Virus record (IMG/VR): IMGVR_UViG_2784746744_000001
Span: 1 to 64,000 of that record
DNA length: 64,000 nt
Strand: one strand, 5' to 3'
Source of the DNA: a virus
This document shows, piece after piece, positions 1 through 64,000 of this stretch (the stretch's first letter is position 1; each line of letters begins with the position of its first letter). The notes below the pieces were generated by a model. The model had not been told where the DNA came from. It searched no databases and saw only the letters and a program-made list of their open reading frames with translations. The translations under genes and the position numbers were made by a program.

Positions 1-1113
1 TTATTTCTGGGTCTTTGCAGCTTCAAAGGATTCGAGTTTAGCGATGGCTTGCTCCGCCAACGTCGTCTTGCCGCCGAGGTAGTGAGTATCGAGAATCGAT
101 TCTACGTCCTTGAGGCTGTGACCGGTGATAGACGCGATCTGTGCTGTCGAGCACCCGGCAATCGCCAGCCTTGTAACCGCGGTCCCTCGCAGGTCGTGGA
201 ATGTGAGGTCCGCACAGCCAGCCTTGTTTTTTGCTTTCGACCAGCTGGTGTTGAACCCGTCCTTCGTCCAAGGACGCTTGTGTTTCATGCTGGTGAGGAT
301 AACCGGCGAGATGTGAGGCATACCATCCAGCAGCGTCTTCAGCGGTCCGCCGATCGGTATTTTCACACGTGCGCCAGTCTTGCTTTGCTTCACCTTAATC
401 GAGGAGCCGTCGTAATCGCTCCACGGAGCCGTCAGGAGGTCTCCCTTGCGCTGGCCGGTCCATAGAGCCATCACTACCGCTGCTTTGATCTCAGCGGACG
501 CTATGGCAAAAAGCGCCTCAAGCCTGTCGTCAGTCCAGATGTTCTCTGTCCGATCGGCGCTATATAGCCTGCCGCCGCGTTCCGCGAGGTTGATCGTGAT
601 ACGGCCGCGGTCCTTTGCGCACGAGAGGACGCGTGCGAGCACCGACCAGGCCAGATCTGCGGTGCGTGGCCGGTCGGCCATCGTGTCTCGCCATTCCTTG
701 AACTTGCCGCGAGCGCGCTTGTCCTGCAGCATTGGCAACGTCATGTCGCCAAACTCGTCGCGGATCTGGTCCAGGTAGCGATTGTATTCCTTCTGCGTCT
801 TTGGCGCTGTCTTGGTGAAGTCGGCTGACGCCTTGTACTCGGTGATCAGCTTGTTCATGTTTTCGCCGGGCTCCACGAAGCGATCTTTCGTCGCTTCAAC
901 GAAAGCACGCATGAGAAGCGGATCACCCGGCTGCAGAGGCCGACCAGCCTTGTCCTTGAGGAGTGGGCCGCCACGCCAAGCATAGCAGTAGGTGATGATC
1001 TTACCGCTTGCGAGGCGCTTTTTTACCGTCGCCAGTCCCTTGAGCTTTTCTCGCGTCACGTTCGCGCTCCCATTTGTCGAACTCATCTTCGACGTTGTCG
1101 TTCGCAGCCACAA
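1..1113 (-). CDS. int: tyrosine-type phage integrase
   Basis: 370-aa ORF. C-terminal catalytic region with HDLRGT...H..Y pattern (R-H-R-Y family). Start may be a downstream Met because of the overlap with the Xis-like gene. Confidence 0.9.
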   Translation of the reverse strand: MWLRTTTSKMSSTNGSANVTREKLKGLATVKKRLASGKIITYCYAWRGGPLLKDKAGRPLQPGDPLLMRAFVEATKDRFVEPGENMNKLITEYKASADFTKTAPKTQKEYNRYLDQIRDEFGDMTLPMLQDKRARGKFKEWRDTMADRPRTADLAWSVLARVLSCAKDRGRITINLAERGGRLYSADRTENIWTDDRLEALFAIASAEIKAAVVMALWTGQRKGDLLTAPWSDYDGSSIKVKQSKTGARVKIPIGGPLKTLLDGMPHISPVILTSMKHKRPWTKDGFNTSWSKAKNKAGCADLTFHDLRGTAVTRLAIAGCSTAQIASITGHSLKDVESILDTHYLGGKTTLAEQAIAKLESFEAAKTQK

Positions 1114-1297
1114 GGCCGCTTATCTCGTCCAGCTTCGCGTCGATCGCTCTTCTGTCCCATTTGCGCGTGCCGGGCACAGCCGGCGGCATTTTGTGGGTGG
1201 CCACCCAAAGAGAGAACGTAGACTCGCCGATCCCCAGATAGGCAGCGGCTTCGCGGCGGCCCACGAGGCGAGGGGAGTTGTCGTTGGCGGCGGTCAC
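1001..1297 (-). CDS. AlpA/excisionase-like HTH DNA-binding protein. Carries two AANDN motifs
   Basis: 98 aa. REAAAYLGIGESTFSLWV helix-turn-helix typical of the AlpA/Xis family. Adjacent to the integrase. Confidence 0.7.
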   Translation of the reverse strand: MTAANDNSPRLVGRREAAAYLGIGESTFSLWVATHKMPPAVPGTRKWDRRAIDAKLDEISGLVAANDNVEDEFDKWERERDARKAQGTGDGKKAPRKR

Positions 1298-2724
1298 GGC
1301 CCCAGCTCCCTCGTCTGCGGGGATGGGGCTTCCGAATTGCTATAATGCCAGTCTCGAAACTTCTGTGAAGCTGGCTTAGACTGCCGATTGCGGTATCTTG
1401 CTACGGCTATGGAAAGATGATGGGCAACGAGCGAATGAGTGAGAAAGAATGCTGGTTTTGCAAGAATACTATTCCCGAAAGTGACAAAGGTGCTGTGCAC
1501 ATGCATGTCAGAAATCTCTGGTCTGCTGGAAGGCGTCAGCCTTCTCAGGAGTTTTTTGCACACGCCGAATGCGCGAGCGAACACCTGAGCGTTGGCTACA
1601 AGTTCGATCCCGCCGATCTGCTCAGCTCGTAGTAGGCAGTGAGCGACGCTCGTTTGCGGGGATGGGCCCGCCTTGAAGCGCCCGTAGCCGCTGCAATCGG
1701 GGCAGTTACTTTCGCAATCCTCGATCTCTTCCGTCGTTTTGGCTGAAATGTAGCGGTCCCAATCCTTGATCAGGTTGCCGGTCCCTGAGCATCGGTCGCA
1801 TGGAATGTCGCCATCCGCGCAACCAATCAAGTCCACATGGTTTTCGGGCGCGGGTATTGAAGCAACATCGAGAGACTCTATTTCTCGTGAGCCATGTACT
1901 GTGTTCCGCCGAAGGCCTGCGCCTGGGCTGACCGGTGCGGGCCCTCCTTTCAATTCGCCATTTCGAGCCGCTTCATGACTACTAATGCCGACTGGGTGCG
2001 TTACAGCGCTGTTGAGGAAACCGCGAGCGGATGGAGCGTTATCGAAAACGCCACCGGATTGGCCTTCCTTATCGAGGGTGTGCCGATGGTCTTGCTGCGG
2101 AAAGACGTCGCTTTCGCTCTGGCGCGAACGCTCAACGAAATCGCGACCAAAGGAATAACTGTCCATTGATGCTTCCTGCGGCAGCGATTTCCCGCTCTGA
2201 GTGCTGCCGAGCTTATTAACATCTGCTGATATGTAGTGATCGGAAGGGCGATCCGTTAAAGACGCGCCGTCGCAAGCGCTTTTGGCATCTGCGTCCTCGG
2301 AAGGTCGGCGCACCCCTATTGCTGGCCTTCCATCCACCTGATGCTCGGGTGGAACCATAACTCCCTGAGAGCCTTGTAGAGCGGGCTCGTACCTGCTCAT
2401 CGAGTCTAGAGGCTGGTCGCTGCCCCCGCGATCAGCCTTTGATGCGGCCATAGGTGTCTGGGGTGCGGGTGTCATCCAGTCAGCTTTTTGGCACAATCCA
2501 GCAAATTCGTCGCGATCTTGAAAGCCCACGCAATTGCCAACGGCTAAGCTCGGGTCTCCTCCTGGCTTTGCAATCGGGAGGTCGGACGCATGTTCCCCGA
2601 ATTTCGAGATAGGGGTGGCAAACGTCTGGGCTGTCGCCTCGACTTTGGAAATAGAGGCGGCAGCCAGATCACTATCAGCTGAAGCAGGAGCGGCCGAAGC
2701 CGCCCCCTTGATATCCGCGCGCAT
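1294..2724 (-). CDS. hypothetical protein with two DnaJ-type CxxCxGxG zinc-finger motifs (possibly over-extended ORF)
   Basis: 476-aa ORF. CDRCSGTGN and CPDCSGYGR motifs. The N-terminal part is low-complexity, so the real start may be internal. An AT-richer plus-strand ORF at 1417-1632 competes. Confidence 0.4.
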   Translation of the reverse strand: MRADIKGAASAAPASADSDLAAASISKVEATAQTFATPISKFGEHASDLPIAKPGGDPSLAVGNCVGFQDRDEFAGLCQKADWMTPAPQTPMAASKADRGGSDQPLDSMSRYEPALQGSQGVMVPPEHQVDGRPAIGVRRPSEDADAKSACDGASLTDRPSDHYISADVNKLGSTQSGKSLPQEASMDSYSFGRDFVERSRQSESDVFPQQDHRHTLDKEGQSGGVFDNAPSARGFLNSAVTHPVGISSHEAARNGELKGGPAPVSPGAGLRRNTVHGSREIESLDVASIPAPENHVDLIGCADGDIPCDRCSGTGNLIKDWDRYISAKTTEEIEDCESNCPDCSGYGRFKAGPSPQTSVAHCLLRAEQIGGIELVANAQVFARAFGVCKKLLRRLTPSSRPEISDMHVHSTFVTFGNSILAKPAFFLTHSLVAHHLSIAVARYRNRQSKPASQKFRDWHYSNSEAPSPQTRELGP

Positions 2725-2996
2725 CAGGCTGCCCGCCGGCGCTGCTGATGGCCGTTGTCGTTTGCCGCACGCGGTGCGACTGTGCCGCTGGCAACGCGCA
2801 GCGCGCAGGCAATCACCCGGTGGCGGCTACCACGACGGCGTGGCGCCTCATGCCATTTGGCGACCTGTGCAAGCACGGCCGGCGTGTTGGTGTCAGGGGA
2901 AAGGTTGGCGATGACCTGCAGGGTGTCTTCCTGCGTGGTCGGAGTGAAGTCGTTGTGGAACTGCTGGGCAAGCTTCTTCGCTTCATGCTGTCTCAT
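2724..2996 (-). CDS. hypothetical small protein (C-terminal AANDN motif)
   Basis: 90 aa. Stop overlaps the start of the downstream gene. Contains PRAANDNG. Confidence 0.4.
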   Translation of the reverse strand: MRQHEAKKLAQQFHNDFTPTTQEDTLQVIANLSPDTNTPAVLAQVAKWHEAPRRRGSRHRVIACALRVASGTVAPRAANDNGHQQRRRAA

Positions 2997-3032
2997 GATG
3001 GTCTCCTTCTGGTGGTGGTTGGTCGGTGGTGG

Positions 3033-3200
3033 TTAGATTTTCGCGAGTTCCATCGCGAGGTCCCATTCGGCCAGCTGGAAGCCGATCGCAAACGCGAGAG
3101 CGACCACGACGAGGGCGAACGTGATCGCTTGCGAAATGTCGCGGTGAGTTTCAAGCTGGATTTTCTGGATTGGGGTGATGTGGATGTGACCGCGCTTCAT
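3033..3200 (-). CDS. small membrane protein (about 55 aa)
   Basis: Internal Met of ORF 3033-3524 preceded by GGAGGA. ATGA overlap with the upstream small gene. One predicted TM helix. Confidence 0.35.
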   Translation of the reverse strand: MKRGHIHITPIQKIQLETHRDISQAITFALVVVALAFAIGFQLAEWDLAMELAKI

Positions 3201-3375
3201 GCTGCGGTCCTCCAGTGGGTGGGCTCGTAGTAGACGTACGTCGAGCCGTCGGGGACGAACCACAAATTTCCATTGCGCTTGAGCTTCTGCTCGTTGCGAG
3301 CGCCAGCTGCGTCGTCGATTTTCGTGTCGACAACCAGCCCAACCGGCGGAAGTGCCTCGGTGAGTTTCTTCCACA
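3197..3375 (-). CDS. hypothetical small protein (about 59 aa, coordinates approximate)
   Basis: Minus-strand ORF MWKKLTEALPPVG... Translationally coupled (ATGA) to the flanking small genes and missed by the 60-aa ORF cut-off. Confidence 0.35.
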
Positions 3376-3564
3376 TCAGACGGAGTTCCGCTGGTTTGCG
3401 CGGGCCTTGTCACGGCGCTTGCCGGACGGGCGACCATGGCGCTTAGCCCTGTGGTCAGGCCGGGCCATAGGCTCGGCAGAAGATGCAGCATTGCGGGAAG
3501 GGTAGTAGTCACCTGCCTCGTCATACAGTTCGACGAGGCAAGGTCTTCTGCTTGAAAGTGGCAT
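3376..3564 (-). CDS. hypothetical basic small protein (62 aa)
   Basis: Start is preceded by the phage-typical CACCACCAGAGGAGA leader motif. Lys/Arg-rich C-terminus. Confidence 0.45.
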   Translation of the reverse strand: MPLSSRRPCLVELYDEAGDYYPSRNAASSAEPMARPDHRAKRHGRPSGKRRDKARANQRNSV

Positions 3565-3645
3565 GAGAGCCGTCTCCTCTGGTGGTGTACACCGCATTGG
3601 TGGTGCGGTGAGAGGAGAATGCTTTAATCCAAACGTGGAGTCAAT

Positions 3646-3658
3646 ATCCAAATTGGAT
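3646..3658. promoter_or_regulatory. operator-like palindrome ATCCAAATTGGAT (type A), downstream of repressor 1
   Basis: 11-bp odd palindrome TCCAA-A-TTGGA. Same element is repeated in the divergent promoter region at 4419-4475. Confidence 0.5.
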
Positions 3659-3662
3659 CAAT

Positions 3663-4388
3663 TTAGTATTTTCCTGATAGAACGATTGGATGGACGCTTA
3701 CGACGTCCTCGCGAGCGAATCGTATTTCGCCTTCTGGATTATATTGACGCAGGACCAAGTCGGAACCCGCCCAGCCCACGAACTCCTTCACATAACCGAG
3801 CGGAGGAAGATCCTCTGAGGCTGGCCTTATCTGCACGATGACGTCGTCGCCTCGACGAGATGGCTTGGTGGGATGAACGTACACGGTTTCGCCAGCCTTG
3901 TAGCGAGGCCACATCGACTCGCCGTCAATGTAGACTGCGTAGGCGTTCGGCACGTTTTGCAGTGAGGGTGGGCAGGCGACATAATCGAGAACGTGGCCAT
4001 TGAAGCTATACTCGCCGCCTTCTCCGCCGACGGCCTCGCCCAATACGGGAAGCATCATTTCCAAGCGATTCGTGGGAATGTGCCCCATAATTCGAGCGTC
4101 AGGAGCGCCCGCGCCTGTGGACGTACCGTTGGTTGGAACCCTGCTAGGCACTGCGAAGAATTTTCCGGCAGCGCTCTCCCCACTCGCTTCCTTCATCAGC
4201 TGTCGCATCTCGTCTTCAGCAATGCCTAGGAGGGCAGCCAGTTCACGCCATTTGCGCGGCGACGATGTGTTTCCGCGGAAGATCTCGGAGATGGCTTGAG
4301 GAGTCATTTCCAGCCTGTCTGCGATCTCCACCTGGCTAATATTTAATTCTTTAGCTCGGGCGACGAGCAGGTCAGACAGCTGGGACAC
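3663..4388 (-). CDS. cI/LexA-like phage repressor (HTH_XRE plus S24 peptidase domain)
   Basis: N-terminal HTH (LNISQVEIADRLEMTPQAISEIFRG). C-terminal LexA-like domain with G-E-S-M Ser and K-A-G-E Lys dyad context. Confidence 0.85.
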   Translation of the reverse strand: MSQLSDLLVARAKELNISQVEIADRLEMTPQAISEIFRGNTSSPRKWRELAALLGIAEDEMRQLMKEASGESAAGKFFAVPSRVPTNGTSTGAGAPDARIMGHIPTNRLEMMLPVLGEAVGGEGGEYSFNGHVLDYVACPPSLQNVPNAYAVYIDGESMWPRYKAGETVYVHPTKPSRRGDDVIVQIRPASEDLPPLGYVKEFVGWAGSDLVLRQYNPEGEIRFAREDVVSVHPIVLSGKY

Positions 4389-4418
4389 GTTTTTTTATCT
4401 CCGTTTTTCAACGTCTTA

Positions 4419-4475
4419 CCATTTTGGATATAAAAAAGCAAATCAAGCAATTGACTCCAAATCCAAATTGGATAT
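4419..4475. promoter_or_regulatory. divergent promoter/operator region with one full and two half copies of the TCCAAATTGGA palindrome
   Basis: Full site at 4462-4472. Half-sites TTGGATA at 4424-4430 and TCCAAAT at 4455-4461. Sits immediately upstream of the repressor 1 start. Confidence 0.5.
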
Positions 4476-4779
4476 TGATTGCGCTGTCACCAGATGGCGG
4501 GGGCCTGACGGAGACGAAACAACATGGCGGAAAACACACAATCCTGCACAAGAAGAAGAGCGAAGCTCCACGGTACTGACAGAAGTGGCTTAACGCGGGA
4601 GCGTGGGCCACCAAGAAGAAGCCAACCGGGCATCCCGACCCAAGCGGGATAAGACCCTAAGACGCGGCCAAACAAATTTAGGAGGTTCATTTGATACAGG
4701 AAAATAGCGGCAGAAGAATAGTTGAAAAACAGGGGGGTCGGAGAAGAGCCGACCCGCAGGCCAAGCCACCTTAAAAGCA

Positions 4780-4812
4780 AGCCCGCATGACGCGGGCTTT
4801 TCCTTTTTTTGA
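4780..4812 (+). terminator. rho-independent terminator (GC hairpin plus T-run)
   Basis: aagcccgcatgacgcgggctt followed by ttcctttttttg. Also sits just 3-prime of the minus-strand gene 4847-5635. Confidence 0.55.
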
Positions 4813-4846
4813 GGGCACCAGTTTGGCAATGCAACCCTGCAGTCCG

Positions 4847-5635
4847 TCACTCCAAGCTCACCAGATAGTAGTAGTCGCTCTCACGCTCTTCGATCGTGTA
4901 GGTGATGCCGACGGTGGCGTTTGCATTCGTTAGAACGGAAGCTGAGCATGTCGTCAGCTTGCCTGATTGGGAAACTGTCGAAATGTTAGTGACGTCTTTG
5001 ACGCCAACCTTCAGAAGATTCAGCGGAATGTCTGGGAAGATTGCCTTGACCTGCGCGACACTCAACGACGAGTCGCACGTAGGTGTCGCAAGCCCCAGAT
5101 ATGGCCTCGTGAAGCCTGCGGATGCAAATATCGAGAAAACGACCGAAGCCACCCACGCCAGCATTGTGTATTGCTTCATGCGGAGCCGGCGATTTCGAAT
5201 GAAGATATACAGCGGAGCGAGAAGTAGAGCTCCGAAGAATGGTGTCGCTTCTTTGCGCCGTCCACTTGCCCGCACGGCTTTCTCGTCAAGCGCCGCCAAC
5301 ACTCCGTTTGCCGCTGCGTATGCGAGGAAGATAGCCGGAGTTGTCACTCCGCCATATGATTGCGTAAGTACCGCCTCGATCGCCCAGCCGATTGCCGGTA
5401 CCGTAGCGAGTGTCCAAATCCAGAAACTGTTGATCTCTGATATCGGCAGAGGCGGTGGCGAGCCATCATCTCGCAAGTCATCGACCTCGGCGAACCTGCG
5501 CCAGGTGCTGCCGAGAGATCCGGTCCACACCAGCGTGTCGCTGTTGATGGCGCCGCTTTTGAATTTCGAGATTAATTCGTCGCGAGAGACCGGGCCGAAA
5601 CGCCCGCCATTGTCGCTGTAATGCCAGTCAGTCAT
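4847..5635 (-). CDS. membrane protein with N-terminal GYF_2/DUF4339-like domain
   Basis: 262 aa. N-terminal WHYSDNGGRFGPVSRDEL...DTLVW motif, then multiple TM helices and a C-terminal extracytoplasmic domain. Confidence 0.6.
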   Translation of the reverse strand: MTDWHYSDNGGRFGPVSRDELISKFKSGAINSDTLVWTGSLGSTWRRFAEVDDLRDDGSPPPLPISEINSFWIWTLATVPAIGWAIEAVLTQSYGGVTTPAIFLAYAAANGVLAALDEKAVRASGRRKEATPFFGALLLAPLYIFIRNRRLRMKQYTMLAWVASVVFSIFASAGFTRPYLGLATPTCDSSLSVAQVKAIFPDIPLNLLKVGVKDVTNISTVSQSGKLTTCSASVLTNANATVGITYTIEERESDYYYLVSLE

Positions 5636-5878
5636 CGATGCCCCTCAGATCCCATGAGGAGAATAGCACGATGGATGAGTTCTGGAAGTTGCATGGGCGA
5701 AACGCTGACAAGAAAGAATGCTTACAGACAGCAAGTCGACCCTAAGGCCGACACCACTCGCTTAGCGACTTGCGTCTGAAGTTCGTACTAGACCGAGGAG
5801 GAGACCTGCTTCGTGGGCGTGGCTTTACTCAAGGTCGTTCCATATCGACACCACATCGACAAAAGGCTTGGAACATAT

Positions 5879-5894
5879 TTTGGCAAATTTGTCA
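5879..5894. promoter_or_regulatory. operator-like palindrome TTGGCAAATTTGTCAA (type B) 3-prime of repressor 2
   Basis: Near-perfect 16-bp inverted repeat around ACAAATTTGT. Confidence 0.45.
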
Positions 5895-5903
5895 ACAATC
5901 GGA

Positions 5904-6509
5904 TCACACGCGCTCGGCGAGCACGATGACATGCACCGCGGTAAGATCGCTGACAGTGACTGGATCGCCGGCATAGCGGCTAAGGCGCGCCGTTTCGCCA
6001 AGCTCTTCGAGGCGGCCAATCCATGCCAGTCCACCACGGCTGTGAGCAATCACGTCGTTGCCAGGCTTCGGCCAGACGGTAGGGTCAAGCCACACCTTGC
6101 AGCCGACCTTGAAGACCGGCTCCATCAGCTTAGTGTCAACGATCACTGCGTAGCGGCCATCGGGAACCGCCTTGCGCGTCGAATCAAATTTGAACTTGCC
6201 GTCCTTTCGGTCGGAAACACGACCGTAGGTGCTTGCTTTCGCAAAGGCGGTGAGGGGAGCGATCTTCCCGTCAACCGCGGCATGGCGTGCCTCCTCCACG
6301 AACTCGGCAAGTTTTTCCTCGGAGATGTTGAGGAAGGAAGCCAGCTTTGGGCGGGGAAGGCGAGGCAGGCTGTAGCGCTTCCACGTGCTGAAAGTCTGCT
6401 GCTGCTCGCCCAGTTCGCCGGCCGTTTCTCGGTCGGTCAGATTGCGCTCTCTTTGCTTATCGATAAGCATCTGCGCGAAGCGGGATTTCTTCTCAGGCAT
6501 TCGGTTCAC
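5904..6509 (-). CDS. second HTH_XRE/S24-like repressor (LexA-like C-terminal domain without an obvious catalytic Ser)
   Basis: 201 aa. N-terminal HTH. C-terminal beta-rich LexA/UmuD-like fold motifs (VIVDTKLMEP...GNDVIAH...WIGRL). Confidence 0.75.
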   Translation of the reverse strand: MNRMPEKKSRFAQMLIDKQRERNLTDRETAGELGEQQQTFSTWKRYSLPRLPRPKLASFLNISEEKLAEFVEEARHAAVDGKIAPLTAFAKASTYGRVSDRKDGKFKFDSTRKAVPDGRYAVIVDTKLMEPVFKVGCKVWLDPTVWPKPGNDVIAHSRGGLAWIGRLEELGETARLSRYAGDPVTVSDLTAVHVIVLAERV

Positions 6510-6510
6510 C

Positions 6511-6526
6511 TTGACAAATTTGTAAA
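6511..6526. promoter_or_regulatory. conserved 16-mer TTGACAAATTTGTAAA (type B operator, overlapping promoter elements) in the repressor 2 / Cro-like switch region
   Basis: Identical 16-mer recurs at 18782-18797 and 62635-62650. Contains the perfect 10-bp palindrome ACAAATTTGT. A minus-strand TATAAT lies at 6530-6535. Confidence 0.55.
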
Positions 6527-6608
6527 ATAATTATAGGGTGCAAACGTAAATTTCAAGTATCCGCAAGCCGACCAAGCTTCGGTGCTTCTTCATCACAAGA
6601 GGAGAGAC

Positions 6609-6917
6609 ATGACAAAAATCACCAGCGATCAGCTGGCGAAAATGCACGACCGTCGCCTGAGAGGCGAAAGCTGTGTCGATATCGCCAGATCCTTCGGTCT
6701 TAACGAGATGACCGTCTACCAGCGTCTTCGCCGCGAGTTCGGCCTTGATGTCTACAAATTCCCTCCGCCTGTTGCTGCCAACGACAACGTGCCAGGCCGA
6801 GTTCGTAAAATGACTGCACACAACGGCGGATGCTCGACACTGAGCGGCAAGATGCCGGTCACTCTGGTTCGTATCCCGACCCTTGACGGTCCGGCGCCGA
6901 CGCAGGTGGCAGCATGA
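6609..6917 (+). CDS. Cro/CII-like HTH regulator (sigma70 region-4-like HTH). Contains AANDN
   Basis: Start MTKIT preceded by AAGAGGAGAGAC. HTH motif CVDIARSFGLNEMTVYQRLR. Confidence 0.55.
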   Translation: MTKITSDQLAKMHDRRLRGESCVDIARSFGLNEMTVYQRLRREFGLDVYKFPPPVAANDNVPGRVRKMTAHNGGCSTLSGKMPVTLVRIPTLDGPAPTQVAA

Positions 6918-7198
6918 GCCAGTGCGATTGCGAGACTTTTGACGCCGGTGACTGGGTCGAATGCCAGCTTGATACCGACCTTTTTGGTATCGTCGTCGGT
7001 GATGCTGATTTCGGTCGCATCGTGAGCGTACAGCTCGCCGGCTCCCTCGAAATCCGTCCATTCTTCGCCGTCACACTGCGCCACGTCGCTCCCAAGGAGC
7101 CGCCGGCTGTCGAGAACGACGACACCAACGTCATCCACGTGGACTTCACCAAGCCGCGTGCGCTGGATGCCAACACCACCACAGAAGGAGCTGCGTAA
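6914..7198 (+). CDS. hypothetical protein
   Basis: 94-aa ORF, ATGA-coupled to the upstream gene. Confidence 0.4.
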   Translation: MSQCDCETFDAGDWVECQLDTDLFGIVVGDADFGRIVSVQLAGSLEIRPFFAVTLRHVAPKEPPAVENDDTNVIHVDFTKPRALDANTTTEGAA

Positions 7199-7199
7199 C

Positions 7200-8399
7200 A
7201 TGGGGAAGTTTGAAAAAGGTCAGTACGTCCGCAGAACCAAGGGCAGTTCGCTGCACACTGCTGCTGGGATCCATGAGGCCGGTTTTGTCGGTCAGGTTTC
7301 TGCAGTCGAGATTTCGACCTGCGGCGCAGAGCTGCTCTTCACGAACGGCCAGCGCGGCATCGCCGACAAGTATGAGCCGTGGGTGCCAAAGGTCGGTGAT
7401 CGGGTGACCACCAATATGACCACACGCGTCAATATCGAGCGGCATTGGAACCATCATTTCCGACGTTCCGAAGGCGATATCATCAATGGTGCACTTGTTG
7501 TGACCAGTGTTTCGGAAAAAAACACCGGCAGCAATATCGGCCTTAGCAACAAGGAAGGCCGCAGCTTCTTCTTCATGCCCGAATCGACACTGCGACCTGC
7601 CGATCCGGCTCCCGCCGCCCTCACCATCGAAGCCGGCAAGTTCTACAAGACGCGCGATGGCCGGAAGGTCGGGCCGATTGTGAAGGCGCAATGGGGCTAC
7701 GGACCAGATTGGCTGTGGTCGGTTGAGCATCCGTTCGTCGCCTCCTGCGGCAAGGCGTGGCGCGCAGATGGCACCTTCTCGACAGTAGCTGGCCGCTCGG
7801 ATGAGGCTGACCTCGTTGCCGAATGGGTCGACGAGCCGGCCAGCAATGACAACGGCGGCATCGCCAGTCTGATTGGCAAGTCCGTCACGGTTCAGATCAC
7901 GAAGCCGAAGTTCGAAGTCGGCGATCGCGTGAATAAAACGGACTGGCAGAGTTACAGCCCGAAGGGATATCTCGTGACACAAATCACGTCGGACAGGCTT
8001 TGGCTGGATCCCGGCAATGGGATGGCGCCGGTCAGCTACAAACTGCCGGATGAGGAATTCTGGTTAGTTACAACGAAGCCTGCCACCACCCCCGCCATCG
8101 TCGCCCTCATCGAAAACGGCCAGCCTAAGCCGTCGTCCACCCCGCACGTCCATGCCGACGAAGCCAAGGCTGGCAAGGAAGCGGCCCGTCTTGCCGGTGT
8201 CTACAAGGGCAAGGAGTTCGGCGTCTTCGTCCTGACCTCGAGTGCCCAGCAGGCCGCGCCGGTCTACAAGCACGAATGGCAGCGCCTGGCTGCCAATGGC
8301 AACAAGATCGGCGCCATCAAGGAACTGCGGGCCGCCAACGACCTGACGCTCAAGGGCGCCAAGGATGCCGTCGAGCACTGGCTCGCAACGGCCGCCTAA
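7200..8399 (+). CDS. hypothetical protein with C-terminal ribosomal L7/L12-CTD-like segment. Contains ASNDN
   Basis: 400 aa. C-terminal KIGAIKELRAANDLTLKGAKDAVE resembles the L7/L12 C-terminal domain motif. Confidence 0.5.
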   Translation: MGKFEKGQYVRRTKGSSLHTAAGIHEAGFVGQVSAVEISTCGAELLFTNGQRGIADKYEPWVPKVGDRVTTNMTTRVNIERHWNHHFRRSEGDIINGALVVTSVSEKNTGSNIGLSNKEGRSFFFMPESTLRPADPAPAALTIEAGKFYKTRDGRKVGPIVKAQWGYGPDWLWSVEHPFVASCGKAWRADGTFSTVAGRSDEADLVAEWVDEPASNDNGGIASLIGKSVTVQITKPKFEVGDRVNKTDWQSYSPKGYLVTQITSDRLWLDPGNGMAPVSYKLPDEEFWLVTTKPATTPAIVALIENGQPKPSSTPHVHADEAKAGKEAARLAGVYKGKEFGVFVLTSSAQQAAPVYKHEWQRLAANGNKIGAIKELRAANDLTLKGAKDAVEHWLATAA

Positions 8400-8463
8400 C
8401 CACTCCACCACCATCACCACAGCACGGCCGTGCGGCTAACCACCGCACGGCGAGAGGAGACCT

Positions 8464-8667
8464 ATGTCCAGACATCGCTCGACGACCAATCCCTACGCGA
8501 CCAGCCTGACCCGAACCGGCAAGCTGGATATGACCAACCGCAAGCCGTACCGTACGGCTGCCCAGCAGGCCGACGCCCGCTCGACGGCTGTGAAGGTGAA
8601 CGGCACTTTCGTGTCGAACGCACCGGTCAGCTACCACCGCTCGCCGAAAAAGCAGGTGGCCGCATGA
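8464..8667 (+). CDS. hypothetical small basic protein
   Basis: 67 aa. Strong leader GAGAGGAGACCT before the ATG. Confidence 0.5.
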   Translation: MSRHRSTTNPYATSLTRTGKLDMTNRKPYRTAAQQADARSTAVKVNGTFVSNAPVSYHRSPKKQVAA

Positions 8668-8906
8668 GCAACGTTTTCAGCAAGCTCGCCGCGCGCGAAT
8701 ACGTCAACGACACCAAGCTCGGTCTGCCATCGACCGACCGCGCGCACTTCGACCGCCGCAAGCACCTGATGTCCGTCCTTGCCGGTGGCAAAGGCTGGCG
8801 CGTCCCGTCCAAGGAACCGGCTCGTCGCGCTGATGGCACCACGCGAGGCGAACGCAAGCGCGCGCTGCGCGAGCGCACTTTCGCTCATCTCCGGGTGGCA
8901 GCATGA
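8664..8906 (+). CDS. hypothetical protein (80 aa)
   Basis: Internal Met of ORF 8430-8906. ATGA overlap with the preceding gene. Confidence 0.45.
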   Translation: MSNVFSKLAAREYVNDTKLGLPSTDRAHFDRRKHLMSVLAGGKGWRVPSKEPARRADGTTRGERKRALRERTFAHLRVAA

Positions 8907-9082
8907 CCAAGTCACCTTGGGGCGGTCCGCCCGTCACCGGCACGCCGCTCGATTACGTGCCGATCAGCGCGCCGCTCGGGGCCGGCATCGACATCCCTGA
9001 CCGACCTTCGCGTCTCGTAGGCTACTACCTCGTCTTCGGCGCCCTGATCATCGGCGTCCTGCTCGGTGCGGTGCTGGTCTGA
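8903..9082 (+). CDS. small membrane peptide (59 aa)
   Basis: ATGA-coupled. C-terminal TM helix YYLVFGALIIGVLLGAVLV. Followed by two more tiny hydrophobic ORFs (about 26 and 37 aa) up to 9276. Confidence 0.35.
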   Translation: MTKSPWGGPPVTGTPLDYVPISAPLGAGIDIPDRPSRLVGYYLVFGALIIGVLLGAVLV

Positions 9083-9276
9083 TGGGATCGCCGTTTAGCT
9101 GGATGCCCACCATCATGATTGTCGGCATCTTCGTGCTGTCGATCTGGCTTTTCGGAGGCTGAAATGGCGGCACTCGCAATCATCGGAGGAGGCGTCATCG
9201 CCTTCTTCCTGGCCTTGGGCGTGGCCACCTACTTCGCCCCGAAATCTACCACCACCACAAAGAGGAGACAGAAATA

Positions 9277-10128
9277 ATGGGTCGCATTTTTGCAGGCATC
9301 CTTGGCTTTTTCGTATTCATCGCCGCGTCGAGCGTTGTGTTCGGCAGCTGGTACACGATCGACGAGGGCGAACGCGGTGTCCTAACCCGCAACGGCGCAG
9401 TCGTAGGAACGGCCACACCTGGCCTCGGATTCAAGATGCCGATCATGGACGGTGTCGAGAAGATCACTGTGCGAACGGAGATCATCCAATTCGACAAGCT
9501 CGGCGCCTACAGCCGTGACCAGCAGTCGGCCGAGATGCGGGTGTCGGTGAACTACCGAATCCTGCCGGACGCCGTGAAGGACGTTTACTCGAACTACGGC
9601 TCTGCTGACGGTATCGCTGCCCGCCTTATCCAGCCGCGCATCTTCGAAACCCTGAAGACAGTATTTGGCCAATTCACCGCTGTGTCTGCCATTCAGGAGC
9701 GCGAGAAACTGAACACAATGGTGCGTGACGCCATCGCCAAGTCCGTCGGCGGCCCGATTGTCATCGAAGGTGTCCAGATCGAAAACATCGATTTCTCCGA
9801 TGCCTACGAGGCCAGCATCGAGCAGCGCATGCTTGCCGAGGTCGAGGTGCAGAAGCTCCGCCAGAACGCCGAGCGCGAGAAAGTGCAGGGCGAAATCACG
9901 GTGACGCAGGCCAACGCAAAGGCCGACGCTGTTCGAGCTGCTGCATCAGCTGAGGCTGAAGCCATCCGGATCCGAGGTGAAGCTGAAGCATCCGCCATCA
10001 AGTCTCGCGGCGCGGCCCTCCGTGACAATCCCGGCCTTGTCGACCTGACGGCAGTCGAAAAGTGGAAGGGCGACCTGCCATCCACGATGGTACCGGGCTC
10101 CGCTCTGCCGTTCGTCGGCATCAAGTAA
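9277..10128 (+). CDS. SPFH/band-7 (stomatin/prohibitin/HflK-C-like) membrane protein
   Basis: 283 aa. N-terminal TM helix, SPFH core, C-terminal coiled coil rich in A/E/R. Confidence 0.8.
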   Translation: MGRIFAGILGFFVFIAASSVVFGSWYTIDEGERGVLTRNGAVVGTATPGLGFKMPIMDGVEKITVRTEIIQFDKLGAYSRDQQSAEMRVSVNYRILPDAVKDVYSNYGSADGIAARLIQPRIFETLKTVFGQFTAVSAIQEREKLNTMVRDAIAKSVGGPIVIEGVQIENIDFSDAYEASIEQRMLAEVEVQKLRQNAEREKVQGEITVTQANAKADAVRAAASAEAEAIRIRGEAEASAIKSRGAALRDNPGLVDLTAVEKWKGDLPSTMVPGSALPFVGIK

Positions 10129-10185
10129 CCACCACTGCGGCTGGCCACCACCAGCCGCAACCATTCCCACCACAGAGGAGAAACC

Positions 10186-10959
10186 ATGGCTATTTCCCTT
10201 GGTAGCTTGAACAGCACCAGAAACAATAAGCCTCCGATCGGCGTCATCTATGGCGTCCACGGCGTCGGCAAGACCGCATTGGCGGCCGAGTTTCCCGATC
10301 CGTACTACCTCCCCACCATGGGCGAGGAGCCGCCGGACGACATCGATATGCCGTCGCCGGGCACCGCTGAGAGCCTTGAAGACATCCTCGATGTCATTGG
10401 CTGGCTTCTCACCGAGGAGCACGACCGAAAGACCTTCATCCTCGACAGCGTTGATGGCGCCGAGAGCCTGGTCTGGAAAGCGACTTGCGCGCGCCTTGGC
10501 CTCAACAGCATCGAGGATGCGGGTTTCGGTAAGGGTTATGTCGAGGCGGACACCGAGTGGCGCGAGCTTCTCGCCGGTCTGCAGGCGCTGCGAGACGCAG
10601 GCATCGCCGTCGTGCTCATTGCTCACACTGAGATCACGCGGTTCGACAGCCCGACCAGCGATCCGTTCTCGCGCTACGGCATCAAACTCCACAAGCGCGC
10701 TTCGGCGCTCGTGCAGGAATGCGCCCAGTTCGTCGGCTTCATCAACTACCGCCATACGCTGAAAGAGAAGGAGGTCGGCTTCAACAAGAAGGTCTCGCAC
10801 GCCGAAGGCAGTGGCGAGCGTCAGATCCACCTCGAGGAGCGTCCCGGCTTTCTCGCCAAGTCGCGGTACGGCACGCCGGCAGCCATCACTTTCAAGAAGG
10901 GCAAGGGCTGGGAGGAGCTGGCCAAATACATGCCTGAGCCGCTCGGGAAGGCCGCCTGA
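10186..10959 (+). CDS. Sak4-like AAA_24 RecA-fold ATPase (phage ssDNA annealing/recombination)
   Basis: Walker A GVHGVGKT. Typical Sak4 length of 257 aa. Followed by DUF669. Confidence 0.75.
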   Translation: MAISLGSLNSTRNNKPPIGVIYGVHGVGKTALAAEFPDPYYLPTMGEEPPDDIDMPSPGTAESLEDILDVIGWLLTEEHDRKTFILDSVDGAESLVWKATCARLGLNSIEDAGFGKGYVEADTEWRELLAGLQALRDAGIAVVLIAHTEITRFDSPTSDPFSRYGIKLHKRASALVQECAQFVGFINYRHTLKEKEVGFNKKVSHAEGSGERQIHLEERPGFLAKSRYGTPAAITFKKGKGWEELAKYMPEPLGKAA

Positions 10960-11123
10960 TGTTCAGCGGTGGCAACTGGTTCGCCTGGTTCCCGGTACTT
11001 GTCCGCACATCTCGCGGCAAGCGTTGGGCCTGGCTTGAGAACGTCTGGCGCGAACGCGTCGTCAGCCAACACGGCAGCGGTCCATACCGCTACTACGCCT
11101 AACCACACAGAGGAGATATTGCG

Positions 11124-11339
11124 ATGGCAATTTTCAAGTCGGATTCGCTCGACGGCATCCTGAACACCTTCAACAAAACGATCACGCGCCTCGATGCCTT
11201 CTCGGCTAAGCGCCAGCAGGATGCCGACGCAGCGGCCACCCTCATCAAGCAGAAGCAGGACGAACAGAAGGCAGCTCTCGACGACGTCACCAAGTCGGCC
11301 GCCGTTCGCTCGAAGATCAGTGACCTGATCGCCGCCTAA
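11124..11339 (+). CDS. hypothetical protein
   Basis: 71 aa. Leader ACACAGAGGAGA. Confidence 0.45.
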   Translation: MAIFKSDSLDGILNTFNKTITRLDAFSAKRQQDADAAATLIKQKQDEQKAALDDVTKSAAVRSKISDLIAA

Positions 11340-11375
11340 CCACCGCCTACCAGACACCACACAAGGAGACCACGC

Positions 11376-11963
11376 ATGGCCAAGATTGGCGTAAGAGTTG
11401 AAGCCACCGAAGAGAACACGCAGCAGCGCGATTTCTCGAACCTTCCAAACGGCGACTATCAGCTGGAAATCAGCGCCTCCGAGATCAAGGAGAAGAACGA
11501 GAACACCCGCGACCACAGCATCAACCTCAGCGTGACGATTGACGTCCTCGCGCCGGAGGAGCTCAAAGGCCGCAAGATTTTCTCGAACTACAACCTGCAG
11601 CATCCGAATTCGCAGGTGCAGGAAATCGGACAGCGTCAGTTTGCCTGCCTCCTTCGCTCGCTCGGCATGCAGGACGCGCCGGAGGATTCCGACGAGTTGC
11701 ACTTCATCTCGTTCTTCGCCCGTATCGGCATGGGTAAGGACAGCAAGGAAAAGAACGCCGACGGCTCGCCGAAGTACGCCGCGCGCAACGAGTTGAAGAA
11801 ATACTTCTATCCGGATGAAGGCAACTTGCCGGAGCCGAAGGTGGACGCCGGTCCCGTCGCGGCAAACGACAATCGTCGCGCGCCTGCCGCATCCAACGAC
11901 AATCGTCAGCCGCCGCAGGCCGACGCCAAGCCGGCCGCCCGTCGTCCTTGGGGCAACAAGTAA
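11376..11963 (+). CDS. DUF669-family phage protein (SSB-like partner of Sak4). C-terminal tail has two ANDN motifs
   Basis: N-terminal MAKIGVRVEATEENTQ...NGDYQLEI is typical of DUF669. Confidence 0.6.
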   Translation: MAKIGVRVEATEENTQQRDFSNLPNGDYQLEISASEIKEKNENTRDHSINLSVTIDVLAPEELKGRKIFSNYNLQHPNSQVQEIGQRQFACLLRSLGMQDAPEDSDELHFISFFARIGMGKDSKEKNADGSPKYAARNELKKYFYPDEGNLPEPKVDAGPVAANDNRRAPAASNDNRQPPQADAKPAARRPWGNK

Positions 11964-12065
11964 CCACCGAATAGCGGGTCGCGACCAACGGCCCGCTACC
12001 GACACAGATGACCCGCCGCGCGGCTCACCACCGTGCGGCAATCACCACATCCAGAGGAGACCACC

Positions 12066-13124
12066 ATGCAGCTGAAAACCAGCCGCACCGAGCTCGCGCG
12101 CGTCGTTGGCGCCGTTGGCAAGGTCATCGAATCCAGAACAACCATCCCAATCTTGTCCAATATCCTGCTAGAAGCCGAGGGCGACCGCCTTCGCCTTACC
12201 GGCACGGATCTCGACATCCAAGCGACGGCCAGCGCTGAGGCTACCATCGCCGAACCTGGCCGTGTCACGGTCAGCGCCAAGTTGCTCGGCGATATCGTCC
12301 GTAAGGCCGGCGCTGATGACATTTCGCTCGATCTGAAGGATGGTCGTCTGACCGTCAAGTCGGGACGATCGCGCTTTACGCTCGAAACTTTGCCGGCATC
12401 GGACTATCCGGATCTCGCGGTCGGCACGTACTCTGCCGAATTCGAGATCGACCTCGCTGCGCTGTTCGCACCTGTGTCGTTCGCGATCTCGACAGAGGAG
12501 ACCCGCTATTACCTGAACGGTGCGTTCTTCCACAGTGAGGAGGGCGCGCGCTCAGTAGCCGTGGCAACTGACGGGCATCGCCTCGCGCGCAACCGCGGCC
12601 CCGAACTGCCCGCTTTCGCCGGGATCATTGTTCCTCGAAAAACAGTCGGCTTGCTGCCGAAGGGTTCGGCTAAGGTATCGGTCTCAGACACGAAGATCCG
12701 CATCGAATCGGCAGGATTCTTGATGGTCTCGAAACTGATCGACGGCACGTTCCCCGACTATCGCCGCGTCATCCCTCAGAACAACGACAAGACCATCGTG
12801 GTGGATCGTGATGAAATGATGCGGGCATCTGACCGCGTCGTCACTGTCAGCAGCGAGCGTGGCCGAGCTGTAAAGCTTAGCGTTGCGCCAGGTTCGATCG
12901 CTCTTGCCGCACGCTCTGACGCAGGCGCCGCAGAGGACGAGGTAGCAGCTGAATATAGCGGCGAGCCTTTCGTCATCGGCTTCAACAGCCAGTACGTTCG
13001 TGACCTGTTCAATGTGCTGCCCGCCGGACCAGTCACAATCAACGCTGCCGACGGCGGCTCACCTGCGATCATCACCGGTGGGCTTGATGGCTGGGACGGC
13101 GTCTTGATGCCCATGCGCGTCTGA
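12066..13124 (+). CDS. dnaN: DNA polymerase III beta sliding clamp (DnaN-like), phage-encoded
   Basis: 352 aa. Three-domain clamp signature (MQLKTSRTEL...ILSNILLEAEG...LRLTGTDLD). Leader CAGAGGAGACCACC. Confidence 0.85.
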   Translation: MQLKTSRTELARVVGAVGKVIESRTTIPILSNILLEAEGDRLRLTGTDLDIQATASAEATIAEPGRVTVSAKLLGDIVRKAGADDISLDLKDGRLTVKSGRSRFTLETLPASDYPDLAVGTYSAEFEIDLAALFAPVSFAISTEETRYYLNGAFFHSEEGARSVAVATDGHRLARNRGPELPAFAGIIVPRKTVGLLPKGSAKVSVSDTKIRIESAGFLMVSKLIDGTFPDYRRVIPQNNDKTIVVDRDEMMRASDRVVTVSSERGRAVKLSVAPGSIALAARSDAGAAEDEVAAEYSGEPFVIGFNSQYVRDLFNVLPAGPVTINAADGGSPAIITGGLDGWDGVLMPMRV

Positions 13125-13438
13125 TGGCAACCATCGAGCAGGAAGGCGGGCTGTGGCGGCCCGCCAACGCAACTGAAGGCCATAATTTCGAGAATAACTG
13201 GTGTCGTCACTGCGCGAATCGCGATGGCGCTGGGGATTGGGAAGATGAGTTTGGCAGTCACGTCGATGGCTCATGTCCGATCGCCGAAGCGATGTTCTGG
13301 TCGCCCCAGTTTCAGCCGGACGAACTCGTGATTCGACATGGCCAGCCTTGGTGCTTGGCATTTCGGCAGGATCCGAAGGTGCCAGCGCGGTGCCTTTTCA
13401 CGGAGGAGATGCCGTTTGGCCCCACTACCCAAATCTGA
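13124..13438 (+). CDS. hypothetical Cys/His-rich protein
   Basis: 104 aa. ATGA-coupled to dnaN. Confidence 0.45.
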   Translation: MATIEQEGGLWRPANATEGHNFENNWCRHCANRDGAGDWEDEFGSHVDGSCPIAEAMFWSPQFQPDELVIRHGQPWCLAFRQDPKVPARCLFTEEMPFGPTTQI

Positions 13439-14351
13439 ATCCAGCACAGTTCGCGCCATATACGCCGCCTATGAGGCTGCCGCGAGCTCGTGGGACAGCC
13501 TCGGCATTTCGGTTGGCGAGGCAAACGCACCTTGCGATCGACAGCTTTGGTATGCGTTTCGCTGGGCATCGCCGCTGGAAAAGCACCACGGCCGCCAGCT
13601 GCGCCTTTTCGCCACTGGTAACATCGAGGAAGACAGGCTCGTGGCCGACCTCGAAGCGATCGGCGTGGACGTCTATGGCCAGCAGGATCGGATTCGTCTG
13701 GTTGGAAGCCATGTCCGTGGCAAGTGCGACGGCAAGGCCATGGGGATAGTCGAAGCGCCGAAGACCGAGCACTTGCTGGAGTTCAAGTCGAGCAACACGA
13801 AGGGCATGAAGCTAATCGTAAAGGAAGGCTGCGAGAAAGCGAAACCGCTCCACTACGGCCAGTGTCAGCTGGGTATGCACGCTTTCGGCCTGTCACGATG
13901 CCTGTATCTCGTCAGCTGCAAGGATGACGATACGCTCTATGCCGAGCGCCTAGTCTACGATCCAGAGTTTTGCATGCGGCTGCTGGCACGCCTTGAGCGG
14001 ATCATCAACGCGCCTGAGCCGCCGTCACGCATCAGCGAAGACCCAGAGTGGTTCGAATGCTTGTTTTGCAAGCACAAGCCAGTCTGCAAGCAGTCGGCGT
14101 GGCCACGCGTGACCTGCCGATCATGTATCCACTCGACGCCTGAGATGGGCGGCGATGGCCACTGGTCATGCGCTCGGTGGGCAAAGCCGATCTCGTTCGA
14201 TGAACAAAAAGAGGGATGCCCTACGCACCTCACCATTCCAGCCTTAGTGCCGGGAGAGCAGATCGACGTCGACGAAGAGGCCGAGACCATCACCTATCGC
14301 CTTACCAACGGCGATCTTTGGACTGACGGCGCCACCAACGCCGCAGCCTGA
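13416..14351 (+). CDS. PD-(D/E)xK nuclease, Cas4/RecB-like with C-terminal Cys cluster (TTG start inferred)
   Basis: D...EFK motif (GIVEAPKTEHLLEFKSS). C-terminal CKHKPVC...C...C cluster. GGAGGAGA 5 nt before the TTG. Confidence 0.6.
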   Translation: MAPLPKSESSTVRAIYAAYEAAASSWDSLGISVGEANAPCDRQLWYAFRWASPLEKHHGRQLRLFATGNIEEDRLVADLEAIGVDVYGQQDRIRLVGSHVRGKCDGKAMGIVEAPKTEHLLEFKSSNTKGMKLIVKEGCEKAKPLHYGQCQLGMHAFGLSRCLYLVSCKDDDTLYAERLVYDPEFCMRLLARLERIINAPEPPSRISEDPEWFECLFCKHKPVCKQSAWPRVTCRSCIHSTPEMGGDGHWSCARWAKPISFDEQKEGCPTHLTIPALVPGEQIDVDEEAETITYRLTNGDLWTDGATNAAA

Positions 14352-14373
14352 CACCACCACAGAGGAGACCACC

Positions 14374-14931
14374 ATGACCCCGGCGAACGATAACCGCCCT
14401 ACACCAAAAAGGCCGGCCGGCTTCGACGCCGCGCTCGAATCCTACCTGCCTTCGCTCCGGAAGCAGGCAAACTATATGGCCGGCACACGTGAGGACGGCG
14501 AAGTCCTCCTGCATGAGACCGTCCTGCGGATGCTCCGCTGCGCCGATAACTGCCGCGTGGAGACGTTCAAAACCTGGGCGCAGTACAAGCTGCTCAACAC
14601 CCACAGTGGCATGAGGGCGGCAGCCCGCAGCCAGTGCCGGTTCGCGCCGACGACGTCACTTACTCCTGCCAACGATAACGACCCGGACGAATTCGCTCGC
14701 ACGATCTCCCAGATGCGGACGGCTGCGACGCAGGAAGCGGATGCTGACTTTGCGGATGCGCTCCGGGTTCTCGGCACCATCAAGGACGGTGACTTGCTTC
14801 TCCGTCGCGCGATGGGTTTTGAGCTCAAGGTCATCGGCGACGAGCTCGGCGTGAGCAAGGAGCGCGTCCGCCAGCGTGAAGAGGCCGCAAGAACGGCGTT
14901 CTGCGCAGCGATGCAGCGGAGTGTCGCCTGA
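14374..14931 (+). CDS. ECF-type sigma-70 family sigma factor (regions 2 and 4). Two ANDN motifs
   Basis: Region 2-like LLHETVLRMLR. Region 4 HTH LKVIGDELGVSKERVRQ. Confidence 0.65.
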   Translation: MTPANDNRPTPKRPAGFDAALESYLPSLRKQANYMAGTREDGEVLLHETVLRMLRCADNCRVETFKTWAQYKLLNTHSGMRAAARSQCRFAPTTSLTPANDNDPDEFARTISQMRTAATQEADADFADALRVLGTIKDGDLLLRRAMGFELKVIGDELGVSKERVRQREEAARTAFCAAMQRSVA

Positions 14932-16721
14932 TGGGTCTTCGATACTATCAGGAAGATGCTGTTGCAGCACTGTTCGATTATTGGGGCGAGGAGGCGGGCA
15001 ATCCGTTGATCGATCTCGCGACCGGCACCGGCAAATCCATGGTCATGGCCACGGTTATCCGCCAGCTTGTCGAAGGCTGGCCGGACATGCGCATCATGGT
15101 CGTGACGCACGTAGCGGAATTGATCGAACAGAACTTCCTCGAACTGCTCAGCGTCTGGAATCAGGCGCCGGCAGGTATCTTCTCGGCCGGCCTCAATCGC
15201 CGTGATGCTCGCAGCCAGATCATCTTCGCCGGCATTCAGACCGTCTGGAACAAGGCCGACCTGATCTGTGGCGCGCGCGTCGTCAATGGTGAGAAGGTTT
15301 ATGACCGACCTATCGACGTCGTTCTTGTCGATGAGTGCCATCTGATTCCGAAAAACAGCGACACTCAATACGGCCAATTCTTCCGCGTCGTGCGCGAGGT
15401 GAATCCGGATCTCAAGATAGTCGGGCTTACCGCGACGCCGTTTCGCCTAGATAGCGGTCGCCTCGATGAGGGCGAGGACCGGATGTTCGACCGCGTGGTC
15501 TACACCTATGGTATCGCCGACGGGGTACGCGACGGCTATCTCGCCCCGCTGTCGTCGAAGCACACCGCCACGGAACTGAGCATGAAGGGCGTGGGCCGTC
15601 TGGGCGCGGACTATAAGCAGTCGGCCATGCAGGCGGCCGTGGATAAGCCGGACGTCACGCAGGCGGCCGTTGACGAGATCGTAGCGAAGGGCGCGGACAA
15701 ACGTTCCTGGCTTTGCTTCTGCTCTGGCGTCGAGCATGCTGAGCACGTTCGCGACGAGATCCGGTCACGCGGAATCAGTTGCGAAATGATCACCGGCGAC
15801 ACGCCCAAGGAAGAGCGCCGGCGCATCATCGAAGACTTCAAGGCCTTCCGGATCCGCGCGTTGACGAACAATTCGGTTTTGACGACCGGCTTCAATCACA
15901 AGGGCGTCGATCTCATCGCGGCTTTGCGGCCGACGCTGTCCGCATCCCTTTACCTGCAGATGATGGGGCGAGGGACGCGCGTGCTCTATGCGCCGGGTAT
16001 GTCGCTGGAAACGCCGGACGAGCGCCGCGCTGCAATTGCCGCTGGTCCGAAGCCATCCTGCTTGGTGCTCGACTTCGCCGGTCTCGTAGACAAGCACGGA
16101 CCAGTGGACATGGTGCAGCCGAAGGAGCCGGGCAGCGGTGATGGCGAAGCGCCGATGAAGATTTGCCCGGTCGATCGTCAGGACAAGAACGACAACTATG
16201 GGTGCGGTGAGAAGCTGCATGCATCGGCGCGGGTCTGCTCATGCTGCGATTATGAGTTCGACATCGACGATAGCCCAAAGATCGCCGGCACAGCTGCCGA
16301 CGTTCCGATCATGACGATGGCTGAGCCGGAATCGCGCAACGTCACCAGTCGCACGTTCCGATTCCATGAAGGGAAGGGCGATAAGCCACCGTCAGTGAAG
16401 GTTACCTTCATGTCTGGCATGACGGCCATCAATGAGTGGCTATGCCCCCAGCATTCCGGTTTTGCAAAGACGAAGGCGGATCGTTTCTGGCTGGCGCACG
16501 GTGGCAACCGGCCTTTCCCACGCGAAGTGATGGAGTGGCTAGAAAGGCAGAGCGAGCTGAAGGAAACAGTGGAGATCACCGTCCAGCCGCGCGGAAAATA
16601 CTGGGATGTGGTCGGGCATGTCGTCGGAGATTATGCAGCGGCAAACGACAACGATGAGCCGCCGGCTAACGATAATCGGCCGGCTTGGACGGACGAATTG
16701 GAGGACGGGATTCCGTTTTGA
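14931..16721 (+). CDS. SF2 DEAD/DEAH-box DNA helicase (res-subunit-like) with C-terminal zinc ribbon. C-terminal ANDN x2
   Basis: Motif I TGTGKS. Motif II VLVDECH. Motif III LTATP. Cys cluster near the C-terminus. Confidence 0.8.
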   Translation: MGLRYYQEDAVAALFDYWGEEAGNPLIDLATGTGKSMVMATVIRQLVEGWPDMRIMVVTHVAELIEQNFLELLSVWNQAPAGIFSAGLNRRDARSQIIFAGIQTVWNKADLICGARVVNGEKVYDRPIDVVLVDECHLIPKNSDTQYGQFFRVVREVNPDLKIVGLTATPFRLDSGRLDEGEDRMFDRVVYTYGIADGVRDGYLAPLSSKHTATELSMKGVGRLGADYKQSAMQAAVDKPDVTQAAVDEIVAKGADKRSWLCFCSGVEHAEHVRDEIRSRGISCEMITGDTPKEERRRIIEDFKAFRIRALTNNSVLTTGFNHKGVDLIAALRPTLSASLYLQMMGRGTRVLYAPGMSLETPDERRAAIAAGPKPSCLVLDFAGLVDKHGPVDMVQPKEPGSGDGEAPMKICPVDRQDKNDNYGCGEKLHASARVCSCCDYEFDIDDSPKIAGTAADVPIMTMAEPESRNVTSRTFRFHEGKGDKPPSVKVTFMSGMTAINEWLCPQHSGFAKTKADRFWLAHGGNRPFPREVMEWLERQSELKETVEITVQPRGKYWDVVGHVVGDYAAANDNDEPPANDNRPAWTDELEDGIPF

Positions 16722-16735
16722 GAGGTTACCAGCGA

Positions 16736-17401
16736 CTAACTCTTCGTTTTTATCCCTTTCTCAAGCTTGTGCTCCAGGCCTCGCATGATCGATGTGCTCA
16801 TGGCTGAAAAAGCTCCCACGGGAGAAAGCTCACGCTTTTTCAGATTCCGGTAAATCGCTTTGCGCGTAGCCATGGGTATCGTCTTGTCGGCTAGTTGTTG
16901 GAAAATGAGTAGTATTTTTTCAGCGTGCTCTGTCCTCATCTCTATTAAATCCGGTCTGTTAAGACCGATAATTTCGATCGTGGACAAGCCTGGAATGGAG
17001 CCGCAATGCCCCGCGACAGGCCCAGCAAAGACAATGTGGTCATCGGGGTCGGTGATGTAGGGATCAATTATTTGGGCGGCGGTAGGATCATCGTTCGATT
17101 TGTTTTGATTACATAATTCGCACGCCAGCGTCAGGTTGTCCCATTTGAAAGTCTTCTTAGGATCTAGTGACTTCGGATAGATATGCTCGACATCACCATG
17201 ATGCACATGTTTGAGTTTAGCTTCGCAATAGGCGCACTTGCCATTTGTCTCAAGGGTTAGGACGCGCTTTATGTCGACGTGTCGATATTTGCTCTTGAGA
17301 CCATCGTTTGCGTTCTTACCTGCAGCAAGGAGATCTGCCAGCCAGGCAGCGCCATTCGTTACAAGCACAGTTGGCTCGGTTAACTTAGAGAGCTTTATCA
17401 T
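16736..17401 (-). CDS. HNH endonuclease, PtuB-like (Septu-like defence partner)
   Basis: CAYCE...HHGDVEHIYP...N...CELCN HNH motif. 4-nt overlap with the upstream ATPase. AT-richer than the surrounding genes. Confidence 0.7.
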   Translation of the reverse strand: MIKLSKLTEPTVLVTNGAAWLADLLAAGKNANDGLKSKYRHVDIKRVLTLETNGKCAYCEAKLKHVHHGDVEHIYPKSLDPKKTFKWDNLTLACELCNQNKSNDDPTAAQIIDPYITDPDDHIVFAGPVAGHCGSIPGLSTIEIIGLNRPDLIEMRTEHAEKILLIFQQLADKTIPMATRKAIYRNLKKRELSPVGAFSAMSTSIMRGLEHKLEKGIKTKS

Positions 17402-18648
17402 CTGTTTGCAGCCATTCTCGCGAGCGTTTCTGCGAAGTAATCATCCAGCCCAAGCTGTGTCAGTTGCGAGCGCATTTGCTCAATATTGCCCTCAGTCAAG
17501 TTGTTGATATCGAACGCCTTTGATACCTTATAGAGCTCCTCTTCTGCCCAGATCGGCATCGTTACCGGCACTCCAAGTACCTCGCGCAAGACGTCGCCTG
17601 CAGAACCAGACTTCGAATCTTTGGTCAACGCTACGGAATAAACCGATCCGCCTGAGGGTAAAATGTTGTTCGCGCTCTTATATCTCAAGGCGTATATCGA
17701 CGAATCGCGAACAGACGAAACGACAAAAGGACTGTGGGTGGCGACGATGAATTGCCCACTTGGAAACGCTTGCAGCAGATTTCCCATAAGTGTGCGTTGC
17801 ATAGAAGGGTGTAGGTGATTTTCTGGCTCGTCGATTAAGCAAACAAAATTCGTTCTTTTCCGTGAATATAAGAAAACCTGCCAGGCCAAGTCCAATATGG
17901 AGTGAAGTCCGCCCGATGCACCGTCTATAGGGAAGTCACCTGTGTCAGTAACAATGACTACATCAGGAACTCTAATGCTAAGTGTCCTGAAACCTAGGCT
18001 CTGAGGAAGAAGCTTGCCCAGAACATCCTTGAACGCTTCGTAGTCGGCCTCGATCTGAACGTTACGAGGAATGTTGGGGTTTCCTACCCCAAATGTCGCC
18101 ATTGATATCAGCGCCTCTTTCATCCGAAAGGCCGGCGAGGAGGCCGTGTAACTATTCGCGATCTTGTGCTTTATCTCCTCATCGTAGAGCGTGTACGCCT
18201 GCTCTGCAGACATAGGATTGCTCCTTATGACATCCACGGCTTGGTATGTTGGGATAAACCTGTGAGACGCGATGTACAGGCCGTCCAGAACTTGCGACCC
18301 TCGAGTATGATGCAAGTTATATGCCCCAGAGTCAGTGCCCAGAGCGTGTAATCCTGATTTTGTGCCGTCTGAGAACGTCACCATCCCAATGCGGTTTTGC
18401 TCGTCCATAGCGCGCTGGCCTTGCCTTTTGTCGCGATCGTTCGCGACGTATCGCACGGTACCATCGTCGTCGATGTGCGGCGTCGCCACCAGCAATTGAT
18501 TGAAGCCAAACATCATGCCCAAGGTCTTCAGGATGGTGCTTTTACCCGAACCATTTGCGCCGGCGATTACGGTGAGGCGAGGATGGAAATCAATGTTGAT
18601 GGAGGCGTATTGCCGCCAATTCTCAATCTCAAGGTTATTAAAAATCAC
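17398..18648 (-). CDS. ABC/OLD-type AAA_15/21 ATPase, PtuA-like (Septu-like defence)
   Basis: N-terminal Walker A GANGSGKST. Walker B FVCLIDEPENHLHP. 416 aa. Operon with the HNH gene. Confidence 0.7.
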   Translation of the reverse strand: MIFNNLEIENWRQYASINIDFHPRLTVIAGANGSGKSTILKTLGMMFGFNQLLVATPHIDDDGTVRYVANDRDKRQGQRAMDEQNRIGMVTFSDGTKSGLHALGTDSGAYNLHHTRGSQVLDGLYIASHRFIPTYQAVDVIRSNPMSAEQAYTLYDEEIKHKIANSYTASSPAFRMKEALISMATFGVGNPNIPRNVQIEADYEAFKDVLGKLLPQSLGFRTLSIRVPDVVIVTDTGDFPIDGASGGLHSILDLAWQVFLYSRKRTNFVCLIDEPENHLHPSMQRTLMGNLLQAFPSGQFIVATHSPFVVSSVRDSSIYALRYKSANNILPSGGSVYSVALTKDSKSGSAGDVLREVLGVPVTMPIWAEEELYKVSKAFDINNLTEGNIEQMRSQLTQLGLDDYFAETLARMAANR

Positions 18649-18781
18649 TTTTACACTCCGCGTTTAGAAGATGCTTATACCACGAGGAGATGCGTAGCTA
18701 GATCAAGTATTTGACGGATTGCTCGCTACGTCGCGACCGAAACCAGATAACACGAGTATCGACTTTGAAATGCGCAATAAG

Positions 18782-18797
18782 TTGACAAATTTGTAAA
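18782..18797. promoter_or_regulatory. copy of the 16-mer TTGACAAATTTGTAAA (type B operator/promoter) upstream of the HNH-AP2 gene
   Basis: Exact repeat of 6511-6526. Confidence 0.5.
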
Positions 18798-18859
18798 AAT
18801 AAGCATGATGCAATAACCATGCGCCGACCAAGCGCGACACCACGCCACAAGAGGAGACG

Positions 18860-19411
18860 ATGATGAAGGATGCCCATAGCCTTCAGTACCTGAAAGAATG
18901 CTTGAGATACAATCCAGAGACAGGCGCGCTCCACTGGCGAGAAGATCGTCCCAAACATCACTTCGACTTATCAAGAACACGCAATCGGTGGATTGGGCGT
19001 TTTGGTGGAAAGCAGATCACCTGCGTCGCGGAAAGCGGCTACATCGTGTTCAACTTGCGTGGCGTTGTCTACCTCGCTCATCGCGTAATCTTTGCGATGG
19101 AGAACAACATCGAGATGGCAGAACTGCCTGAGCAGATCGACCACAAAGACACGGTTCGCACCAACAACCGCCGAAGCAATTTGCGAGCGGCAGACGTTGT
19201 TAAAAACGCGCATAACATGTCCGTTCGTCGTGATAGCGCCTCCGGATACAAGGGCGTCACATGGGGCAAGCAGCGTCAAAAATGGCGAGCCACGATCCAG
19301 ATCGATGGAAAACAGAAGCATCTCGGATTCTATGAGGATCCGGCAGAAGCTCATGCCGCCTACATCAAGGCAGCAAATGAGAATTTCGGTCAGTTCGCGA
19401 GGGCAGCATGA
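18860..19411 (+). CDS. HNH homing endonuclease with AP2 DNA-binding domain
   Basis: HNH_3 motif YLAHRV...IDHKD...N. AP2 domain SGYKGVTWGKQRQKWRATIQ...FYEDPAEAHAAY. Confidence 0.7.
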   Translation: MMKDAHSLQYLKECLRYNPETGALHWREDRPKHHFDLSRTRNRWIGRFGGKQITCVAESGYIVFNLRGVVYLAHRVIFAMENNIEMAELPEQIDHKDTVRTNNRRSNLRAADVVKNAHNMSVRRDSASGYKGVTWGKQRQKWRATIQIDGKQKHLGFYEDPAEAHAAYIKAANENFGQFARAA

Positions 19412-20139
19412 TTAGTGAGTTCAATCCCGCTGAAATCGCTGGTGCCGGCCACAACCAAGATCCATTCGAGGCCCTCAAGCGGGAACTCGACGATCTCTAC
19501 GATGAGGCGAAAAACTTTTGTGACGGCGAGCCGATCGGATCGGAAGATATGGCGGAGGCCATTACCGAGTTGCACGACCGCATCCACGAATGCGGCACGC
19601 GTGCTGAGGCTCTCCGCGTTGCAGAGAAGAAGCCTCTGGACGAAAAGGTAGCGGCGATCCAGGCGAAATTCCATCCGCTGATCGGCAACACCAAGACAGG
19701 TAAGGGCAAGGTCGTGCTCGGCAAGGATGCTTGCCAATCCCTCCTCACGCCGTGGCGCAAGAGGGTTGCCGACGACAAGGCGGCAGAGGCTGCTGCGAAG
19801 GCCGCCGAGGCGGCCGCTGCCACAAAGGCCGCTGAAGAGGCGATACGATCTTCGTCCGGCAATCTCGGCGCCCGTGAATATGCCGAAGAACTGTTGGCCG
19901 ACGCGAAAAAGATGGAGCGCGGCGCCAAGCGTGCGGACAAGGCGGCAACCACTGGGACCGGCCTTCGTACTGTGTGGAACGTGAACATCTCAGACGAGAC
20001 GAAGGCGCTCGACTGGGCGTTTGAACACGCGCCGGGCGAGTTCATGGCGATGGCGCTTTCGCTGGCCGAGGAACAGGTTCGCAAGGGTGTGCGCTCGATC
20101 GAGGGGTTCTCGATCGTCGAAGACAAGGTAGCTCGTTAG
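19408..20139 (+). CDS. hypothetical protein with Ala/Glu/Lys-rich coiled-coil centre
   Basis: 243 aa, ATGA-coupled. Confidence 0.5.
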   Translation: MISEFNPAEIAGAGHNQDPFEALKRELDDLYDEAKNFCDGEPIGSEDMAEAITELHDRIHECGTRAEALRVAEKKPLDEKVAAIQAKFHPLIGNTKTGKGKVVLGKDACQSLLTPWRKRVADDKAAEAAAKAAEAAAATKAAEEAIRSSSGNLGAREYAEELLADAKKMERGAKRADKAATTGTGLRTVWNVNISDETKALDWAFEHAPGEFMAMALSLAEEQVRKGVRSIEGFSIVEDKVAR

Positions 20140-20357
20140 TGCGTGGGTGGTGGCGCGAGGTCGAACTCGTCCTTGAGCGGACGCGCCACCTCTTCGACCT
20201 GTCGAAGTAGTGAGATGCTGTTCTGATGATGGCCGATCGCAATGCCCCATCCGCCGCTACGCAGCGCACAAACGGTTAGCTCCGGGCAATCCCAGTCGGC
20301 TGCATAGCGGTCGACGATCATGCGCTGCAATTCTTCGGCGGTTCTCGTTGGCTTTTG
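20136..20357 (-). CDS. hypothetical small protein on the opposite strand
   Basis: Start MQKPT preceded by GGGAGG. Confidence 0.4.
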   Translation of the reverse strand, partial: QKPTRTAEELQRMIVDRYAADWDCPELTVCALRSGGWGIAIGHHQNSISLLRQVEEVARPLKDEFDLAPPPTH

Positions 20358-20436
20358 CATCGTGGCCTCCCGACCCAGCAATACGACACCACCCAACGCT
20401 CAACCAACGCGCTGGTTTCACCACAGAGGAGAGAAT

Positions 20437-21762
20437 ATGACGAGCACGACGATGCACGACGGAAGAGTCGTGCTGCATCAGGCCGACTGCCGCGACGCCT
20501 TGCGCAGTTTGGGCGACAACTCGATCGACAGTGTGGTCACAGACCCGCCGTATGCGTTGGTGTCGATCCAGAAACGCTTCGGAAAACCGGGCGCGGCGCC
20601 GGCCAAGGACGTTTATGGTCGCGGCGCGGCTGGGTTCATGGGCAAGCAGTGGGACACAGGTGAAGTCGCGTTTAGCGATGAGTTCTGGGTGGAAGTGTTG
20701 CGCGTTCTTAAACCGGGCGGCCATGTGGCAGCCTTTGGGGGCACACGTACCTATCATCGGATGGCCGTAGCAATCGAAGATGCGGGCTTCGAGATACGTG
20801 ACCAGCTTGGCTGGGTTTATGGATCGGGTTTCCCAAAATCACATAATCAGACCGGTGATTGGGAGGGTTGGGGCACTGCGCTCAAGCCAGCATGGGAACC
20901 AATCTGCCTCGCGCGAAAGCCTCTGGCCGGTACCGTGGCGGCAAACCTTGAGGAGTGGGGCGTCGGTGCGATCAATGTTGATAAGTGCCGCGTTGCGACG
21001 GAAGAAGCGTTGAGCGCCGGTGCCGGAAAGTTGTGGTCGTACTACCGTGAAGGCGAGGCAAGTGCAGACCGCAGATACAATGACGTGGGTGGCACTAGCT
21101 TCTCATTGAAGCCTGGTACTAGAGGCGGTGATCCTGCCGGCCGATGGCCAGCAAACATCCTGCACGACGGCAGCGACGAGGTACGCTCTGCTTTCCCAGA
21201 TGCGAAGGGTCAGCAGGGAGACCTGAACGGTCAGTCGAAAGACCGCAAGAGCAAAGGTATCTTTGGCGATATGCCTGCCGCTCGGCAGGCGTTGGCTCGC
21301 GTGGAGGCCGACACCTCAGCCGCGCGGTTCTTCTACTGCGCAAAGGCAAGTCGGGCCGATCGGGACGCCGGCCTTGAGCACCTGCCGAAGAAAACAGGCG
21401 GCATGGTTTCAAACACCTCGGGCCAACACATCACCCGACGTGATGCCGAATATAAGCCGGAGCCTCGAGCAAATACACATCCGACCGTCAAACCGATCAC
21501 CCTTATGCAGTGGCTCTGCCGCCTCATCACGCCGCCCAATGGTGTAGTTCTCGACCCTTTCATGGGCTCCGGATCGACGGGTAAAGCGGCTGTCCTTGAA
21601 GGTTTTCGGTTCGTGGGATGCGAGCGCGAGGAAGAATACATGCCGATTGCGTCATCTCGTATCGCGTGGGCAATCGGCGCAGCGGACAAATCGGAGCAAG
21701 CCCCAGTGATACGCGTCGCCAATGACAATCGGGAAGGTGATCTGTTCGGGGTGGCAGCATGA
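20437..21762 (+). CDS. DNA N6-adenine/N4-cytosine methyltransferase (beta-class, DPPY motif first). C-terminal ANDN-x-EGDLF tail
   Basis: DPPY at the N-terminus. AdoMet motif FMGSGSTG near the C-terminus. CcrM-like architecture. Confidence 0.85.
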   Translation: MTSTTMHDGRVVLHQADCRDALRSLGDNSIDSVVTDPPYALVSIQKRFGKPGAAPAKDVYGRGAAGFMGKQWDTGEVAFSDEFWVEVLRVLKPGGHVAAFGGTRTYHRMAVAIEDAGFEIRDQLGWVYGSGFPKSHNQTGDWEGWGTALKPAWEPICLARKPLAGTVAANLEEWGVGAINVDKCRVATEEALSAGAGKLWSYYREGEASADRRYNDVGGTSFSLKPGTRGGDPAGRWPANILHDGSDEVRSAFPDAKGQQGDLNGQSKDRKSKGIFGDMPAARQALARVEADTSAARFFYCAKASRADRDAGLEHLPKKTGGMVSNTSGQHITRRDAEYKPEPRANTHPTVKPITLMQWLCRLITPPNGVVLDPFMGSGSTGKAAVLEGFRFVGCEREEEYMPIASSRIAWAIGAADKSEQAPVIRVANDNREGDLFGVAA

Positions 21763-21989
21763 GCCCGGCCGAGATGGAGGCCGCTTGCAAAGACAGCCTT
21801 GCGGGTGCTGTTGAGTTTGGCCTGCCTGAGAACAGGGCTTGCGTGAACCTCGTCACGCCGCCAGGTTTCAAGCCGCCGCAGGGTTTCCCACGTGGGTACC
21901 TGCTGCAGGTGAAGGAAGACGGCCGGCGCATCAAGAGTTACCCGGCGCTGCGTGTGCTGGCATGGATCAGGAAGGCGGCGGCAGCATGA
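21759..21989 (+). CDS. hypothetical protein
   Basis: 76 aa, ATGA-coupled on both sides. Confidence 0.4.
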   Translation: MSPAEMEAACKDSLAGAVEFGLPENRACVNLVTPPGFKPPQGFPRGYLLQVKEDGRRIKSYPALRVLAWIRKAAAA

Positions 21990-22327
21990 CCTTTCATCCC
22001 ACCATGGTCGGCGGCGCGCCTGCTGTCTGCAACTGCTGCGGCCGCGCTGCCACGGGCGTCGGCATCGGCGATGCGAAGGAGCCACGATTCCTTTGTCAGG
22101 AGTGCGTGCTTATCCTCGAACAGATCAAGCGTGTTCGCAGGTTCGATCCTTACGAGCTTGAGGCACGCCTTGGCGGCATGGAAGCCGCTGGGCCGCTGGT
22201 CGATGAGTTCGGCAGTGACCTTGCTGAATGGAGCGAGGAGCAGGTGCTCATTTTCTGCGGCGCGATCTGGAAGGGCTGCGCTGACAAGTTGAGGGAAGTT
22301 ATCCGCGCCGGCCAACCACCATTCTAA
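21986..22327 (+). CDS. hypothetical zinc-ribbon protein (CxxC...CxxC)
   Basis: 113 aa. CNCCGRA...CQEC motifs. Confidence 0.4.
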   Translation: MTFHPTMVGGAPAVCNCCGRAATGVGIGDAKEPRFLCQECVLILEQIKRVRRFDPYELEARLGGMEAAGPLVDEFGSDLAEWSEEQVLIFCGAIWKGCADKLREVIRAGQPPF

Positions 22328-22384
22328 CCGACGACGCCACCAACGTCTCGGCACCACAACACACCACATCCAGAGGAGACTACC

Positions 22385-24433
22385 ATGACGCTACATTTCG
22401 CGCCGGATCCCGCACCCCCGCTCATCATCGACAGCTTCGCCGGCGGCGGCGGAGCATCAACCGGTATCGAGCTCGCGCTCGGTCGATCGCCGGACATTGC
22501 CGTGAACCACAATCCGGCGGCACTGGCGCTTCACGCTGCCAACCACCCCGATACGCTCCACCTGTCGGAGAACGTCTACAAGGTGGATCCGCTCGACTAC
22601 CTGCGCCGCAGACACGTTGGCCTCGCTTGGTTCTCGCCTGACTGCAAGCACTTCTCGAAGGCAAAGGGCGGCAAGCCGGTGGAGCGCAATATCCGCGACC
22701 TGTGCTGGATCATTCCCGGCTGGATCGAACGCATCCAGAAGAGCGGCGGCAAGGTCGACGTCGTCATCATGGAAAACGTCGAGGAGTTCAAGGATTACGG
22801 CCCACTGATGCAGACCGAGCGCGGCCTCATGCCTGACCCGGCACGCAAGGGCGAGACGTTCAAGGACTGGTGCAAGAAGCTACGCAAACTCGGTGGAAAG
22901 ATTGAGTTCCGCGAGCTCCGCGCCTGCGACTACGGCGCGCCGACGATCCGAAAGCGGCTCTTCGTCATCGTCCGCTTCGACGGCAAGCCAATCGTGTGGC
23001 CGGAGCCTACCCATGGCAAGCCAACGGATGCAGATGTCATCGCCGGCCGCAAGCTGGCATGGCGGACGGCCGCCGAGTGCATCGACTGGAGCCTGCCTTG
23101 CCCGTCGATCTTTGATACGTCGGAGCAGGTGATTGCTCGCCATAGTCTTCGCGCCGTACGTCCGCTGGCTGACGCCACCATGTCGCGTGTTGCACGCGGG
23201 ATGAAGCGGTACGTGCTGGATGCGGAGCGGCCGTTTTTGGTGTCGGTCGGCTGCAACACTGGCGAAGAGCGACGCGCATCCGACGGCTGGAAGCAACGCC
23301 ACGACGTAGCTGGCACGACCGCGCCACACCTGTCGGCTTTTTATGGTGAGGGTAAGGGCGGCAATGATCGCGCAGCGCCTGCGGACGAGCCTGTCCGTGT
23401 AATCTCGACGGCCAACCGGCATGCGCTCATCGCGCCCAACCTTATGAGCCTCAAGGGTAGCGCCCGGCGGGACAGCGCGGCGAACGATCCGCATCCAACC
23501 GTTCTGGCTGGCGGTGGTCACTCTGCAGTCATCGCTCCCGTTCTCAGCTATGCACAGCAGGGCGGCGCCAATCGGTCCGTAGAGGATCCGCACCACACCA
23601 TCTGCGCCAGCCTGAAGGATCAGAACGCGGTCATCATCCCGACGCTTGTTGGTTGCGGTGGCAGGGCCGGACAGTCACGCCCTCGCGGCTGTGACGAGCC
23701 GACCGCGACTATCACAGCGAAAGCGGACGGCTGCGTATCTATGGCGTTCATCGCGCAGCACAACAACGACAACCGTCGCATCGGCGGCGTGAACCCGGGC
23801 CGTGACGCCGGAGAACCCATGTCAACCGTCACAGCCACCGGTGCCCAGCAGGGCGTTGTCTCGGCGTTCGTTTCGCGTCAGTTCGGCGCTTCGATTGGAC
23901 ATGGCATTGAGGAGCCGTCGGCGACAATCACGGCAGGCGTCAACAAGTCGGCTCTCGTGGCGCCGTACCTGCAGGCCTACTATGGCACCGGCGACGGAGG
24001 TGAGGAGAACCAGCCAGCGCGGACCATCACCACGAAGGACCGTCACGGCCACGTCGAAGCCGCCCTGCAGGTTCCGCCCTTCACAGCGGAGCAGGAGGAT
24101 CGCGCCCGCGAAGTGGCAAACTTCATGCGCGAGCACGGCTTCTGGGACGATCGCGAGTTCGTCACGTTGTCGATCGGTGCCGACACGTTCGTCATCGTCG
24201 ATATCGGCATGCGCATGCTGACGCCCCGCGAGCTCTACAACGCGCAGGGATTCCCGTCGGACTATCGCATCGACGAGGATGCCGACGGCAACGCGTTCCC
24301 GAAGTCGGTTCAGGTCAGCTGCGTCGGCAACTCGGTCTCGCCGCCGGTGGCGCGTGCGCTGGTAGCGGCCAACTGCGAACACTTGGCTGCGGCGAATGAC
24401 AATGTCAGCGATGTGTCTCTTCGCGCCGCTTGA
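22385..24433 (+). CDS. DNA cytosine-5 methyltransferase with expanded variable region of about 7 tandem TRD-like repeats (multispecific-type architecture). C-terminal AANDN
   Basis: Motif I FAGGGG. PC motif SPDCKHFS. ENV. Motif VIII RKRLF. Motif IX LTPREL..QGFP. Motif X GNSVSP. 682 aa. Confidence 0.85.
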   Translation: MTLHFAPDPAPPLIIDSFAGGGGASTGIELALGRSPDIAVNHNPAALALHAANHPDTLHLSENVYKVDPLDYLRRRHVGLAWFSPDCKHFSKAKGGKPVERNIRDLCWIIPGWIERIQKSGGKVDVVIMENVEEFKDYGPLMQTERGLMPDPARKGETFKDWCKKLRKLGGKIEFRELRACDYGAPTIRKRLFVIVRFDGKPIVWPEPTHGKPTDADVIAGRKLAWRTAAECIDWSLPCPSIFDTSEQVIARHSLRAVRPLADATMSRVARGMKRYVLDAERPFLVSVGCNTGEERRASDGWKQRHDVAGTTAPHLSAFYGEGKGGNDRAAPADEPVRVISTANRHALIAPNLMSLKGSARRDSAANDPHPTVLAGGGHSAVIAPVLSYAQQGGANRSVEDPHHTICASLKDQNAVIIPTLVGCGGRAGQSRPRGCDEPTATITAKADGCVSMAFIAQHNNDNRRIGGVNPGRDAGEPMSTVTATGAQQGVVSAFVSRQFGASIGHGIEEPSATITAGVNKSALVAPYLQAYYGTGDGGEENQPARTITTKDRHGHVEAALQVPPFTAEQEDRAREVANFMREHGFWDDREFVTLSIGADTFVIVDIGMRMLTPRELYNAQGFPSDYRIDEDADGNAFPKSVQVSCVGNSVSPPVARALVAANCEHLAAANDNVSDVSLRAA

Positions 24434-24593
24434 TATCCAGATAGTTGAGCAGGTCGACCAGATCGTCGGCCTGCTCCATGTCCAGACCGTCTTGGAGAAC
24501 GCCTTTCACCTTCGCCGGTAGGCCAGTGAAGATGTCGAAGACCGTCCACGAACCATCATTCTCTTTGCGCATGTCATAGCGGTTCTTATGCAT
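24405..24593 (-). CDS. hypothetical small protein (62 aa) on the opposite strand
   Basis: Start MHKN preceded by GGAGG. Confidence 0.4.
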   Translation of the reverse strand: MHKNRYDMRKENDGSWTVFDIFTGLPAKVKGVLQDGLDMEQADDLVDLLNYLDIKRREETHR

Positions 24594-24614
24594 GCCGGTA
24601 CCTCCGGAGGGGTT

Positions 24615-26852
24615 ATGCCTGAACATAGCACATCGCTGCAGCCGCTTGAACTAGCGCAGCACTACACCAACGACTTCGGCTGGCCGGTTTTTCCGTGCCG
24701 GTCATCGTCTGTTGAGACGCACGATAGCACCACCGGCGAAATCATCACGCTTGGGGAAAAAACGCCTTTCACGACGAACGGCTTCAAGGGAGCAACGCAG
24801 TTTGCGCGTAACATCGCGAGATGGTGGGAAGACTGGCCGGATGCTGCGGTCGGCCTGCCGACTGGTACGAGAACAGGTTTCTTCGTTCTCGACATCGACA
24901 ACAAACCAGGCGGCGCCAATGGATTCGACTGGCTAGACGACATGGAAGCGGAGCACGGCCCGCTGCCAGACACCGCGCGCGTGACCAGCCCCAACGGCGG
25001 GCTGCACATCTATTTCAACTACGTCGCGGGCACTCGCAACCGCGGCGCTCTCGGTGCTGGCGTCGACATCCGGTCTGAGGGCGGCTACGTCCTCGCAGCT
25101 GGCAGCACAATGTCCAATGGTAGGCAGTACAGCTGGGTCGGAGACACGCGGGAGATTGCGGACGCGCCTGGCTGGCTGCTGGATCTGCTGTTGCCAAAGT
25201 CCGCCCCGACGCACAGCCATTATTCGGCATCGTCCTCAACGAATAACGCTTATGTTGATGCGGCGGTCGACCAAGAGCTTGCTGACCTTGCAAGCGCGCC
25301 AATGGGCAACCGTAACAACATGCTCAACGACACCGCTTTCGCGCTTGGCACGTTCGTCGGCGCGGGCGTCCTGTCCGAAGCGTCAGCAAGGGCGCAGCTG
25401 CAGGACGTCGCTCGCGGCTGGGGGAGGGACTGGACACGGTGCGTCAAAACGATCGAAAACGGTCTCAAGGCGGGCATCTTGCAGCCGCGTCATATTCCAG
25501 AGCCCCAGCAGGACAACACTCGGCTGGTCGACATGACCCGCATGATCCAGCGAGGGCTGGAGAAGGCGCGTGCCAAGGAGGCTGCCGTTGATGCGGACGC
25601 AGTGAGCGAGCCAGCAGCAGCAGCCGACAAGGAGCCCGAAGCCAAACCCCTTGAGCAAGAAAACACCGTGCCAACTGCCAGCAACGACAACCAGCCTCAG
25701 CAGCCTGTTGGCAGCATTGTCGCCACCGCCTTCAAGTGGATCGACCCATCCACGCTGCCCCGGCGCGAGTTTGCCTATGGCACGCACTTCATCCGGAAGT
25801 ACGTCTCGGTCACTGTCAGCCCGGGCGGCCTTGGCAAGACGTCAGCCAGCATCGCAGAATCATTGGCCATGGTCTCGGGCAGGGCATTGCTTGGCGTTAA
25901 GCCGCCACAGCGCCTGCGGACGTGGATATTCAACGCCGAAGATCCGCGCGACGAGTTGGAGCGGCGCATCATGGCGGCTTGCATCCATTACAATCTCAAG
26001 CCGGAAGACCTTGAGGGGCATCTGTTTCTCGACAGCGGCCGTGAGCAGGAGCTTGTCGTCGCCATCGAAGACAAGAAGGCCGGCGTTCGCATCCAGCAGC
26101 CGATCGTAGAAGCGGTGGTTGAGCAGATTGAGCGGTATGGCATCGATGTCATGATCGTGGACCCGTTCGTCTCGACCCACGGCGTCAACGAAAACGACAA
26201 CGGCGCCATCGACAAGGTCGCTAAACTCTGGGCGCAGATTGCCGATTACACGAACTGCAGCATCGACATCGTCCATCACCTGCGAAAGGTGGCGGACCGT
26301 GAGGCTACGGTCGAAGACGCACGAGGCGCTGTATCGCTGATCGGCGCGGCTCGCTCGGTGCGCGTGCTCAATCGGATGTCGGAAGAGCAGGCTGCAGAGG
26401 CTGGCGTGCCTTCTGCTGAGCGGTTCGGCTATTTCTACACGACCTATGGCAAGTCCAACCTGACGCCGCTGTCGCATCGTGCCGAGTGGCGGCACCTGGC
26501 GAGCGTGCCTTTGGGTAACGGGCGAGGGATGACCAAGCCGCAGGACTTTGCGCCGGTGGTGACGGAATGGAGGTGGCCCAGTGCAGAAGAGGTCGCTGGC
26601 GGCATCAGCGACGAGCAGCGGGCGGCGATCGTCACGGCCGTCGCCAACGCCGACTACAAGAAGTCGCCTAAGGCGAAGAACTGGGTAGGGGTAGCCGTGG
26701 CGTTCTCGCTTGGGTTGGACCTGGAGGACGAGCCCTCGAAGAAGCGTGTCAGCGGTCTTGTGCGCGCGCTCATCAAGGAAGGCGCTTTAGTCGAGAAGGA
26801 GGAGCGTGACCCGATCAGGCGGGAGACGGCAGTGTTTGTGCGGGCGGCTTAG
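24615..26852 (+). CDS. primase-helicase (bifunctional Prim-Pol N-terminal domain plus PriCT plus AAA_25/RepA-like P-loop domain). Linker has ASNDN
   Basis: Prim-Pol motifs (FVLDIDNK). PriCT-like NMLNDTAFALG. Walker A SPGGLGKTS. Confidence 0.8.
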   Translation: MPEHSTSLQPLELAQHYTNDFGWPVFPCRSSSVETHDSTTGEIITLGEKTPFTTNGFKGATQFARNIARWWEDWPDAAVGLPTGTRTGFFVLDIDNKPGGANGFDWLDDMEAEHGPLPDTARVTSPNGGLHIYFNYVAGTRNRGALGAGVDIRSEGGYVLAAGSTMSNGRQYSWVGDTREIADAPGWLLDLLLPKSAPTHSHYSASSSTNNAYVDAAVDQELADLASAPMGNRNNMLNDTAFALGTFVGAGVLSEASARAQLQDVARGWGRDWTRCVKTIENGLKAGILQPRHIPEPQQDNTRLVDMTRMIQRGLEKARAKEAAVDADAVSEPAAAADKEPEAKPLEQENTVPTASNDNQPQQPVGSIVATAFKWIDPSTLPRREFAYGTHFIRKYVSVTVSPGGLGKTSASIAESLAMVSGRALLGVKPPQRLRTWIFNAEDPRDELERRIMAACIHYNLKPEDLEGHLFLDSGREQELVVAIEDKKAGVRIQQPIVEAVVEQIERYGIDVMIVDPFVSTHGVNENDNGAIDKVAKLWAQIADYTNCSIDIVHHLRKVADREATVEDARGAVSLIGAARSVRVLNRMSEEQAAEAGVPSAERFGYFYTTYGKSNLTPLSHRAEWRHLASVPLGNGRGMTKPQDFAPVVTEWRWPSAEEVAGGISDEQRAAIVTAVANADYKKSPKAKNWVGVAVAFSLGLDLEDEPSKKRVSGLVRALIKEGALVEKEERDPIRRETAVFVRAA

Positions 26853-26918
26853 AGGGATGGCCGTCGCGGAAACGAGCACTATGTGGTGATAGTGAACATC
26901 CGGAGAGAGGACATTTCC

Positions 26919-27077
26919 ATGAAGAAAACTTTGACCACTTTGCTCGCGATGACTTTCGTCGCAGCAGCCTTGGCGTCGTGCGGCAACACAATTCGCGGCA
27001 TGGGGCAGGACACTGCAAATACCGTTGACGCTACTCAGAGTGCTGGCAGGCGCGTCGACCGCGCAGCAAGCTACTAA
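26919..27077 (+). CDS. entericidin EcnA/B-family small lipoprotein
   Basis: Lipobox LASC, then GNTIRGMGQDTANTVD typical of entericidins. Terminator follows at 27104-27140. Confidence 0.6.
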   Translation: MKKTLTTLLAMTFVAAALASCGNTIRGMGQDTANTVDATQSAGRRVDRAASY

Positions 27078-27103
27078 GCCAGAAGCGAAACCATTTCTAT
27101 ACG

Positions 27104-27140
27104 AGGCCGGGCGAGCGATCGTGCCGGCCTTTTTTATGGC
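27104..27140 (+). terminator. rho-independent terminator
   Basis: GGCCGGGCGAGCGATCGTGCCGGCC followed by TTTTTT. Confidence 0.55.
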
Positions 27141-27181
27141 GTGTAGAACTGCTCCATACGCATGACCTGGCATTTTACCTC

Positions 27182-27331
27182 GGTCTCAACGCGGCGCTTT
27201 TCGACGACGACCTCGATGTCATCGCCGGCCAGCGTGACCAGCTCGAGGGCAAGATCCAAAGGCGTTACGGTTATGAAAAAGACCGGACCAAGAAAGACGT
27301 TGACGACTGGTATGGCCGACAGACTTGGTAA
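27182..27331 (+). pseudogene. CsbD-family general stress protein remnant (C-terminal half only, no start codon in frame)
   Basis: Frame-2 translation ...DDDLDVIAGQRDQLEGKIQRRYGYEKDRTKKDVDDW matches the CsbD C-terminal consensus. The N-terminal half is unrelated and no ATG/GTG/TTG is available. Confidence 0.4.
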
Positions 27332-27375
27332 AGATGAACCCCGCTTCGGCGGGATTTTTCTTTGCCATTTTGTGG

Positions 27376-27400
27376 GGAACCAATATCGCTCGACCTCGTT
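27376..27400 (+). promoter_or_regulatory. EcfG-type general-stress promoter GGAAC-N16-CGTT upstream of the PRC-barrel gene
   Basis: GGAAC at 27376-27380, 16-nt spacer, CGTT at 27397-27400. About 50 nt upstream of the start codon. Confidence 0.5.
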
Positions 27401-27451
27401 ATCTGGCCGACACGAAACGTCGTGATAACAGATGCATACGAGGAAATACTC

Positions 27452-27928
27452 ATGAAGAACATGATTGCCGCCGCCATGACCGTAGCGATGATGGGCACGG
27501 CTGCCTATGCGCAGCAGCCTGCTGCACCGGCAGCCCCCGCTGCTGAGCAGCCGGCCGCATCTGGTGCCGACGCAACTATGGTTGGTCCCGGCCTCACTAT
27601 GGGTAAGGCAGCAACCATGCCGCTCAAGTATGTTGAGATCAAGGACACGGATCTCGTGACCTCCAAGCTGGTCGGCATGAACATTTACAACAAGGAAAAT
27701 GAGGAAGTCGGTGAAATTTCCGACGTTGTGATCGGCAATGGCAAGTCGGTCATCGGCGTGATCGCGAGCGTTGGCGGTTTCCTCGGTCTCGGCAGCAGCT
27801 ACGTCGTTATCGATCCGGCGTCCATGGCTATCGCTGACGACAACGGCACCTGGAAAGCCTATGTTGACACGAACAAGGAGGCCCTGACCGCGGCGCCGAA
27901 GTTCGATTACGACAAGATGAAGAAGTAA
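27452..27928 (+). CDS. secreted PRC-barrel domain protein
   Basis: Signal peptide MKNMIAAAMTVAMMGTAAYA. PRC-barrel core (VGMNIYNKENEEVGEISDVVI). Confidence 0.65.
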   Translation: MKNMIAAAMTVAMMGTAAYAQQPAAPAAPAAEQPAASGADATMVGPGLTMGKAATMPLKYVEIKDTDLVTSKLVGMNIYNKENEEVGEISDVVIGNGKSVIGVIASVGGFLGLGSSYVVIDPASMAIADDNGTWKAYVDTNKEALTAAPKFDYDKMKK

Positions 27929-28070
27929 GATTCTTATGTGTCGCTTTTGTCCGCTACCACGGATGTACTGGAGCGGATAGAGGCGACATCGAGGGCCAAG
28001 CGCGGAAACGTCGCGGCCCTTTTGCCACATGATTTCGTTAGACGGCTCGAATGTCACTGGTGCGAAATGA

Positions 28071-28303
28071 CAAAATTCCACTTTCAGGTACGGAATTCAG
28101 ACGGATCGTTGGGAGAAGTCTTCGAAGCGGATTTTGAATCATCTGCGGAGGCGAGATCAGAAGCAGTGCGAGCCGCTCGGGAGATGGTGTCCGACGGGCT
28201 TTGGCACGGACAACCTCTCGCCAACGAGACATTCGAAATTGTCTCCGAAAACGGCGAGATAATCGAAGCCGTACCGTTTCAGTCAGTGGTCAATTTCGAC
28301 TGA
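28071..28303 (+). CDS. DUF6894-like small protein
   Basis: MTKFHFQVRNSDGS...D.E..E..SAEAR.EA...ARE matches the DUF6894 pattern. Start inferred at the internal Met. Confidence 0.45.
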
Positions 28304-28662
28304 TCGATTGCTGCGGCAAGCGCACTGGCCAGATGTTCGCGTGACGACGGCTTTCCCAACCATGGGAAGTCGGCGAAGAACGTGCCATGATAGTCGGGAT
28401 CGAAACTCGTTCCTGAGTGAATGACAGTTGGTACGCCTAAGCTTCGAAGCGCACCCGCAACTGGCTCACAGTTTCTGCCGCGCACGTGGAAGTCAATGAC
28501 AGCAGCGTCCGGCTTATCCCTACTCAGATAATCCAAGGCCTCACTAACGCTCGGAACGACCGCGACGCGAGCGAAACCTAAGTCTAAAAGCATAGCTTCT
28601 ACGTCGAGTGCGATCAGCATTTCGTCGTCGAGAACGAGCGCGGTCTTGTTTTGTTCTTTCAT
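28279..28662 (-). CDS. single-domain response-regulator receiver (CheY-like) protein
   Basis: DD...D phospho-acceptor pattern (VLDDEMLIALDVEAML...AAVIDFHV). Start MKEQNK preceded by AAAGAGGG. Confidence 0.7.
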   Translation of the reverse strand: MKEQNKTALVLDDEMLIALDVEAMLLDLGFARVAVVPSVSEALDYLSRDKPDAAVIDFHVRGRNCEPVAGALRSLGVPTVIHSGTSFDPDYHGTFFADFPWLGKPSSREHLASALAAAIDQSKLTTD

Positions 28663-29080
28663 GGCCCTCTTTAACACGCCCGATTCAAGCCGCTATATAA
28701 AATGTTAAATCTCGGCATGGTACGGGTTGAATCTCGCGCTCCCCGCGAACCAGCTCGCCATATGCTGAATCACAGCCATATCCCCCCAACACAACCCCTG
28801 ATACCGCCCAGTAGCACGTTTTCATAACCGTGCATTATCCGTGCACGAGTGGGCGGAAACACCTGCACAACGCTGCCCGGTTAGTGCACGTTTAGTAGGG
28901 TATATATTTATATATACCCCTACACGTGCAACCGTGCAGGGCGGTGTGCTGCGCGCACGGTGCCCCGTAGGGTATTTTTAGAAGAACTGGGCGGGCAGGG
29001 CGCACGTTTGAAAATACAACCTGCGCCTTGAATGGCTGCCTCGCTCTCCGGATAAATCCTCCATCAAGACAGGAGGCATC

Positions 29081-29539
29081 ATGGCAAAGGCGACACAGCA
29101 GACAGTTCGCATCAACGGTGCTCGCACGATCATCCGCACCTCTGCAACCGGCAAGATTACAACCAAACCAGCGCCGCCGAAGGAATGGGAGTTGCAGGCT
29201 GCTCAGGTTCGAGCTTTCCGCGCCATGCCGGCCTACGGCAAGCGGTTCCTGCTGGCTGGTGACCAGAACGCTGCCAAGCGCGGTCCGCGCGCCCAGCAGG
29301 AAGCAATCGCAGCCGGCATGACGCCAGGCGAAGCTGACCTCCGTATTTATCTAGCGGGCGGCCAGATCCGGATGATTGAGAACAAGGTTGGTAAAGGCCG
29401 GCTGTCTACCGCCCAGAGGGATCGGCATGCGGCGCTGGCCCGGCTTGGTCATGATGTGACCGTCGTCTCCGCGACCACACCAGCGGATGCGGCCAGCCAG
29501 GCGGTCGAGCTAGTACAAGGCTGGCTAGCTGTTGCCTGA
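29081..29539 (+). CDS. VRR-NUC domain nuclease
   Basis: GMTPGEADLRIYLAGGQIRMIENKVGKGRLSTAQ...LGHDVTVV matches the VRR-NUC core. Confidence 0.7.
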   Translation: MAKATQQTVRINGARTIIRTSATGKITTKPAPPKEWELQAAQVRAFRAMPAYGKRFLLAGDQNAAKRGPRAQQEAIAAGMTPGEADLRIYLAGGQIRMIENKVGKGRLSTAQRDRHAALARLGHDVTVVSATTPADAASQAVELVQGWLAVA

Positions 29540-29710
29540 TGCATCGCGCCACTCGGCGCGCTCAGCCTGCCGGTTGCGCCATTGCTCACGTTTGGCTTCA
29601 CGGTCTCGGCAGATTGAATGTTCGTCGTCGTTCCAGCCTTTGGCGAACCAGATGCCCAAGCCGGCAAGGATAACGACCACAAAGCCGCTCATAAGAAACG
29701 AAGCAACCAT
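29525..29710 (-). CDS. small membrane protein (61 aa)
   Basis: AGGAGGATGTT before the ATG. N-terminal TM helix. Confidence 0.45.
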   Translation of the reverse strand: MVASFLMSGFVVVILAGLGIWFAKGWNDDEHSICRDREAKREQWRNRQAERAEWRDASGNS

Positions 29711-29766
29711 AACATCCTCCTGAACAGGTCAGTCTATAACAACTGATCACAATCCAAGAGGTTCCG

Positions 29767-29952
29767 TCATGGGGTGTGGTGGATTGAGCCGGTCATCACC
29801 TGATCAACGCCGTCTAATCGGCTCATTGCGAGAGATGCTCCGAACATCAGGATGGCGATGATCGGTACGGCGAAGAGAACAATCGATCCAGGCACACGCA
29901 CGGCAAACTCCAAACAGATAGCGGCTACGAAGCCACAAATGCCCGCAGGCAT
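29767..29952 (-). CDS. small membrane protein (61 aa, two TM helices)
   Basis: ORF only, weak RBS. Confidence 0.3.
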   Translation of the reverse strand: MPAGICGFVAAICLEFAVRVPGSIVLFAVPIIAILMFGASLAMSRLDGVDQVMTGSIHHTP

Positions 29953-29968
29953 TTAACGACAAGTTAAC
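29953..29968. promoter_or_regulatory. consensus CtrA-box-like motif TTAA-N7-TTAAC
   Basis: TTAACGACAAGTTAAC 45 nt upstream of the 30012 gene. A second GTTAAC lies at 29986. Confidence 0.4.
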
Positions 29969-30011
29969 TGATGGCGTTTGCGCACAGTTAACCACCACAG
30001 GAGGACACCAC

Positions 30012-30932
30012 ATGGCCCGACATGGATCACTTGCCGAGCAGCTTGGCGGCTTTCGCATCTTCGCTACTGCGCCCGATCATGAACCAGACCCACTCCAGAC
30101 GACATGGACTACCACCGCGGCGAATGACAACAATCCAGAGGACGTCGAGGAGCTCAAGCACGATCGCAAGCGGTTGGTGACGCCGTCTGTCCAGGAAATC
30201 ATGAAGAACGTCGCCACCGGCGAGTTGGAGCGCAACCAGTCTGGGCAGATCACCAAGATCGGCCGCCTAAAGTTCAGCGATGGCACACAGACAGAAAAAG
30301 CCTTCCGGTTCACGATTGACGGCAAGCTTGAGGAATATTCAGCCAGGATGACGACTGGCGCGATGTTGGGATGTCGCGACAAGGTGGACACTGCGCTTGG
30401 CGGCGAAATCAACCCGCAGGAGATCACAGACAGCAACAACTACTTCGCTGCCATGCTCGACACCAAGAAGCCTCGTTACGTCACTGGGCGACGCCACAAG
30501 GGACCACGCGTCAAGCTGACCCATGACGAGGCAAAGGCTGAACTGGCGGCCGCCTATGCAAACACCGATATGGCAAAGGTGACGTTCACCCGATACCCCG
30601 ACGGTCTGCCGTGTGGATCTCAGCGAGTAGCAGACAGCTTTCTTGGAATGCAAAAGACCACATGTGCCGGCGGCGGCTCGGTCATGTGGCAGGACATCGT
30701 TTCGCAGAGAGAAGATCGGCGCGAATGGCTTGAGGCCAAGGACGGCATGGCCGAACACCACTTCAAAACGTTGACAGATGCCGCCAAGGCGGGAAGCCTG
30801 AAACAGCTGGGTCAGGCGCGAGGGTACAGCGGACAGTACGCGATCGAGGCAGGTCGCCGGCTTCTAGTGGCAGCCAACGATAACTTCGAGCAGGCGCTCG
30901 AATTGGCTCGATCCGCAAAAAGTTCAACATAG
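30012..30932 (+). CDS. hypothetical phage protein. AANDN motif near both termini
   Basis: 306 aa. Leader ACCACCACAGGAGGACACCAC. Confidence 0.55.
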   Translation: MARHGSLAEQLGGFRIFATAPDHEPDPLQTTWTTTAANDNNPEDVEELKHDRKRLVTPSVQEIMKNVATGELERNQSGQITKIGRLKFSDGTQTEKAFRFTIDGKLEEYSARMTTGAMLGCRDKVDTALGGEINPQEITDSNNYFAAMLDTKKPRYVTGRRHKGPRVKLTHDEAKAELAAAYANTDMAKVTFTRYPDGLPCGSQRVADSFLGMQKTTCAGGGSVMWQDIVSQREDRREWLEAKDGMAEHHFKTLTDAAKAGSLKQLGQARGYSGQYAIEAGRRLLVAANDNFEQALELARSAKSST

Positions 30933-31081
30933 CGTCTGACTTTCTGCAATCTCGGAGAGAGTAAGGTGAAGGGGTAGCGCAACAGAGTTGCGAGCCCCAA
31001 ACCACTCCGTGCGCTATGCGACGGACCCATCGCCATGCTGCATTCGTTGCAGCCTCTGAGCTTTGGGTAACTATTAGCCGA

Positions 31082-31156
31082 TCAGCGGAAACCGAAGAAG
31101 CTGAGTACGGCGAGAATGATGACGACGGCGCCTACGAGCCAAACGATGCTGTTCAT
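31082..31156 (-). CDS. 24-aa hydrophobic peptide (MNSIVWLVGAVVIILAVLSFFGFR), possible small membrane protein / type-I-toxin-like
   Basis: AAGGA 7 nt before the ATG. Single TM helix. Antisense to a plus-strand ORF. Confidence 0.3.
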   Translation of the reverse strand: MNSIVWLVGAVVIILAVLSFFGFR

Positions 31157-31550
31157 TTCGGTGTCCTTTTTGAATGTGAACTTGTGACGGATCACAATGC
31201 CTCATGGCCCCGTGAGTTCCATGCGCTGTCATCGAAATCAGCCTGCCATGTCGAGCCGCATGGCGGACCATGGCGGCACCCATGAGCATCCTAGTCCTCT
31301 GTGTCTTTGATTGTGCCGGATACATGCCGTCACCATTGCGGGCATATGCCTAACGTCACGAATTAACGTGAGGGCGCTGCTGACGAGTAGTGGCTGGATG
31401 CACCCATACGGCCATTCACCGATAGATGCTTGCGGCTTGGACGCGGCATTCGGTTGGCCTCCTTAATCCCCACGTCGACCTCTCCTCCGTCGTGTGGTGA
31501 TCCCTGCGGCTGGCTCGCTTCGGCTTGAGCCGGCCGCTTTCGGTTTTTTC

Positions 31551-31627
31551 CGCAGAGTAGAGCAGCCAGGTAGCTTGTCAGGTTCATACCCTGAAGGTCG
31601 CGGGTTCAAATCCCGCCTCTGCAACCA
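31551..31627 (+). tRNA. tRNA-Met (CAT), initiator-like (C1-A72 mismatch)
   Basis: Cloverleaf folded by hand. Anticodon loop TTCATAC. T-arm GCGGGTTCAAATCCCGC. 3-prime CCA. High similarity to bacterial tRNA-fMet. Confidence 0.75.
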
Positions 31628-31635
31628 ACTCCCAT

Positions 31636-31711
31636 GCGCGTCTGGCCGAGTGGTTCAGGCAACGGTCTCCAAAACCGTCTAGGTCGGTTCGATTCCGGCG
31701 GCGCTGCGCCA
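31636..31711 (+). tRNA. tRNA-like sequence, possibly tRNA-Trp (CCA anticodon), with imperfect acceptor stem (possible pseudo-tRNA or att remnant)
   Basis: D-arm GCCGAGTGGTTCAGGC. Anticodon arm ACGGT-CTCCAAA-ACCGT. T-arm GTCGGTTCGATTCCGGC. Acceptor pairing only 5 of 7 and no clean CCA register. Confidence 0.35.
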
Positions 31712-31727
31712 ATCACCGAGAAAACCA

Positions 31728-32363
31728 ATGATCGTCATGACAGTCGTCGGCAGTGGCATGGCCCAGCTTGAAGAAGCGACGATCGTTCTCGGCACACAGG
31801 GACGCGCACGACGCGCTTATTCCCGCGCTATCAACCACACCGGCGATATTGTCCGAAACGAAGCAGGCAGCGCGCTGTCCGCCCAGACGGGTCTTCCAAA
31901 CCGTACAGGCAAGAAGGCTTATCGGATATCCGGCGAGCGTGCTAAGCCAGACACGCTGACGTATGTGGTCAACGGGCAGGGCGGCGATATCGCGCTCAAG
32001 TACTTCAAGGCACGAGAGACCAAGAAGGGCGTCAGCGCCGCGCCTCGTAATGCGAGGCGTGTGTTCGCGTCTACCTTCATGAAGGCTGGATGGTGGCCCA
32101 AGCGAGTTGGCAAGCCCAATTGGAATAAGCAGGTCTTCATCCGTCAGGGCGATGGATACAAGTACAACATCTCGAAGAACAATCCATTCAATGCCAAGCG
32201 CGAGCGCATGAAGACCAACTTCCGCAAAGTGAAGTCAGGCGTCTTCGTCCCGCAGGAGATGGTCCAAGGCCTTGCTGCCGAGGCGTGGAGGAAGGGTGCG
32301 CAGCGCCTTCAACCCCGCGTCGAGCACGAAGTCAGGGCAATGACCAAAGGGATCGTCAGTTAA
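31728..32363 (+). CDS. hypothetical phage protein (basic, possible virion morphogenesis protein)
   Basis: 211 aa, upstream of the packaging genes. No confident family. Confidence 0.45.
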   Translation: MIVMTVVGSGMAQLEEATIVLGTQGRARRAYSRAINHTGDIVRNEAGSALSAQTGLPNRTGKKAYRISGERAKPDTLTYVVNGQGGDIALKYFKARETKKGVSAAPRNARRVFASTFMKAGWWPKRVGKPNWNKQVFIRQGDGYKYNISKNNPFNAKRERMKTNFRKVKSGVFVPQEMVQGLAAEAWRKGAQRLQPRVEHEVRAMTKGIVS

Positions 32364-32414
32364 TGCATTGGATGAAAATAATCGCACAAAATACTGTTTT
32401 CATGCACTTTTATG

Positions 32415-32444
32415 TTGACAGATGTATCGCGCTCGTGGTATCAT
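32415..32444 (+). promoter_or_regulatory. strong sigma70-type promoter TTGACA-N18-TGgTATCAT (extended -10) for the packaging/head operon
   Basis: Near-consensus hexamers with TG extension. Followed by a 160-nt GC-rich structured leader to the TerS start. Confidence 0.55.
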
Positions 32445-32611
32445 GGTGAGGCCACCGGTGGGCACCCCCTCCATTGGGTCCCTCTGACCCTCTGCCGGGC
32501 CTATGCGGGCGGGAAGGCCCGGGCTTGAACTAGGTCCGAAAATTTCCAGAACCGCTTTCCTACTTGTCTAGTCGGCCCGTCTCCCCCGTAGGGGGAGGTT
32601 GAGCCGCAACC

Positions 32612-33163
32612 ATGAAAGTGTTGCCGGCGATGTCCAAAGGTAAGGAAGTCAGCCAGGCCGAACTTTCCGACATCATCGGCAAATCGCAGGTCACGCTTCG
32701 TGCGTGGGAGCGAGAAGGCATGCCGGTACTGTCGAAGGCAGGCAAAGGCAGAGCATCGACCTACAACACGGTCGAGGTGATCGAATGGATGGAAGCCCGG
32801 CTGATATCCAAGTTTGCGGCCAGCAAGGAAGACGACACCGATGTCGTTTCCGAGGATGAGGGGCGCCGCCGCAAGATCGTAGCTGAGGCCAAGCTGGCCG
32901 AATTGAAACTTGCTGTCGAGAGCGGGGAGCTTGTCGAGATCGAGGCCGTAGGGGTCGAGGTCGATACTGTGTTGAGCAGCGTGCGAGCGCGGCTCTTGGC
33001 AATACCCGGAACGCTGGCACTGACGCTGACAAACGAACCGGACCCGTCCGTCGTTCGTGATCGCGTCTTTGACGAGATTTCGGGGGCACTGAATGAGCTA
33101 TCAGCCGCTGATCTCGGCAGGCCGAGCGAAGCTACAGGCGCGCCTGAGGCAATCGAGGCTTAA
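32612..33163 (+). CDS. terminase small subunit (HTH DNA-binding)
   Basis: N-terminal HTH (VSQAELSDIIGKSQVTLRAWEREGMP). Position immediately before TerL. C-terminal coiled coil. Confidence 0.6.
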   Translation: MKVLPAMSKGKEVSQAELSDIIGKSQVTLRAWEREGMPVLSKAGKGRASTYNTVEVIEWMEARLISKFAASKEDDTDVVSEDEGRRRKIVAEAKLAELKLAVESGELVEIEAVGVEVDTVLSSVRARLLAIPGTLALTLTNEPDPSVVRDRVFDEISGALNELSAADLGRPSEATGAPEAIEA

Positions 33164-35219
33164 AGGCCTCACGCCTCCGCCCAAGCTCAATCTCGTTGAA
33201 TGGGCCGACACCTATCGCTTTCTGAGCCCAGAGGCTTCGTCCTCACCGGGCCGCTGGCGCACTTCGAATGTCGAGGTAGCGCGCGGCCCGATGCTGGCGG
33301 CCACGGATCCTCGCATCCACACTGTCACCATCATGTGCTGCACGCAGCTCATGAAGACGGAGCTCATTAACAACGTCGCCGCCTTCTACATCCATCAGGA
33401 TCCGGCGCCGATCATTCTGATTCAGCCGACTACAAAGCTCGGCGAAAGCTGGTCTAAGGACCGCTTCGATAAGCTTCGTCGTGATACGCCGGTTATTCGG
33501 GAACGCGTCCGCGAGGCTCGCTCGAAGGACAGTGGCACGACGATCCTGCACAAGGACTTCGACGGCGGCCACCTGACCATCGTCGGTGCCAACAGCCCGG
33601 TAGATCTGGCCTCGCGCCCGATCCGCGTCGTGCTCGCTGACGAAATCGACAAGTACCCGGCCAGCGCTGGCAAGGAAGGCGATCCGCTTTCACTTGCTGA
33701 GGAACGCGCTGCATCATTTTGGAATCGCAAGTTCATTAGAGCTTGCTCTCCGACCATCGCCGGCAACTCAAAAATCGAATCCGAATATGAGGCGTCCGAT
33801 CAGCGGAAGCCTTTCCTGCCTTGCCCTCACTGCGAGGCGCTGCAGGTCTTGGAATTCGAGCGAGTGCGCTGGGATAAGTCGGTCGACGGCCAGCATCTGC
33901 CGGCCACGGCGCGATATCATTGCGTCGAATGTGATGAGCCTTGGGACGAGACGGCACGCCAGCGAATGCTGCGCACGCCCAACTCGATCGTCTGGCGCCA
34001 GACCGCAACATTCATGTGCTGCGGCGATGAGCAGTCTCCATCCAAGTGGGATGACGACGGCCACTCGCTCTGCACTCACTGCAATAAGCGATCGGCCTTT
34101 GACGGGCATGCTGGCTTCTGGGCATCAAAGCTATATTCGCCTTGGGGCGGGCTGGACGATGTCGCGCGCAAGTGGCTGAAGGCTACGGCGTCCAAGAGCA
34201 GCGAACTGCTCAAGACGTTCTTCAACACTCAGCTCGGCAAGCCTTTCCAGATCACCGGTGACGCACCGGAATGGCGCAAGCTCTATGACCGGCGTGACCA
34301 CCATCACCTCGGTATCATACCGAAAGGTGCTGTGTTCCTCACGGCCGGCATCGACGTCCAGCGCGATCGTGTCGAAATGCATATCTGGGGCTGGGGTCGC
34401 GGTTTAGAATCGTGGCTCGTTGATGTTCTCGTCTTTGAGGGTGTGACCGCCGATATCGGCCATCAGGTCTGGAAGGATCTGGCGACCGCACTCAAGCGGA
34501 CATGGCCACATGCCGGCGGTGCCCACCTGCCAATCATGCGCGCGGCGATCGACACCGGTGACGGACTGACGACTTCGGTTGTCTACGAATGGTGCCGGCT
34601 TCAGGGCCGTGGCCAGGTTGTTGCCATCAAGGGCGACCGCGAAAAGCTCAATGCTGTTTCGCCGGTCGACGGCCCTAAATGGATGGACGTCAAGGTTAGT
34701 GGCAAGAAGATCAAACGCGGTCTGGCCCTCTACATGGTCTCCGGCCCGTTCTTCAAGCAGGAGCTTTACCGCTACCTGCGGCTCGACAAACCCACTGATG
34801 AGGATCTGGCCGTCGGCGTCTGCTTCCCAGACGGCTACGTCCATATTCCTCAGGGCGCGACGGGCGAATGGGTCGAACAGCTCGTCGCTGAGCAGTTGGT
34901 CACTGAGAAAAACAAGATCACAGGCTTCGGCAAACTGAGGTGGGTCAAGACCCGCGAGCGAAACGAAGCGCTCGACTGCCGCGTCTATGCGCGCTCGATG
35001 GTCTGGTTGCTCGGTGCGGATCGCTGGTCGAATGCCCAGTGGTACAAACTGGAGGTTCAATGCGGCGGCTCTGATGAGCCCCCCGAAAGGCCGGCAATCA
35101 TCGCCGCGCCGGTGCCTCAGGCCAAGTCCGAAGATCCACCGCCACCACCACCCGCAAACGACAACCCTGCACCTCCTACGGCAAAGAAGCCGAAGAAGGC
35201 CGCATCATCATGGCTTTAG
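33093..35219 (+). CDS. terminase large subunit (lambda GpA-like). C-terminal PPPANDNPAPP tail
   Basis: 708 aa. GpA-family N-terminal and ATPase/nuclease regions. Start may be slightly downstream (71-nt overlap with TerS). Confidence 0.85.
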   Translation: MSYQPLISAGRAKLQARLRQSRLKGLTPPPKLNLVEWADTYRFLSPEASSSPGRWRTSNVEVARGPMLAATDPRIHTVTIMCCTQLMKTELINNVAAFYIHQDPAPIILIQPTTKLGESWSKDRFDKLRRDTPVIRERVREARSKDSGTTILHKDFDGGHLTIVGANSPVDLASRPIRVVLADEIDKYPASAGKEGDPLSLAEERAASFWNRKFIRACSPTIAGNSKIESEYEASDQRKPFLPCPHCEALQVLEFERVRWDKSVDGQHLPATARYHCVECDEPWDETARQRMLRTPNSIVWRQTATFMCCGDEQSPSKWDDDGHSLCTHCNKRSAFDGHAGFWASKLYSPWGGLDDVARKWLKATASKSSELLKTFFNTQLGKPFQITGDAPEWRKLYDRRDHHHLGIIPKGAVFLTAGIDVQRDRVEMHIWGWGRGLESWLVDVLVFEGVTADIGHQVWKDLATALKRTWPHAGGAHLPIMRAAIDTGDGLTTSVVYEWCRLQGRGQVVAIKGDREKLNAVSPVDGPKWMDVKVSGKKIKRGLALYMVSGPFFKQELYRYLRLDKPTDEDLAVGVCFPDGYVHIPQGATGEWVEQLVAEQLVTEKNKITGFGKLRWVKTRERNEALDCRVYARSMVWLLGADRWSNAQWYKLEVQCGGSDEPPERPAIIAAPVPQAKSEDPPPPPPANDNPAPPTAKKPKKAASSWL

Positions 35220-35228
35220 GAGGCAATC

Positions 35229-35420
35229 ATGGCTGACAATTCTGCACAGATTGCCGCCCTTAGAGAGGCTATCTCGCAGGGTGCTCGCCGCGTTGTATTT
35301 CGTGACGGCGGCACCCACCGCGAGGTGGAGTATCCATCGATGAAGGAATTGCGGGACACGCTCGAGTGGCTTGAGGCCCAGCAGTCTCGGAAGTCGCGCA
35401 TCACGCTGGCGGCATTCTGA
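35229..35420 (+). CDS. head-tail joining protein, lambda gpW-like
   Basis: 63 aa. Position between TerL and the portal. AGGAGG RBS. Confidence 0.55.
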   Translation: MADNSAQIAALREAISQGARRVVFRDGGTHREVEYPSMKELRDTLEWLEAQQSRKSRITLAAF

Positions 35421-35421
35421 A

Positions 35422-36942
35422 ATCATGGGATCAGCAAATCTGCTTGACCGCGCCATTGCGGTAGTGGCGCCGCGCGCGGCTGCGCGTCGTGTCGCTGCCC
35501 GTAGGGCGTTCGATGTCATGTCGCGAGGCTACGACGGTGCTAACCGTGACCGCCTTCGCAATAGCTGGCGCTCGCACAACACGAGCGCAGATGCTGAGAT
35601 CAGCGCCGCCGGCTCGCTTCTGCGAGACCGTATGCGCGATCTCGTCCGAAACAATCCATATGCGGCCAATGCTATGGCCGTCCTCGTCACCCACGCCGTC
35701 GGCGCTGGTATTGTGCCGCGGTCGAAAGACAAGAAGGTCAACAAGCTCTTTGCGGACTGGATGAAGCAATGCGATGCCGACGGTCATCTCGACTTCCATG
35801 GCATCGTTTCGCTTGCTACCCGCGAGATGCTGGAATCCGGCACAGGCATGGTTCGCCGCCGCCGGCGTCTAGCCGAGGACGGCTTGGCCGTCCCGCTTCA
35901 ACTCCAGGTCCTCGAAGTCGATCACCTCGACGCTACAAGGCACGGCGATTTGGCCAATGGCCGGCGAGCTTCTTACGGTATCGAGTACAATGGGATCGGC
36001 AAGACGACGGCCTATTGGCTGTTTCCTAACCACCCCGGCAGCTCGGCGCTGACATCAACGACCTCGTTGTCGTCGGTATCGGTACCTGCCGAGGATATCG
36101 TCTTCGGCTTCAAGAAGCTTCGGGCAGGGCAGTCGCAGGGTGTTCCGTGGGGGCATGCGGCCGTCACGTCGCTTTACGACATGGCCGGCTACGAGCAGTC
36201 AGAGTTGGTCCGCAAGCGCCTTGAGGCCTGCATGGTTGGCGTTGTCACCGGTGGTGATGATGAGGGCGGTGTTGGCCTGCCGATGGGCGATGACGACGTT
36301 CCGGGCGTTTATAACGCCGACGGAGAGATCGTTGAGAAATTCGCGCCGGGCATGCTTTACCATGCTCGTGGTGGCAAGGACATCAAGTTCACCCAGCCGG
36401 CGAACACAGCGAACTACGACTCGTACAAGACCTCTATGCTTCACACGATCGCCGTTGGCTTTCATGTGCCGCACGCTTTCCTTTCCGGTCGGTTGGATAA
36501 GGTCAACTATTCGTCGAGCAAGATCGGCCTCGAGACCTACAAGAAGATCATCGATGACCTGCAATGGCAGGTGATCATTCCAATGATCTGCCAGCCTCTC
36601 TGGGACTGGTTCTGTGAGGCAGCATTCTTTGCTGGCAAGATCCGGACGCGCAAGGTCGCCGTCGAATGGTCTCCGCCACGCTTCCCGAGTGCCGACGAAG
36701 CCAAGGATGTCGCAGCACGTGTTGCCGCCGTTCGTTCTGGTCTGCTCAATCCATTGGTAGCTATCGCCGAGACTGGTTTCACGCCGGAGGAGGTCATCGC
36801 TGGCTATGTCGAGTGGAACGCCTTGCTGGACGACAACAAGCTGATCTTTGATTCCGACCCGCGGCGAATGTCACAGGCCGGCCAGACACAGCAGGACGCA
36901 GAGGCCGACAAGGCTGACGCCTCCAATGAGGACACCTCATGA
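35422..36942 (+). CDS. portal protein (lambda gpB-like)
   Basis: About 507 aa. Typical lambda-family portal position and size. Confidence 0.8.
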   Translation: MMGSANLLDRAIAVVAPRAAARRVAARRAFDVMSRGYDGANRDRLRNSWRSHNTSADAEISAAGSLLRDRMRDLVRNNPYAANAMAVLVTHAVGAGIVPRSKDKKVNKLFADWMKQCDADGHLDFHGIVSLATREMLESGTGMVRRRRRLAEDGLAVPLQLQVLEVDHLDATRHGDLANGRRASYGIEYNGIGKTTAYWLFPNHPGSSALTSTTSLSSVSVPAEDIVFGFKKLRAGQSQGVPWGHAAVTSLYDMAGYEQSELVRKRLEACMVGVVTGGDDEGGVGLPMGDDDVPGVYNADGEIVEKFAPGMLYHARGGKDIKFTQPANTANYDSYKTSMLHTIAVGFHVPHAFLSGRLDKVNYSSSKIGLETYKKIIDDLQWQVIIPMICQPLWDWFCEAAFFAGKIRTRKVAVEWSPPRFPSADEAKDVAARVAAVRSGLLNPLVAIAETGFTPEEVIAGYVEWNALLDDNKLIFDSDPRRMSQAGQTQQDAEADKADASNEDTS

Positions 36943-37571
36943 CAGACAAACATGTGAACCTGCCGAAGTTCGGCAGGAACGCCGAGGTGCGTTCTGCGTC
37001 GTTCGACGAAGCGGACAACACCATCGAGGTCATCTGGACGACTGGCGCCGCTGTGCGCCGGTGGTCTTGGCGATCGGAGCGCTACTATTCGGAAGTTCTG
37101 GAGGTTACGCCGCAGGCGATCCGGCTAGACCGACTGAATGCAGGCGCGCCCTTCCTTGATACCCACGACGACTGGTCTCTCCGATCGGTTATCGGATCCG
37201 TTGTTCCCGGCTCGGCCAAGATCGAAGGCGGCAAGGGCTATGCCCGCGTCAAGCTTTCGCGTGCTTCCGAAGACACGGCGATCGTGGACAAGATCAAGGA
37301 CGGCATCATCCGGAACATCAGCGTCGGCTACGCCATCCACAAGGTCGTCAAAACCGACACGGACGGCGACGGCACCGACGAAGAATGGCGCGTCGTTGAC
37401 TGGGAGCCGCTTGAAATCAGCGCTGTTCCAGTTCCAGCGGACGCCGGCTCTCAGATCCGCAAAGACGAGCAGAAGCTCATCCCCTGCGAATTTGTAGGCG
37501 AACAGGCCACCGGCCGAAACGAAGCTCGCCGAATTCGCATGGCGATGCGTCACCGTCAGTCCGTGGCTTAA
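36939..37571 (+). CDS. prohead protease (HK97/S78-like)
   Basis: 210 aa, ATGA-coupled to the portal, precedes the capsid gene. Confidence 0.55.
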   Translation: MTDKHVNLPKFGRNAEVRSASFDEADNTIEVIWTTGAAVRRWSWRSERYYSEVLEVTPQAIRLDRLNAGAPFLDTHDDWSLRSVIGSVVPGSAKIEGGKGYARVKLSRASEDTAIVDKIKDGIIRNISVGYAIHKVVKTDTDGDGTDEEWRVVDWEPLEISAVPVPADAGSQIRKDEQKLIPCEFVGEQATGRNEARRIRMAMRHRQSVA

Positions 37572-37600
37572 AGCACGGCCCACTTTTTAAGGAATACCAT

Positions 37601-39157
37601 ATGACACTTCGTGAGAAGCTGGCCCTGCTGGAAAAGCGCGCCGCTGACAAGCTTGCCGAAATCAAGGACGACACCGCAGCCGACGCTGCCCGCACGATCG
37701 AAAAGGATCATGAAGGCATCCTGGCAGAGATTGCGGAAGTGCGGAAGCAGATTGCAGCCGCTGATGCCGCTGAAGATGCTACCCGCGCTGCACCTCGTCA
37801 GGACCAGACCCAGCCGGTCGACGTCGATGCCGCCATCCGCAAGGCCCTCGACACCGAACACAAGCGAGCGTCCGAAATCCGCACGCTCGCGAAAGAAGCT
37901 GGTGAGGCCGAGCTTGGCGACGAGCATATCGACAAGCGCTCGAGCGTCGAGAATTTCCGATCTGCACTTCTGGAAAAGATGATGAAGCGCGAAGCACCAG
38001 CCACCGACAATCGCAGCCCGGCCAGCGTCGGCGAAGAGCACCACGAGAAGCGCGCCTCTGCTATGCGCGAAGCGCTCGCACACCGCGCCGACCCATCCAA
38101 GCCTCTGGGCGACGGCGGCCGCGAATATCGTGGTTTCTCGCTGATGGATATGGCTCGTGAGTCACTCGAAACCCGAGGCGTCAAGACGCGCGGCATGTCT
38201 CGCGATGAAATCGCTGGTGCAGCTCTTGCTCAGCGTTCGGGCTACGGTTCGACGTCCGACTTCCCGATTATCCTCGGCAATGTGGTCAATACGACCCTGC
38301 GCGCTGGTTATGAGGCTGCCGGTCAGACTTTCCGTCCGCTGATCCGCGAGACGACCGTCGCCGACTTCAAGGCCATCAACCGCGCCCAGCTTGGTGAAGG
38401 CCCGGCCTTCGACAAGGTCAGCGAGTCTGGCGAATTCAAGCGCGGCACGGTCGCTGAAGGCAAAGAATCCTACAAGATTGCGACCTTCGGTAAGGTGATC
38501 GCCATCACCCGTCAGGTCATCATCAACGATGACATGAACGCATTCAGCCGCATCCCGCAGCTGATGGGCGGCGCCGCTGCTCAGCTGGAAAGCGATCTCG
38601 TCTGGGCTCAGATCCTGAGCAACCCGACAATGGGTGACGGCCAAACGCTCTTCTCCGCACCACACAAGAACGTGCTGACCGCCGCCGCTTTCGGCGTTGC
38701 CTCGCTGGGCAAGGGTCGCGCGCAGATGGCGAAGCAGGTCGGCCTCGACGGCAAGACGGTTCTCAACATCCGTCCGCAGTTCCTCGTGGTTCCGGTCGAA
38801 CTCGAAACGACTGCCGAGCAGGTGCTGAAGTCCACGTTCTTCGCGGATGACGCCTCCAAGGTTGCCACGGAATCGATGCGCAAGCTGCAGATCATTGCTG
38901 AGGCACGCCTCGACAACGGTATCAGCAACCCCGCTGCTGTTTCCACAGCAATCGCCGGTTCGACGACTGCCTGGTATCTCGCTGCTTCGCCCGCACAGGT
39001 GGACACGGTTGAGCTCGCTTACCTCGAAGGCAATCGCGGCGTCTATATCGAAACCCGTCAGGGCTTCGACGTCGATGGTCTCGAAGTCAAGGCTCGCCTC
39101 GATGTTGGCGCCAAGGCCATGGACCACCGCGGCCTCGCCAAGAACGCCGGCGCCTAA
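37601..39157 (+). CDS. major capsid protein with N-terminal coiled-coil scaffold-like domain (HK97 fold family)
   Basis: 518 aa. N-terminal K/E/A-rich coiled coil, then capsid-like domain. Confidence 0.75.
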   Translation: MTLREKLALLEKRAADKLAEIKDDTAADAARTIEKDHEGILAEIAEVRKQIAAADAAEDATRAAPRQDQTQPVDVDAAIRKALDTEHKRASEIRTLAKEAGEAELGDEHIDKRSSVENFRSALLEKMMKREAPATDNRSPASVGEEHHEKRASAMREALAHRADPSKPLGDGGREYRGFSLMDMARESLETRGVKTRGMSRDEIAGAALAQRSGYGSTSDFPIILGNVVNTTLRAGYEAAGQTFRPLIRETTVADFKAINRAQLGEGPAFDKVSESGEFKRGTVAEGKESYKIATFGKVIAITRQVIINDDMNAFSRIPQLMGGAAAQLESDLVWAQILSNPTMGDGQTLFSAPHKNVLTAAAFGVASLGKGRAQMAKQVGLDGKTVLNIRPQFLVVPVELETTAEQVLKSTFFADDASKVATESMRKLQIIAEARLDNGISNPAAVSTAIAGSTTAWYLAASPAQVDTVELAYLEGNRGVYIETRQGFDVDGLEVKARLDVGAKAMDHRGLAKNAGA

Positions 39158-39205
39158 TCTTCAAAGGGCGGCTTCGCGCCGCCCGACATCCTCTCGGAGA
39201 AACTG

Positions 39206-39532
39206 ATGAAGAATTATATCCAGCCGGGCAACACTGTCACGGTAACCGCTCCCTACGACGTTGTGTCTGGCGGCGGCGTTCTTGTCGGCACTATTTTCGG
39301 TGTCGCCGCAACGTCGGCAAAGGCAGGAGAAACCGTCGAGATCAAACTCAACGGCGTGTACGAGCTCGGCAAGACGTCCGCTCAGGCGTGGACGTTCGGT
39401 GCGCTCGCTTACTGGGATGACACCAATAAGGCTGTCACCACGACCGCTTCGGGCAACACGCTTATCGGCAAGACGCTTGCTGTTGCGGCTAACCCGAGCG
39501 CCACCGGCATCGTCCGACTGTCGGCCTCGTAA
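39206..39532 (+). CDS. DUF2190-like head decoration/cement protein
   Basis: 108 aa, Gly/Thr/Ala-rich beta protein immediately after the capsid. Confidence 0.5.
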   Translation: MKNYIQPGNTVTVTAPYDVVSGGGVLVGTIFGVAATSAKAGETVEIKLNGVYELGKTSAQAWTFGALAYWDDTNKAVTTTASGNTLIGKTLAVAANPSATGIVRLSAS

Positions 39533-39894
39533 TGGTCAACTGGCGCGCCTTGGAGGCGGGGGTGGATCGCAAGATGGCGTCCACCTTCGGCGAAGAGGTG
39601 CGTCTGGCCTTCAAGAATAGCGGAGTGGCCGACACCGGCCGCCCCGACATCGATATCCGGGGCATCCTCTATACGGCTGGCACTATCCCTGCGTCGCTTG
39701 GACCGGGCTTCACCACGATGGTGTCTGCGGGCCAAGGGGTATTGGTTATAGACCGGTCGACCTATGCCGGTCCGGACATCTTCCAGAAAGACAAGGTTCG
39801 CGCCACTGAGCGCGCCGGTCAGCCTTGGTGGGAAGTCGCCGATGTGACGACCCGGCACTCGAATCTGATCGTGCTGACGCTTACGCAAAAATGA
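39532..39894 (+). CDS. head-tail connector/adaptor protein
   Basis: Position and size (120 aa). Confidence 0.4.
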
Positions 39895-39904
39895 GGAGGG
39901 CGGC

Positions 39905-40699
39905 ATGTCGCTAGTTCGTATTGCCGCTCGCATCGCAGCCGTTCAGGCGCTCAAGGGCCGGACATCAGTCGGCGACAACGTTCTCGACAGCGAGATAGGT
40001 GCGCTCGACTTAGACGGTGATGGCAATCTTCGCAGCACGAAACCGAAGCCGTTCATCTCGGTCTACACAGATGAAGCTCGCGCAGATGACAATCAGCTAC
40101 GAGCATGGGTCGGCAATGGCCGAACAGAATTTCTCTTTGAAGCCGGCGTCACAGCTGCGCATGCGGAGACCGATACGGAGACGGGCGACAGCCTGCTCTA
40201 TCCTGGCGTCCCAGATACGGATGCCGCTTTTGAATTCCACTTGGACCTGATTGCGCGCCAGATCGGCGACGCCTTGTCAGATCCCGAGAACGAATGGGCG
40301 GAGATCTTCCGCAAGTTCATCAAAACGATTTCGCGCATCGAGCGGTCCCGCACGAGCAGCGGCGCCAAGGACGGCATCCGTCTGGCTGCCCATCAGGTCA
40401 AAGTCACGGTCGAGTTGGTATCAGATCCCCCAAAGGGAGAGCCGCTGAGCGCTCGAGGACCAATGGCGATGTTTTTCGCAAAAGCTGCGGGGCTGCCAGG
40501 ACTATCCGGACGCATCGCGCTTATGCAGGAGCAGCTGGTTGGCACGCCACTGGAGTGGGAAGCGGCGATGCGCCGTTTCGGTATCGCCCACAGCGAGGCT
40601 GACTCGTTGCTGATCACGCCGGTGACGGGTGCCGAGAGCGGCTTGCCTATCGTTGCCGTGAACGCACAGCCAGCACAGATCGCAGGAGGCCCGGCATGA
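39905..40699 (+). CDS. hypothetical head/tail completion protein
   Basis: 264 aa, between the connector and baseplate genes. Confidence 0.4.
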
Positions 40700-41145
40700 T
40701 TCCATCGAATTTGCCAGATCAGGTTTCCGACCTTTACTTTCGGATTGCCGAGATCGAAAGACGCGCGCGCAATCGAAAGCGCAAAGGCACAGTGGCCGAG
40801 GTGGGCACTGGTGAAAACGCCGGCAAGTATCGCGCCCAGCTTTCCGACCAGAAAGGCAGGCCGTTCCTAACGGGTTGGCTTAAGACGCGTCAGCTCGGCG
40901 CCGGTGGCGTCAAGATAGATATCATGCTGACCAAGGGTGAGCAGGTAGATATCATTTCTGAAAGTGGCGACCTGACAGACGCTCAGATCGATTTCTCGAC
41001 GTACAGCGACGATAATAAGCGTGAGAATGACAACACGCCGCTACACATCAAGATCGGTGAGACCGTCCTTGCGGTCTCCGGTGATGGCGTCACCATCAAG
41101 GCCGGTACAGCCACCTTCACTGCCGATAGCGGCCACCTTGCCTGA
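40696..41145 (+). CDS. baseplate spike/assembly protein V (gpV-like)
   Basis: 149 aa, precedes the PAAR gene, beta-rich C-terminus. Confidence 0.55.
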
Positions 41146-41402
41146 TGCCACGCATTGCACGGCTGGGTGACAGCGGGACGCATGGCGGCTCGATCATCAG
41201 CGCTGCGTCTAAATGGAAATGTGAAGGCGCGCTGATTGCTCGCAGAGGCGACCTCTACGCCTGCCCAATCCACGGAACAAACCCGATCGTCGGCGGCTCG
41301 TCGAAATGGAAATGCGAAGACGCCGAGATCGCCCGACACGGTGACGCGACGGCGTGCGGCGCATCGATCATTTCTGGCGCCTCCAAGTGGGAGTGCGACT
41401 GA
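41145..41402 (+). CDS. PAAR-repeat spike-tip protein
   Basis: Three PAAR-like repeats (ARLGD...HGGS, ARRGD...CPIHG, ARHGD...CGAS). Confidence 0.7.
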   Translation: MPRIARLGDSGTHGGSIISAASKWKCEGALIARRGDLYACPIHGTNPIVGGSSKWKCEDAEIARHGDATACGASIISGASKWECD

Positions 41403-41776
41403 TGTCCGATTCAGCCGGCGTGAACGTCGGAAATGGCAATCGGCTGACAAACTGGCAGCACGTCCAGCAGTCGATCCACAAGATCCTCACGACCCGGCTC
41501 AATACGCGTGTCATGCGCCGAGATTTCGGGTCGGAACTTCCTGACCTGATCGACGCCAAGATGATTGGTCGAAACGTCCTCGCCGTCTACTCGGCGGCCG
41601 CGACGGCGATCATACGGTGGGAGCCTCGCTATCGGGTGAGGGCGGCCCGCGTCACCAACCTGACGGCAGACGGCCAGGTCACCCTTGAGCTCTTCGGACT
41701 CTATTACCCGCGCGGGCATCTGAACGACTATTCGATTGTCGAGGATGCAAGCACGCGCATAATCTTTGAGGTGTGA
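41402..41776 (+). CDS. GPW/gp25-family baseplate wedge protein
   Basis: IHKILTTRLNTRVMRRDFGSELPDLID matches gp25/GPW lysozyme-like family. Confidence 0.7.
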   Translation: MSDSAGVNVGNGNRLTNWQHVQQSIHKILTTRLNTRVMRRDFGSELPDLIDAKMIGRNVLAVYSAAATAIIRWEPRYRVRAARVTNLTADGQVTLELFGLYYPRGHLNDYSIVEDASTRIIFEV

Positions 41777-42666
41777 CCTTGGCGTCTACTGCGATTGACC
41801 TCGCCTCCCTGCCGGCACCCACCATTGTCGAAACTCTGAATTTCGAGACGATCCTCAGCGAGAGGAAGGCGTCATTCCAGTCGCTGTGGCAGGCCGTTCG
41901 AGCATCGAATCCTGATCTCAATCTTCCTGAATATGACGTCTCAATGTTGGAGACGGACCCGGTCGTCGTCCTTCTTGAGGAGGAGAGCTACCGCGAGATC
42001 ATCATGCGCGCCCGCGTCAACGCCGCGGCGCGCTCGAACTTTCTAGCCTTCGCAACCGGCGCTGAGCTCGAGCACCTCGCTGGGTTCTACGACGTAATCC
42101 GAATGGTTGGCGAACTTGACGATCGCCTACGTGAACGCGTCGTGCTTGCCATACAGGGCAGGAGCCCAGGTGGCACGAAGGAACGCTACAAGTTCATAGC
42201 GATGACCGCGTCTATCGAGGTTGAAGGCGTAGAGGTGTATCGCGCTGGCAAGTCTCCGGTCGTTCATGTCGCTATCTTCTCAACGGCGGCTGACGGGATA
42301 GCTTCGACTGCTCTTCTCGCCACGGTCACTGCGACTTTGCAGTCCTCGGACGTGATCATGGTCAATGACACGATTTCGGTGGAATCAGCTGTCCGCATCG
42401 TCGTCGATATCGAGGCAGACTACTTCCTCGATCCGAGCGCTCCGCTTTCGACAAACCTGACTATGGAACAGAACCTTCGCGACACTTGGGCTGCCGTACA
42501 GGCGCTTGGTCGCGATCTTCCGACCAGCTGGTGGGTCTCGAAGTTGATGGTTTCCGGGGTCCAGTCAGTGATTCCGCTCGTACCGATCGAAACTCAAGTT
42601 GCTCCCGACTACGCAGCGATTTCGCTCGGGACGGTGAAGCTCAATTACAAGGGTAGGGCGTTCTAG
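41773..42666 (+). CDS. baseplate J-like protein (GTG start)
   Basis: 297 aa. Gene order W-J-I. Overlapping stops and starts. Confidence 0.65.
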   Translation: MTLASTAIDLASLPAPTIVETLNFETILSERKASFQSLWQAVRASNPDLNLPEYDVSMLETDPVVVLLEEESYREIIMRARVNAAARSNFLAFATGAELEHLAGFYDVIRMVGELDDRLRERVVLAIQGRSPGGTKERYKFIAMTASIEVEGVEVYRAGKSPVVHVAIFSTAADGIASTALLATVTATLQSSDVIMVNDTISVESAVRIVVDIEADYFLDPSAPLSTNLTMEQNLRDTWAAVQALGRDLPTSWWVSKLMVSGVQSVIPLVPIETQVAPDYAAISLGTVKLNYKGRAF

Positions 42667-43790
42667 TGGCAGAATCGTTGCTCCCGCCGTCGGGCACTGG
42701 TCTCTTCGAAAAGACGTTCGAAGCTTCCGCGTTCCCACGGTGGGACAGCTTCGACGTATCCGCCGATTTCATTCGTGGCTTGAAGTACAGTCCCGACATA
42801 CCGGCCAGCTTTAAACCGTTCATCATCTACGAATACGGGCTGGATGTGCTTCGGCCGTTCGTTCCAAACCTCGACGATCTGGTTGACGAGGCGGTTCGCT
42901 GGCAGAGACTTCGCGGAACACCCCGTTCCATTGAGATCGCCTTGGGGTGGATCGGCTATAGCGCCACCATCGTGCAGCAGTCGCCCACCCGTAATTGGTG
43001 GAACAGCTTCCAGCTCTACTTCTCCGACCTTCCTCGCTACGACTTCCCCGATCTCGTGCAGATCGAGGGCGTCGTCGACCTCTCTGTGCCGGCGCGATCG
43101 ATGTTCCGGCGCGGGGTACATGGGTATGACGTCACCGCACTGGTGGAAGACAGCGGTCGCCTCGACGGGTCGCTGCTCGATTTCGAGAGCGGCACGACCT
43201 ACGCCGACGGCGATACCATCTGGTCTTTCGGTCGCCTGACGGAAATCGAGCACGTCCTCGAAGAGGGCGAGGGCATCGCGATCGGTAACTGGCTTGCCCA
43301 GACCGGAGACGGCGGCATTCCGTGGGTCTCGATGACCTATCCATGGGTCACTGCGCAATTCCAGTGGGCGCTCAATCCTGAGGCTCAGCGTCGCGTCTTG
43401 TTGGCGTCGTTCTTCAGGGAATATCCATCAGTCTACATGGAATTCATCGGAGACGATGACGTCACCATTGGCTACCGGAAGTGCAAGGTCGCGCAGGTGA
43501 GAGCCATCGCGGGCGGAGACTACATCTACGGCGGCGCGCGCTATGCACCGATGACATCCGGCGACGCTGTCTACATTGAGGCTCGAACGGGCTTCAACGA
43601 CGTAGACGCATCGAGAGCGACAAAGGTTCGCCTCGTATCGAGAGCGGTTCTCGCGCCTGGCATTCCAGCCGGACGGCTGTGGCTAGAGCCCGGCGACATC
43701 GTGTCCGGCCCGACATTCTCCGAAACACCATTCGACTTATCGATGCGCTTAACGGTGCGTGATCAGGTCAAGATACTCCTGAGGTTTTGA
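42666..43790 (+). CDS. tail protein I-like baseplate component (GTG start)
   Basis: 374 aa. Position after J. Confidence 0.5.
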   Translation: MAESLLPPSGTGLFEKTFEASAFPRWDSFDVSADFIRGLKYSPDIPASFKPFIIYEYGLDVLRPFVPNLDDLVDEAVRWQRLRGTPRSIEIALGWIGYSATIVQQSPTRNWWNSFQLYFSDLPRYDFPDLVQIEGVVDLSVPARSMFRRGVHGYDVTALVEDSGRLDGSLLDFESGTTYADGDTIWSFGRLTEIEHVLEEGEGIAIGNWLAQTGDGGIPWVSMTYPWVTAQFQWALNPEAQRRVLLASFFREYPSVYMEFIGDDDVTIGYRKCKVAQVRAIAGGDYIYGGARYAPMTSGDAVYIEARTGFNDVDASRATKVRLVSRAVLAPGIPAGRLWLEPGDIVSGPTFSETPFDLSMRLTVRDQVKILLRF

Positions 43791-46700
43791 TGGCTTACGA
43801 ACACAAGTCCGGGCTGGCCTACACGTTCGACCGTGCAGAGGGCCATCCGGAGCAGCAGGGCGTCGTTTTCGGAGGCAAGGACCGCATTATCCAGGCGGCC
43901 GAACTGAACGAAGTCCAGACCATTGCACGCAATCGTCAGACCCGCCTGAGCCGCCTTGTTGCTTCCGACGGTGACCGCGTGGATCGTGCTGACGCCATTG
44001 TCGACATTGAGGCGAAGACCGTTCGGCTGACCGCCGGCATGATCTACGTTCAGGGCGACGTGATGTCGGTGGCTGAGGCGCTTCTCGCCGACGTGCCGAT
44101 GACAGGTCGAATCCAGCTCGGCGTTCGGCTTGGTACGACCTACCTCACGGCAGAAACCAATCCTGAACTGATGGGGCTGGTCCCCGGTTCGCTTGCTGAG
44201 CTTGAACCTGGCGCTGCCCGCGAGGTAGCGACGATCACATGGGCGCGCGGCGACATCGATGCGCCCGGCGACTTCTATGCCGTTTACACGCTGCAGGACG
44301 GCACCATCCTCGATCAGACGTCTCCGTCGATCTTGGAGCCGGCCATGCAGGCGTTGGCCATCTATGACCGGCCCAACGGCAACTATATCGTCTCCGGTTG
44401 CCGAGTGACCGCCGTTGGCCTCAACGCTGGCGCTCGTGTGTTCTCGATCGAGCAAGGCGAGTTCAACGTCTACGGTTTCAAGCGGACCCGCTTTGCCTCG
44501 CTTCGCTTCGAACAGGAAGAAGATTGGGACGAAGGCGCGGTTGTTGGAGAAACCCACACCTACGCCGACACGGCTGGTTCCTATGCCTTCCCGGTCGCGG
44601 AATCGCCGATTGGCGTCATCAACAGCATCCTGCTGACCAAACAGAAGACGGTCACCATCACCAGAGGCAGCATTGCCAACGGTGCCGATGCTCTGCCTGA
44701 CACGTCGGTCATCTCGGTCTCGTCTGTTGTTCAGGGTGGCACGACGTTCGCCAGCCCAGCCTCGTACAATCTGGTCAACAACACCATCGATTGGGCGCCC
44801 GGCGGGGCAGAGCCGACGACAGGATCCTCGTACAACGTGACATATCGCTATCGCGCGGCCGTCACGGCTACGAGCTTCACGGACACGACCATCACGGTTT
44901 CCGGCGGTGTGACTGGCGGCGACGTCATCGTCAGCTATACGCGCAAGCTGCCGCGGATCGACCGCATCGGCCTTCTTCAGGATGGCTCGCCGGTCTACCT
45001 CATGGGCCAGTCGGCCCGTAGCAATCCGCAGGCTCCGGGCGTTCCTGAGACGGTCCTGAACCTCTGCACGGTCTCAAACGACTGGATGACCGCGCCGACC
45101 ATCGTGAATGATGGCACGCGATCCCTGACGATTCAGGAGCAGTGGAAGTACAACAACCGGCTGTTTGACCTCGAATACCTCATCATGAGGGAACGAGGCC
45201 GGCATGCGATCGACAGCAAAGAGCCTGTCGCCAAGAAGGGCGTCTTCGTCGATCCTCTTCTGGACGACACCTACCGCGATCTCGGGTCGGCAGGCGCGCA
45301 GTCCGGCGCCATTGGCAACGGGTTTATGCAGCTCGCGATCCGCCCGACGTTCTTCTATGGCAACATCACCGACCCGATCACGCTCGATTATGTCGAGGAG
45401 GTCATCGTCACGCAGGACCTCAAGACGTTCTGCGAGAAGATCAACCCATACGCCAATTTCAACCCGCTTCCGGGCGCTCTGCGTCTCAGTCCGTCGGTTG
45501 ATTTTTGGACGGTATCGCAGACGACTTGGCTTTCCGAGCAAACTTTGGAGTTCAACCAAGGCGTCCGGACTGACGGCGGCCCGCTGCAGACCACATCCTC
45601 TGAAAATCAGGTTGTGGATCAGCGAACTGAACAGGCGGCGTTCCTGCGCCCGATCTCGGTGAGCTTCACGCTTTCTGGCTTCGGCGCTGGCGAAATTCTG
45701 AAGTCGCTAACCTTCGACGGCATCAGCGTAAAACCTCCTGGCACGCAGACCGCGAATGCCAACGGAGAGATCAGCGGGACGTTCACTATCCCCCCGACCG
45801 TTCCTGCTGGCACGAAGGTTGTCGCGGCAGACGGGATGGGCGGCACTCAGGCCACCAACATGTTTGTCGGGCAGGGCACGGTCCTAACCGACGTGATGCG
45901 CCGGGTCACCACCGTCCAGAACTGGTCAAGGCCGGTCGTTACGGAGGTTGTTCAGAATGCATCCTTAGGTTGGTTCTCAGGTGGCTCTGGCAACGATGGC
46001 TTTGATCAAAGCGATGGCGGTGGAGCTGATCCACAGGCACAGTACTTTGGCCTTAGTCAGGCGCGTCAGATCATCGGCGTTGATTTCCACATGTGCGCCT
46101 TCGGCGATCTGACGAAGCATATCCTCGTCGATCAGGTCACCACCGAAAACGGTTACCCGACGGCTGAAATCAGAGCGGAAGCAGTTGTACAGGTTGGTGC
46201 TGCCGTTCCCGGCTGGCGATCTGCCCGCTATGCGGTTCCGCTGATTACTCTCCCGACCGAAAACCATGCTTTTGTCATCAAGTCCGATGACAACCTGCAC
46301 TCAGTCTCTGGAGCAAAGCTCGGCGGGTTCGATACGGATAGGCAGGAATACGTCTCCAAACATCCGTATGTGACTGGCCCTCGCTTTTCGTCGGTCAACG
46401 CGAAAACGTGGACGGCGCATCAGGACGAGGCGCTGACATTCCGTTTGGTCGCTGCGCGCTACACGCAGACGACAAAGACGGTCAATCTCGGTACCTTCAA
46501 TCTGGTGGATTGCTCTGATCTTCAGGTGCGCTGCGTCGCGGAGCTTCCAAGTTCCGGCTGCTCGGTGGTCTTCGAGGTCCAGCGTTCGAACGGGACGATC
46601 TACAAGCTGCTGCCTTTCCAGGTTCTGCAGCTGACGGAATACGTCACAGACACGGTCCAGTTGCGCGCAGTCCTGACCGGTACGGCGACACTCTCGCCGG

Positions 46701-47038
46701 TGCTTTATGCTCCGGTCGAATTGATCTCGGGTCGCATTGATTCGTCGATGGTCTACATCACCCGCGCATTTGACTTGGGTACTGCCGTCAGACTGACGGA
46801 CTACCTCAAGGCCTATCTGCCGGGCGGCGCGAGCGTCGCGGTGGCCTACTCTATCGACGGCGGAGCGTTTACGAACCTGCCACTCGCGAGCACGGAAGCC
46901 TTGGCCTTCCCGCTCTGGGTCGAGAACAAGTACCAGGTCGCCAGCATCACCGGCCTCAAGGTCCGGCTTCGGATCACCGCGACAGGCGGCCCGTCCGCGC
47001 GCGTCATCCTTGGCGATTTTGGCGCCGGCATCTTCTAA
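43790..47038 (+). CDS. large tail fibre / host-specificity protein (1082 aa)
   Basis: Size, beta-rich Ig-like segments, position in the tail module. Confidence 0.55.
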   Translation: MAYEHKSGLAYTFDRAEGHPEQQGVVFGGKDRIIQAAELNEVQTIARNRQTRLSRLVASDGDRVDRADAIVDIEAKTVRLTAGMIYVQGDVMSVAEALLADVPMTGRIQLGVRLGTTYLTAETNPELMGLVPGSLAELEPGAAREVATITWARGDIDAPGDFYAVYTLQDGTILDQTSPSILEPAMQALAIYDRPNGNYIVSGCRVTAVGLNAGARVFSIEQGEFNVYGFKRTRFASLRFEQEEDWDEGAVVGETHTYADTAGSYAFPVAESPIGVINSILLTKQKTVTITRGSIANGADALPDTSVISVSSVVQGGTTFASPASYNLVNNTIDWAPGGAEPTTGSSYNVTYRYRAAVTATSFTDTTITVSGGVTGGDVIVSYTRKLPRIDRIGLLQDGSPVYLMGQSARSNPQAPGVPETVLNLCTVSNDWMTAPTIVNDGTRSLTIQEQWKYNNRLFDLEYLIMRERGRHAIDSKEPVAKKGVFVDPLLDDTYRDLGSAGAQSGAIGNGFMQLAIRPTFFYGNITDPITLDYVEEVIVTQDLKTFCEKINPYANFNPLPGALRLSPSVDFWTVSQTTWLSEQTLEFNQGVRTDGGPLQTTSSENQVVDQRTEQAAFLRPISVSFTLSGFGAGEILKSLTFDGISVKPPGTQTANANGEISGTFTIPPTVPAGTKVVAADGMGGTQATNMFVGQGTVLTDVMRRVTTVQNWSRPVVTEVVQNASLGWFSGGSGNDGFDQSDGGGADPQAQYFGLSQARQIIGVDFHMCAFGDLTKHILVDQVTTENGYPTAEIRAEAVVQVGAAVPGWRSARYAVPLITLPTENHAFVIKSDDNLHSVSGAKLGGFDTDRQEYVSKHPYVTGPRFSSVNAKTWTAHQDEALTFRLVAARYTQTTKTVNLGTFNLVDCSDLQVRCVAELPSSGCSVVFEVQRSNGTIYKLLPFQVLQLTEYVTDTVQLRAVLTGTATLSPVLYAPVELISGRIDSSMVYITRAFDLGTAVRLTDYLKAYLPGGASVAVAYSIDGGAFTNLPLASTEALAFPLWVENKYQVASITGLKVRLRITATGGPSARVILGDFGAGIF

Positions 47039-47049
47039 GGAATCCATGA

Positions 47050-48447
47050 ATGGCAACGACGCCTAACGTCGGGCTCGATCTTCCGGTTGATACCGCGAAC
47101 ATCGATACCGAGATCTATCGCCTTCTTTCCAACCTGCAGCTCCTCGATACCACTATCGGGGCGTTGCAGACGTTGGCGGCTGGTAAGGCACCGATCATTC
47201 ATGCCCATGAGTTGTCGGACATCACCGGTCTGGTGACGGCCCTTAATAACAAGATGGCCGCCAGCAAGACGTTTGCCTTGGCTGACCTCACGGACACCCG
47301 CAACATCGCGGGTGCTCCGGCGGGTTACATTCTGGTGAAGCAGTCCGACGGCAAGGTTGAACCTGTTTCGGCTCCATCAGTGTTCGGCACCTTCCTGCTG
47401 CGTATTGATTCCGCTCAGGCATTGACGGAAGCGCAGAAGTCTCAGGTCATTGAGAACATCTTCACTGGACTGACTGTAGCGCAGAAGGGCCAAGCCATCG
47501 CCAACATCGGCGGCGGCGTTCTTGCTGGACATCGAAACAAGCTCATCAACGGCAATTTCAACATCGCACAGCGAGGGACAACATTCGCTCAAGCGGCTGC
47601 GGTTAGGTACGCAGTTGATAGGTGGCGTCTGGCGGCATCAAATGGCGCTACAATAGGCATGTCGCGCATGCTTTACCCGAAGGATATTCCTTCAATACCC
47701 GAGGACACCGAAGCCTATGGCCGCTTTGATTTCACGCAAAGTGCTGACGCCTCGCATGTAACTTTTGTGGATCAGGCGATTGAAGATGTTGGAACGCTTG
47801 CAGGAAAACGAGCCACTCTGACATTCAATGCGGCTGGGAACGTAAGCCTCATTGGCGTCGTGCTTATCCAGATTTTTGGCGCAGGCGGCTCCCCACTTGT
47901 AAATATCGGGGCTCGCCAGCAAGCGATTTCTGCAATCAACACGAAATACTCGTTGCTATTCGACATCCCGTCTGTCGCTGGAAAAACGATTGGCTCTGGA
48001 AGCTGTTTGATTGTCCGTTTCATCTTTTCGAGTGGCGCGAATTATGATGCGGCGGGCGGGAAGATTGTGCCTCAAACGGGCAATGTGAACCTAACCCGTG
48101 CCTCTCTTGTCGAAGGTGATGCTTCTAAGGAAGATGATCCATTCTCTCCGCGCCATATCCAACAGGAATTGGAGCTGTGCAAACGATACTACCAGATCAC
48201 GCCGCCGATAGGCCTAAGCGGACCGACCATCGCCGGTTATGGTAATTCCATCGTCGTTCCCTTTTCCCCTGAAATGCGCGCGCAGCCGACCATAGTTGTC
48301 TTCGCTTCGGGAACGGCATCAGGAAGCATGACCACTGGCGGTGTGGACGCACCCCAAAAAACTAGCATTCGGTACATTGCAGGAAATAGCGGAACAGGCG
48401 GCGGAGTTATTTACGGTGACCGTTTTGCCGCAGACGCGGAGATTTGA
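47050..48447 (+). CDS. tail fibre protein
   Basis: 465 aa. N-terminal conserved fibre-attachment region, then a lower-GC variable C-terminus. Confidence 0.6.
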   Translation: MATTPNVGLDLPVDTANIDTEIYRLLSNLQLLDTTIGALQTLAAGKAPIIHAHELSDITGLVTALNNKMAASKTFALADLTDTRNIAGAPAGYILVKQSDGKVEPVSAPSVFGTFLLRIDSAQALTEAQKSQVIENIFTGLTVAQKGQAIANIGGGVLAGHRNKLINGNFNIAQRGTTFAQAAAVRYAVDRWRLAASNGATIGMSRMLYPKDIPSIPEDTEAYGRFDFTQSADASHVTFVDQAIEDVGTLAGKRATLTFNAAGNVSLIGVVLIQIFGAGGSPLVNIGARQQAISAINTKYSLLFDIPSVAGKTIGSGSCLIVRFIFSSGANYDAAGGKIVPQTGNVNLTRASLVEGDASKEDDPFSPRHIQQELELCKRYYQITPPIGLSGPTIAGYGNSIVVPFSPEMRAQPTIVVFASGTASGSMTTGGVDAPQKTSIRYIAGNSGTGGGVIYGDRFAADAEI

Positions 48448-48448
48448 C

Positions 48449-48976
48449 ATGAACGTTATCGGCTACACCGAAAGCGGTTCAATCCGCGCCATCTTTGATG
48501 GGGACGCAAGTGAGAGCACTGTCCCCGACTACATGGGCAACCGACATCGCCAGATGATCGCGGAGTGGGAAGCGGAGGGGAACACCATCCCGCCATACGC
48601 ACCGCCCGCAATCGATCTCAATGCCTATACGGCAACCAAGCGCTGGGAGCGTGAGGTCGGCGGCATTGTCGTCGGTGGCCTGGATGTCGCTACCGACGAC
48701 CGGTCGAAAATCATGATCTCCGGCGCGCGCATGAAGGCGGACAAAGACACTGCCTTTACCGCGCAGTGGAAATGCCCAGACGGCAGTTTCATCACGCTTG
48801 ATGCCGCGACCATCATCCATGCCAGCGACGCGGTTCTTGACCACGTCAATGACTGCTTCTCTATCGAGGCCGATGTGCTGGCCGCAATCGGTGACGGCTC
48901 GATCTCGACCACGGCAGACGTGGATGCGGCCTTCGCCGCGCAGCTTTCGCCCGAAAGTTTCCAGACCCGCGGTTAA
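48449..48976 (+). CDS. tail fibre assembly chaperone
   Basis: 175 aa immediately downstream of the fibre gene. Confidence 0.5.
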   Translation: MNVIGYTESGSIRAIFDGDASESTVPDYMGNRHRQMIAEWEAEGNTIPPYAPPAIDLNAYTATKRWEREVGGIVVGGLDVATDDRSKIMISGARMKADKDTAFTAQWKCPDGSFITLDAATIIHASDAVLDHVNDCFSIEADVLAAIGDGSISTTADVDAAFAAQLSPESFQTRG

Positions 48977-49021
48977 GCCGCCACCACCAGCAAAACTGAC
49001 ACCACATCAGAGGAGGCCGCA

Positions 49022-50482
49022 TTGGCTGACCTATCGTATTTCCATGGCGTGCAGGTGCTCGAAAGCCCTGACAGCCCGTCGCTTCTGCGCGTCACCAACT
49101 ACGGCATTTCGTTCGTCAATGGCACCGCACCGGGCGCTGACGCTGCGACATTCCCGCTGAACAAGCCGACGCTGATCACGAACCTGTCGCAGGCCGCGCT
49201 GCTCGGCACGCAGGGCACGCTTTACAACGACGTGGTCACCATCTTTGGTGAGGGCGGATCGATTGTCATCGTCAACCGTGTTGAGCACAGCGAAACTGCC
49301 GCAACTCTGCAGGCAAACCTGATCGGTGACGCCGGCCAGCGCACCGGCCTCTACTCGGCACTGCGCGCCAAGGCACTTCTTGGCTATCAGCCGCGCGTGA
49401 TCGTCACCGCCGGCAACACAGGCACGTGGATCGAGGGCGGCCTTCTGTCCGTCGCCATTTCTGGCTCTGGCAGCCTGCTGACCGAGGCGCCGACGGTTGC
49501 CTTCACCGGTGGCGGTTCTGATGCCGGCAAGGTTTTGCCGACCGCTGTTGCGGTGCTCGGTACCGGCGTAAATGCCGGCAAGGTCGTGTCCGTTACGGTT
49601 ACCAGCGCGGGCAAGGGCATGACACAGGCTCCCGTTGTTGCCTTCACCGGTGGCGGCTCTGAGTCTGGCAAGGTGCTCCCGACCGCGACCGCAAACATCG
49701 GCGACGTCGGCAACCCCTTCGTTTCGGCACTTGCGACCATCACGGAGCAGGTTAAGGCTCGTGCCTACATCGCCGGCCCGAACACGACCAACGCCGATGC
49801 CGTGCGCTTCCGCGCTACCATTAACAGCGGTCGTATCCTTCCCATTGACCCGGCTGGCATCAAGAACGTCGATGGCGTGCCTGTTATCGTGCCGATTGCG
49901 CCGGTCTTCGCGGGCATTCGTTCGCGTGTTGTCGGTTCGGCTGAGGGCGTTTCCGGCTCGGTATCGAACAAGGAAATCCGCACGCTGGACGGCGTCGCAC
50001 GCACGATCGCTTATCCGACCGACAGCAACTACCTGAACGACAAGCAGGTCGCGACGGTCATCAATGAGAATGGCCTACGCACTTGGGGCTCGCGCCTCGC
50101 GACATCGGATGCCCTCTGGCAGTTCGATAGCGTCCGCGCCACCGCCGACATGATCAACGAGAGCCTCGAGCAGATCTACTTCAAGTGGGTCGACAAGAAG
50201 TTCACGAAGGCCAACCTGAAGATGATGATCGAGGACGGCAATGCCGCACTGCGCGTCTTCAAGAAGAACGACGACATCCTCGGCGGCAAGGTCTGGCTCT
50301 CCGATATCAACCAGCCCACGGTCAATGCCAACGGCCAGGTCTATCTGAATGTTGAGTTCGAGCCCGTCGGCCTGATGGAGCAGATCAAAATCACCACGCA
50401 TCGCAACATCCTCTACTACCAGATCCTTCTGGATGAGGTTCGTGGCGCGATCGACAACGGCCCGCTCACGCTGGCCGCGTAA
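49022..50482 (+). CDS. contractile tail sheath protein (TTG start)
   Basis: 486 aa. P2 FI-like. Leader CAGAGGAGG. Confidence 0.85.
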   Translation: MADLSYFHGVQVLESPDSPSLLRVTNYGISFVNGTAPGADAATFPLNKPTLITNLSQAALLGTQGTLYNDVVTIFGEGGSIVIVNRVEHSETAATLQANLIGDAGQRTGLYSALRAKALLGYQPRVIVTAGNTGTWIEGGLLSVAISGSGSLLTEAPTVAFTGGGSDAGKVLPTAVAVLGTGVNAGKVVSVTVTSAGKGMTQAPVVAFTGGGSESGKVLPTATANIGDVGNPFVSALATITEQVKARAYIAGPNTTNADAVRFRATINSGRILPIDPAGIKNVDGVPVIVPIAPVFAGIRSRVVGSAEGVSGSVSNKEIRTLDGVARTIAYPTDSNYLNDKQVATVINENGLRTWGSRLATSDALWQFDSVRATADMINESLEQIYFKWVDKKFTKANLKMMIEDGNAALRVFKKNDDILGGKVWLSDINQPTVNANGQVYLNVEFEPVGLMEQIKITTHRNILYYQILLDEVRGAIDNGPLTLAA

Positions 50483-50494
50483 GGAGTTTCCTAA

Positions 50495-51004
50495 ATGGCG
50501 ACAAGTCTTCCGCGCTTCCTGATGCGCGACTGCATGCTGTGGGCTGACAGCGTTTCCCAACTTGGTCAGATCGGCGACATCACGCCGCCGGTCCCGCAGA
50601 TCAAGGTCGAGGAAATGCGCAATGCCGGCATGATCAAGCCGCGCGAGGTGCATATGGGCTACGAGAAGCTGGAATTCAGCTTCAAGATGCCCGGCCTCGA
50701 TCCGCAGATTCTCAAGCTCTTCGGTCTCAAGCCTGGCTCCGAATACCCGTTCATGATCACCGGCGCACTCGTCGACGAGGATGGCACTGACCACTCGGCC
50801 GTCATGACGATCCGTGGCTTCCTGAAGCAGGCCGACCACGGCTCGTGGAAGACCGGCGATCAGGCGGAGAACGACTACACGGTCTCGGTCAACTACTACA
50901 AGCTCGAGATTGACGGCGAGCCGATCTACGAAATGGACGACTTTGACGTCCTGATCGGCGGCGTCAGCCAGGTCAGCGGCCAGCGCAACTCGCTGCTGCT
51001 CTAA
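50495..51004 (+). CDS. tail tube protein (P2 FII-like)
   Basis: 169 aa after the sheath. Terminator-like hairpin follows. Confidence 0.8.
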   Translation: MATSLPRFLMRDCMLWADSVSQLGQIGDITPPVPQIKVEEMRNAGMIKPREVHMGYEKLEFSFKMPGLDPQILKLFGLKPGSEYPFMITGALVDEDGTDHSAVMTIRGFLKQADHGSWKTGDQAENDYTVSVNYYKLEIDGEPIYEMDDFDVLIGGVSQVSGQRNSLLL

Positions 51005-51084
51005 GCCACCCACCATCACCAGCATAGCTAGAAGGGCCGCCTCACCAGCGGCCTTTCGCTTTTCAACACCACTGAGGAGTCCTC

Positions 51085-51342
51085 ATGACCACCATTAAGC
51101 TTTCCACGCCCGTCGAACATTCCGGCGTCACCTATTCCGAAATCTCTTTCGATGAACCGACGGTCGGCGATCTCGCCGCTGCGGATCTCGTGAAGGGCGA
51201 AACGCACCAGATGCTCGCCGTCCTTTCCAGCATGTCAGGCGTGCCGATCCCGGCGCTCAAGAAGATCAAGGCCAAGGAGTTCGCCAAGTTCTCGAAGGCG
51301 ATTGATCTGGGAAACGAGCCGGAGCCCACGACTGGCGAATAG
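51085..51342 (+). CDS. tail assembly chaperone gpE-like. A -1 frameshift at G_GGA_AAC (51309-51315) would extend it to 51467 (E-prime)
   Basis: 85 aa. Canonical slippery heptamer in the zero frame. The -1 frame stays open until the TGA overlapping the tape-measure start. Confidence 0.55.
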   Translation: MTTIKLSTPVEHSGVTYSEISFDEPTVGDLAAADLVKGETHQMLAVLSSMSGVPIPALKKIKAKEFAKFSKAIDLGNEPEPTTGE

Positions 51343-51466
51343 TCGCGGGCTTCGTCGCCAGTGTGCTCCACACACCGCTCGAAGTGATCGAGCGGTGGCC
51401 GCCTGAAAAGGCGTTGGCCTACTTCGACACGGCCACAGAAATCCATAAAGCGACGAGGTCTCTCTG

Positions 51467-53635
51467 ATGGCCGTCCTTCAAAGTCAGCTGCGCCTGTCGC
51501 TGCTGGATCAGGTCTCTGCGCCTATCCGCAAGGTGTCGGGCGCGCTGAGTGGCCTGCAGCGTCAGACGATGGCGTTTACCAATCCGCTCCGTGGTGCCAT
51601 TGGGCAACTCGCTGCATTCGGCGGAGCCTACGTCGGAATCACCGAAGGCCTGAAGGCCACCATCGGCTCGGCAATCACCTTCGAATCCGCATTCGCAGAC
51701 GTCCGAAAGGTTGTCGAGGCATCCGACGAACAGTTCGGCAACATGCGCCGGACCATTCGGCAGATGTCGACCGAAATCCCGATGACCGCCAACGATATCG
51801 CCGCGCTGTTCGCAGCCGCCGGCGAATCTGGCATCGCAACCACCGAGCTAAAAGAATTTTCCGAGATGGCGGCCCGCGTGGGGATTGCCTTCGATATCGG
51901 AGCCGGGCAAGCGGGCGAGACCCTCGCTAAGCTCAAAACCCAGTTGGGCGTGTCGGTGGCTGACGTCGGGTCTCTTGCCGATGCGATCAACCACCTGTCA
52001 AATAACATGGCTTCCAAGGCCAGCGACATCACCGACTTCATGCTGCGCGTCTCGGCGCTCGGCAAAATGGGTGGTTTCACTGCGGAACAGATCGCCGGCA
52101 TTGGCTCAGCTATGATCGCGGCTGGCGCGCCCTCCGAGGTCGCCGGCACCGCGATGCAAAACGTCGTGAAGGCACTGACCCGTGGAAATTTCGCGAAAAA
52201 GGACCAGAGAGACGCCGCCAAGGCGCTCGGCCTCGACCTGCCGCAGATTGCCAAGCAGATGCAGAAGGACGCGCCGAAAGCGCTGAAAACGGTCCTGAAG
52301 GCAATCGCCAAGGCACCGAAAGATCAGCACATTGCGATCCTGTCGCAGTTCTTCGGTGATGAAGCCAAAGCCTTTGCGCCCTTGATCGGAAACGTCGGTC
52401 TGCTGGATCAGGCGCTCGATAGCGTCGCTGACAAGGCGAAATACACCGGCTCGGCGTTCAATGAATTCGTTCAGCGTTCGAGCACAGCTGCGAATGCTGC
52501 CCAGTTGCTTGGAAACAAAATTTCCAATCGGTTCTGGGAAATGGGCGACCGAATGCTGCCTACCATCAAGGAAGGCATCGCCGGCATCAGCGAGGTGATT
52601 GACACGCTCGATTCCCGCGTTTCCATCTTCGACAAGATGGAAACCAGCATCATGGGGTTCGCGCAAGGCCTCGGCTACAACGGAGTAAAGGACGTCATCG
52701 CCGACCTCGGCGACCTGTTGTTCGGCAAAGTTGACGGCACTGCCGGTGATCAACTTGGCCGCCTGTTCATGCAGGCGAAGGAGTGGGGCGCCACGATCCG
52801 CGAGCTTAGTGCAGCGATCAAGGAAAACCCGATCGCTCAGTTCTTCGCTGATCTTGCGCCGTATGGTTTTCAGATCATGGTGTGGGGAGCAGGCATCGCC
52901 TCCCTAGCCGGCACAGTCCGCAAACTTGCAGCTGCAATGATGTTCCTCAGCGGGGCATCAGCGATCATCGGCGCGCTGAAAGCCGCCGGTACGATAGCTG
53001 ATGTTGTTTCTGGCGGAACTATGCCGGGCGGTAAGGGCGGGGGGAAGGCCGGTTCCGCAGGCACTTCTGTGCCCAAGCCAGACACTGGCGTCATGGCTAC
53101 GCTGGCTGCATGGGGTTCATGGGTTAAGGGTGCTGTCGTGGCTGGCGCTCCCGGTCTTATGTCGGAAGCAATGTCCTTCACGCCGGGCGATACTTTCGAA
53201 GATCAGGTGCGACTGCAAAAGCAGCACCGCGAAGACCTTGAGCGGATCACCGGCATCAACAGGGCCGCCCTGACTCAAGGCTGGCAGCGGAACTTCGGTC
53301 AGACCACGCTTCCCGGCGTCGGCGCTCAGCAGGCAATGGACAACGCGCGCGCCTTCGGTCCCGGCGGTCGCACCACAGACCAGCTGCCCGGCAAGACGGC
53401 CGACGATCTCGGCATCGTCAGGACCACGCGCATCGACTCCTCGTCGATCGCGGCAATGATCCAGCCATCTGGCACGCAGGACGTTCGCGTCACCAATCCT
53501 CAGCCGCCGAACGTCACCGTCCACGCGCCAATCAGCATCACAGGCGTCGCGGATCCGCAAGCAGCGGCAAGCTCTGCCGCATCTCAGCTGGGCGAGTCCG
53601 TAAGGGCTGCCGTTGAAAGCGCTGACACCGACTAA
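51467..53635 (+). CDS. tail tape measure protein
   Basis: 722 aa. Ala/Gly-rich, helical repeats. Confidence 0.8.
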   Translation: MAVLQSQLRLSLLDQVSAPIRKVSGALSGLQRQTMAFTNPLRGAIGQLAAFGGAYVGITEGLKATIGSAITFESAFADVRKVVEASDEQFGNMRRTIRQMSTEIPMTANDIAALFAAAGESGIATTELKEFSEMAARVGIAFDIGAGQAGETLAKLKTQLGVSVADVGSLADAINHLSNNMASKASDITDFMLRVSALGKMGGFTAEQIAGIGSAMIAAGAPSEVAGTAMQNVVKALTRGNFAKKDQRDAAKALGLDLPQIAKQMQKDAPKALKTVLKAIAKAPKDQHIAILSQFFGDEAKAFAPLIGNVGLLDQALDSVADKAKYTGSAFNEFVQRSSTAANAAQLLGNKISNRFWEMGDRMLPTIKEGIAGISEVIDTLDSRVSIFDKMETSIMGFAQGLGYNGVKDVIADLGDLLFGKVDGTAGDQLGRLFMQAKEWGATIRELSAAIKENPIAQFFADLAPYGFQIMVWGAGIASLAGTVRKLAAAMMFLSGASAIIGALKAAGTIADVVSGGTMPGGKGGGKAGSAGTSVPKPDTGVMATLAAWGSWVKGAVVAGAPGLMSEAMSFTPGDTFEDQVRLQKQHREDLERITGINRAALTQGWQRNFGQTTLPGVGAQQAMDNARAFGPGGRTTDQLPGKTADDLGIVRTTRIDSSSIAAMIQPSGTQDVRVTNPQPPNVTVHAPISITGVADPQAAASSAASQLGESVRAAVESADTD

Positions 53636-53647
53636 AAGGAGGTCTGC

Positions 53648-54118
53648 ATGGCAGGACCGGTAGCGATGGCTCTAGGGCCATTCGCTTTCGAGGCTATTGG
53701 CTTCGGATACGACGGCGTCTCGCGCAAAGTTCAGACACCATGGGCCGACGTCCAAGTGGCGCAGTCACTGAACCAGCAGCAGTGGACTGGACCGACCTCG
53801 GAAGAGATCACGATCAAGGGCGTGTTGTTTCCTGCGGAATTCGGCGGTCAGAGCTCCTTGTCTGGTATCGTGTCGGCCGCAATGGCCGGCACACCACTGA
53901 TGCTGGTTTCCGGTGACGCTGACGAAGGGCTGATCCACGGCACGTTCACCATCCAGTCGGTGGATGAGGACCGCTCCTCGCACAACAGCAGGGGCACCGC
54001 TCGGCGCAATGCCTACACCATCTCGTTGAAACGGTATGCCGATGGAGACCCGGCCGGCTTCGTGCTGTCCGGTGCCATCGGCTCGATCGTCGCCCCCATT
54101 GTGAACCTGTTTGGATAA
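53648..54118 (+). CDS. tail protein U (P2 gpU-like)
   Basis: 156 aa. Order T-U-X-D. Confidence 0.6.
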   Translation: MAGPVAMALGPFAFEAIGFGYDGVSRKVQTPWADVQVAQSLNQQQWTGPTSEEITIKGVLFPAEFGGQSSLSGIVSAAMAGTPLMLVSGDADEGLIHGTFTIQSVDEDRSSHNSRGTARRNAYTISLKRYADGDPAGFVLSGAIGSIVAPIVNLFG

Positions 54119-54334
54119 ATGATGAGCACGATCGTAACCACGAAACAGGGACAGACCGTCGATTTGGTCTGCCTCCTTCACTATGGCCGCACGGCCGAAG
54201 TCACCGAGATGGTGCTCGCAGCCAATCCGGACATCGCGTCGTTGGGCATCGTCCTGCCGCTAGGCACAAAGGTCGTGATGCCTGCTGCCCCCTTGCGCGA
54301 GACGGCGCCAAAACTCGTCAGTTTGTGGGATTAA
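54119..54334 (+). CDS. tail protein X (P2 gpX-like, LysM-like)
   Basis: 71 aa. Confidence 0.6.
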   Translation: MMSTIVTTKQGQTVDLVCLLHYGRTAEVTEMVLAANPDIASLGIVLPLGTKVVMPAAPLRETAPKLVSLWD

Positions 54335-54336
54335 CT

Positions 54337-55494
54337 ATGCATCCGCTCATTGAGGTGAAAATTGATGGCAACCCAGTTGCCGGCGCTTTTTACGAACGTC
54401 TCGTTTCGATCACTGTCACTGACAAGGAGGGTCTCTCCTCCGATACGATCGACATCGAGCTGAACGACGGGCCGCCTTCTTTTCTTGCGATCCCTCGCAA
54501 AGGGGCGATTATCGACGTGCGCCTTGGATATGGCAAGCTTCGGAGTCTCGGTCAGTACACTGTCGATAAAGTCTCGGCCAAGTGTCTTCCTTATTCGCTT
54601 TCCGTTTCTGGGAAGGCGAGGGACATGCGTAGCGGCAAATTCAAAGAACGGCAGGAACGCCATTGGGACAAGGTGAAAGTCAAGGATCTCGTCAAAGAAT
54701 TGGCGGGGGAGGCCGGACTGGGCGCCTATGTGGACCCTGATATCGGCGAGCACGAATACGACTGGGTCGCTCAGCAGGACGAATCCAACATTCACTTTCT
54801 GCGTCGCCTATCCGACCGTCACAACGCCCTATGCAAGGTTAAGGACGGCCGCTTGCTGTTCTCCGCTAGAGGCTCCGGCAACTCAGCATCCGGCCAGTTT
54901 ATCGGCTCGGTCGTCGTTTCGCCTTCGAAGATTATCCAAGGGACTTGTAGTTTCGAGGCCAACGATCGCACGAAGTATTCGAAGGTCGTCGCCTACTATC
55001 AGGACAACGATAAGGCGCAGCGTGTCGAGATCGAGGCCGACGGTGATGCAGATGGCGATAGCGTCTTCCGCATTCCAGAGCCGTTCGCCAGCGTCAAGGA
55101 AGCAGACAAAGCCGCCCAGTCGAAGGCGAAAGCGCTCAAGCGAGGCGAGGGGGCTGCATCAGTCACCGTGGTCGGTGACACGGCCATCATCGCAGGAGCT
55201 CCGCTACTCTTTGGGGATGTGAGGCCGGGCCTTGATGGCGTGCCTTATGTTATCGACACGGCGACACACACCTATCGAAAAACTGAAGGTTATCGCACGG
55301 CCATCAGTGCGAAGCTGTACGATGGCAAGTCTGGCGGGAGCAAGAAATCGGCCGCTAACGACAACGATCCGGATAGCACGTCGGAGACCAGCAAGTCGGA
55401 AGACAAGGTCGCACCAAATGCGCCAGCAGGAACGCCGGCTACTCCATCGGAATGGACAGGGCAGCGACGTTACGGTCGAACGGACGAGAACTAA
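54337..55494 (+). CDS. late control protein D (P2 gpD-like tail/baseplate hub). C-terminal AANDN tail
   Basis: About 385 aa. N-terminal gpD family motifs. Confidence 0.8.
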   Translation: MHPLIEVKIDGNPVAGAFYERLVSITVTDKEGLSSDTIDIELNDGPPSFLAIPRKGAIIDVRLGYGKLRSLGQYTVDKVSAKCLPYSLSVSGKARDMRSGKFKERQERHWDKVKVKDLVKELAGEAGLGAYVDPDIGEHEYDWVAQQDESNIHFLRRLSDRHNALCKVKDGRLLFSARGSGNSASGQFIGSVVVSPSKIIQGTCSFEANDRTKYSKVVAYYQDNDKAQRVEIEADGDADGDSVFRIPEPFASVKEADKAAQSKAKALKRGEGAASVTVVGDTAIIAGAPLLFGDVRPGLDGVPYVIDTATHTYRKTEGYRTAISAKLYDGKSGGSKKSAANDNDPDSTSETSKSEDKVAPNAPAGTPATPSEWTGQRRYGRTDEN

Positions 55495-55634
55495 CTCGCC
55501 ATCTCATGTCCGACATCATCGTTCGCAGGCTCGTCAAACACCGGCGTTTCCGCCAGCTCGCGTAGCGTAGCGGCAAGTGCGGCCAATTGCTGGGCGATTT
55601 CGATGATCGATAGCGCGGCGAGATCTTCATTCAT
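55491..55634 (-). CDS. hypothetical small acidic protein (47 aa) on the opposite strand
   Basis: AGGAGGACGCT before the ATG. Confidence 0.35.
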   Translation of the reverse strand: MNEDLAALSIIEIAQQLAALAATLRELAETPVFDEPANDDVGHEMAS

Positions 55635-55720
55635 AGCGTCCTCCTGACTCTTCGGCAGGACGCAAAACAATCTGCCGACCGCCAAGATAGGCCGGCTCTC
55701 CCTAAAATCAAAGGGGTATC

Positions 55721-55933
55721 ATGAAACTCCTTCCAGACTGGCGCGCCGTGATCGGTCGCGCTTGGTCGTTGCGGCTTATTGAGATCGCAGCAGCCGCCGA
55801 CATCATCCTGAACGTCGTGCCCTTCGTGTCTGACTGGCTGCCATGGTGGCTCACCATCGCGCTGCTCGCAGCAGCTTGGGGCGCGCGCATTCTTTCCCAG
55901 CCCGAAAAGGAGCCGGCGAATGCCGATCAATAA
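55721..55933 (+). CDS. holin (class II-like, probably a pinholin given the SAR endolysin)
   Basis: 70 aa. Two TM helices. Charged C-terminus. Overlaps the endolysin start. Confidence 0.5.
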   Translation: MKLLPDWRAVIGRAWSLRLIEIAAAADIILNVVPFVSDWLPWWLTIALLAAAWGARILSQPEKEPANADQ

Positions 55934-56495
55934 AATCCTGCCCTCCAAGCGGGCAAAAAGCGCTGTTGCCGCTGTCATGGCTGCGGTCATGGTGGGTACC
56001 GCCTCCCTGCTGCCCAGCGGCACGCCAGCGCCTGTCACCCTCGCGGTCGACCACCTCATCAAGCCGTGGGAAGGCCTGCACACGCGTGCCTACCTTGATA
56101 TCGTGAAGGTCCCAACGATCTGCTACGGCGAGACCAAGGGCGTGAAACTAGGCCAGACAAAGACGGTGGCGCAATGCGAAATCATGCTCATCACCCGCGT
56201 CACCGACGACTATTACCAGCCGCTGACAAAGTGCATCGCAGGATTCACCAAGATGCCGGTGAGCGTGCAGGCGTCCATGATCTCCGGCGCCTACAACTTC
56301 GGCGTCGGCGGAATGTGTGGTTCATCTGCTGCCCGCCTTGCGAGGGCTGGCCAGTATCAAGCCGCATGCGAAGCGCAAACGGCGTGGAACAAGGCCGGCG
56401 GTCGTGTCGTCAATGGTCTCGTCAAGCGCCGCGAAATGGGTGATGCGCAGCGGATCGGCGAAGCTGAGCTGTGCGTCTCTGGTCTGTCGAGATGA
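55920..56495 (+). CDS. GH24 phage lysozyme (endolysin) with N-terminal SAR-type hydrophobic segment
   Basis: YLDIVKVPTICYGETKG catalytic region. N-terminal Ala/Gly-rich weakly hydrophobic stretch AVAAVMAAVMVGTASLL. Confidence 0.8.
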   Translation: MPINKILPSKRAKSAVAAVMAAVMVGTASLLPSGTPAPVTLAVDHLIKPWEGLHTRAYLDIVKVPTICYGETKGVKLGQTKTVAQCEIMLITRVTDDYYQPLTKCIAGFTKMPVSVQASMISGAYNFGVGGMCGSSAARLARAGQYQAACEAQTAWNKAGGRVVNGLVKRREMGDAQRIGEAELCVSGLSR

Positions 56496-56890
56496 TCTTA
56501 GCGTTTGCGAAGCTGCTGGGCGTCGATGCCTGGCTTGTGAAGGTCGGCGCGGTATTGCTCGTCGGCCTATCGCTCATGGCAGGCGCGTGGTGGGTTCACG
56601 GCAGAATCTACGACGACGGTTATCAGACTGCCTCGGCCAAGTACGAGGCACAGATTGCTGCCGACGCGCTCCAGCGAGCCGAGGCGAGCCTGAACGAACA
56701 ACGCAGGCAGGCCATCGCCAACAATGCCGCGAAGCAGCGCGAGGCCGAAGCCATCGCCACCCTTGAGGCTCAGGAAGCCGAGAACCTCGAACTAAGTAGG
56801 AGGCTGGCCAGTGAAGCTCAGCAAGATCCTGATGCTGGCCGCCCTAGCCTTGGGGCTGGCAGCGTGCAGCGTATCAACCAAGTCCGCTAG
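56492..56890 (+). CDS. i-spanin (Rz-like)
   Basis: N-terminal TM helix, then coiled coil (AEASLNEQRRQAIANNAAKQREAEAIATLEAQEAENLEL). Confidence 0.6.
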   Translation: MILAFAKLLGVDAWLVKVGAVLLVGLSLMAGAWWVHGRIYDDGYQTASAKYEAQIAADALQRAEASLNEQRRQAIANNAAKQREAEAIATLEAQEAENLELSRRLASEAQQDPDAGRPSLGAGSVQRINQVR

Positions 56891-57110
56891 CATCGTGCCA
56901 CCGGCGCCACCGGTGATCGCGCGACCAGACAGCAGCTTACTGAAGGTCTGCGGCCTGCCTGTCGATGTCGGCAAAGGCGCACTCAGTCAGGCGCAAGTCG
57001 AGGATCTGTGGATCTCGGACCGGGCTGCACTATTGGCCTGCTACCGGCGCCACACGGCGCTCCGCAATTTCATCATAGACCGCGATAACGCATTGAGAGG
57101 TAGCCAGTGA
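56811..57110 (+). CDS. o-spanin lipoprotein (Rz1-like), embedded in the +1 frame of the Rz 3-prime end (GTG start)
   Basis: Lipobox LAAC. Pro-rich. Overlaps Rz by 80 nt. Confidence 0.6.
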   Translation: MKLSKILMLAALALGLAACSVSTKSASIVPPAPPVIARPDSSLLKVCGLPVDVGKGALSQAQVEDLWISDRAALLACYRRHTALRNFIIDRDNALRGSQ

Positions 57111-57448
57111 CCGGCTCTGAAATCATGGCCGTAGTCGGCTTTTTTGTAATGGTGTCCGGTGCCCTTTGGGGCATCTGGTGGCGCATCGAAGGCAGGGTGA
57201 AAGAGGCCAAAGATTCGGCCGTCGGTACCGCTACTGCTGCGCAGGCACTTGCTAACCTTGCTCGCGACGAACTGGCCGCACATCGCCTGCACGTCGCCGA
57301 GACATACATTACCAAGGCTGGCATGCGCGAAACCACCGAGCAGCTCATGGAAGCCATCAGCGGCGTCAAGAGCGCCGTCGACGGCATGACGCTTCGCATC
57401 GACCGGGTGGTCGAAGGCCAGCCTCGTCGATCCACTACTCGTACTTAA
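57107..57448 (+). CDS. small membrane protein (DUF2730-like)
   Basis: N-terminal TM helix plus coiled coil. Confidence 0.45.
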   Translation: MTGSEIMAVVGFFVMVSGALWGIWWRIEGRVKEAKDSAVGTATAAQALANLARDELAAHRLHVAETYITKAGMRETTEQLMEAISGVKSAVDGMTLRIDRVVEGQPRRSTTRT

Positions 57449-57460
57449 GGAAGCTGAAGC

Positions 57461-57778
57461 ATGGCTTTTTCAGGCGTTCACGTAGTGTGCGCATATGCCG
57501 GTTCTCTGGCATTCCAGCGCGCCCCCACACAGCCGATCATCGGCAAGGTCAATTGGTCTGAATCGATATCCTCCGGTTCCATGACCACTAACTCCGCTCC
57601 CGGCCTTCACGGCGCTGCCGGGCAGCCTATCTTCCGCATTCGCTCCTCTGCGGAGGTGTGGGTGTCGGTCGGACCTCAACCGGACCCGGTCGGCGGCAAG
57701 CGGTTCATCGTTCCTGCTGGTGTTGACTACGACGTTTACGTCGATGTTGGTGACCGCCTTGCTTGGACGTCCGCCTGA
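57461..57778 (+). CDS. hypothetical protein
   Basis: 105 aa. AGGAAG RBS. Confidence 0.4.
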   Translation: MAFSGVHVVCAYAGSLAFQRAPTQPIIGKVNWSESISSGSMTTNSAPGLHGAAGQPIFRIRSSAEVWVSVGPQPDPVGGKRFIVPAGVDYDVYVDVGDRLAWTSA

Positions 57779-59097
57779 TGAGTGGCTTACGAGGGCTGGG
57801 CGGTGGTCCCAGAGCACTGACTGATCGCAACGTCAGGATGAGCGGCGCGGAGGCAGTCAACAAGCTGCTCCGCGCGTTCCGCAAGGCAGAAGACAACAAC
57901 CCTTACCAGTTGCCGGAGATGGCGACCCCGCCAACGGTTGCTGTATCAGCGACGACCGACGCCGCCCTTGCCGCATCTATCCCGCTCGCTACGGCTAACG
58001 CTCTGACCGCGGCAGCAGCAAAGGTGGCTTGGTATGGCGGCGTTCCTGCCGTTATCGCGAACACCTTCGTGGGCATGCCGGTGGTTAGTAACTTGCCGGC
58101 CAACGGCAACCTTGCTTCGCTTGCTAATGCCAATGTGAGCGCCGACCTGTCGATGTATAATCACGCGGCCGAAATTATGACCGACGCGGACACCGTTGAA
58201 TTCTCGATCTATTGCCGAACCGATCGGAAGGTCATGTTCCAGGTCGACGGACAATATGTCAGCAAGGCCGGCCATGTCGGCGTTACGGCGAGCAACAGCT
58301 ACAACTTTTTCAAGTTGACGTTCACGAGCAAACGGCCCCGCCGAATCCGCATTCTCATGTCGAACATGTCGGAAGCCGCTAGTTCTCCCACCATGCTCTC
58401 GGCGGTTCGATTATCTGCGCTGTCGGCATTCTGGAAGCCGGATCAGTCCGGAGTGCTACGCCTTGGTTGCTACACTGACAGCTACGGCATGGGCGGCGGG
58501 ACTCAAACCAATTGGGATACTCCGAACGCCGCTTTCACCACGCTCGCTGGTGAACTGCTGGGCATGCGAGATGTTCGCCAGTTGTCGCAGTTCGGTACTG
58601 GATACATCGCTACAGGTTCTGGTCGGTCGAAGCTGCTCGCGCAGATCCCCCGATCCATCTCGCAGCAGGGGCCTTGGGACCTCATACTTGTCGCTCACGG
58701 CTATAACGATGCCGCGCAAGCGCCAGCCACTGTTCAGGCAGAAGCTCTTGCAGCTCTGCGACTGATCCGCGAGGGTGCGCCGAACGTGCCGATCGTCGTG
58801 GTCGGCCCATGGGGAGGCAGGACGGGGCCTAGCGCGGCAGTTGTTGGTGTCGAGAACGCTATCAGTTCTGCGGTCACTGCCTTGGCAGATCCGCTCTGCA
58901 GGTTTGCGCCGAACAGTACGGCCGCGCAGCCCTTCCTTTTTGGGACGGGCTACCAAGGCGCGACCAATGCCAGCGGCAACAGCGACGTCTACATCGGCAC
59001 CGACGGCACGCATTTCACGCCGATCGTCGGCCATGAATATGGCGCATACCGCGTTGCGACTGCAGTGCGAGATGCTGTTGAGGCTATGTTGAAGTAA
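57763..59097 (+). CDS. SGNH/GDSL-family hydrolase with N-terminal beta-rich domain (likely polysaccharide esterase / receptor-modifying enzyme)
   Basis: Block I CYTDSYG (Ser nucleophile). Block III HGYNDA. Block V DGTHF. Confidence 0.7.
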   Translation: MDVRLMSGLRGLGGGPRALTDRNVRMSGAEAVNKLLRAFRKAEDNNPYQLPEMATPPTVAVSATTDAALAASIPLATANALTAAAAKVAWYGGVPAVIANTFVGMPVVSNLPANGNLASLANANVSADLSMYNHAAEIMTDADTVEFSIYCRTDRKVMFQVDGQYVSKAGHVGVTASNSYNFFKLTFTSKRPRRIRILMSNMSEAASSPTMLSAVRLSALSAFWKPDQSGVLRLGCYTDSYGMGGGTQTNWDTPNAAFTTLAGELLGMRDVRQLSQFGTGYIATGSGRSKLLAQIPRSISQQGPWDLILVAHGYNDAAQAPATVQAEALAALRLIREGAPNVPIVVVGPWGGRTGPSAAVVGVENAISSAVTALADPLCRFAPNSTAAQPFLFGTGYQGATNASGNSDVYIGTDGTHFTPIVGHEYGAYRVATAVRDAVEAMLK

Positions 59098-59152
59098 GGG
59101 ATTCCCTCGCGGAATCTCCCGGTGTATGCTGCTAGACAGCGGACCAAGTTTG

Positions 59153-59190
59153 AACGCCCTCTGCCTATCGGTGGAGGGCGTTTTTTTTAT
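59153..59190 (+). terminator. rho-independent terminator
   Basis: AACGCCCTC stem, loop, GAGGGCGTT, then T8. Confidence 0.65.
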
Positions 59191-59285
59191 TTCAGTTGAT
59201 GCGCGCCGCCACCTGGTCCGAAATATTGAGTGGACAACCCTAATTTTGCATGCTTACTTTAGACTTCACGCATATCCAGTCTGTG

Positions 59286-59320
59286 CCCGCCGCCTTGACC
59301 AGGTGGCGGGCTTTTTTTGG
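59286..59320 (+). terminator. rho-independent terminator-like hairpin, part of a repeated element
   Basis: CCCGCCGCC...GGTGGCGGG then T7. A related copy is at 59616-59670. Confidence 0.55.
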
Positions 59321-60050
59321 CATGCGAGCCATTCGGTGACTCTCAGCAGTAATTTTCGCTGTCGCTATCCATCCAAGTGACGGCCTTCGCCCGCTTGAGT
59401 AACCGTAGAGCGGACTCGGCAAGGCGTAGGCTTTGAGCCTTGCTTGCAAGCGGTTCCAGCTTTTTTCGAGATCTGGAGCTTATGCGCTCCGACCTTACCG
59501 AATTCACGCGCTTTCGCTTCATGTCAGCCTCCAGCAATACACGCAGCATTGTGCTTTCGCAGTCTGAATTCAACTCTAAGGCCGCTATATCGTTAAGCGG
59601 TAAGGTTAGCGCGAAAGCATATCCAGCATGTGCCAGCTGCCACCACCATGTGGCGGGATTTTTTCGCGTTCAGGTCTGTCGGGATAGCAAGGGCCGGTTA
59701 ATCTGTGGGAAAACAGCGGGGGCAGACTTGAACGATAACAATCCAGTCGAAGTTTCAAAGCCTACGACGAAACGTAAACCACCAATCTGGCCTTGGGTTG
59801 CGGTGCTGATACTCGTCATCGTCGGCATATTGGTCCACCGCGAACTGACGTTGATGTTTGACGACCTGCAGCGAACAGGCCGAGACTTCATTCAACTATT
59901 CGAGTGGCTGCTGTCACTGGTGGATGGCTAAGCTGCTACGCGAAGCGATCAGGCACACCCGGCTTTCAATCCTCCAGCTATATCGATTGGAACTAATCAA
60001 GTTTCGTCTTGTTGGACATTCGCATCAACAAAAAACAAGAGGAACACCCA

Positions 60051-60389
60051 ATGATCAAGATTCTCACAGTCGCCGCTCTCTCTCTCGGCCTTGCAACGTC
60101 CGCAATGGCTCAGGCATCTGGCGGCTCTTCCGGCACAGGTGGCGACAATGGTGCAGGTTCCGGTAGCTCTAGCGGCGCGAGCGGTTCAAACTCCGGCTCG
60201 ACTGGCACTGGTGGCGGTAACAACGGCGGGGCGTCGACCGGCGCATCAGGCGGCAAGGCTAGCGACGCGCCGGGTAGCTCGCAGTCGAACTGCGGCGCTC
60301 CCGGCGGGACTCAGGGCGCAGCCCAGTCCGGCACGACTTCTTCCGGCTCCACAAATCCAGGAGCAGGCGCTGCCGGCACATCGTGCTGA
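60051..60389 (+). CDS. secreted Gly/Ser-rich low-complexity protein
   Basis: Signal peptide MIKILTVAALSLGLATSAMA. RBS AAGAGGAAC. Terminator at 60404-60445. Confidence 0.55.
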   Translation: MIKILTVAALSLGLATSAMAQASGGSSGTGGDNGAGSGSSSGASGSNSGSTGTGGGNNGGASTGASGGKASDAPGSSQSNCGAPGGTQGAAQSGTTSSGSTNPGAGAAGTSC

Positions 60390-60403
60390 CACCCCGTAAG
60401 TAA

Positions 60404-60445
60404 GGAAGCGCCTCCTGCCCGCCGGCAGGGGGCGTTTTTTCGTTT
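60404..60445 (+). terminator. rho-independent terminator (bidirectional)
   Basis: GCGCCTCCTGCCCGCCGGCAGGGGGCGTTTTTTCGTTTTT. Confidence 0.6.
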
Positions 60446-60817
60446 TTACTGCGGAAAATCTTTCGACGCCTTCGCTGTTGCTAACGTCTTGCCGACTGCA
60501 TCAAGAGCTTTGACCGTAAAGCGGTAAGTGTGACGCATTGGCGGGCAGGGGCCGCTATAACGAAACGCGCCGTACGGAAGCGATTGCTGGCCTTTGTAAT
60601 CAACCTTGCCACCGCCGTGGTTGTAACTCATCGCGTCCATATCAACCATTTTGATGTCGAGCTTCACTGTCCCAGCCGGAACGCCTGACAGAGAGATTGG
60701 AGGGGATTTGGAGTCGAAGCATTTTTTTGTCGGACCCCATTCAACGGAGGCCTTCATATCGGCAAGGGCCACGGTGGTGAGTGACAATGAAAACAATACG
60801 GTAAGGGCGATTCTCAT
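60446..60817 (-). CDS. YbhB/YbcL-family PEBP (phosphatidylethanolamine-binding / Raf kinase inhibitor-like) protein, secreted
   Basis: Signal peptide, then PEBP motifs (YRFTVKALD, HGGG). Confidence 0.7.
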   Translation of the reverse strand: MRIALTVLFSLSLTTVALADMKASVEWGPTKKCFDSKSPPISLSGVPAGTVKLDIKMVDMDAMSYNHGGGKVDYKGQQSLPYGAFRYSGPCPPMRHTYRFTVKALDAVGKTLATAKASKDFPQ

Positions 60818-60906
60818 GTGGATCTCGTATGTTGTTGGCAGCGCCACTTTATGGAGTGCATTCCAACTCACAAGTGTGTTTTCTCGTTTCACCCAATAAA
60901 GGTGTG

Positions 60907-61173
60907 TCAAGGTAGGCCGATGCTATCCGCAAGCTCTGCTGCCTCGTTCCGCACGGTACCGCGTTTGTAAGGATAGTGCTCATAGCACCACCATTTTGGT
61001 TCATCGTGCCCATGGCGAAAGCCCCAGCCTCCCCACTTGCCGCAGCCTTCCACGATGCAGAAGTGAATATACGGTCCGGCCCCGTCCAATTGGGCTGTAC
61101 GGCTTTCGTCGCTCATTTTTTTGCCTCGATGAGTATGTTGGCTTTCAGTAGACAAGGGAAGCGAGCTTCGCAT
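60907..61173 (-). CDS. hypothetical Cys/Trp-rich small protein
   Basis: 88-aa ORF downstream of the imuA-like gene. Confidence 0.3.
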   Translation of the reverse strand: MRSSLPLSTESQHTHRGKKMSDESRTAQLDGAGPYIHFCIVEGCGKWGGWGFRHGHDEPKWWCYEHYPYKRGTVRNEAAELADSIGLP

Positions 61174-61415
61174 TGATCGGTTCCGCGACGGTCGCAGCCG
61201 ATAGCCATTATTCGGCGAAGCTCGACGAACTCCGTCTCGGCACCAAGCTTCTTAACCAGCTGTTTTCGATCATAGACGCCGTGGCGGTCGCACCGGTGGC
61301 AAACCATTTCGATCTTGTCGCCGCGGAAGTCGCGCAGTTTGGGAAGGCTCACAGCGCCACCCTCCATGGGTCTTCTTGTTCTTCGATAGATGTCATGTGG
61401 CCTGTTGCGTTGCAC
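61113..61415 (-). CDS. hypothetical Cys-rich small protein (CHRCDRHG motif)
   Basis: 100-aa ORF. Overlaps both neighbours. Confidence 0.3.
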   Translation of the reverse strand: MQRNRPHDIYRRTRRPMEGGAVSLPKLRDFRGDKIEMVCHRCDRHGVYDRKQLVKKLGAETEFVELRRIMAIGCDRRGTDQCEARFPCLLKANILIEAKK

Positions 61416-62080
61416 GCGTTTACCTCAACGTCAAAACTCTCAGCTGCGCGAACACGCATGAGCTCTAGAAACCAGCGGGGCCGACCAATGCCGGGAACGG
61501 GTAGGGGTTCAGAAGGAAGGGGTGACACCCGCCATCTCGTCATCGAGGCGGTCGGGCTTCCGAAGTCTGTGGCTTCTTGCTGGCGCCGCCACCGACGAAT
61601 GATAAGCCCGGTTGCTCCAGACTGCTCTGCGGCGAGTTGGAAGCGTCGGCTGGCGACCATCGGCAGGCGCACCAGTTCAGCGACAACAACTGCTACGCCG
61701 CGATACCGCAGGCCTTCCTCGGCGCATTCAATCACGCCTTCTTCATCTTTGGATTCGACGAAAATCACGCGGTCCATGCTGAGGCCGACCTGCACCAAGG
61801 ATGGCGCGAAAAGATCGGTGCGAGTTAGACACCATATCACCGGGCCGGGTATCCGCGCTGCTATCCCTGCCGTAAACAGCGCCGACACTGCCCCGCACAC
61901 TACATCGGTTCCGCCGCCCGCAATCTCGTGCGTCGCTCCGAGCGCCAATCCGCCGCCAGGCAACCGGCTATCAATTTCGGGCACTCCGAAAGGGACCGTT
62001 TGGCGCTGACGCACAGCTCCGCCGGCGATCTGGTCGATGCGCTCCTGTAGATCTGCGATGACGGTGCGATTAATTCTCAT
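61349..62080 (-). CDS. imuA: ImuA-like SOS mutagenesis protein (RecA/SulA-fold)
   Basis: N-terminal ...IDSRLPGGGLALGATHEIAGGG... matches the ImuA consensus. SOS box directly upstream. Confidence 0.7.
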   Translation of the reverse strand: MRINRTVIADLQERIDQIAGGAVRQRQTVPFGVPEIDSRLPGGGLALGATHEIAGGGTDVVCGAVSALFTAGIAARIPGPVIWCLTRTDLFAPSLVQVGLSMDRVIFVESKDEEGVIECAEEGLRYRGVAVVVAELVRLPMVASRRFQLAAEQSGATGLIIRRWRRQQEATDFGSPTASMTRWRVSPLPSEPLPVPGIGRPRWFLELMRVRAAESFDVEVNACNATGHMTSIEEQEDPWRVAL

Positions 62081-62099
62081 GATCTCACAATAGGCTTTT

Positions 62100-62114
62100 G
62101 TTCCTATTATGTTC
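62100..62114. promoter_or_regulatory. alphaproteobacterial LexA (SOS) box GTTC-N7-GTTC
   Basis: GTTCCTATTATGTTC about 20 nt upstream of the imuA-like start codon. Confidence 0.65.
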
Positions 62115-62237
62115 TCATTGATAGTGGAGTCAACGGCCTGTTCGCGGTGACCGCGTAGCCAACTGAAACTGCTAATTTATATGTTCAGAATGGGCTGTGG
62201 TTACGCAGTGGATAAACCATTTTTGCCAAGGCTGGCT

Positions 62238-62609
62238 TTAAACGCACAAAGCCCCGCGCATGTCGGTACGCGGGGCAATGGCGCGGCCAGCTGACGCATC
62301 GTCAAGATCAACCGGCGCGATTTCAAAACCGTGATCACCGAAATACGTTCCGAGATTATTTAACTTTTGCTTCAGGCGATTCACCGTCTCTAAGATTTGC
62401 CTGAGTTCCTCGTCTGTGCCCATGCCGAGTGCCAAATTTTCTGCGACCTCGACAACAGCTGCCAGGGTTTCGGCCTCTGTCCAGCCGGCTTTCATCGCGT
62501 CGGCAATAAGCTCCTGCAACTGCCCTTCGATCGCCTCCTCACATTCGATGAAGCGGTCGGAAGAATTCGCGCGGGGTTTATCCATGCCGCCCAACGAACT
62601 CAACCGCAA
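62238..62609 (-). CDS. hypothetical acidic protein
   Basis: 123-aa ORF. Divergent from the protease gene across the operator. Confidence 0.4.
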   Translation of the reverse strand: MRLSSLGGMDKPRANSSDRFIECEEAIEGQLQELIADAMKAGWTEAETLAAVVEVAENLALGMGTDEELRQILETVNRLKQKLNNLGTYFGDHGFEIAPVDLDDASAGRAIAPRTDMRGALCV

Positions 62610-62634
62610 GCAGTTCCCCTCAGTATCACAAATC

Positions 62635-62650
62635 TTGACAAATTTGTAAA
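62635..62650. promoter_or_regulatory. third copy of TTGACAAATTTGTAAA (type B operator/promoter)
   Basis: Exact 16-mer repeat. Confidence 0.5.
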
Positions 62651-62710
62651 TCTATTGTAGTGGTAGTTCATGGCCTCACCAGCCAAATTCACCACACAGA
62701 GGAGGCCGTC

Positions 62711-63367
62711 ATGACCAGATTCAGACGCATTGCGTTCGCATCCGTCGCTGTATTACTCAGCGGTATCGCCTACTTTGCCGCCCCTACAGTAGCGGCCTAC
62801 ACCGAAAAGTTCACTGCCGCGCCGGTTACAGCCGCCGCGACGGTCAAAGTCGTCACAAAGACCGGCCACGGTTCGGGTGTGCACATCGGCACAGGATTTG
62901 TTCTGACTGCTGCGCACGTCGCCCGCGACGTGAAGTCGGTGCAATTGGTGACGAAGGACGGTCAGTCACGCCAAGCCGACGTCCTGTGGATCAACGATGA
63001 ATACGACATTGCGCTGCTGCGCACGTCGCCCGCGACGTTGCCTGCCGCTCACCTGGACTGCGGTCGTATGGATGTCGGGGCGGTCATCGAGGCCATGGGC
63101 AATCCTCTGGTCGTCGATTTTGTCTCGGCCTACGGCAAGATTGCCGGCGACCCTCGGAAGCAGGGTCCTTGGAAGTCGGTCTACGTCACAGACATCACGA
63201 CCGTGAAGGGTATGAGCGGTGGCCCGGTATTCTCGTCATCTGGCGATGTCGTCGGCATCACCGTCGGTCTGCTGTCTGACGCTACAGGGCTGATCCCGAT
63301 CGGCGTGCGATTTGGCTTCGTCGTGCCGTCGTCCGATGTTTGCGCGCTGTTGGGGCGGGTGTCTTGA
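62711..63367 (+). CDS. trypsin-like S1 serine protease, secreted
   Basis: His motif LTAAHV. Ser motif GMSGGPV. Signal peptide. Leader CACACAGAGGAGG. Confidence 0.7.
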   Translation: MTRFRRIAFASVAVLLSGIAYFAAPTVAAYTEKFTAAPVTAAATVKVVTKTGHGSGVHIGTGFVLTAAHVARDVKSVQLVTKDGQSRQADVLWINDEYDIALLRTSPATLPAAHLDCGRMDVGAVIEAMGNPLVVDFVSAYGKIAGDPRKQGPWKSVYVTDITTVKGMSGGPVFSSSGDVVGITVGLLSDATGLIPIGVRFGFVVPSSDVCALLGRVS

Positions 63368-63630
63368 GGGCGCTTTTCGGGGTTCGCCTTCATGCTGGCG
63401 AGCCGGAATTGCCCACCAAACTTCGAGCTTACACAGGCAGTTTGCTATCCAAAAACGCAGGTGGCGAAGCACTCAACAACTACACCGATCATGCGCTGGC
63501 TCGCTGGTACGGGGTGTCGTTCAAACTCAGGTGGTTTGCCGGCCTTTGGATATTCGGGAGCACCACCTACCCATCTGAGCGCGGACCACTTCCGCGATAA
63601 CCACCACACCATCACAAAGAGGAGACTTCC

Positions 63631-63942
63631 ATGTCCGACCCAATCGTCGTCGATATCGGCGCCGCAATGCAGATGCTCGAGGCCAATCCGGAATTGGCGC
63701 GTAAAATGAACGAGCTCGTGCTCGGTCCAGTGATTGCCGAGCAGCTGGCTTCCCGTGAGGAGCTGATCAATACGCTGGGAGAGGCGCTGACCTTATCGCT
63801 CGACAACATGCAGGCGGCATCAGACCTGTTCGAGGATGGCCACAACGGAGAGGCGTGGGAATACGTCTCATCCGCCCAGCTGGCCACGAAGAAGGCTGTC
63901 GCCGAGTTTCGCGAGTATGCTGGCCAGCAGGAGGTTGCATGA
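63631..63942 (+). CDS. hypothetical acidic helical protein
   Basis: 103 aa. Leader TAACCACCACACCATCACAAAGAGGAGAC. Confidence 0.45.
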   Translation: MSDPIVVDIGAAMQMLEANPELARKMNELVLGPVIAEQLASREELINTLGEALTLSLDNMQAASDLFEDGHNGEAWEYVSSAQLATKKAVAEFREYAGQQEVA

Positions 63943-64000
63943 AACCGTTGCCTAAACCAACGATTCAGCTCCCCAGCGAGGCGAAAAACCCACGCGCCGA

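Follow-up and report, generated by a model that had tools for sequence, protein, structure and literature searches.

Does the block of host-type genes found between the primase gene and the late region of a rhizobial prophage belong to the phage, and is it read by the stress machinery of the host? The question was raised by an initial annotation of a window of 64,000 nucleotides (IMG/VR record IMGVR_UViG_2784746744_000001, positions 1 to 64,000). It proposed a possible lysogenic-conversion module made up of an entericidin-like lipoprotein, a CsbD remnant, a secreted PRC-barrel protein, a DUF6894 protein and a receiver domain, with a GGAAC-N16-CGTT motif of the type used by the general stress response (GSR) sigma factor EcfG. 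All five items and the motif were found where they had been placed. The features of the region are as follows (related loci are designated by L numbers):

24588-26852, plus strand: phage primase-polymerase/helicase gene (Pfam Prim-Pol 4.5e-39, AAA_25 1.5e-30)
26919-27077, plus strand: entericidin-domain lipoprotein gene (ecn), 52 aa, lipobox LASC (NCBIfam entericidin domain)
27103-27137, plus strand: intrinsic terminator 3' of ecn, hairpin 27103-27131 followed by a U run (RNA fold -19.8 kcal/mol, z -2.55)
27157-27202, plus strand: fragment of a 35-aa membrane-protein gene (alignment with L063)
27203-27331, plus strand: 3' half of csbD, fused in frame to the preceding fragment (Pfam CsbD; frame translated)
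27340-27363, plus strand: intrinsic terminator upstream of the PRC promoter (terminator scan; fold -11.7 kcal/mol)
27376-27400, plus strand: EcfG-type promoter GGAAC-N16-CGTT, GGAACCAATATCGCTCGACCTCGTT (exact match; ends 51 nt before the PRC ATG at 27452)
27411-27424, plus strand: inverted repeat CACGAAACGTCGTG in the predicted 5' UTR (conservation; predicted hairpin)
27452-27928, plus strand: secreted PRC-barrel protein gene, 158 aa (Pfam PRC)
27923-28023, plus strand: alpha-r35b-like RNA module (Rfam RF02346 match, fold, covariation)
28067-28303, plus strand: DUF6894 protein gene, 78 aa (Pfam DUF6894)
28279-28662, minus strand: stand-alone receiver domain gene, 127 aa, SdrG/Sma0114-like (phmmer against solved structures)
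[quoted passage not shown]
28791-28961, no strand assigned: non-coding backbone element, GTGCAC-type repeats around an AT-rich palindrome (alignment with relatives)
29525-29765, minus strand: second candidate stress moron, with a 61-aa membrane-protein gene at 29710-29525 (relaxed motif scan and sequence)

The segment is an insertion in the backbone of one prophage

The prophage is about 60 kb long and of a Rhizobiaceae type. Genes for a CI-like repressor, DnaN, an ECF-type sigma factor, a helicase, two methylases and the primase are found in the window on the left side of the cluster; on its right side come an endonuclease-like gene, terS, terL, portal, capsid, tape measure and tail genes. 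When about 40 related prophages are compared, homology breaks off at the primase stop codon (26852) and restarts at 28791, and the segment between these points, 26853-~28790, occupies a hypervariable hot spot: among 36 non-redundant relatives the interval from the primase to the next backbone gene ranges from 226 bp to 8.5 kb. In six relatives (L007, L028, L034, L037, L043 and L049) the primase and the homologue of the o29081 gene are only 226-292 bp apart, so that the backbone is continuous across the site.

Judged by these alignments, the hot spot is bordered on the left by the primase gene, and in this window the cargo segment is closed on the right by the iteron/palindrome element at 28791-28961. 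The element shows 87-93% identity to the closest relatives, compared with about 71-75% for the flanking coding sequence, and its palindrome carries compensatory variants in L027, L024 and L048. The GC content is 0.558 and 0.539 across 27-29 kb (cargo 0.54-0.56) versus 0.61-0.645 across 22-27 kb and 0.61-0.62 in the early genes alongside. No match turned up when the DNA of the cluster was compared with the phage collection.

The initial annotation had itself named one reading that would set its proposal aside, namely that the cluster is syntenic host DNA caught between two separate mobile elements. The genes are indeed of host type, the cargo is lower in GC than its flanks, and the PRC-DUF6894-receiver triad is also found in contigs dominated by host genes. 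However, these 'host' copies bear scraps of the primase, of the backbone element and of the o29081 gene; the primase and the next backbone gene are close neighbours in the six relatives cited above; and the window follows one phage module order from the CI-like repressor through the tail genes. We regard this reading as extremely improbable, and the placement of the cluster inside a single prophage holds. The segment 26853-~28790 probably represents morons, cargo acquired at the chief accessory-gene hot spot of a temperate phage that has integrated into Neorhizobium sp. JUb45, with a PRC promoter that would be read by EcfG in the lysogen.

An intact entericidin gene is followed by a dead csbD junction

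The protein encoded by ecn matches the NCBIfam entericidin model NF052367 (E=1.2e-18, 67 bits, cut-off 40) and has a lipobox, read from the sequence, which bears out its description as an entericidin-like lipoprotein; the match to Pfam PF08085 is weak (E=0.074, 13.5 bits, threshold 23.3). The terminator 3' of the gene is kept in L063.

Downstream from this terminator, the alignment with L063 revealed the remains of two genes. In L063 the 35-aa membrane-protein gene is intact and stands behind GGAAC-N16-GGTT and a ribosome-binding site; in the window its promoter, ribosome-binding site and start codon are all deleted, and the remaining fragment matches L072 at 89%. The csbD piece fused to it scores 30.1 bits with Pfam CsbD, below the gathering score of 40, and covers profile positions 21-53 only. 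It ends in a stop codon at 27329-27331, no start codon was found upstream and no ORF of at least 30 aa exists in its frame. Nucleotide identity to the intact csbD of related prophages is 78-82%. By its reading frame the piece is a dead remnant. The 'CsbD remnant' of the initial annotation is therefore present as a dead csbD piece, not as a plain remnant but as a start-less chimera with the membrane-protein gene fragment. The csbD half could come from the csbD of a phage relative, or from an ancestral csbD-PRC pair such as occurs in L001 and L068.

The PRC-barrel gene has its own predicted EcfG-type promoter and terminators

Consensus features of EcfG-type promoters were taken from PMC7083833 and PMC6599016: a -35 box GGAAC and a -10 box CGTT, 16-17 nt apart, at most about 100 nt from the coding sequence. 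The site upstream of the PRC gene fits this EcfG (ECF15) consensus for boxes, spacing and distance to the coding sequence. Its boxes are conserved in eight distinct copies (the window, L063, L072, L075, L074, L068, L002 and L001, with AGTT in L001), equally far from the start codon, while the 16-nt spacers have diverged. The motif reported at 27376-27400 is thus an exact match that has been kept in divergent loci.

The hairpin of the upstream terminator is conserved in L001, L063 and L072, and the inverted repeat in the predicted 5' UTR is kept as CACGRAA...CGTG in L001, L002, L068, L074 and L075. The PRC domain of the encoded protein scores 41.9 bits (E=1.1e-10), well above the Pfam gathering score of 21.2, and inspection of the N-terminus by eye suggested a signal peptide, MKNMIAAAMTVAMMGTAAYA|QQ, in agreement with the assignment as a secreted PRC-barrel protein.

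A sixth feature, missing from the earlier list, was found 3' of the PRC gene: the alpha-r35b-like RNA module. A long hairpin, whose apex CCACGGAUGUACUGG is invariant, occupies 27938-27989 and a terminator hairpin comes next at 27991-28021; the two correspond to hairpins 2 and 3 of alpha-r35 (Smr35B, RF02346), and the alpha-r35b sub-module was described in PMC3346310. The predicted fold has an energy of -52.6 kcal/mol (z -7.0), and compensatory changes are seen in an alignment of 26 sequences. In contrast to alpha-r35, the 5' hairpin is absent and the Rfam score of 30.4 bits lies below the gathering score of 45; in addition, the module sits immediately 3' of a coding sequence, in the position of a 3' UTR or terminator. 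In related phages it is usually found behind its own EcfG-type site. Such a site, GGAAC-N16-[CA][GA]TT, lies ahead of the module in 15 of the 18 distinct relatives that carry it. Smr35B on S. meliloti pSymB has neither a PRC gene alongside nor an EcfG motif upstream.

Terminator, promoter, 5' UTR, PRC gene and the alpha-r35b-like hairpin with its terminator make up what is, by its predicted elements, a complete self-contained transcription unit. Among the five items of the cluster and within its coordinates, the EcfG-type promoter occurs at the PRC gene only. Upstream of ecn, DUF6894 and the receiver gene no EcfG-type site was found, and a search of the same regions for sigma-70-type promoters returned none that was convincing. 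Promoter support for the proposal of GSR-controlled cargo is hence confined to the PRC gene. A relaxed match at 28856 was rejected; it lies inside the backbone element and is not kept as GGAAC in relatives.

The motif is enriched in the hot spot of related prophages

In the window, 2 strict N16 sites were counted against 0.54 expected, a number reached in 9 of 100 shuffles, and no N17 site was present. This count by itself is not significant and is compatible with chance; the reality of the motif rests on its position and conservation. A wider search for GGAAC-N16/17-CGTT, suggested as a check in the initial annotation, gave 13 strict sites in 98.7 kb of hot-spot intervals and 4 in 714 kb of backbone among the relatives. 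With the relaxed motif GGAAC-N16-VGTT the counts were 27 in 90.4 kb and 7 in 644 kb, an enrichment of about 27-fold (shuffles: mean 2.0, maximum 8), and 24 of the 27 hot-spot sites were co-directional with the phage genes. Further sites therefore exist across the family.

In these relatives the hot-spot motif precedes csbD, the alpha-r35-like RNA module and other stress-type genes. In ten of them a strict site is found 32 nt ahead of a csbD gene that is intact, encodes 67 aa and has a strong ribosome-binding site, and L004 has strict sites ahead of a DUF4142 gene and of a gene for a secreted Arg-rich protein. The hot-spot genes were counted by their ribosome-binding sites; a census based on GC3 was dropped because of the atypical composition of the cargo, which made it miss known genes. 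Pfam returned nothing for the small membrane proteins, for a 59-aa Lys/Asp-rich protein, or for proteins of 62 and 55 aa whose resemblance to DUF3606 is a reading by eye. No earlier description of this family-wide pattern of motif and cargo was found.

Outside the five-item cluster, GGAAC-N16-AGTT (29765-29741) lies 30 nt upstream of the 61-aa membrane-protein gene, a second candidate stress moron. L077 and L080 keep its boxes around spacers that differ.

ECF sigma factors generally use AAC-containing -35 boxes, and the phage encodes an ECF-type sigma factor of its own (14374-14931). This protein could in principle read AAC/CGT-type promoters, including the GGAAC-N16-CGTT sites of the cargo, in which case PRC, and the csbD and RNA module of the relatives, would be expressed during lytic development and not in response to host stress in the lysogen. 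It belongs to the sigma70-ECF superfamily (TIGR02937, 44.8 bits versus a cut-off of 42.9), shows a faint match to the sigma-like region of PhyR, and has homologues that are backbone genes in 28 related loci. However, the 7 relaxed backbone sites occupy no conserved position, and a motif nearly missing from the phage backbone is not the phage's own type of promoter. The boxes are also conserved in relics with no sigma homologue in the retrieved 10-kb flanks, and the plasmid PRC genes of L001 and L002, which are not in phage contexts, carry the same type of promoter. Across relatives the sigma factor falls to 28-45% identity while the promoter boxes remain identical, and the motif is followed by genes from canonical EcfG-regulon families (PMC6180224, PMC7083833). 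We consider recognition by the phage sigma factor unlikely.

DUF6894 and the receiver form a conserved convergent pair

The DUF6894 protein scores 41.9 bits with its Pfam model (E=1.1e-10), above the gathering score of 24.1, as expected from its original assignment; 95 representatives of the family were found at E<=1e-3. An AlphaFold2 model (pLDDT 92.6) has a beta-beta-alpha-beta-beta fold. No paper on DUF6894 was found in a full-text literature search, and tblastn against plasmids gave no match. The gene converges with that of the receiver, their 3' ends overlapping by 25 nt, and the pair is strictly conserved.

The receiver matches Pfam Response_reg with 23.1 bits, below the gathering score of 30.2. 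With phmmer it finds the solved structures 2MSW, 5IEB (SdrG) and 2LPM (Sma0114) at E values of about 1e-10, and in the alignment to SdrG and Sma0114 the residues D12, D13, D57, S83 and K104 are in place. The acidic pocket, the phospho-acceptor Asp, the Ser/Thr and the Lys are thus all present, and the minus-strand gene does encode a stand-alone receiver, one that is SdrG/Sma0114-like. The FAT GUY subfamily is defined by the motif F-A-T-G-U-Y on strand beta-4; the receiver has I-H-S-G-T-S at these positions and keeps only the Ser/Thr and the Gly. It is 100% identical to a protein from Neorhizobium sp. JUb45. Its best plasmid matches, at 39.7% identity or less, were uninformative. A PADLOC search with PRC, DUF6894 and the receiver gave no defence-system match.

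Upstream of the receiver gene, position 28709, at the edge of the conserved 18-nt box, is the right end of the DNA common to copies of the L063/L072 type; in L075-77 homology extends up to 28810.

The cargo outlasts the phage

All close copies with readable surroundings (L063, L072, L075-77 and L079-80) are decayed prophage relics that have retained the cargo. Scraps of the phage backbone lie alongside, the end points of the deletions differ and the rest of the phage is gone. Near the copy in L063 there is an ECF sigma gene with PhyR_sigma2 and Sigma70 matches. A locus on Neorhizobium plasmid L001 (csbD, PRC, a small gene, CheY and a kinase) was considered as source and rejected: only csbD and PRC are homologous, while CheY and the small gene are not.

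Compared with the relic copies, dN/dS was 0.09-0.10 for ecn, 0.02-0.05 for PRC (94-96% amino-acid identity), 0.03-0.12 for DUF6894 and 0.05-0.10 for the receiver. The four intact genes are under purifying selection, and the cargo has been retained in decayed prophages.

These values bear on the reading of the segment as functionless, decaying hitch-hiker DNA with a chance match to the motif. The segment does contain two dead gene fragments, the motif count of the window is not significant, and the ecn copy of L063 has mutations in its start codon and in the cysteine of its lipobox. On the other hand, dN/dS is low (0.02-0.12) for all four intact genes, the promoter boxes have persisted in eight copies despite diverged spacers, and the cargo has outlasted the phage in several independent relics. 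Mere hitch-hiking is very unlikely.

The relics also bear on whether the receiver, perhaps together with DUF6894, serves the phage. It could act on host HWE/HisKA_2 kinases as a decoy or a phosphate sink, dampen or sense the GSR in this way, and so bias the lysis-lysogeny decision or protect phage replication. Its intact phospho-acceptor, its likeness to SdrG and Sma0114 and the strict conservation of the overlapping pair are in keeping with such a role. Against it, the fold similarity is modest and the fold a simple one, and purifying selection has maintained the pair in relics from which the phage is gone, which argues for a benefit to the host. We think a phage-serving role improbable.

Discussion

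The morons of lambdoid phages, a concept that is said to go back to Juhala, Hendrix and colleagues, provide the closest comparison. Like them, the segment is extra DNA between genes that are adjacent in related phages, its base composition is unlike that of its flanks and its genes are of host rather than phage type; the PRC unit, and this unit only, also appears to have its own promoter and terminators (27340-27363 and 27991-28021). In contrast to known morons, the promoter is of EcfG (ECF15) type where theirs is of sigma-70 type, and the cargo consists of general-stress-regulon families, a structured RNA module and a response regulator instead of a virulence or exclusion gene. The segment is a member of this known kind, and a good example, though not an unprecedented one, of phage cargo that would be placed under host stress control.

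The items were proposed to be typical of the alphaproteobacterial GSR, and experimental data from other species agree. The PRC-barrel gene SMb20522 is an RpoE2 target in S. meliloti, its promoter mapped by 5'-RACE (PMC6180224); in Sphingomonas melonis, EcfG controls PRC-barrel #1478 (PMC6599016); and in Sphingopyxis granuli the direct targets of the GSR include csbD and ecnAB (PMC7083833). The cargo shares with these regulon members the protein families and a GGAAC-N16-CGTT site within 100 nt of the coding sequence; it differs in being phage-borne and in that its regulation is read here from sequence. Identity to the S. meliloti megaplasmid PRC-barrel genes is only about 41% over part of the protein, so that the match is a family-level similarity and not orthology.

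SdrG of Sphingomonas melonis and Sma0114 of S. meliloti (PMC5898713; PDB 5IEB, 2LPM), single-domain response regulators of the FAT GUY type, are likewise stand-alone receivers and the best solved relatives of the cargo receiver, with the same conserved acidic pocket and phosphorylation residues. Apart from matching the FAT GUY motif in part, the cargo receiver differs from them in having no adjacent kinase, in being phage-borne and in its pairing with DUF6894.

Reading the cargo as stress-controlled accessory DNA, we propose the following course of events. The host is expected to possess the EcfG-NepR-PhyR system, given its conservation in Rhizobiaceae (PMC6180224, PMC3892343). Under stress, phosphorylated PhyR would sequester NepR in the lysogen and free the host ECF15 sigma factor (EcfG/RpoE2). 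RNA polymerase with EcfG would then start transcription a few bases downstream of 27400 (an estimated position) and produce a PRC-barrel mRNA ending in the structured RNA module. Transcription of PRC would in this way be EcfG-dependent, and the prophage would add extra copies of general-stress-regulon products to the stress output of the host. The receiver probably obtains its phosphate from host HWE/HisKA_2 kinases and could serve as a shuttle or sink in the phosphorelay to PhyR; a signalling role for it, including the link to PhyR/NepR put forward initially, or for DUF6894, may be envisaged from the sequence. The cluster may likewise be expressed in the lysogen, benefit its fitness and contribute to lysogenic conversion.

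A broader version of this proposal is that the whole phage family systematically uses the host general-stress sigma factor for a cargo set of small stress proteins, an alpha-r35-type RNA module and an SdrG-like regulator with DUF6894. The set would actively rewire or read out PhyR-NepR-EcfG, either boosting the stress tolerance of lysogens or coupling phage decisions to host stress, and hosts would keep it after the phage decays. We offer this as a speculative extension that is rather doubtful as a whole.

If the promoter is EcfG-dependent, rhizobial temperate phages would carry genes of the general stress regulon from strain to strain, switched on by the stress sigma factor of the host, and a regulator of that regulon and a small-RNA module may be moved with them. 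The PRC-barrel stress proteins, DUF6894 and the alpha-r35b RNA module, which recurs here in association with EcfG-type promoters, are poorly understood, and the cargo offers testable handles on all three. The relics, in which the phage is deleted and the cargo is under purifying selection, are natural evidence that the cargo benefits the host. With EcfG control, prophage content would be a source of strain differences in stress tolerance, for example in desiccation, osmotic stress, stationary phase and rhizosphere survival, among agriculturally relevant bacteria.

Location of the cargo segment within the prophage

A single prophage makes up most of the window: it spans the DNA from about 3.7 kb, where a CI-like repressor is encoded, to ~59 kb or beyond. 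The early region comprises genes for the CI-like repressor, an SPFH protein, DnaN, an ECF-type sigma factor, a helicase, two DNA methylases and the primase; the late region comprises an endonuclease-like gene, terS, terL, portal, protease-capsid, tape measure and tail genes.

For comparison, 60 loci encoding primase relatives were retrieved (locus handles are prefixed L). Homology between the window and its closer relatives ends at 26852, the primase stop codon, and restarts at 28791/28825 in a conserved non-coding element. Among 36 non-redundant relatives the interval from the primase to the next backbone gene varies from 226 bp to 8.5 kb; therefore the backbone is continuous across this site. 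This continuity places the cluster within the prophage and counters its interpretation as a host island, and it excludes the case considered by the initial annotation, host DNA caught between two separate elements. The cargo found at this hot spot in relatives is either of the defence type (AbiJ-like, SMODS/AGS-C, Schlafen-AlbA_2, protein kinase, AAA_21 and DUF3644) or consists of small stress-type genes.

The features of the segment are:

26919-27077: entericidin-like lipoprotein gene (ecn)
ending at 27331: C-terminal piece of CsbD
27376-27400: GGAAC-N16-CGTT
27411-27424: inverted repeat CACGAAACGTCGTG in the predicted PRC 5' UTR
27452-27928: PRC-barrel gene with N-terminal signal sequence
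27923-28023: long perfect hairpin, then terminator hairpin
28067-28303: DUF6894 gene
28279-28662, minus strand: stand-alone receiver gene, 127 aa
28692-28709: conserved 18-nt box upstream of the receiver gene
28791-28961: non-coding backbone element

The backbone element is 87-93% identical to its closest relatives, compared with ~71-75% for the flanking genes. It contains repeated GTGCAC-like motifs around an AT-rich palindrome, GTAGGGTATATATTTATATATACCCCTAC, which is replaced in L027, L024 and L048 by other, still palindromic sequences. The element may have an origin-like or a regulatory role. The early region contains a complete Septu system, directed against phages (16736-18648, minus strand; PADLOC PtuA 2.6e-151, PtuB 1e-68). 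Encoded on the opposite strand and in the part of the window with the lowest GC content (0.49-0.51), it looks like a second accessory insertion. Genes for tRNA-Met (CAT) and tRNA-Trp (CCA) are located just upstream of the packaging module (31551-31707, plus strand).

Genes of the cluster

Four of the proposed genes were found in place. The ecn product gave a weak match by Pfam alone and matched the NCBIfam entericidin domain over the cut-off (1.2e-18); the PRC-barrel and DUF6894 genes were identified by Pfam. The receiver scored under Pfam's threshold, and it matched the solved single-domain regulators 2MSW, SdrG and Sma0114 with E values of ~1e-10 and has D12, D13, D57, S83 and K104 all present. 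It matches a protein named from Neorhizobium sp. JUb45 with 100% identity. The DUF6894 and receiver genes are convergent and overlap by 25 nt. Repeated DUF6894-like stretches, up to 12 per protein, occur in the very large proteins P0026, P0037, P0055 and P0105 (1154-4294 aa).

The fifth item, described as a CsbD remnant, does contain a C-terminal piece of CsbD, covering only the second half of the Pfam profile (30.1 bits, under threshold) in a reading frame without a start codon. Alignment with the close copy in L063 revealed it to be a junction of two gene fragments: positions 27157-27202 correspond to the central part of a 35-aa membrane-protein gene that in the window has lost its promoter, ribosome-binding site and start codon by deletion, and the reading frame runs on from this fragment into the 3' half of csbD.

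Copies of the cargo in prophage relics

Several chromosomal-looking contigs also contain the PRC-DUF6894-receiver triad, in which the last two genes again converge and overlap by 25 nt. All close copies with available surroundings are accompanied by scraps of this phage's backbone, with differing deletion end points:

L072: final 165 primase codons (86% identical), ecn, an inserted IS66, part of the backbone element
L063: last 45 nt of the primase; window 28930-29002
L075-L077 (Rhizobium panacihumi): 3' portion of the endonuclease-like gene; both small minus-strand genes found at 29.5-29.95 kb; genes matching window 60-62 kb
L079-L080 (Neorhizobium huautlense): full endonuclease-like gene

These loci, from other Rhizobiaceae genomes and metagenomes, are prophage relics: almost all phage genes are gone and the cargo has been kept. 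Between the window and the relic copies, dN/dS values were 0.02-0.12 for ecn, PRC, DUF6894 and receiver; therefore all four genes are under purifying selection, which speaks against the cargo being junk. A DUF6894 protein bearing the JUb45 name at NCBI is 88% identical to the window's copy, and therefore JUb45 itself may hold a second, relic copy of the cargo. More distant PRC genes with the same promoter type and no phage scraps were found on plasmids L001 and L002, and may represent a host-native lineage.

At L063 (12873-16426) and L064 (4906-7056) the cargo copy adjoins a series of genes typical of stress responses (DUF892, DUF2934, Mn catalase, DUF883, and second DUF6894 paralogues beside Crp-type regulators), which in L063 also includes an ECF sigma gene with PhyR_sigma2 matches. 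The final 186 bp of L063 show a 74% match to the DUF4142 cargo gene of phage L004.

The PRC promoter and its sigma factor

The motif reported upstream of the PRC gene is present as an exact string. Eight distinct PRC sequences were compared (window, L063, L072, L075, L074, L068, L002 and L001): in all of them 16 nt separate GGAAC from CGTT (AGTT in L001), the boxes stand at a constant distance from the start codon, and the spacers are unlike at most positions.

The search for further sites recommended by the initial annotation gave two sites in the window, the PRC site included, against 0.54 expected (not significant), and revealed enrichment at the hot spot across relatives. For the strict motif (GGAAC-N16/17-CGTT), there were 13 sites in the hot-spot DNA (98.7 kb) and 4 in the backbone (714 kb). 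When the first base of the -10 box was relaxed (GGAAC-N16-VGTT), the hot-spot DNA had 27 sites in 90.4 kb, of which 24 pointed the same way as the phage genes, versus 7 in 644 kb of backbone; shuffled hot-spot DNA gave a mean of 2.0. These counts include homologous sites inherited among related phages, and we estimate the independent origins at about half a dozen. In 10 relatives the motif is followed by csbD, intact and equipped with a strong ribosome-binding site, and in L004 sites precede the DUF4142 gene and a gene for a secreted Arg-rich protein.

We consider 27376-27400 to be a genuine EcfG-type promoter, putatively dependent on EcfG, because csbD, ecnAB and PRC-barrel genes have been established by experiment elsewhere as targets of EcfG/RpoE2, the host general-stress sigma factor (PMC7083833, PMC6180224, PMC6599016). 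The main alternative is that the cargo promoters are read by the phage's own ECF-type sigma factor (14374-14931, plus strand; TIGR02937 score 44.8 bits, cut-off 42.9), homologues of which, 28-45% identical, are backbone genes in 28 related loci. However, the motif is nearly missing from the backbone; it is retained in relics, whose retrieved 10-kb flanks contain no sigma homologue; it is found at non-phage PRC loci; and its boxes are fixed although the sigma factor diverges to 28-45% identity.

No recognisable EcfG site was found upstream of ecn, DUF6894 or the receiver gene. The 18-nt box upstream of the latter is kept at the edge of the DNA common to L063/L072-type copies. The inverted repeat of the PRC 5' UTR, of which divergent copies keep CACGRAA...CGTG, may serve as an operator or form a hairpin in the RNA.

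The window has just one further strict GGAAC-N16-CGTT (62593-62617, minus strand), which overlaps the annotated start of the ORF at 62238-62609 (minus strand); it would give a leaderless transcript, the first ATG being only ~7 nt past the -10 box, or is a match by chance. A relaxed site is found at 62351 (minus strand). Two small membrane-protein genes (29525-29952, minus strand) occupy a gap of only ~60 nt in many relatives, and both persist in relics. A strong ribosome-binding site precedes the second (29710-29525, 61 aa), and 30 nt upstream of this gene lies GGAAC-N16-AGTT, the boxes of which are kept in L077 and L080 with differing spacers.

An RNA module 3' of the PRC gene

The two-hairpin module directly 3' of the PRC stop codon (fold -52.6 kcal/mol, z -7.0) had been overlooked in the initial annotation. 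Rfam places it on hairpins 2 and 3 of the alphaproteobacterial sRNA alpha-r35, with 30.4 bits, below the gathering score of 45, and it corresponds to the 'alpha-r35b' sub-module of del Val et al. (PMC3346310). Throughout an alignment of 26 sequences the apex CCACGGAUG(U/C)ACUGG is the same save for one U/C difference, and the stem beneath it shows compensatory changes. Terminators were also found 3' of ecn and of the csbD piece. The PRC gene thus comes with every part of a self-contained transcription unit: terminator, promoter, 5' UTR, gene and terminator.

In 15 of the 18 distinct related prophages having an alpha-r35b-like module, GGAAC-N16-[CA][GA]TT lies ahead of it, at -51 or ~-69 from the core (hot-spot intervals of L003, L006, L015, L016, L019, L020, L022-L024, L026, L031, L035, L040, L045 and L048). 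In the ~-69 arrangement the site begins immediately after the csbD stop codon. This pattern suggests that the module with its own site is an EcfG-driven small RNA, doubling as the csbD 3' UTR.

Proposed mechanism and relation to known morons

Under stress, host EcfG-RNA polymerase would start a few bases downstream of 27400, the transcript would span the PRC gene and extend into the structured module 3' of it, and the PRC-barrel protein would be exported. Phosphorylation of the receiver by HWE/HisKA_2 kinases is plausible because of its kinship to SdrG/Sma0114 and the Pak-SdrG-PhyT-PhyR relay (PMC5898713); it might then serve either as a shuttle or as a sink.

A full-text literature search of incomplete coverage returned no paper tying prophages to EcfG. 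The cluster is a moron cluster in the same sense as classical phage morons, made of known families. It is set apart by its EcfG-type wiring, which recurs, RNA module included, across the whole phage family, by the SdrG-like regulator, and by the survival of the cargo in relics.

Follow-up and report, generated by a model that had tools for sequence, protein, structure and literature searches.

In lambda-like cos sites, the 7-bp cosQ element is highly conserved. The CG dinucleotides that flank both nicks of the partly dyad-symmetric cosN are also conserved, together with its G-rich left half (PMC4669245), and the I2 segment of lambda (bp 18-50) contains an essential static bend of A/T tracts (PMC4856287). 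The cosB of lambda, like that of phages 21 and phi80, is of the complex type, comprising three R repeats and an IHF site in the order R3-I1(IHF)-R2-R1. A simple cosB, with a single R3 and without an IHF site, occurs in N15 and the enteric PICIs, where the first gene is at bp 89-102 (PMC9026076). When the ends of the lambda record NC_001416 are read and joined, the junction has the form GGGTCCT-N23-/GGGCGGCGACCT/CGCGGG-N14-GAAAATTTTCC-N9-CGTTTCCGTTCTT, where slashes mark the nicks and CGTTTCCGTTCTT, at lambda bp 53-65, is R3.

Similarity to the small terminase subunit (TerS) studied here leads to three further phages, Achromobacter phage Mano, Enterobacter phage Arya and Xanthomonas phage FoX2, whose TerS proteins are 27-32% identical to it and whose terS genes lie 82-90 bp from the left end. 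The sequence records of these phages seem to begin at genome ends, Mano being annotated with a PhageTerm-predicted cohesive end and FoX2 carrying a 13-nt repeat at both ends; the Arya record names no method for its ends. In lambda, Mano, Arya and FoX2, all of which have a Nu1-type TerS, GGGTCCT is located 24-32 nt before the right end of the genome, and in FoX2 a CG flanks both nicks (CG/13 nt/CG). The cohesive ends of Mano (7 nt, predicted) and FoX2 (13 nt) differ in sequence and length from the one predicted below. By large subunit (TerL), the closest cultured phages are those of the Rhodobacter RcC cluster (46% identity), which have 11-nt 5' overhangs. Their ends lie about 1.2 kb from terS and carry no GGGTCCT or cosQ-like motif, nor are there cos motifs before their terS; ends next to terS and the motif are thus not found with every gpA-type terminase, and the RcC phages support only the general expectation that a gpA-type terminase means cos ends.

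The locus described here lies in a prophage on a 64,000-nt stretch of DNA (the window), the nearest genome match of which is Endobacterium cereale (Rhizobiaceae). The region at 32464-32570 is read as the lambda-type cos site of this prophage, preceded by a clade-specific insertion that bears a near-consensus sigma-70 promoter. Judged from sequence, this reading is given a probability of roughly 80%. The first-pass annotation had described the region chiefly as a promoter followed by a structured leader, and had offered a pac or cos region beside terS as an alternative; it is the cos part of that alternative that is supported, by the lambda-type arrangement of cosQ, cosN, I2 and R3.

Gene context and the predicted cos core

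The candidate site is preceded by two tRNA genes and a late gene and followed by the terminase and portal genes:

31506-31537: strong terminator-like hairpin, 12-bp stem followed by a T-rich tail
31551-31627: tRNA-Met, inside the prophage, directly after the terminator-like hairpin
31636-31707: tRNA-Trp, inside the prophage, just before the tail-completion gene
31728-32363, plus strand: late gene for a tail-completion/Neck1 protein, 211 aa (PHROG 27, E = 1.7e-17; weak match to Pfam Minor_tail_Z)
32612-33163, plus strand: terS, Nu1 type, 183 aa (Pfam Phage_Nu1, E = 4e-11)
33093-35219, plus strand: terL, gpA type (GpA_ATPase, E = 5e-74; GpA_nuclease, E = 6e-82)
35371-36942, plus strand: portal protein, lambda family (Phage_portal_2, E = 1.5e-91)

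Protease and capsid genes come next after the portal gene. As expected of a lambda-type site, a Nu1-type terS and a gpA-type terL stand directly downstream of the candidate cos. The TerS family profile matches the structure of the gpNu1 DNA-binding domain (1J9I, E = 1.3e-12, through the N-terminal domain of TerS), as well as 6HN7, another solved structure of the lambda family, and RppC (6HLK, E = 1.2e-8). A homologue of the tail-completion gene occupies the equivalent place in most relatives; as it lies to the left of cos, this gene would come last at the right end of the virion genome, separated from the remaining structural genes.

The non-coding DNA before terS contains the following predicted elements:

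32464-32570, plus strand: conserved non-coding cos core, cosQ through R3, 107 bp; based on the gap-free alignment with lambda cos, on relatives and on contig L039 (see below)
32476-32482, plus strand: cosQ-like heptamer GGGTCCC, 6/7 against lambda GGGTCCT, 32 nt before the predicted top-strand nick
32506-32521, no strand: cosN-like nicking site CG/GGCGGGAAGGCC/CG; based on CG flanks and dyad, on relatives and on lambda
32522-32552, no strand: I2-like spacer, containing the A/T tract GAAAATTTCC at 32538-32547
32553-32565, plus strand: R3-like box CGCTTTCCTACTT, single copy, aligning with lambda R3; candidate TerS-binding site

In the window, these appear in the order GGGTCCC, TGCGGGCGGGAAGGCCCGGG, GAAAATTTCC and CGCTTTCCTACTT. 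Lambda and the window have equal spacing between the start of cosQ and the A/T tract, so that the MAFFT alignment of lambda with the family is gap-free from cosQ to R3. The A/T tract is conserved in the family and keeps the lambda spacing (CCCG-N16-GARAWTTT in the family, CGCG-N16-GAAAATTTTCC in lambda), and CG/GGGCGGCGACCT/CG in lambda corresponds to CG/GGCGGGAAGGCC/CG here. Element order and near-identical spacing are shared with lambda, as are the gene types immediately to the right: terS of Nu1 type, terL of gpA type and a portal of the lambda family. The window differs from lambda in several respects. It has one R box, without I1/IHF, R2 or R1; its terS is 105 bp from the predicted nick, compared with 191 bp from the nick in lambda; its cosQ departs from the otherwise invariant GGGTCCT at the last base; its family has a CACCCC motif left of cosQ; a promoter stands directly upstream of cos; and its host is a member of the Rhizobiaceae, whereas that of lambda is an enteric bacterium.

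A second R3-like box, or an rR2 inside terS, was found on neither strand within 32300-33400, and 32360-32700 contains no IHF consensus. The region consequently lacks the three R repeats and IHF site of a complex cosB and has the simple form, with a single box at the R3 position, no IHF site and a short distance between cosN and the first gene, as in N15. This distance is 89 bp in N15 and 102 bp in PICI-C (PMC9026076), close to the 105 bp of the window. N15 differs in carrying an accessory inverted R3 copy (rR2) inside terS (PMC4669245), while the window has a variable palindrome after R3 that is not described for N15.

The cosN candidate is symmetric at positions -2, -1, 1, 2 and 3, with the dyad centred on 32513.5. 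It predicts a 12-nt 5' cohesive end at 32508-32519, in a register given to within 3 nt on either side. The first overhang base would be 32506 from the gap-free lambda alignment, 32507 from the GGGCGG identity and 32508 from the CG flanks plus dyad; judged by where the Arya record starts, the cut would lie about 4 nt further left. Counted from the predicted nick, the R3-like box CGCTTTCCTACTT extends from +46 to +58. By homology with lambda and N15, the Nu1-type TerS would bind this single box, and the I2-like A/T-tract spacer would set the geometry for a dimer of the gpA-type TerL. The dimer would nick symmetrically about 32513.5, placing two nicks 12 bp apart at CG/GGCGGGAAGGCC/CG and leaving 12-nt 5' overhangs at about 32508-32519. 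The cosQ-like GGGTCCC would be needed for packaging termination, when the next cos is cut after the head has filled.

Many phages have a pac site in or beside terS, and the region could on that ground be a pac site for headful packaging. Against this, the terminase is of the Nu1/gpA type, of which the characterized members, and the closest cultured TerL relatives, have fixed 5' cohesive ends, and the elements match the cos subsites one for one; a pac site here is barely credible.

Two side observations concern the surroundings and the frequency of cosQ. A CACCCC/CCCCCC motif at 32463-32469, 39-45 nt left of the predicted nick, is conserved in the family, and the homology to L039 ends on the left at this motif. 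Lambda, Mano, Arya and FoX2 lack it. Several relatives have an inverted repeat, GTGTGGC-N6-GCCACAC, just left of this motif and directly after the stop codon of the upstream gene. In the 64-kb window there are only two copies of GGGTCCY (32476 and 63163), compared with 13 +/- 3.6 in dinucleotide shuffles. Selective removal of stray cosQ sites was rejected as the cause: a maximal-order Markov model expects about 5 where 3 are observed, and composition largely explains the scarcity because words with GGG runs are rare in general. A literature look-up of the heptamer string returned nothing relevant.

Relatives of the locus were obtained mostly by exact-protein look-ups; scans of genome, viral and metagenome collections with TerS and a TerS alignment gave few loci, and blastn of 32300-33200 against 50,697 phage records gave no match. 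Two relatives, L001 and L002, are close (TerS 98% identical), and ten are more diverged (TerS 51-76% identical). All share a non-coding core of the form CACCCC..GGGTCC(T/C)..TGCG-G-N10-C-CG..CTAG..GAAAATTTTC..CTTT(C/G)CT. The pattern GCG-N12-C(G/A) is present in 13/13 relatives and GGGTCC or AGGTTC in 12/13, with the full GGGTCCT in L003, L007, L010 and L038. In the diverged relatives, a 105-nt core around the predicted nick is 61-69% identical, compared with 33-38% for third codon positions of terS, which are saturated; the stretch from the R3 end of the core to the ATG is only 36-49% identical. No contig among those fetched ends at the predicted nick. The starts of L006, L036 and L037 were considered as genome ends and rejected: L006 begins 16 nt rightward of the predicted site, and both L036 and L037 begin at the palindrome before terS, so these look like assembly breaks.

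Palindromes and RNA folding in the leader

Between the -10 box and the terS ATG (32445-32611) lie 167 nt with 65% GC, in agreement with the GC-rich leader of about 160 nt that had been described. That the leader is structured is not borne out. Its minimum free energy of -68.9 kcal/mol compares with -67.4 +/- 4.5 kcal/mol for shuffles (z = -0.33, with 69/200 shuffles as good), and the opposite strand gives z = -0.19. Three palindromic features are found in it:

32452-32461, no strand: perfect 10-nt palindrome CCACCGGTGG, an inverted repeat, not conserved
32495-32522, no strand: inverted repeat CCGGGCCT (32495-32502) / AGGCCCGG (32515-32522), 12 nt between arms, surrounding the cosN candidate
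32581-32597, no strand: palindrome/hairpin CCCCCGTAGGGGG (CTCCCCC-GTA-GGGGGAG), 7-bp stem, GTA loop, -13.9 kcal/mol

Among the perfect palindromes reported in the first-pass annotation, CCCCCGTAGGGGG is confirmed, having a 7-bp stem and a 3-nt loop, while GGCCACCGGTGGGC is palindromic only in its 10-bp core CCACCGGTGG. The pair given as GCCCGGGC...GCCCGGGC is a misreading of the CCGGGCCT/AGGCCCGG inverted repeat, as GCCCGGGC is present once (32517-32524). The CCACCGGTGG palindrome is missing from the closest relatives, L001 and L002, as a 10-nt indel, and looks like the junction of a tandem duplication of about 10 nt of GGTGAGGCCACC. The outer arms of the 32495-32522 inverted repeat are specific to the clade, other relatives retaining only the inner CGGG...CCCG symmetry. 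The suggestion that the palindromes mark a pac or cos region is right to the extent that this inverted repeat overlaps the predicted nick; the other palindromes listed are mostly not the informative elements.

A second reading of the leader is as a cis-regulatory RNA (an antitermination site, riboregulator or translational operator) whose hairpins control expression of terS and the head genes. The promoter directly upstream makes it probable that the region is transcribed, the 32581-32597 hairpin is stable (-13.9 kcal/mol) and covers 4/5 bases of GGAGG, and several relatives have palindromes with compensatory stem changes at the equivalent place. The leader nonetheless matches no Rfam family, its folding energy equals that of shuffles, and no covarying or conserved RNA structure is found across 13 relatives, RNAalifold giving -3.25 kcal/mol with an unfavourable covariation term of +0.66. 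Folding and covariation across relatives, which had been proposed as a check, thus yield no supporting structure, and the two closest relatives lack the first palindrome. What is conserved is primary sequence, in a block that aligns to the lambda DNA packaging site. Ten relatives have no promoter here, and L039 has the block before a different gene. The GGAGG lies 13 nt from the ATG, and covering of the ribosome-binding site by the hairpin is not conserved. A regulatory RNA leader is accordingly considered very unlikely. The cos reading would account for the character of the leader, which is probably GC-rich and palindromic because it is a protein-recognized packaging site rather than a folded regulatory RNA.

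The palindrome before terS presents a further question of function. It overlaps the GGAGG situated 13 nt before the ATG. In the window, L001-L004, L007 and L011, a palindrome built around a 3-nt centre begins 73-74 nt away from the predicted nick; its spacing to the ATG ranges between 13 and 31 nt among these lineages. The stems differ, as CTCCCCC, as CTGACGTTAC / CTGA(T/C)GTTAC variants with paired substitutions, and as GGCCGC in L039; similar palindromes are found in L036, L037 and L039, and none is present at the equivalent position in L010, L012, L015 and L038. The palindrome may serve as a second TerS site or form a hairpin in DNA or RNA, or it may be a lineage feature, and the paired stem changes would favour selection for base pairing.

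The first of these options can be taken further, with the palindrome at 32581-32597 as the TerS recognition site that defines cosB, instead of or besides the R3-like box, and with a dimeric winged-helix domain on the dyad. The position would fit, being fixed at 73-74 nt from the predicted nick in seven lineages whose ATG distance is variable, and the DNA-binding domain of lambda TerS is a tight dimer (PMC4669245). Its sequence also varies between TerS lineages, as does the cosB specificity of lambda and phage 21. However, the stems are wholly different between lineages, with paired substitutions more typical of base pairing than of protein contact, L010, L012, L015 and L038 have no palindrome there, and L039 has one without a terS. 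Recognition of the palindrome by TerS is possible but doubtful, and the R3-like box is kept as the candidate binding site.

The promoter upstream of terS

The segment between the tail-completion gene and the core has the following features:

32364-32449, plus strand: AT-rich promoter-bearing segment, 37% GC, present in the alignments only in the window, L001 and L002
32415-32420, plus strand: -35 hexamer TTGACA, from sequence, identical in L001 and L002
32436-32444, plus strand: extended -10 element TGgTATCAT, with TG and TATCAT identical in L001 and L002
32450-32452, plus strand: predicted transcription start, placed by the usual distance from the -10 element

The hexamers TTGACA and TATCAT (32439-32444), separated by an 18-nt spacer ending in TGG, match the consensus at 11/12 positions and include the TG of an extended -10. 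Among the matches of at least 10/12 on both strands of the 64-kb window, this is the only one with 11/12 plus TG, and a first-order Markov model expects 0.01 such matches per window. The spacer is about 39% identical to that of L001 and L002, where it is one base shorter, whereas all 14 specified bases are identical and the flanking DNA is 90-96% identical among the three. The near-consensus promoter reported at 32415-32444 therefore stands, with hexamers kept over a diverged spacer. The pattern of conservation argues for function, as far as three closely related sequences allow.

In the ten more diverged relatives, no sigma-70-like site occurs within 400 nt of terS, and the conserved block begins almost directly after the stop codon of the upstream gene; the promoter is therefore regarded as a clade-specific insertion. 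Because it is inserted between the tail-completion gene and cosQ, transcription of terS, terL, portal and head genes could start about 25 nt before cosQ and run on through cos. In lambda, transcription crosses cos from the distant pR', and in most relatives the operon must similarly be read through from the upstream late gene.

The promoter-like sequence might instead be a chance or inactive match, in which case the operon would depend entirely on read-through transcription out of the upstream late gene, as in lambda. Ten relatives manage without a promoter at this place, its 18-nt spacer is suboptimal, and a lysogen should suffer from a strong, unregulated promoter ahead of its terminase genes. 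Set against these points are the mere 0.01 such matches expected in 64 kb, the location in one of few intergenic gaps, and the identity of the 14 specified bases in L001 and L002 around 17-18 nt that are only about 39% identical. A chance or inactive match is unlikely, and the clade-specific promoter remains the preferred reading.

Constitutive activity of a strong promoter in front of the terminase genes would harm a lysogen. As terminase expression beside a chromosomal cos should harm the lysogen, the promoter is probably regulated. No operator or regulator of it was identified, and neither the promoter segment nor its spacer has a copy elsewhere in the 64-kb window that might be a shared operator. 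It can be speculated that the diverged spacer between the invariant hexamers is a lineage-specific or immunity-specific operator.

Several smaller features were observed in and around this segment. The spacers at 32421-32438 and at the corresponding position in L001 and L002 each contain their own small repeat. An AT-rich inverted repeat, TGGATGAAAA-N18-TTTTCATGCA, occupies 32369-32406, its centre about 63 nt upstream of the predicted start, and L001 has a different repeat, AAAATGATG / CATCATTTT, at this place. The window's repeat could bind a regulator or act as a weak terminator of the upstream gene. Another promoter-like site close to consensus, GTGACA-N16-TATAAT (11/12, without TG), lies on the minus strand at 39213-39240, antisense in the head-gene region.

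Occurrence of the core outside the terminase context

A pattern built from the core led to L039 (IMGVR_UViG_3300006051_000038, a 6.4-kb contig), in which a 107-bp core at 5165-5270 on the minus strand is about 93% identical to 32464-32570 and the flanks are unrelated. No promoter, terS, terL or portal is found on this contig. The genes after the block encode a 231-aa unknown protein, a protease-capsid fusion, a decoration protein, a tail chaperone and a tape measure. With its unrelated flanks and without terS, the L039 copy indicates that the block is a self-contained DNA module, independent of a role as terS leader. One homologue occurs in a Neorhizobium genome, and no other viral contig carries it. 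L039 may represent a satellite, or a prophage after deletion, that relies on the terminase of a helper.

Other loci have the family cos beside shortened TerS-like proteins, namely L017, L018 and L019 (Pseudorhizobium MAG DASYHX010000141.1 and others) and L038. The TerS-like proteins of L017 and L038 are 163 and 172 aa long and lack the C-terminal tail, and neither terL nor portal lies beside them. In L038, the TerS-like gene is followed by a tail-completion homologue, thus located downstream of terS instead of left of cos, and then by a tail chaperone and a tape measure. The arrangement in L017 and L038 resembles the cos-rpp layout of enteric PICI satellites.

A broader interpretation takes the cos core to be a portable packaging module exploited by reduced, terminase-less elements and, separately, the hypervariable promoter spacer to be an immunity-specific operator that silences terminase in the lysogen; it is considered improbable. 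If L039, L017 and L038 were satellites, the phage family of the window would be their helper in the Rhizobiaceae.

The locus is most likely a lambda-type cos with the simple architecture of N15, an element of a known kind in a host group that is less familiar. The prophage family thereby gains a predicted packaging site and a predicted 12-nt cohesive end, which may be of use for annotating genome ends, for predicting cos-type transduction and for cosmid-like tools in the Rhizobiaceae. A GC-rich, palindrome-laden leader before terS is better tested first as a DNA packaging site than as an RNA element. The lambda arrangement of cosQ, CG-flanked cosN, I2 A/T tract and R3 appears to persist, with near-identical spacing, in alphaproteobacterial prophages. 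As it is kept where TerS is barely recognizable as Nu1, the non-coding site would be conserved over a wide evolutionary distance.

What the first reader, a model, noticed from the sequence alone, without database searches (positions are those of the whole stretch)
60907..62114. SOS-box-controlled imuA-like gene without imuB/dnaE2, followed by two small Cys-rich ORFs
A perfect GTTC-N7-GTTC LexA box (62100-62114) sits immediately upstream of an ImuA-like gene. The canonical partners, imuB (a Y-family polymerase) and dnaE2, are absent. Instead two overlapping small Cys/Trp-rich ORFs follow (61113-61415 and 60907-61173). This may be a degenerate cassette. It may also be a prophage-associated SOS-inducible module of unknown function that ties cargo expression to the same DNA-damage signal that induces the prophage.
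Basis: partly seen in the sequence, partly recalled or inferred. Interest (0 to 1): 0.55.

Follow-up and report, generated by a model that had tools for sequence, protein, structure and literature searches.

The report
SOS-controlled orphan imuA prophage cassette
A prophage of a Neorhizobium strain carries a small operon, apparently switched on by DNA damage, that encodes an intact ImuA protein without its usual polymerase partners plus two conserved zinc-finger-like mini-proteins; the same cassette recurs on plasmids, islands and other phages of the Rhizobiaceae and its function is untested.

Summary
GTTCCTATTATGTTC (62100-62114) lies 20 nt upstream of an intact 243-aa imuA gene (61349-62080, minus strand) and overlaps the -10 hexamer of a TTGACT-16-CATAAT promoter. 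Two translationally coupled small genes follow: orf79 (61113-61352) and orf69 (60907-61116). The 64-kb window holds no imuB, dnaE2, umuC or dinB.

The box is not significant in the window alone. It does head the homologous operon in 35 of 40 independent loci, with the same promoter layout.

This is not a degenerate imuA-imuB-dnaE2 cassette. The constant core is LexA box + orf79 (+ orf69). The gene between box and orf79 varies: imuA, umuD-umuC(-imuA), other small genes, or imuA pseudogenes. Elsewhere orf79 sits in an operon with dinB, behind umuDC, or divergent from imuA-imuB-dnaE2.

All three genes are under purifying selection. ImuA has a RecA-core fold. The orf79 model matches no solved structure.

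Most likely this is a mobile, LexA-repressed accessory module that acts in trans on host RecA or translesion machinery. That role is inferred. I rate it a new variant of a known kind, of moderate interest.

The parts
62238..62585 (-). orf123-like gene. It is a conserved neighbour just upstream of, and outside, the LexA-controlled unit. The likely start is the ATG at 62585. Only the N-terminal ~70 aa are conserved.
   Evidence: It matches phrog_37258 and phrog_37486. Homologues lie next to the cassette in L007, L014-16, L018, L020, L042, L052 and L060. In L060 the frame stops at codon 82.
62106..62133 (-). Sigma-70-type promoter: -35 TTGACT (62133-62128), 16-nt spacer, -10 CATAAT (62111-62106).
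   Evidence: Consensus scan, 10 of 12 matches. The same TTGACT at the same distance from the box is seen in 27 homologous loci.
62100..62114 (.). LexA (SOS) box GTTCCTATTATGTTC, which reads GAACATAATAGGAAC on the coding strand. It overlaps the -10 hexamer.
   Evidence: Exact match. A box heads 35 of 40 independent orf79 loci, including canonical imuA-imuB-dnaE2 and umuDC promoters. GTTC-N7-GTTC is the alphaproteobacterial LexA motif (PMC3323433).
61349..62080 (-). imuA paralogue, 243 aa: RecA-core fold, no adjacent imuB or dnaE2.
61113..61352 (-). orf79: a basic 79-aa protein with conserved C18, C21, C53 and C61 (putative Zn site). It is the constant element of the cassette.
   Evidence: GTGA overlap with the imuA stop. 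The family has 182 clusters at E<1e-3 and no Pfam match. dN/dS is 0.04-0.3. It is linked to dinB, umuDC and imuABC. No fold match.
60907..61116 (-). orf69: 69-aa protein with conserved H-x-C-x4-C...W-x-C-x2-H, an EsV-1-7-like Cys motif.
   Evidence: ATGA overlap with the orf79 stop. It matches phrog_29777 at E 1.9e-15. Homologues hit PF19114 at 26.8 bits. It lies directly after orf79 in most loci. See the alignment.
60446..60817 (-). Secreted PEBP/YbhB-like protein: lineage-specific cargo that may be read through from the operon.
   Evidence: PF01161 at E 7.6e-9. It is present only in the window, L009, L060 and (inverted) L064. It lies 89 nt after orf69 with no predicted terminator between them.
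60403..60440 (.). G+C-rich hairpin between the convergent PEBP gene and the Gly/Ser-rich protein gene. It is the likely end of the transcription unit.
   Evidence: Terminator scan: 17-pair stem with a T run on the plus strand.

Best explanation
This is a LexA-repressed accessory operon carried by mobile elements of the Rhizobiaceae, here in the moron region of a temperate prophage of Neorhizobium sp. JUb45.

In undamaged cells, host LexA sits on the GAAC-N7-GAAC box that overlaps the -10 hexamer and blocks transcription. After DNA damage, RecA-stimulated LexA cleavage opens the promoter. One transcript then yields ImuA, orf79 and orf69 through coupled translation, possibly reading on into the PEBP gene.

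The products act in trans on the host's damage-tolerance machinery. ImuA is a RecA-core protein. It would dock onto the RecA-N-terminus-like motif of a host Y-family protein (ImuB or UmuC), or onto RecA itself. The basic Zn-binding orf79, with orf69, would be a small accessory or regulatory subunit of translesion synthesis.

Shown here: gene structures, promoter and box architecture and its conservation, purifying selection, the RecA fold, and genomic linkage of orf79 to three translesion polymerase systems.

Inferred: LexA binding, all protein partners, and the effect on lesion bypass or mutagenesis.
For: 1. The box overlaps the -10 of a near-consensus promoter. The same architecture is found in 35 of 40 independent loci, including the promoters of bona fide imuA-imuB-dnaE2 and umuDC operons.

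2. ImuA is intact. It keeps all 48 invariant family positions and has a RecA-core fold. It is 58-62% identical to imuB-linked ImuA and 68-70% identical to ImuA proteins embedded in umuD-umuC-imuA-orf79 operons.

3. Orphan imuA genes have dN/dS of 0.09-0.17.

4. orf79 homologues are co-transcribed with dinB (R. etli p42f). They follow umuD-umuC or umuD-umuC-imuA. They are also divergent from imuA-imuB-dnaE2, sharing its box.

5. SRAP is often the next gene.

6. Start and stop codons overlap by 4 nt, in the window and in its relatives.

7. Literature: the ImuB and UmuC C-terminal regions carry a RecA-N-terminus-like motif proposed to bind RecA or ImuA (PMC6511836). The imuABC cassette is consistently LexA-regulated (PMC3323433).
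Against: No translesion polymerase lies in the window or in the 7 kb beyond it. The rest of the host genome could not be searched, so a partner in trans is assumed.

imuA is dispensable in this cassette. It is a pseudogene or absent in L013, L017, L018, L020 and L024 while orf79 and orf69 stay intact. The core function therefore cannot depend on ImuA.

orf79 has no recognisable clamp-binding or other informative motif, and no structural homologue.

Outside the Rhizobiaceae, orf79 relatives sit in plasmid accessory regions or phage contigs without polymerase genes.

No expression or binding data exist.
Confidence: 0.45

Rival explanations
1. RecA-filament or SOS modulator serving the mobile element, working like DinI or PsiB. 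The orphan ImuA, with or without the small proteins, binds host RecA and damps or times RecA* activity. This would tune CI-repressor cleavage and prophage induction, or plasmid establishment, rather than assist a polymerase.
For: M. xanthus ImuA binds RecA1 and inhibits its DNA binding and strand exchange independently of ImuB (bioRxiv 10.1101/2020.12.14.422803; discussed in PMC11002988).

The prophage has a CI-like HTH+S24 repressor whose cleavage would depend on RecA*.

Plasmid copies lie near psiB and other leading-region genes.

The cassette lacks any polymerase.
Against: imuA is often lost from the cassette.

orf79 is specifically linked to dinB, umuDC and imuABC operons on large replicons, where no element-level benefit is obvious.

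There is no sequence or fold similarity of orf79 or orf69 to DinI or PsiB.
Confidence: 0.2
2. In this window imuA is an evolutionary passenger on its way to loss: a relic of an umuD-umuC-imuA-orf79 type operon. Only orf79-orf69 carry the selected function, which need not concern translesion synthesis.
For: imuA pseudogenes or deletions lie next to intact orf79-orf69 in L013, L017 and L024. imuA is replaced by unrelated small genes in L018, L020, L004, L011 and L027, among others.

The same strain has a second cassette without imuA (L018).
Against: The window's imuA is full length with all invariant residues.

Against its closest relative it shows 15 nucleotide but only 5 amino-acid changes, giving dN/dS of 0.17.

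Shinella-type orphan imuA genes have dN/dS of 0.09-0.14.
Confidence: 0.15
3. SOS-induced growth or division inhibitor, or a toxin or exclusion module. ImuA would act like its relative SulA, or the small Cys-rich proteins would be toxic. The effect would be to arrest or kill damaged or superinfected cells.

For: The location is a prophage moron region, with SIR2_2 and other defence-like genes nearby.
Against: ImuA is far closer to canonical ImuA (58-62% identity) than to SulA.

There is no PADLOC match for any of the three proteins.

There are no membrane segments or known toxin domains.

Operon linkage to polymerase genes is not expected for a toxin.
Confidence: 0.08

Closest known systems
imuA-imuB-dnaE2 (imuABC) SOS mutagenesis cassette
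   Same: The first gene is homologous: 58-62% identity to Rhizobiaceae ImuA, with a RecA-core fold. The LexA box and promoter type are the same. Like imuABC, it is often carried by plasmids or mobile elements.
   Different: There is no ImuB (the inactive Y-family scaffold) and no DnaE2 polymerase. Two unrelated small Zn-binding proteins follow imuA instead. Orphan and umuDC-linked ImuA proteins form a clade separate from the imuB-linked ones.
umuDC (Pol V) operons of Rhizobiaceae plasmids that carry imuA and orf79 (pAtCFBP5499c, A. larrymoorei plasmid, R. panacihumi contig)
   Same: They hold the closest intact ImuA relatives (68-70% identity) and orf79 homologues in the same order (imuA then orf79, with overlapping codons), behind a LexA box.
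   Different: They contain umuD and a Y-family polymerase upstream and lack orf69. The window has neither umuD nor umuC.
ZnR1-ZnR2-SRAP(-DinB) neighbourhoods next to Ku in Bradyrhizobiaceae (Aravind, Anand and Iyer 2013, PMC3765255)
   Same: Two small uncharacterised Zn-chelating proteins are encoded in tandem in SOS, SRAP and DinB contexts of Alphaproteobacteria. Shinella-type cassettes and phage phi2LM21 likewise end in SRAP.
   Different: Whether ZnR1 and ZnR2 are the orf69 and orf79 families could not be tested, because the alignments are cut off in the held supplement. No imuA, LexA-box analysis or phage context was described there.
DinI / ImpC (impCAB) and PsiB: small SOS- or plasmid-encoded RecA modulators
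   Same: These are small proteins (about 80 aa for DinI) expressed with or next to umuDC-type operons, or from mobile elements, during SOS. This comparison rests on my own knowledge. It is an analogy of context and size only.
   Different: There is no sequence or fold similarity. orf79 and orf69 are Cys-rich putative Zn binders, and DinI and PsiB are not.

Membership tests
ImuA family (RecA-like translesion accessory protein) | Sequence similarity to ImuA proteins encoded in imuA-imuB-dnaE2 operons | tested here: met
   It is 58-62% identical over the full length to the ImuA of pTiAg57, R. etli p42f, L035 and L046. NCBI names the identical protein 'ImuA family protein'.
ImuA family (RecA-like translesion accessory protein) | Score above the NCBIfam NF033429 equivalog cut-off (150 bits) | tested here: inconclusive
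   The score is 50.3 bits. ImuA proteins from genuine Rhizobiaceae imuABC operons also reach only 65-68 bits, so the model does not discriminate in this lineage.
ImuA family (RecA-like translesion accessory protein) | RecA-core fold without the RecA N-terminal oligomerisation helix and C-terminal domain | tested here: met
imuA-imuB-dnaE2 mutagenesis cassette | imuB (inactive Y-family) and dnaE2 adjacent to imuA, or a split cassette elsewhere in the genome | tested here: not met
   There is no ImuB or DnaE2 similarity in the 64-kb window, nor in the 7 kb beyond it (L009). The rest of the genome is not available, so a split cassette cannot be excluded.
Alphaproteobacterial LexA (SOS) regulon | [quoted passage not shown] | tested here: met
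   An exact box overlaps the -10 hexamer. A box is conserved at 35 of 40 homologous operon heads. The motif is defined in PMC3323433.
Alphaproteobacterial LexA (SOS) regulon | LexA binding and DNA-damage induction | not testable with these tools
   This needs EMSA or ChIP and RT-qPCR or RNA-seq after mitomycin C or UV.
SulA (SOS cell-division inhibitor) | Score above the SulA model cut-offs | tested here: not met
   The scores are 16-21 bits against cut-offs of 150-162.
EsV_1_7_cys motif (PF19114), for orf69 | Pfam gathering score of 25 bits; C-x4-C...C-x2-H pattern | tested here: inconclusive
   The window protein has no hit at E<=0.1. Homologues from L011 and L033 score 26.8 and 19.9 bits. 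The H-x-C-x4-C...C-x2-H pattern is conserved in 25 sequences.
ZnR1/ZnR2 of SRAP-Ku-DinB neighbourhoods (Aravind 2013) | Sequence membership in the published ZnR1/ZnR2 alignments | not testable with these tools
   The alignments are truncated in the held supplement. Only the gene-order strings could be read.
Known anti-phage defence systems (PADLOC) | Match to a PADLOC model | tested here: not met
   There is no hit for imuA, orf79 or orf69.

The most novel reading that the evidence does not exclude
orf79, usually with orf69, is a previously unrecognised SOS-regulon component of Rhizobiales: a small Zn-binding factor that works with several damage-tolerance systems (DinB, UmuDC, ImuABC, SRAP). 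The orphan ImuA clade would then be a polymerase-independent RecA-binding partner of it. Phages and plasmids would carry the pair to reprogramme host RecA and translesion activity, and so their own induction or establishment, during DNA damage.
Probability: 0.2. Interest if true: 0.75.

Novelty: new variant of a known kind. Interest (0 to 1): 0.5.

Why it matters
What ImuA does in the ImuA-ImuB-DnaE2 mutasome is still open. An ImuA clade that is kept under selection without ImuB or DnaE2, and that sometimes sits behind UmuC instead, gives a natural system for asking what ImuA does on its own: binding RecA, or binding the C-terminal tail of any Y-family protein.

The small orf79 protein is linked to three different translesion polymerase systems and to SRAP, under one LexA-controlled promoter type. 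It is a concrete candidate for a new accessory or regulatory factor of damage tolerance in rhizobia and agrobacteria. In these bacteria plasmid-borne mutagenesis cassettes have been shown to speed adaptation (PMC4151985).

Carriage by temperate phages would couple host mutagenesis or RecA control to prophage induction.

Tried and rejected
Profile searches of the two small proteins:
- Pfam, NCBIfam and PADLOC give nothing for orf79 or for the window's orf69.
- PHROGs gives only an unknown-function family for orf69.
- A Pfam scan of 50 orf79-family members gave one chance hit.
- A PDB sequence search with the orf79 profile found nothing.

Fold searches with the orf79 AF2 model (pLDDT 77.6):
- Foldseek against BFVD gave a best E of 0.1.
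- The AFDB library was unavailable.

Other dead ends:
The scan with A2 reached only the Rhizobiaceae.
- Distant orf79-family members lie on short or uninformative contigs.
- A cluster look-up gave almost no names.
- I could not check the rest of the Neorhizobium sp. JUb45 genome for imuB or dnaE2. The only copy reachable by exact-protein look-up is an 11.6-kb Logan contig.
- I could not compare orf79 and orf69 with the published ZnR1/ZnR2, because the supplement is truncated.

Rejected readings:
- The box at 12996 is not a second SOS site. It lies inside the DnaN-like coding sequence.
- The two small ORFs are not overlapping out-of-frame artefacts. dN/dS of 0.04-0.3 and conserved coupled starts show real genes.
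- The 'Bacteriophage sp.' GenBank hits are not evidence for phage carriage. MT835635 is a conjugative-plasmid fragment.
Full report
**1. What is in the sequence**

The genes of interest lie on the minus strand of window 60.4-62.6 kb. In order of transcription they are as follows.

- An orf123-like gene at 62238-62585.
- A 157-nt spacer that holds a near-consensus promoter. The -35 is TTGACT (62133-62128), the spacer is 16 nt, and the -10 is CATAAT (62111-62106).
- The direct repeat GTTCCTATTATGTTC at 62100-62114. On the coding strand it reads GAACATAATAGGAAC and contains the -10 hexamer.
- imuA at 61349-62080 (243 aa), starting 20 nt after the box.
- orf79 at 61113-61352. Its GTG start overlaps the imuA stop as GTGA.
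- orf69 at 60907-61116. Its ATG overlaps the orf79 stop as ATGA.
- After 89 nt, a secreted PEBP/YbhB-like gene at 60446-60817.
- A G+C-rich hairpin at 60403-60440.

Homologues and an independent gene call use the shorter starts given above.

**2. Is the box more than chance?**

Within the window it is not. GTTC-N7-GTTC occurs twice against 2.4 expected. The other copy lies inside a DnaN-like coding sequence.

Comparative evidence is decisive. I collected 40 independent loci that encode an orf79 homologue. They came from plasmids, GTDB genomes, metagenome contigs and viral contigs. In 35 of them a perfect box heads the operon. Typically a TTGACT lies 13-14 nt upstream of the box, so the box covers the -10 region.

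The remaining roughly 25 boxes are scattered over 618 kb of sequence.

The same box type lies in front of genuine imuA-imuB-dnaE2 operons (L003, L006, L046) and umuDC operons (L001, L002, L005, L021). GTTC-N7-GTTC is the accepted alphaproteobacterial LexA motif, and imuABC is LexA-regulated wherever it has been examined (PMC3323433). LexA control is therefore strongly supported by sequence, though no binding was measured.

**3. The imuA gene**

The protein scores only 50 bits on NCBIfam NF033429, whose cut-off is 150. ImuA proteins from real Rhizobiaceae imuABC operons score just 65-68 bits on that model, so it is uninformative in this lineage.

- The window protein is collinear with canonical ImuA and 58-62% identical to it. 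It is 68-70% identical to ImuA proteins encoded after umuD-umuC on Agrobacterium and Rhizobium replicons.
- It keeps all 48 invariant positions of a 32-sequence family alignment.
- An identical protein is annotated 'ImuA family protein [Neorhizobium sp. JUb45]', which identifies the source organism.
- In a neighbour-joining tree the orphan and umuDC-linked ImuA proteins group apart from the imuB-linked ones.

**4. No polymerase partner**

tblastn with ImuB, DnaE2, UmuC, UmuD, DinB and SRAP finds nothing in the 64-kb window. A Logan contig (L009) is identical to the window end and extends 7 kb further. It carries only phage-like and defence-like genes there, including SIR2_2 and dGTP_diPhyd_N. 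The rest of the genome could not be reached.

**5. Genomic setting**

The window is a temperate phage genome. It has these parts:

- an integrase at 1-1113;
- a CI-like HTH+S24 repressor at 3663-4388;
- a DnaN-like clamp, a helicase, a primase/polymerase and a methyltransferase;
- terminase at 33093, portal at 35371, capsid/protease at 37601 and tape measure at 51467.

The cassette lies after the tail genes, among cargo genes. Phage-type genes follow it, including a phrog_9683 protease and similarity to phage 16-3.

Related prophages carry variant cassettes next to homologous tail genes (L020, L024, L060-L065). The closest relative is an IMG/VR contig about 93-94% identical in DNA. It has the whole unit from orf123 to PEBP.

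**6. The conserved unit is not imuA**

Mapping all loci shows a constant core of box + orf79, usually followed directly by orf69. The genes between box and orf79 vary:

- a full imuA (window, L022, L060);
- a 69-aa gene plus imuA, with SRAP downstream (Shinella type: L014, L032, L038, L043; L029 has imuA and SRAP but neither the 69-aa gene nor a perfect box was found there);
- umuD-umuC-imuA (L001, L002, L021);
- umuD-umuC only (L005);
- a 57-aa gene, with or without a 147-aa gene (L004, L011, L027, L028, L030, L031, L044);
- a 103-aa or other gene (L018, L020, L033 and others);
- imuA remnants, namely an internal deletion in L013, multiple frameshifts in L017, and three frames in L024.

More distant orf79 homologues (46-57% identity) occupy two other positions. 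One is the first gene of an orf79-dinB operon. The other is divergent from imuA-imuB-dnaE2 across a shared box. Examples are R. etli p42f, pTiAg57 and L046.

The sequenced temperate Sinorhizobium phage phi2LM21 has an analogous unit. Its order is an orf123-like gene, then TTGACT...GAACATTATAAGAAC, then small genes that include an orf69 homologue and a distant orf79-family member, then SRAP.

Strain JUb45 itself has a second cassette without imuA (L018).

**7. Are the genes functional?**

Nei-Gojobori dN/dS values are low throughout.

| Gene | Comparison | dN/dS |
|---|---|---|
| imuA, orphan | Shinella pairs | 0.09-0.14 |
| imuA, umuDC-linked | plasmid/contig pairs | 0.06-0.08 |
| imuA | window vs L060 | 0.17 |
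| orf79 | various pairs | 0.04-0.30 |
| orf69 | various pairs | 0.05-0.26 |

All three are therefore real, selected genes in the lineages where they are intact. Repeated decay of imuA next to intact orf79-orf69 shows that imuA is facultative.

**8. The small proteins**

*orf79.*
- It is basic (pI 9.3). The family conserves C18, C21, C53 and C61.
- An exhaustive profile search finds 182 clusters at E<1e-3, all of them small proteins.
- No Pfam family matches.
- The AF2 model has pLDDT 77.6. It shows a beta-hairpin carrying CxxC, followed by helices. It matches nothing in PDB or BFVD.

*orf69.*
- It conserves H-x-C-x4-C...W-x-C-x2-H.
- It belongs to phrog_29777.
- Its homologues touch the EsV-1-7 Cys-motif Pfam family.

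Outside the Rhizobiaceae, orf79 relatives lie in accessory regions of conjugative plasmids, and on one phage-like metagenomic contig.

**9. Mechanism**

The best-supported reading is a LexA-repressed accessory operon that mobile elements carry and that acts in trans on host damage-tolerance machinery.

The link to translesion synthesis rests on two things. The first is homology of ImuA. The second is the repeated operonic linkage of orf79 to dinB, umuDC, imuABC and SRAP.

Published work gives a plausible docking mode. The ImuB and UmuC C-terminal regions carry a RecA-N-terminus-like motif proposed to bind RecA or ImuA (PMC6511836).

A serious rival is that the orphan ImuA modulates RecA itself. 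M. xanthus ImuA binds RecA1 and inhibits it (bioRxiv 10.1101/2020.12.14.422803; PMC11002988). For a prophage with an S24-type repressor, that would feed back on induction.

A third possibility is that imuA is a passenger here and only orf79-orf69 matter. A SulA-like or toxin role is least supported.

**10. Comparison with what is known, and novelty**

The protein is a member of the ImuA family, but the locus is not an imuA-imuB-dnaE2 cassette.

The closest described things are three:
- that cassette;
- umuDC operons, some of which in Rhizobiaceae contain imuA and orf79 (this appears in annotation only and is not discussed in the papers I could search);
- the 'ZnR1-ZnR2-SRAP-DinB' neighbourhoods that Aravind et al. 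noted in Bradyrhizobiaceae (PMC3765255). These may be the same two small-protein families, but I could not test that.

I found no paper describing orphan imuA cassettes, their LexA-box architecture or their carriage by phages.

I rate the finding a new variant of a known kind and of moderate interest. The regulatory and comparative picture is solid. The function remains inferred.

Noticed in passing
window 60907-62080 vs L060 4288-5919: There is a gene-sized mosaic inside the cassette. Against the closest relative, imuA (15/729 nt, dS 0.05) and orf69 (2/207 nt, dS 0.02) are nearly identical. orf79 between them (24/237 nt, dS 0.42) and PEBP (47/369 nt, dS 0.60) are much more diverged. This suggests allele exchange by recombination.
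   Followed up: partly
window 12033-13124 (+): The phage encodes its own DnaN-like sliding clamp. The only other GTTC-N7-GTTC of the window (12996) lies inside this coding sequence and looks like chance. A phage clamp next to an ImuA gene might matter for translesion synthesis, but this was not examined.
   Followed up: no
L018 (Neorhizobium sp. JUb45 contig NZ_SLYW01000005) 7406-8443: The same strain carries a second cassette. Its order is orf123-like, box GAACATAATGAGAAC, a 103-aa gene in place of imuA, orf79 (82% identity) and orf69 (79% identity).
   Followed up: partly
window 60051-60389 (+) and 60446-60817 (-): Two convergent secreted cargo proteins share one hairpin terminator at 60403-60440. 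One is a Gly/Ser-rich protein with a signal peptide and the other is a PEBP/YbhB-like protein.
   Followed up: no
L009 876-2744 (beyond window end, about 69-71 kb): A SIR2_2-domain protein (432 aa) and a dGTP_diPhyd_N protein lie further along the prophage arm. They may be defence or nucleotide-pool genes.
   Followed up: no
window 31551-31707 (+): tRNA-Met (CAT) and tRNA-Trp (CCA) genes lie just upstream of the packaging module.
   Followed up: no
L007 (GenBank MT835635, 'Bacteriophage sp.', human faecal sample): The record carries VirB11, VirD4-type coupling protein and relaxase genes around an orf123-like / box / imuA / Zn-ribbon cassette. It looks like a conjugative-plasmid fragment of a Rhizobiaceae-like organism, not a phage.
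   Followed up: partly
L022 7982-7996: A second perfect GAAC-N7-GAAC lies inside the 3' end of imuA, 31 nt upstream of orf79, in Neorhizobium alkalisoli. It may be an internal LexA site or chance.
   Followed up: no
L013 5356-6452 and 9776-10339: One metagenomic contig holds two LexA-box cassettes on opposite strands. One has an internally deleted imuA followed by orf79 and orf69. The other has a p69-like gene plus a distant orf79-family (zn95-type) gene.
   Followed up: no
window 62660-63367 (+): A trypsin-like serine protease with a signal or anchor sequence (phrog_9683, PF13365) lies immediately beyond the cassette. Homologues occur in Rhizobium phage RHph_X2_25.
   Followed up: no
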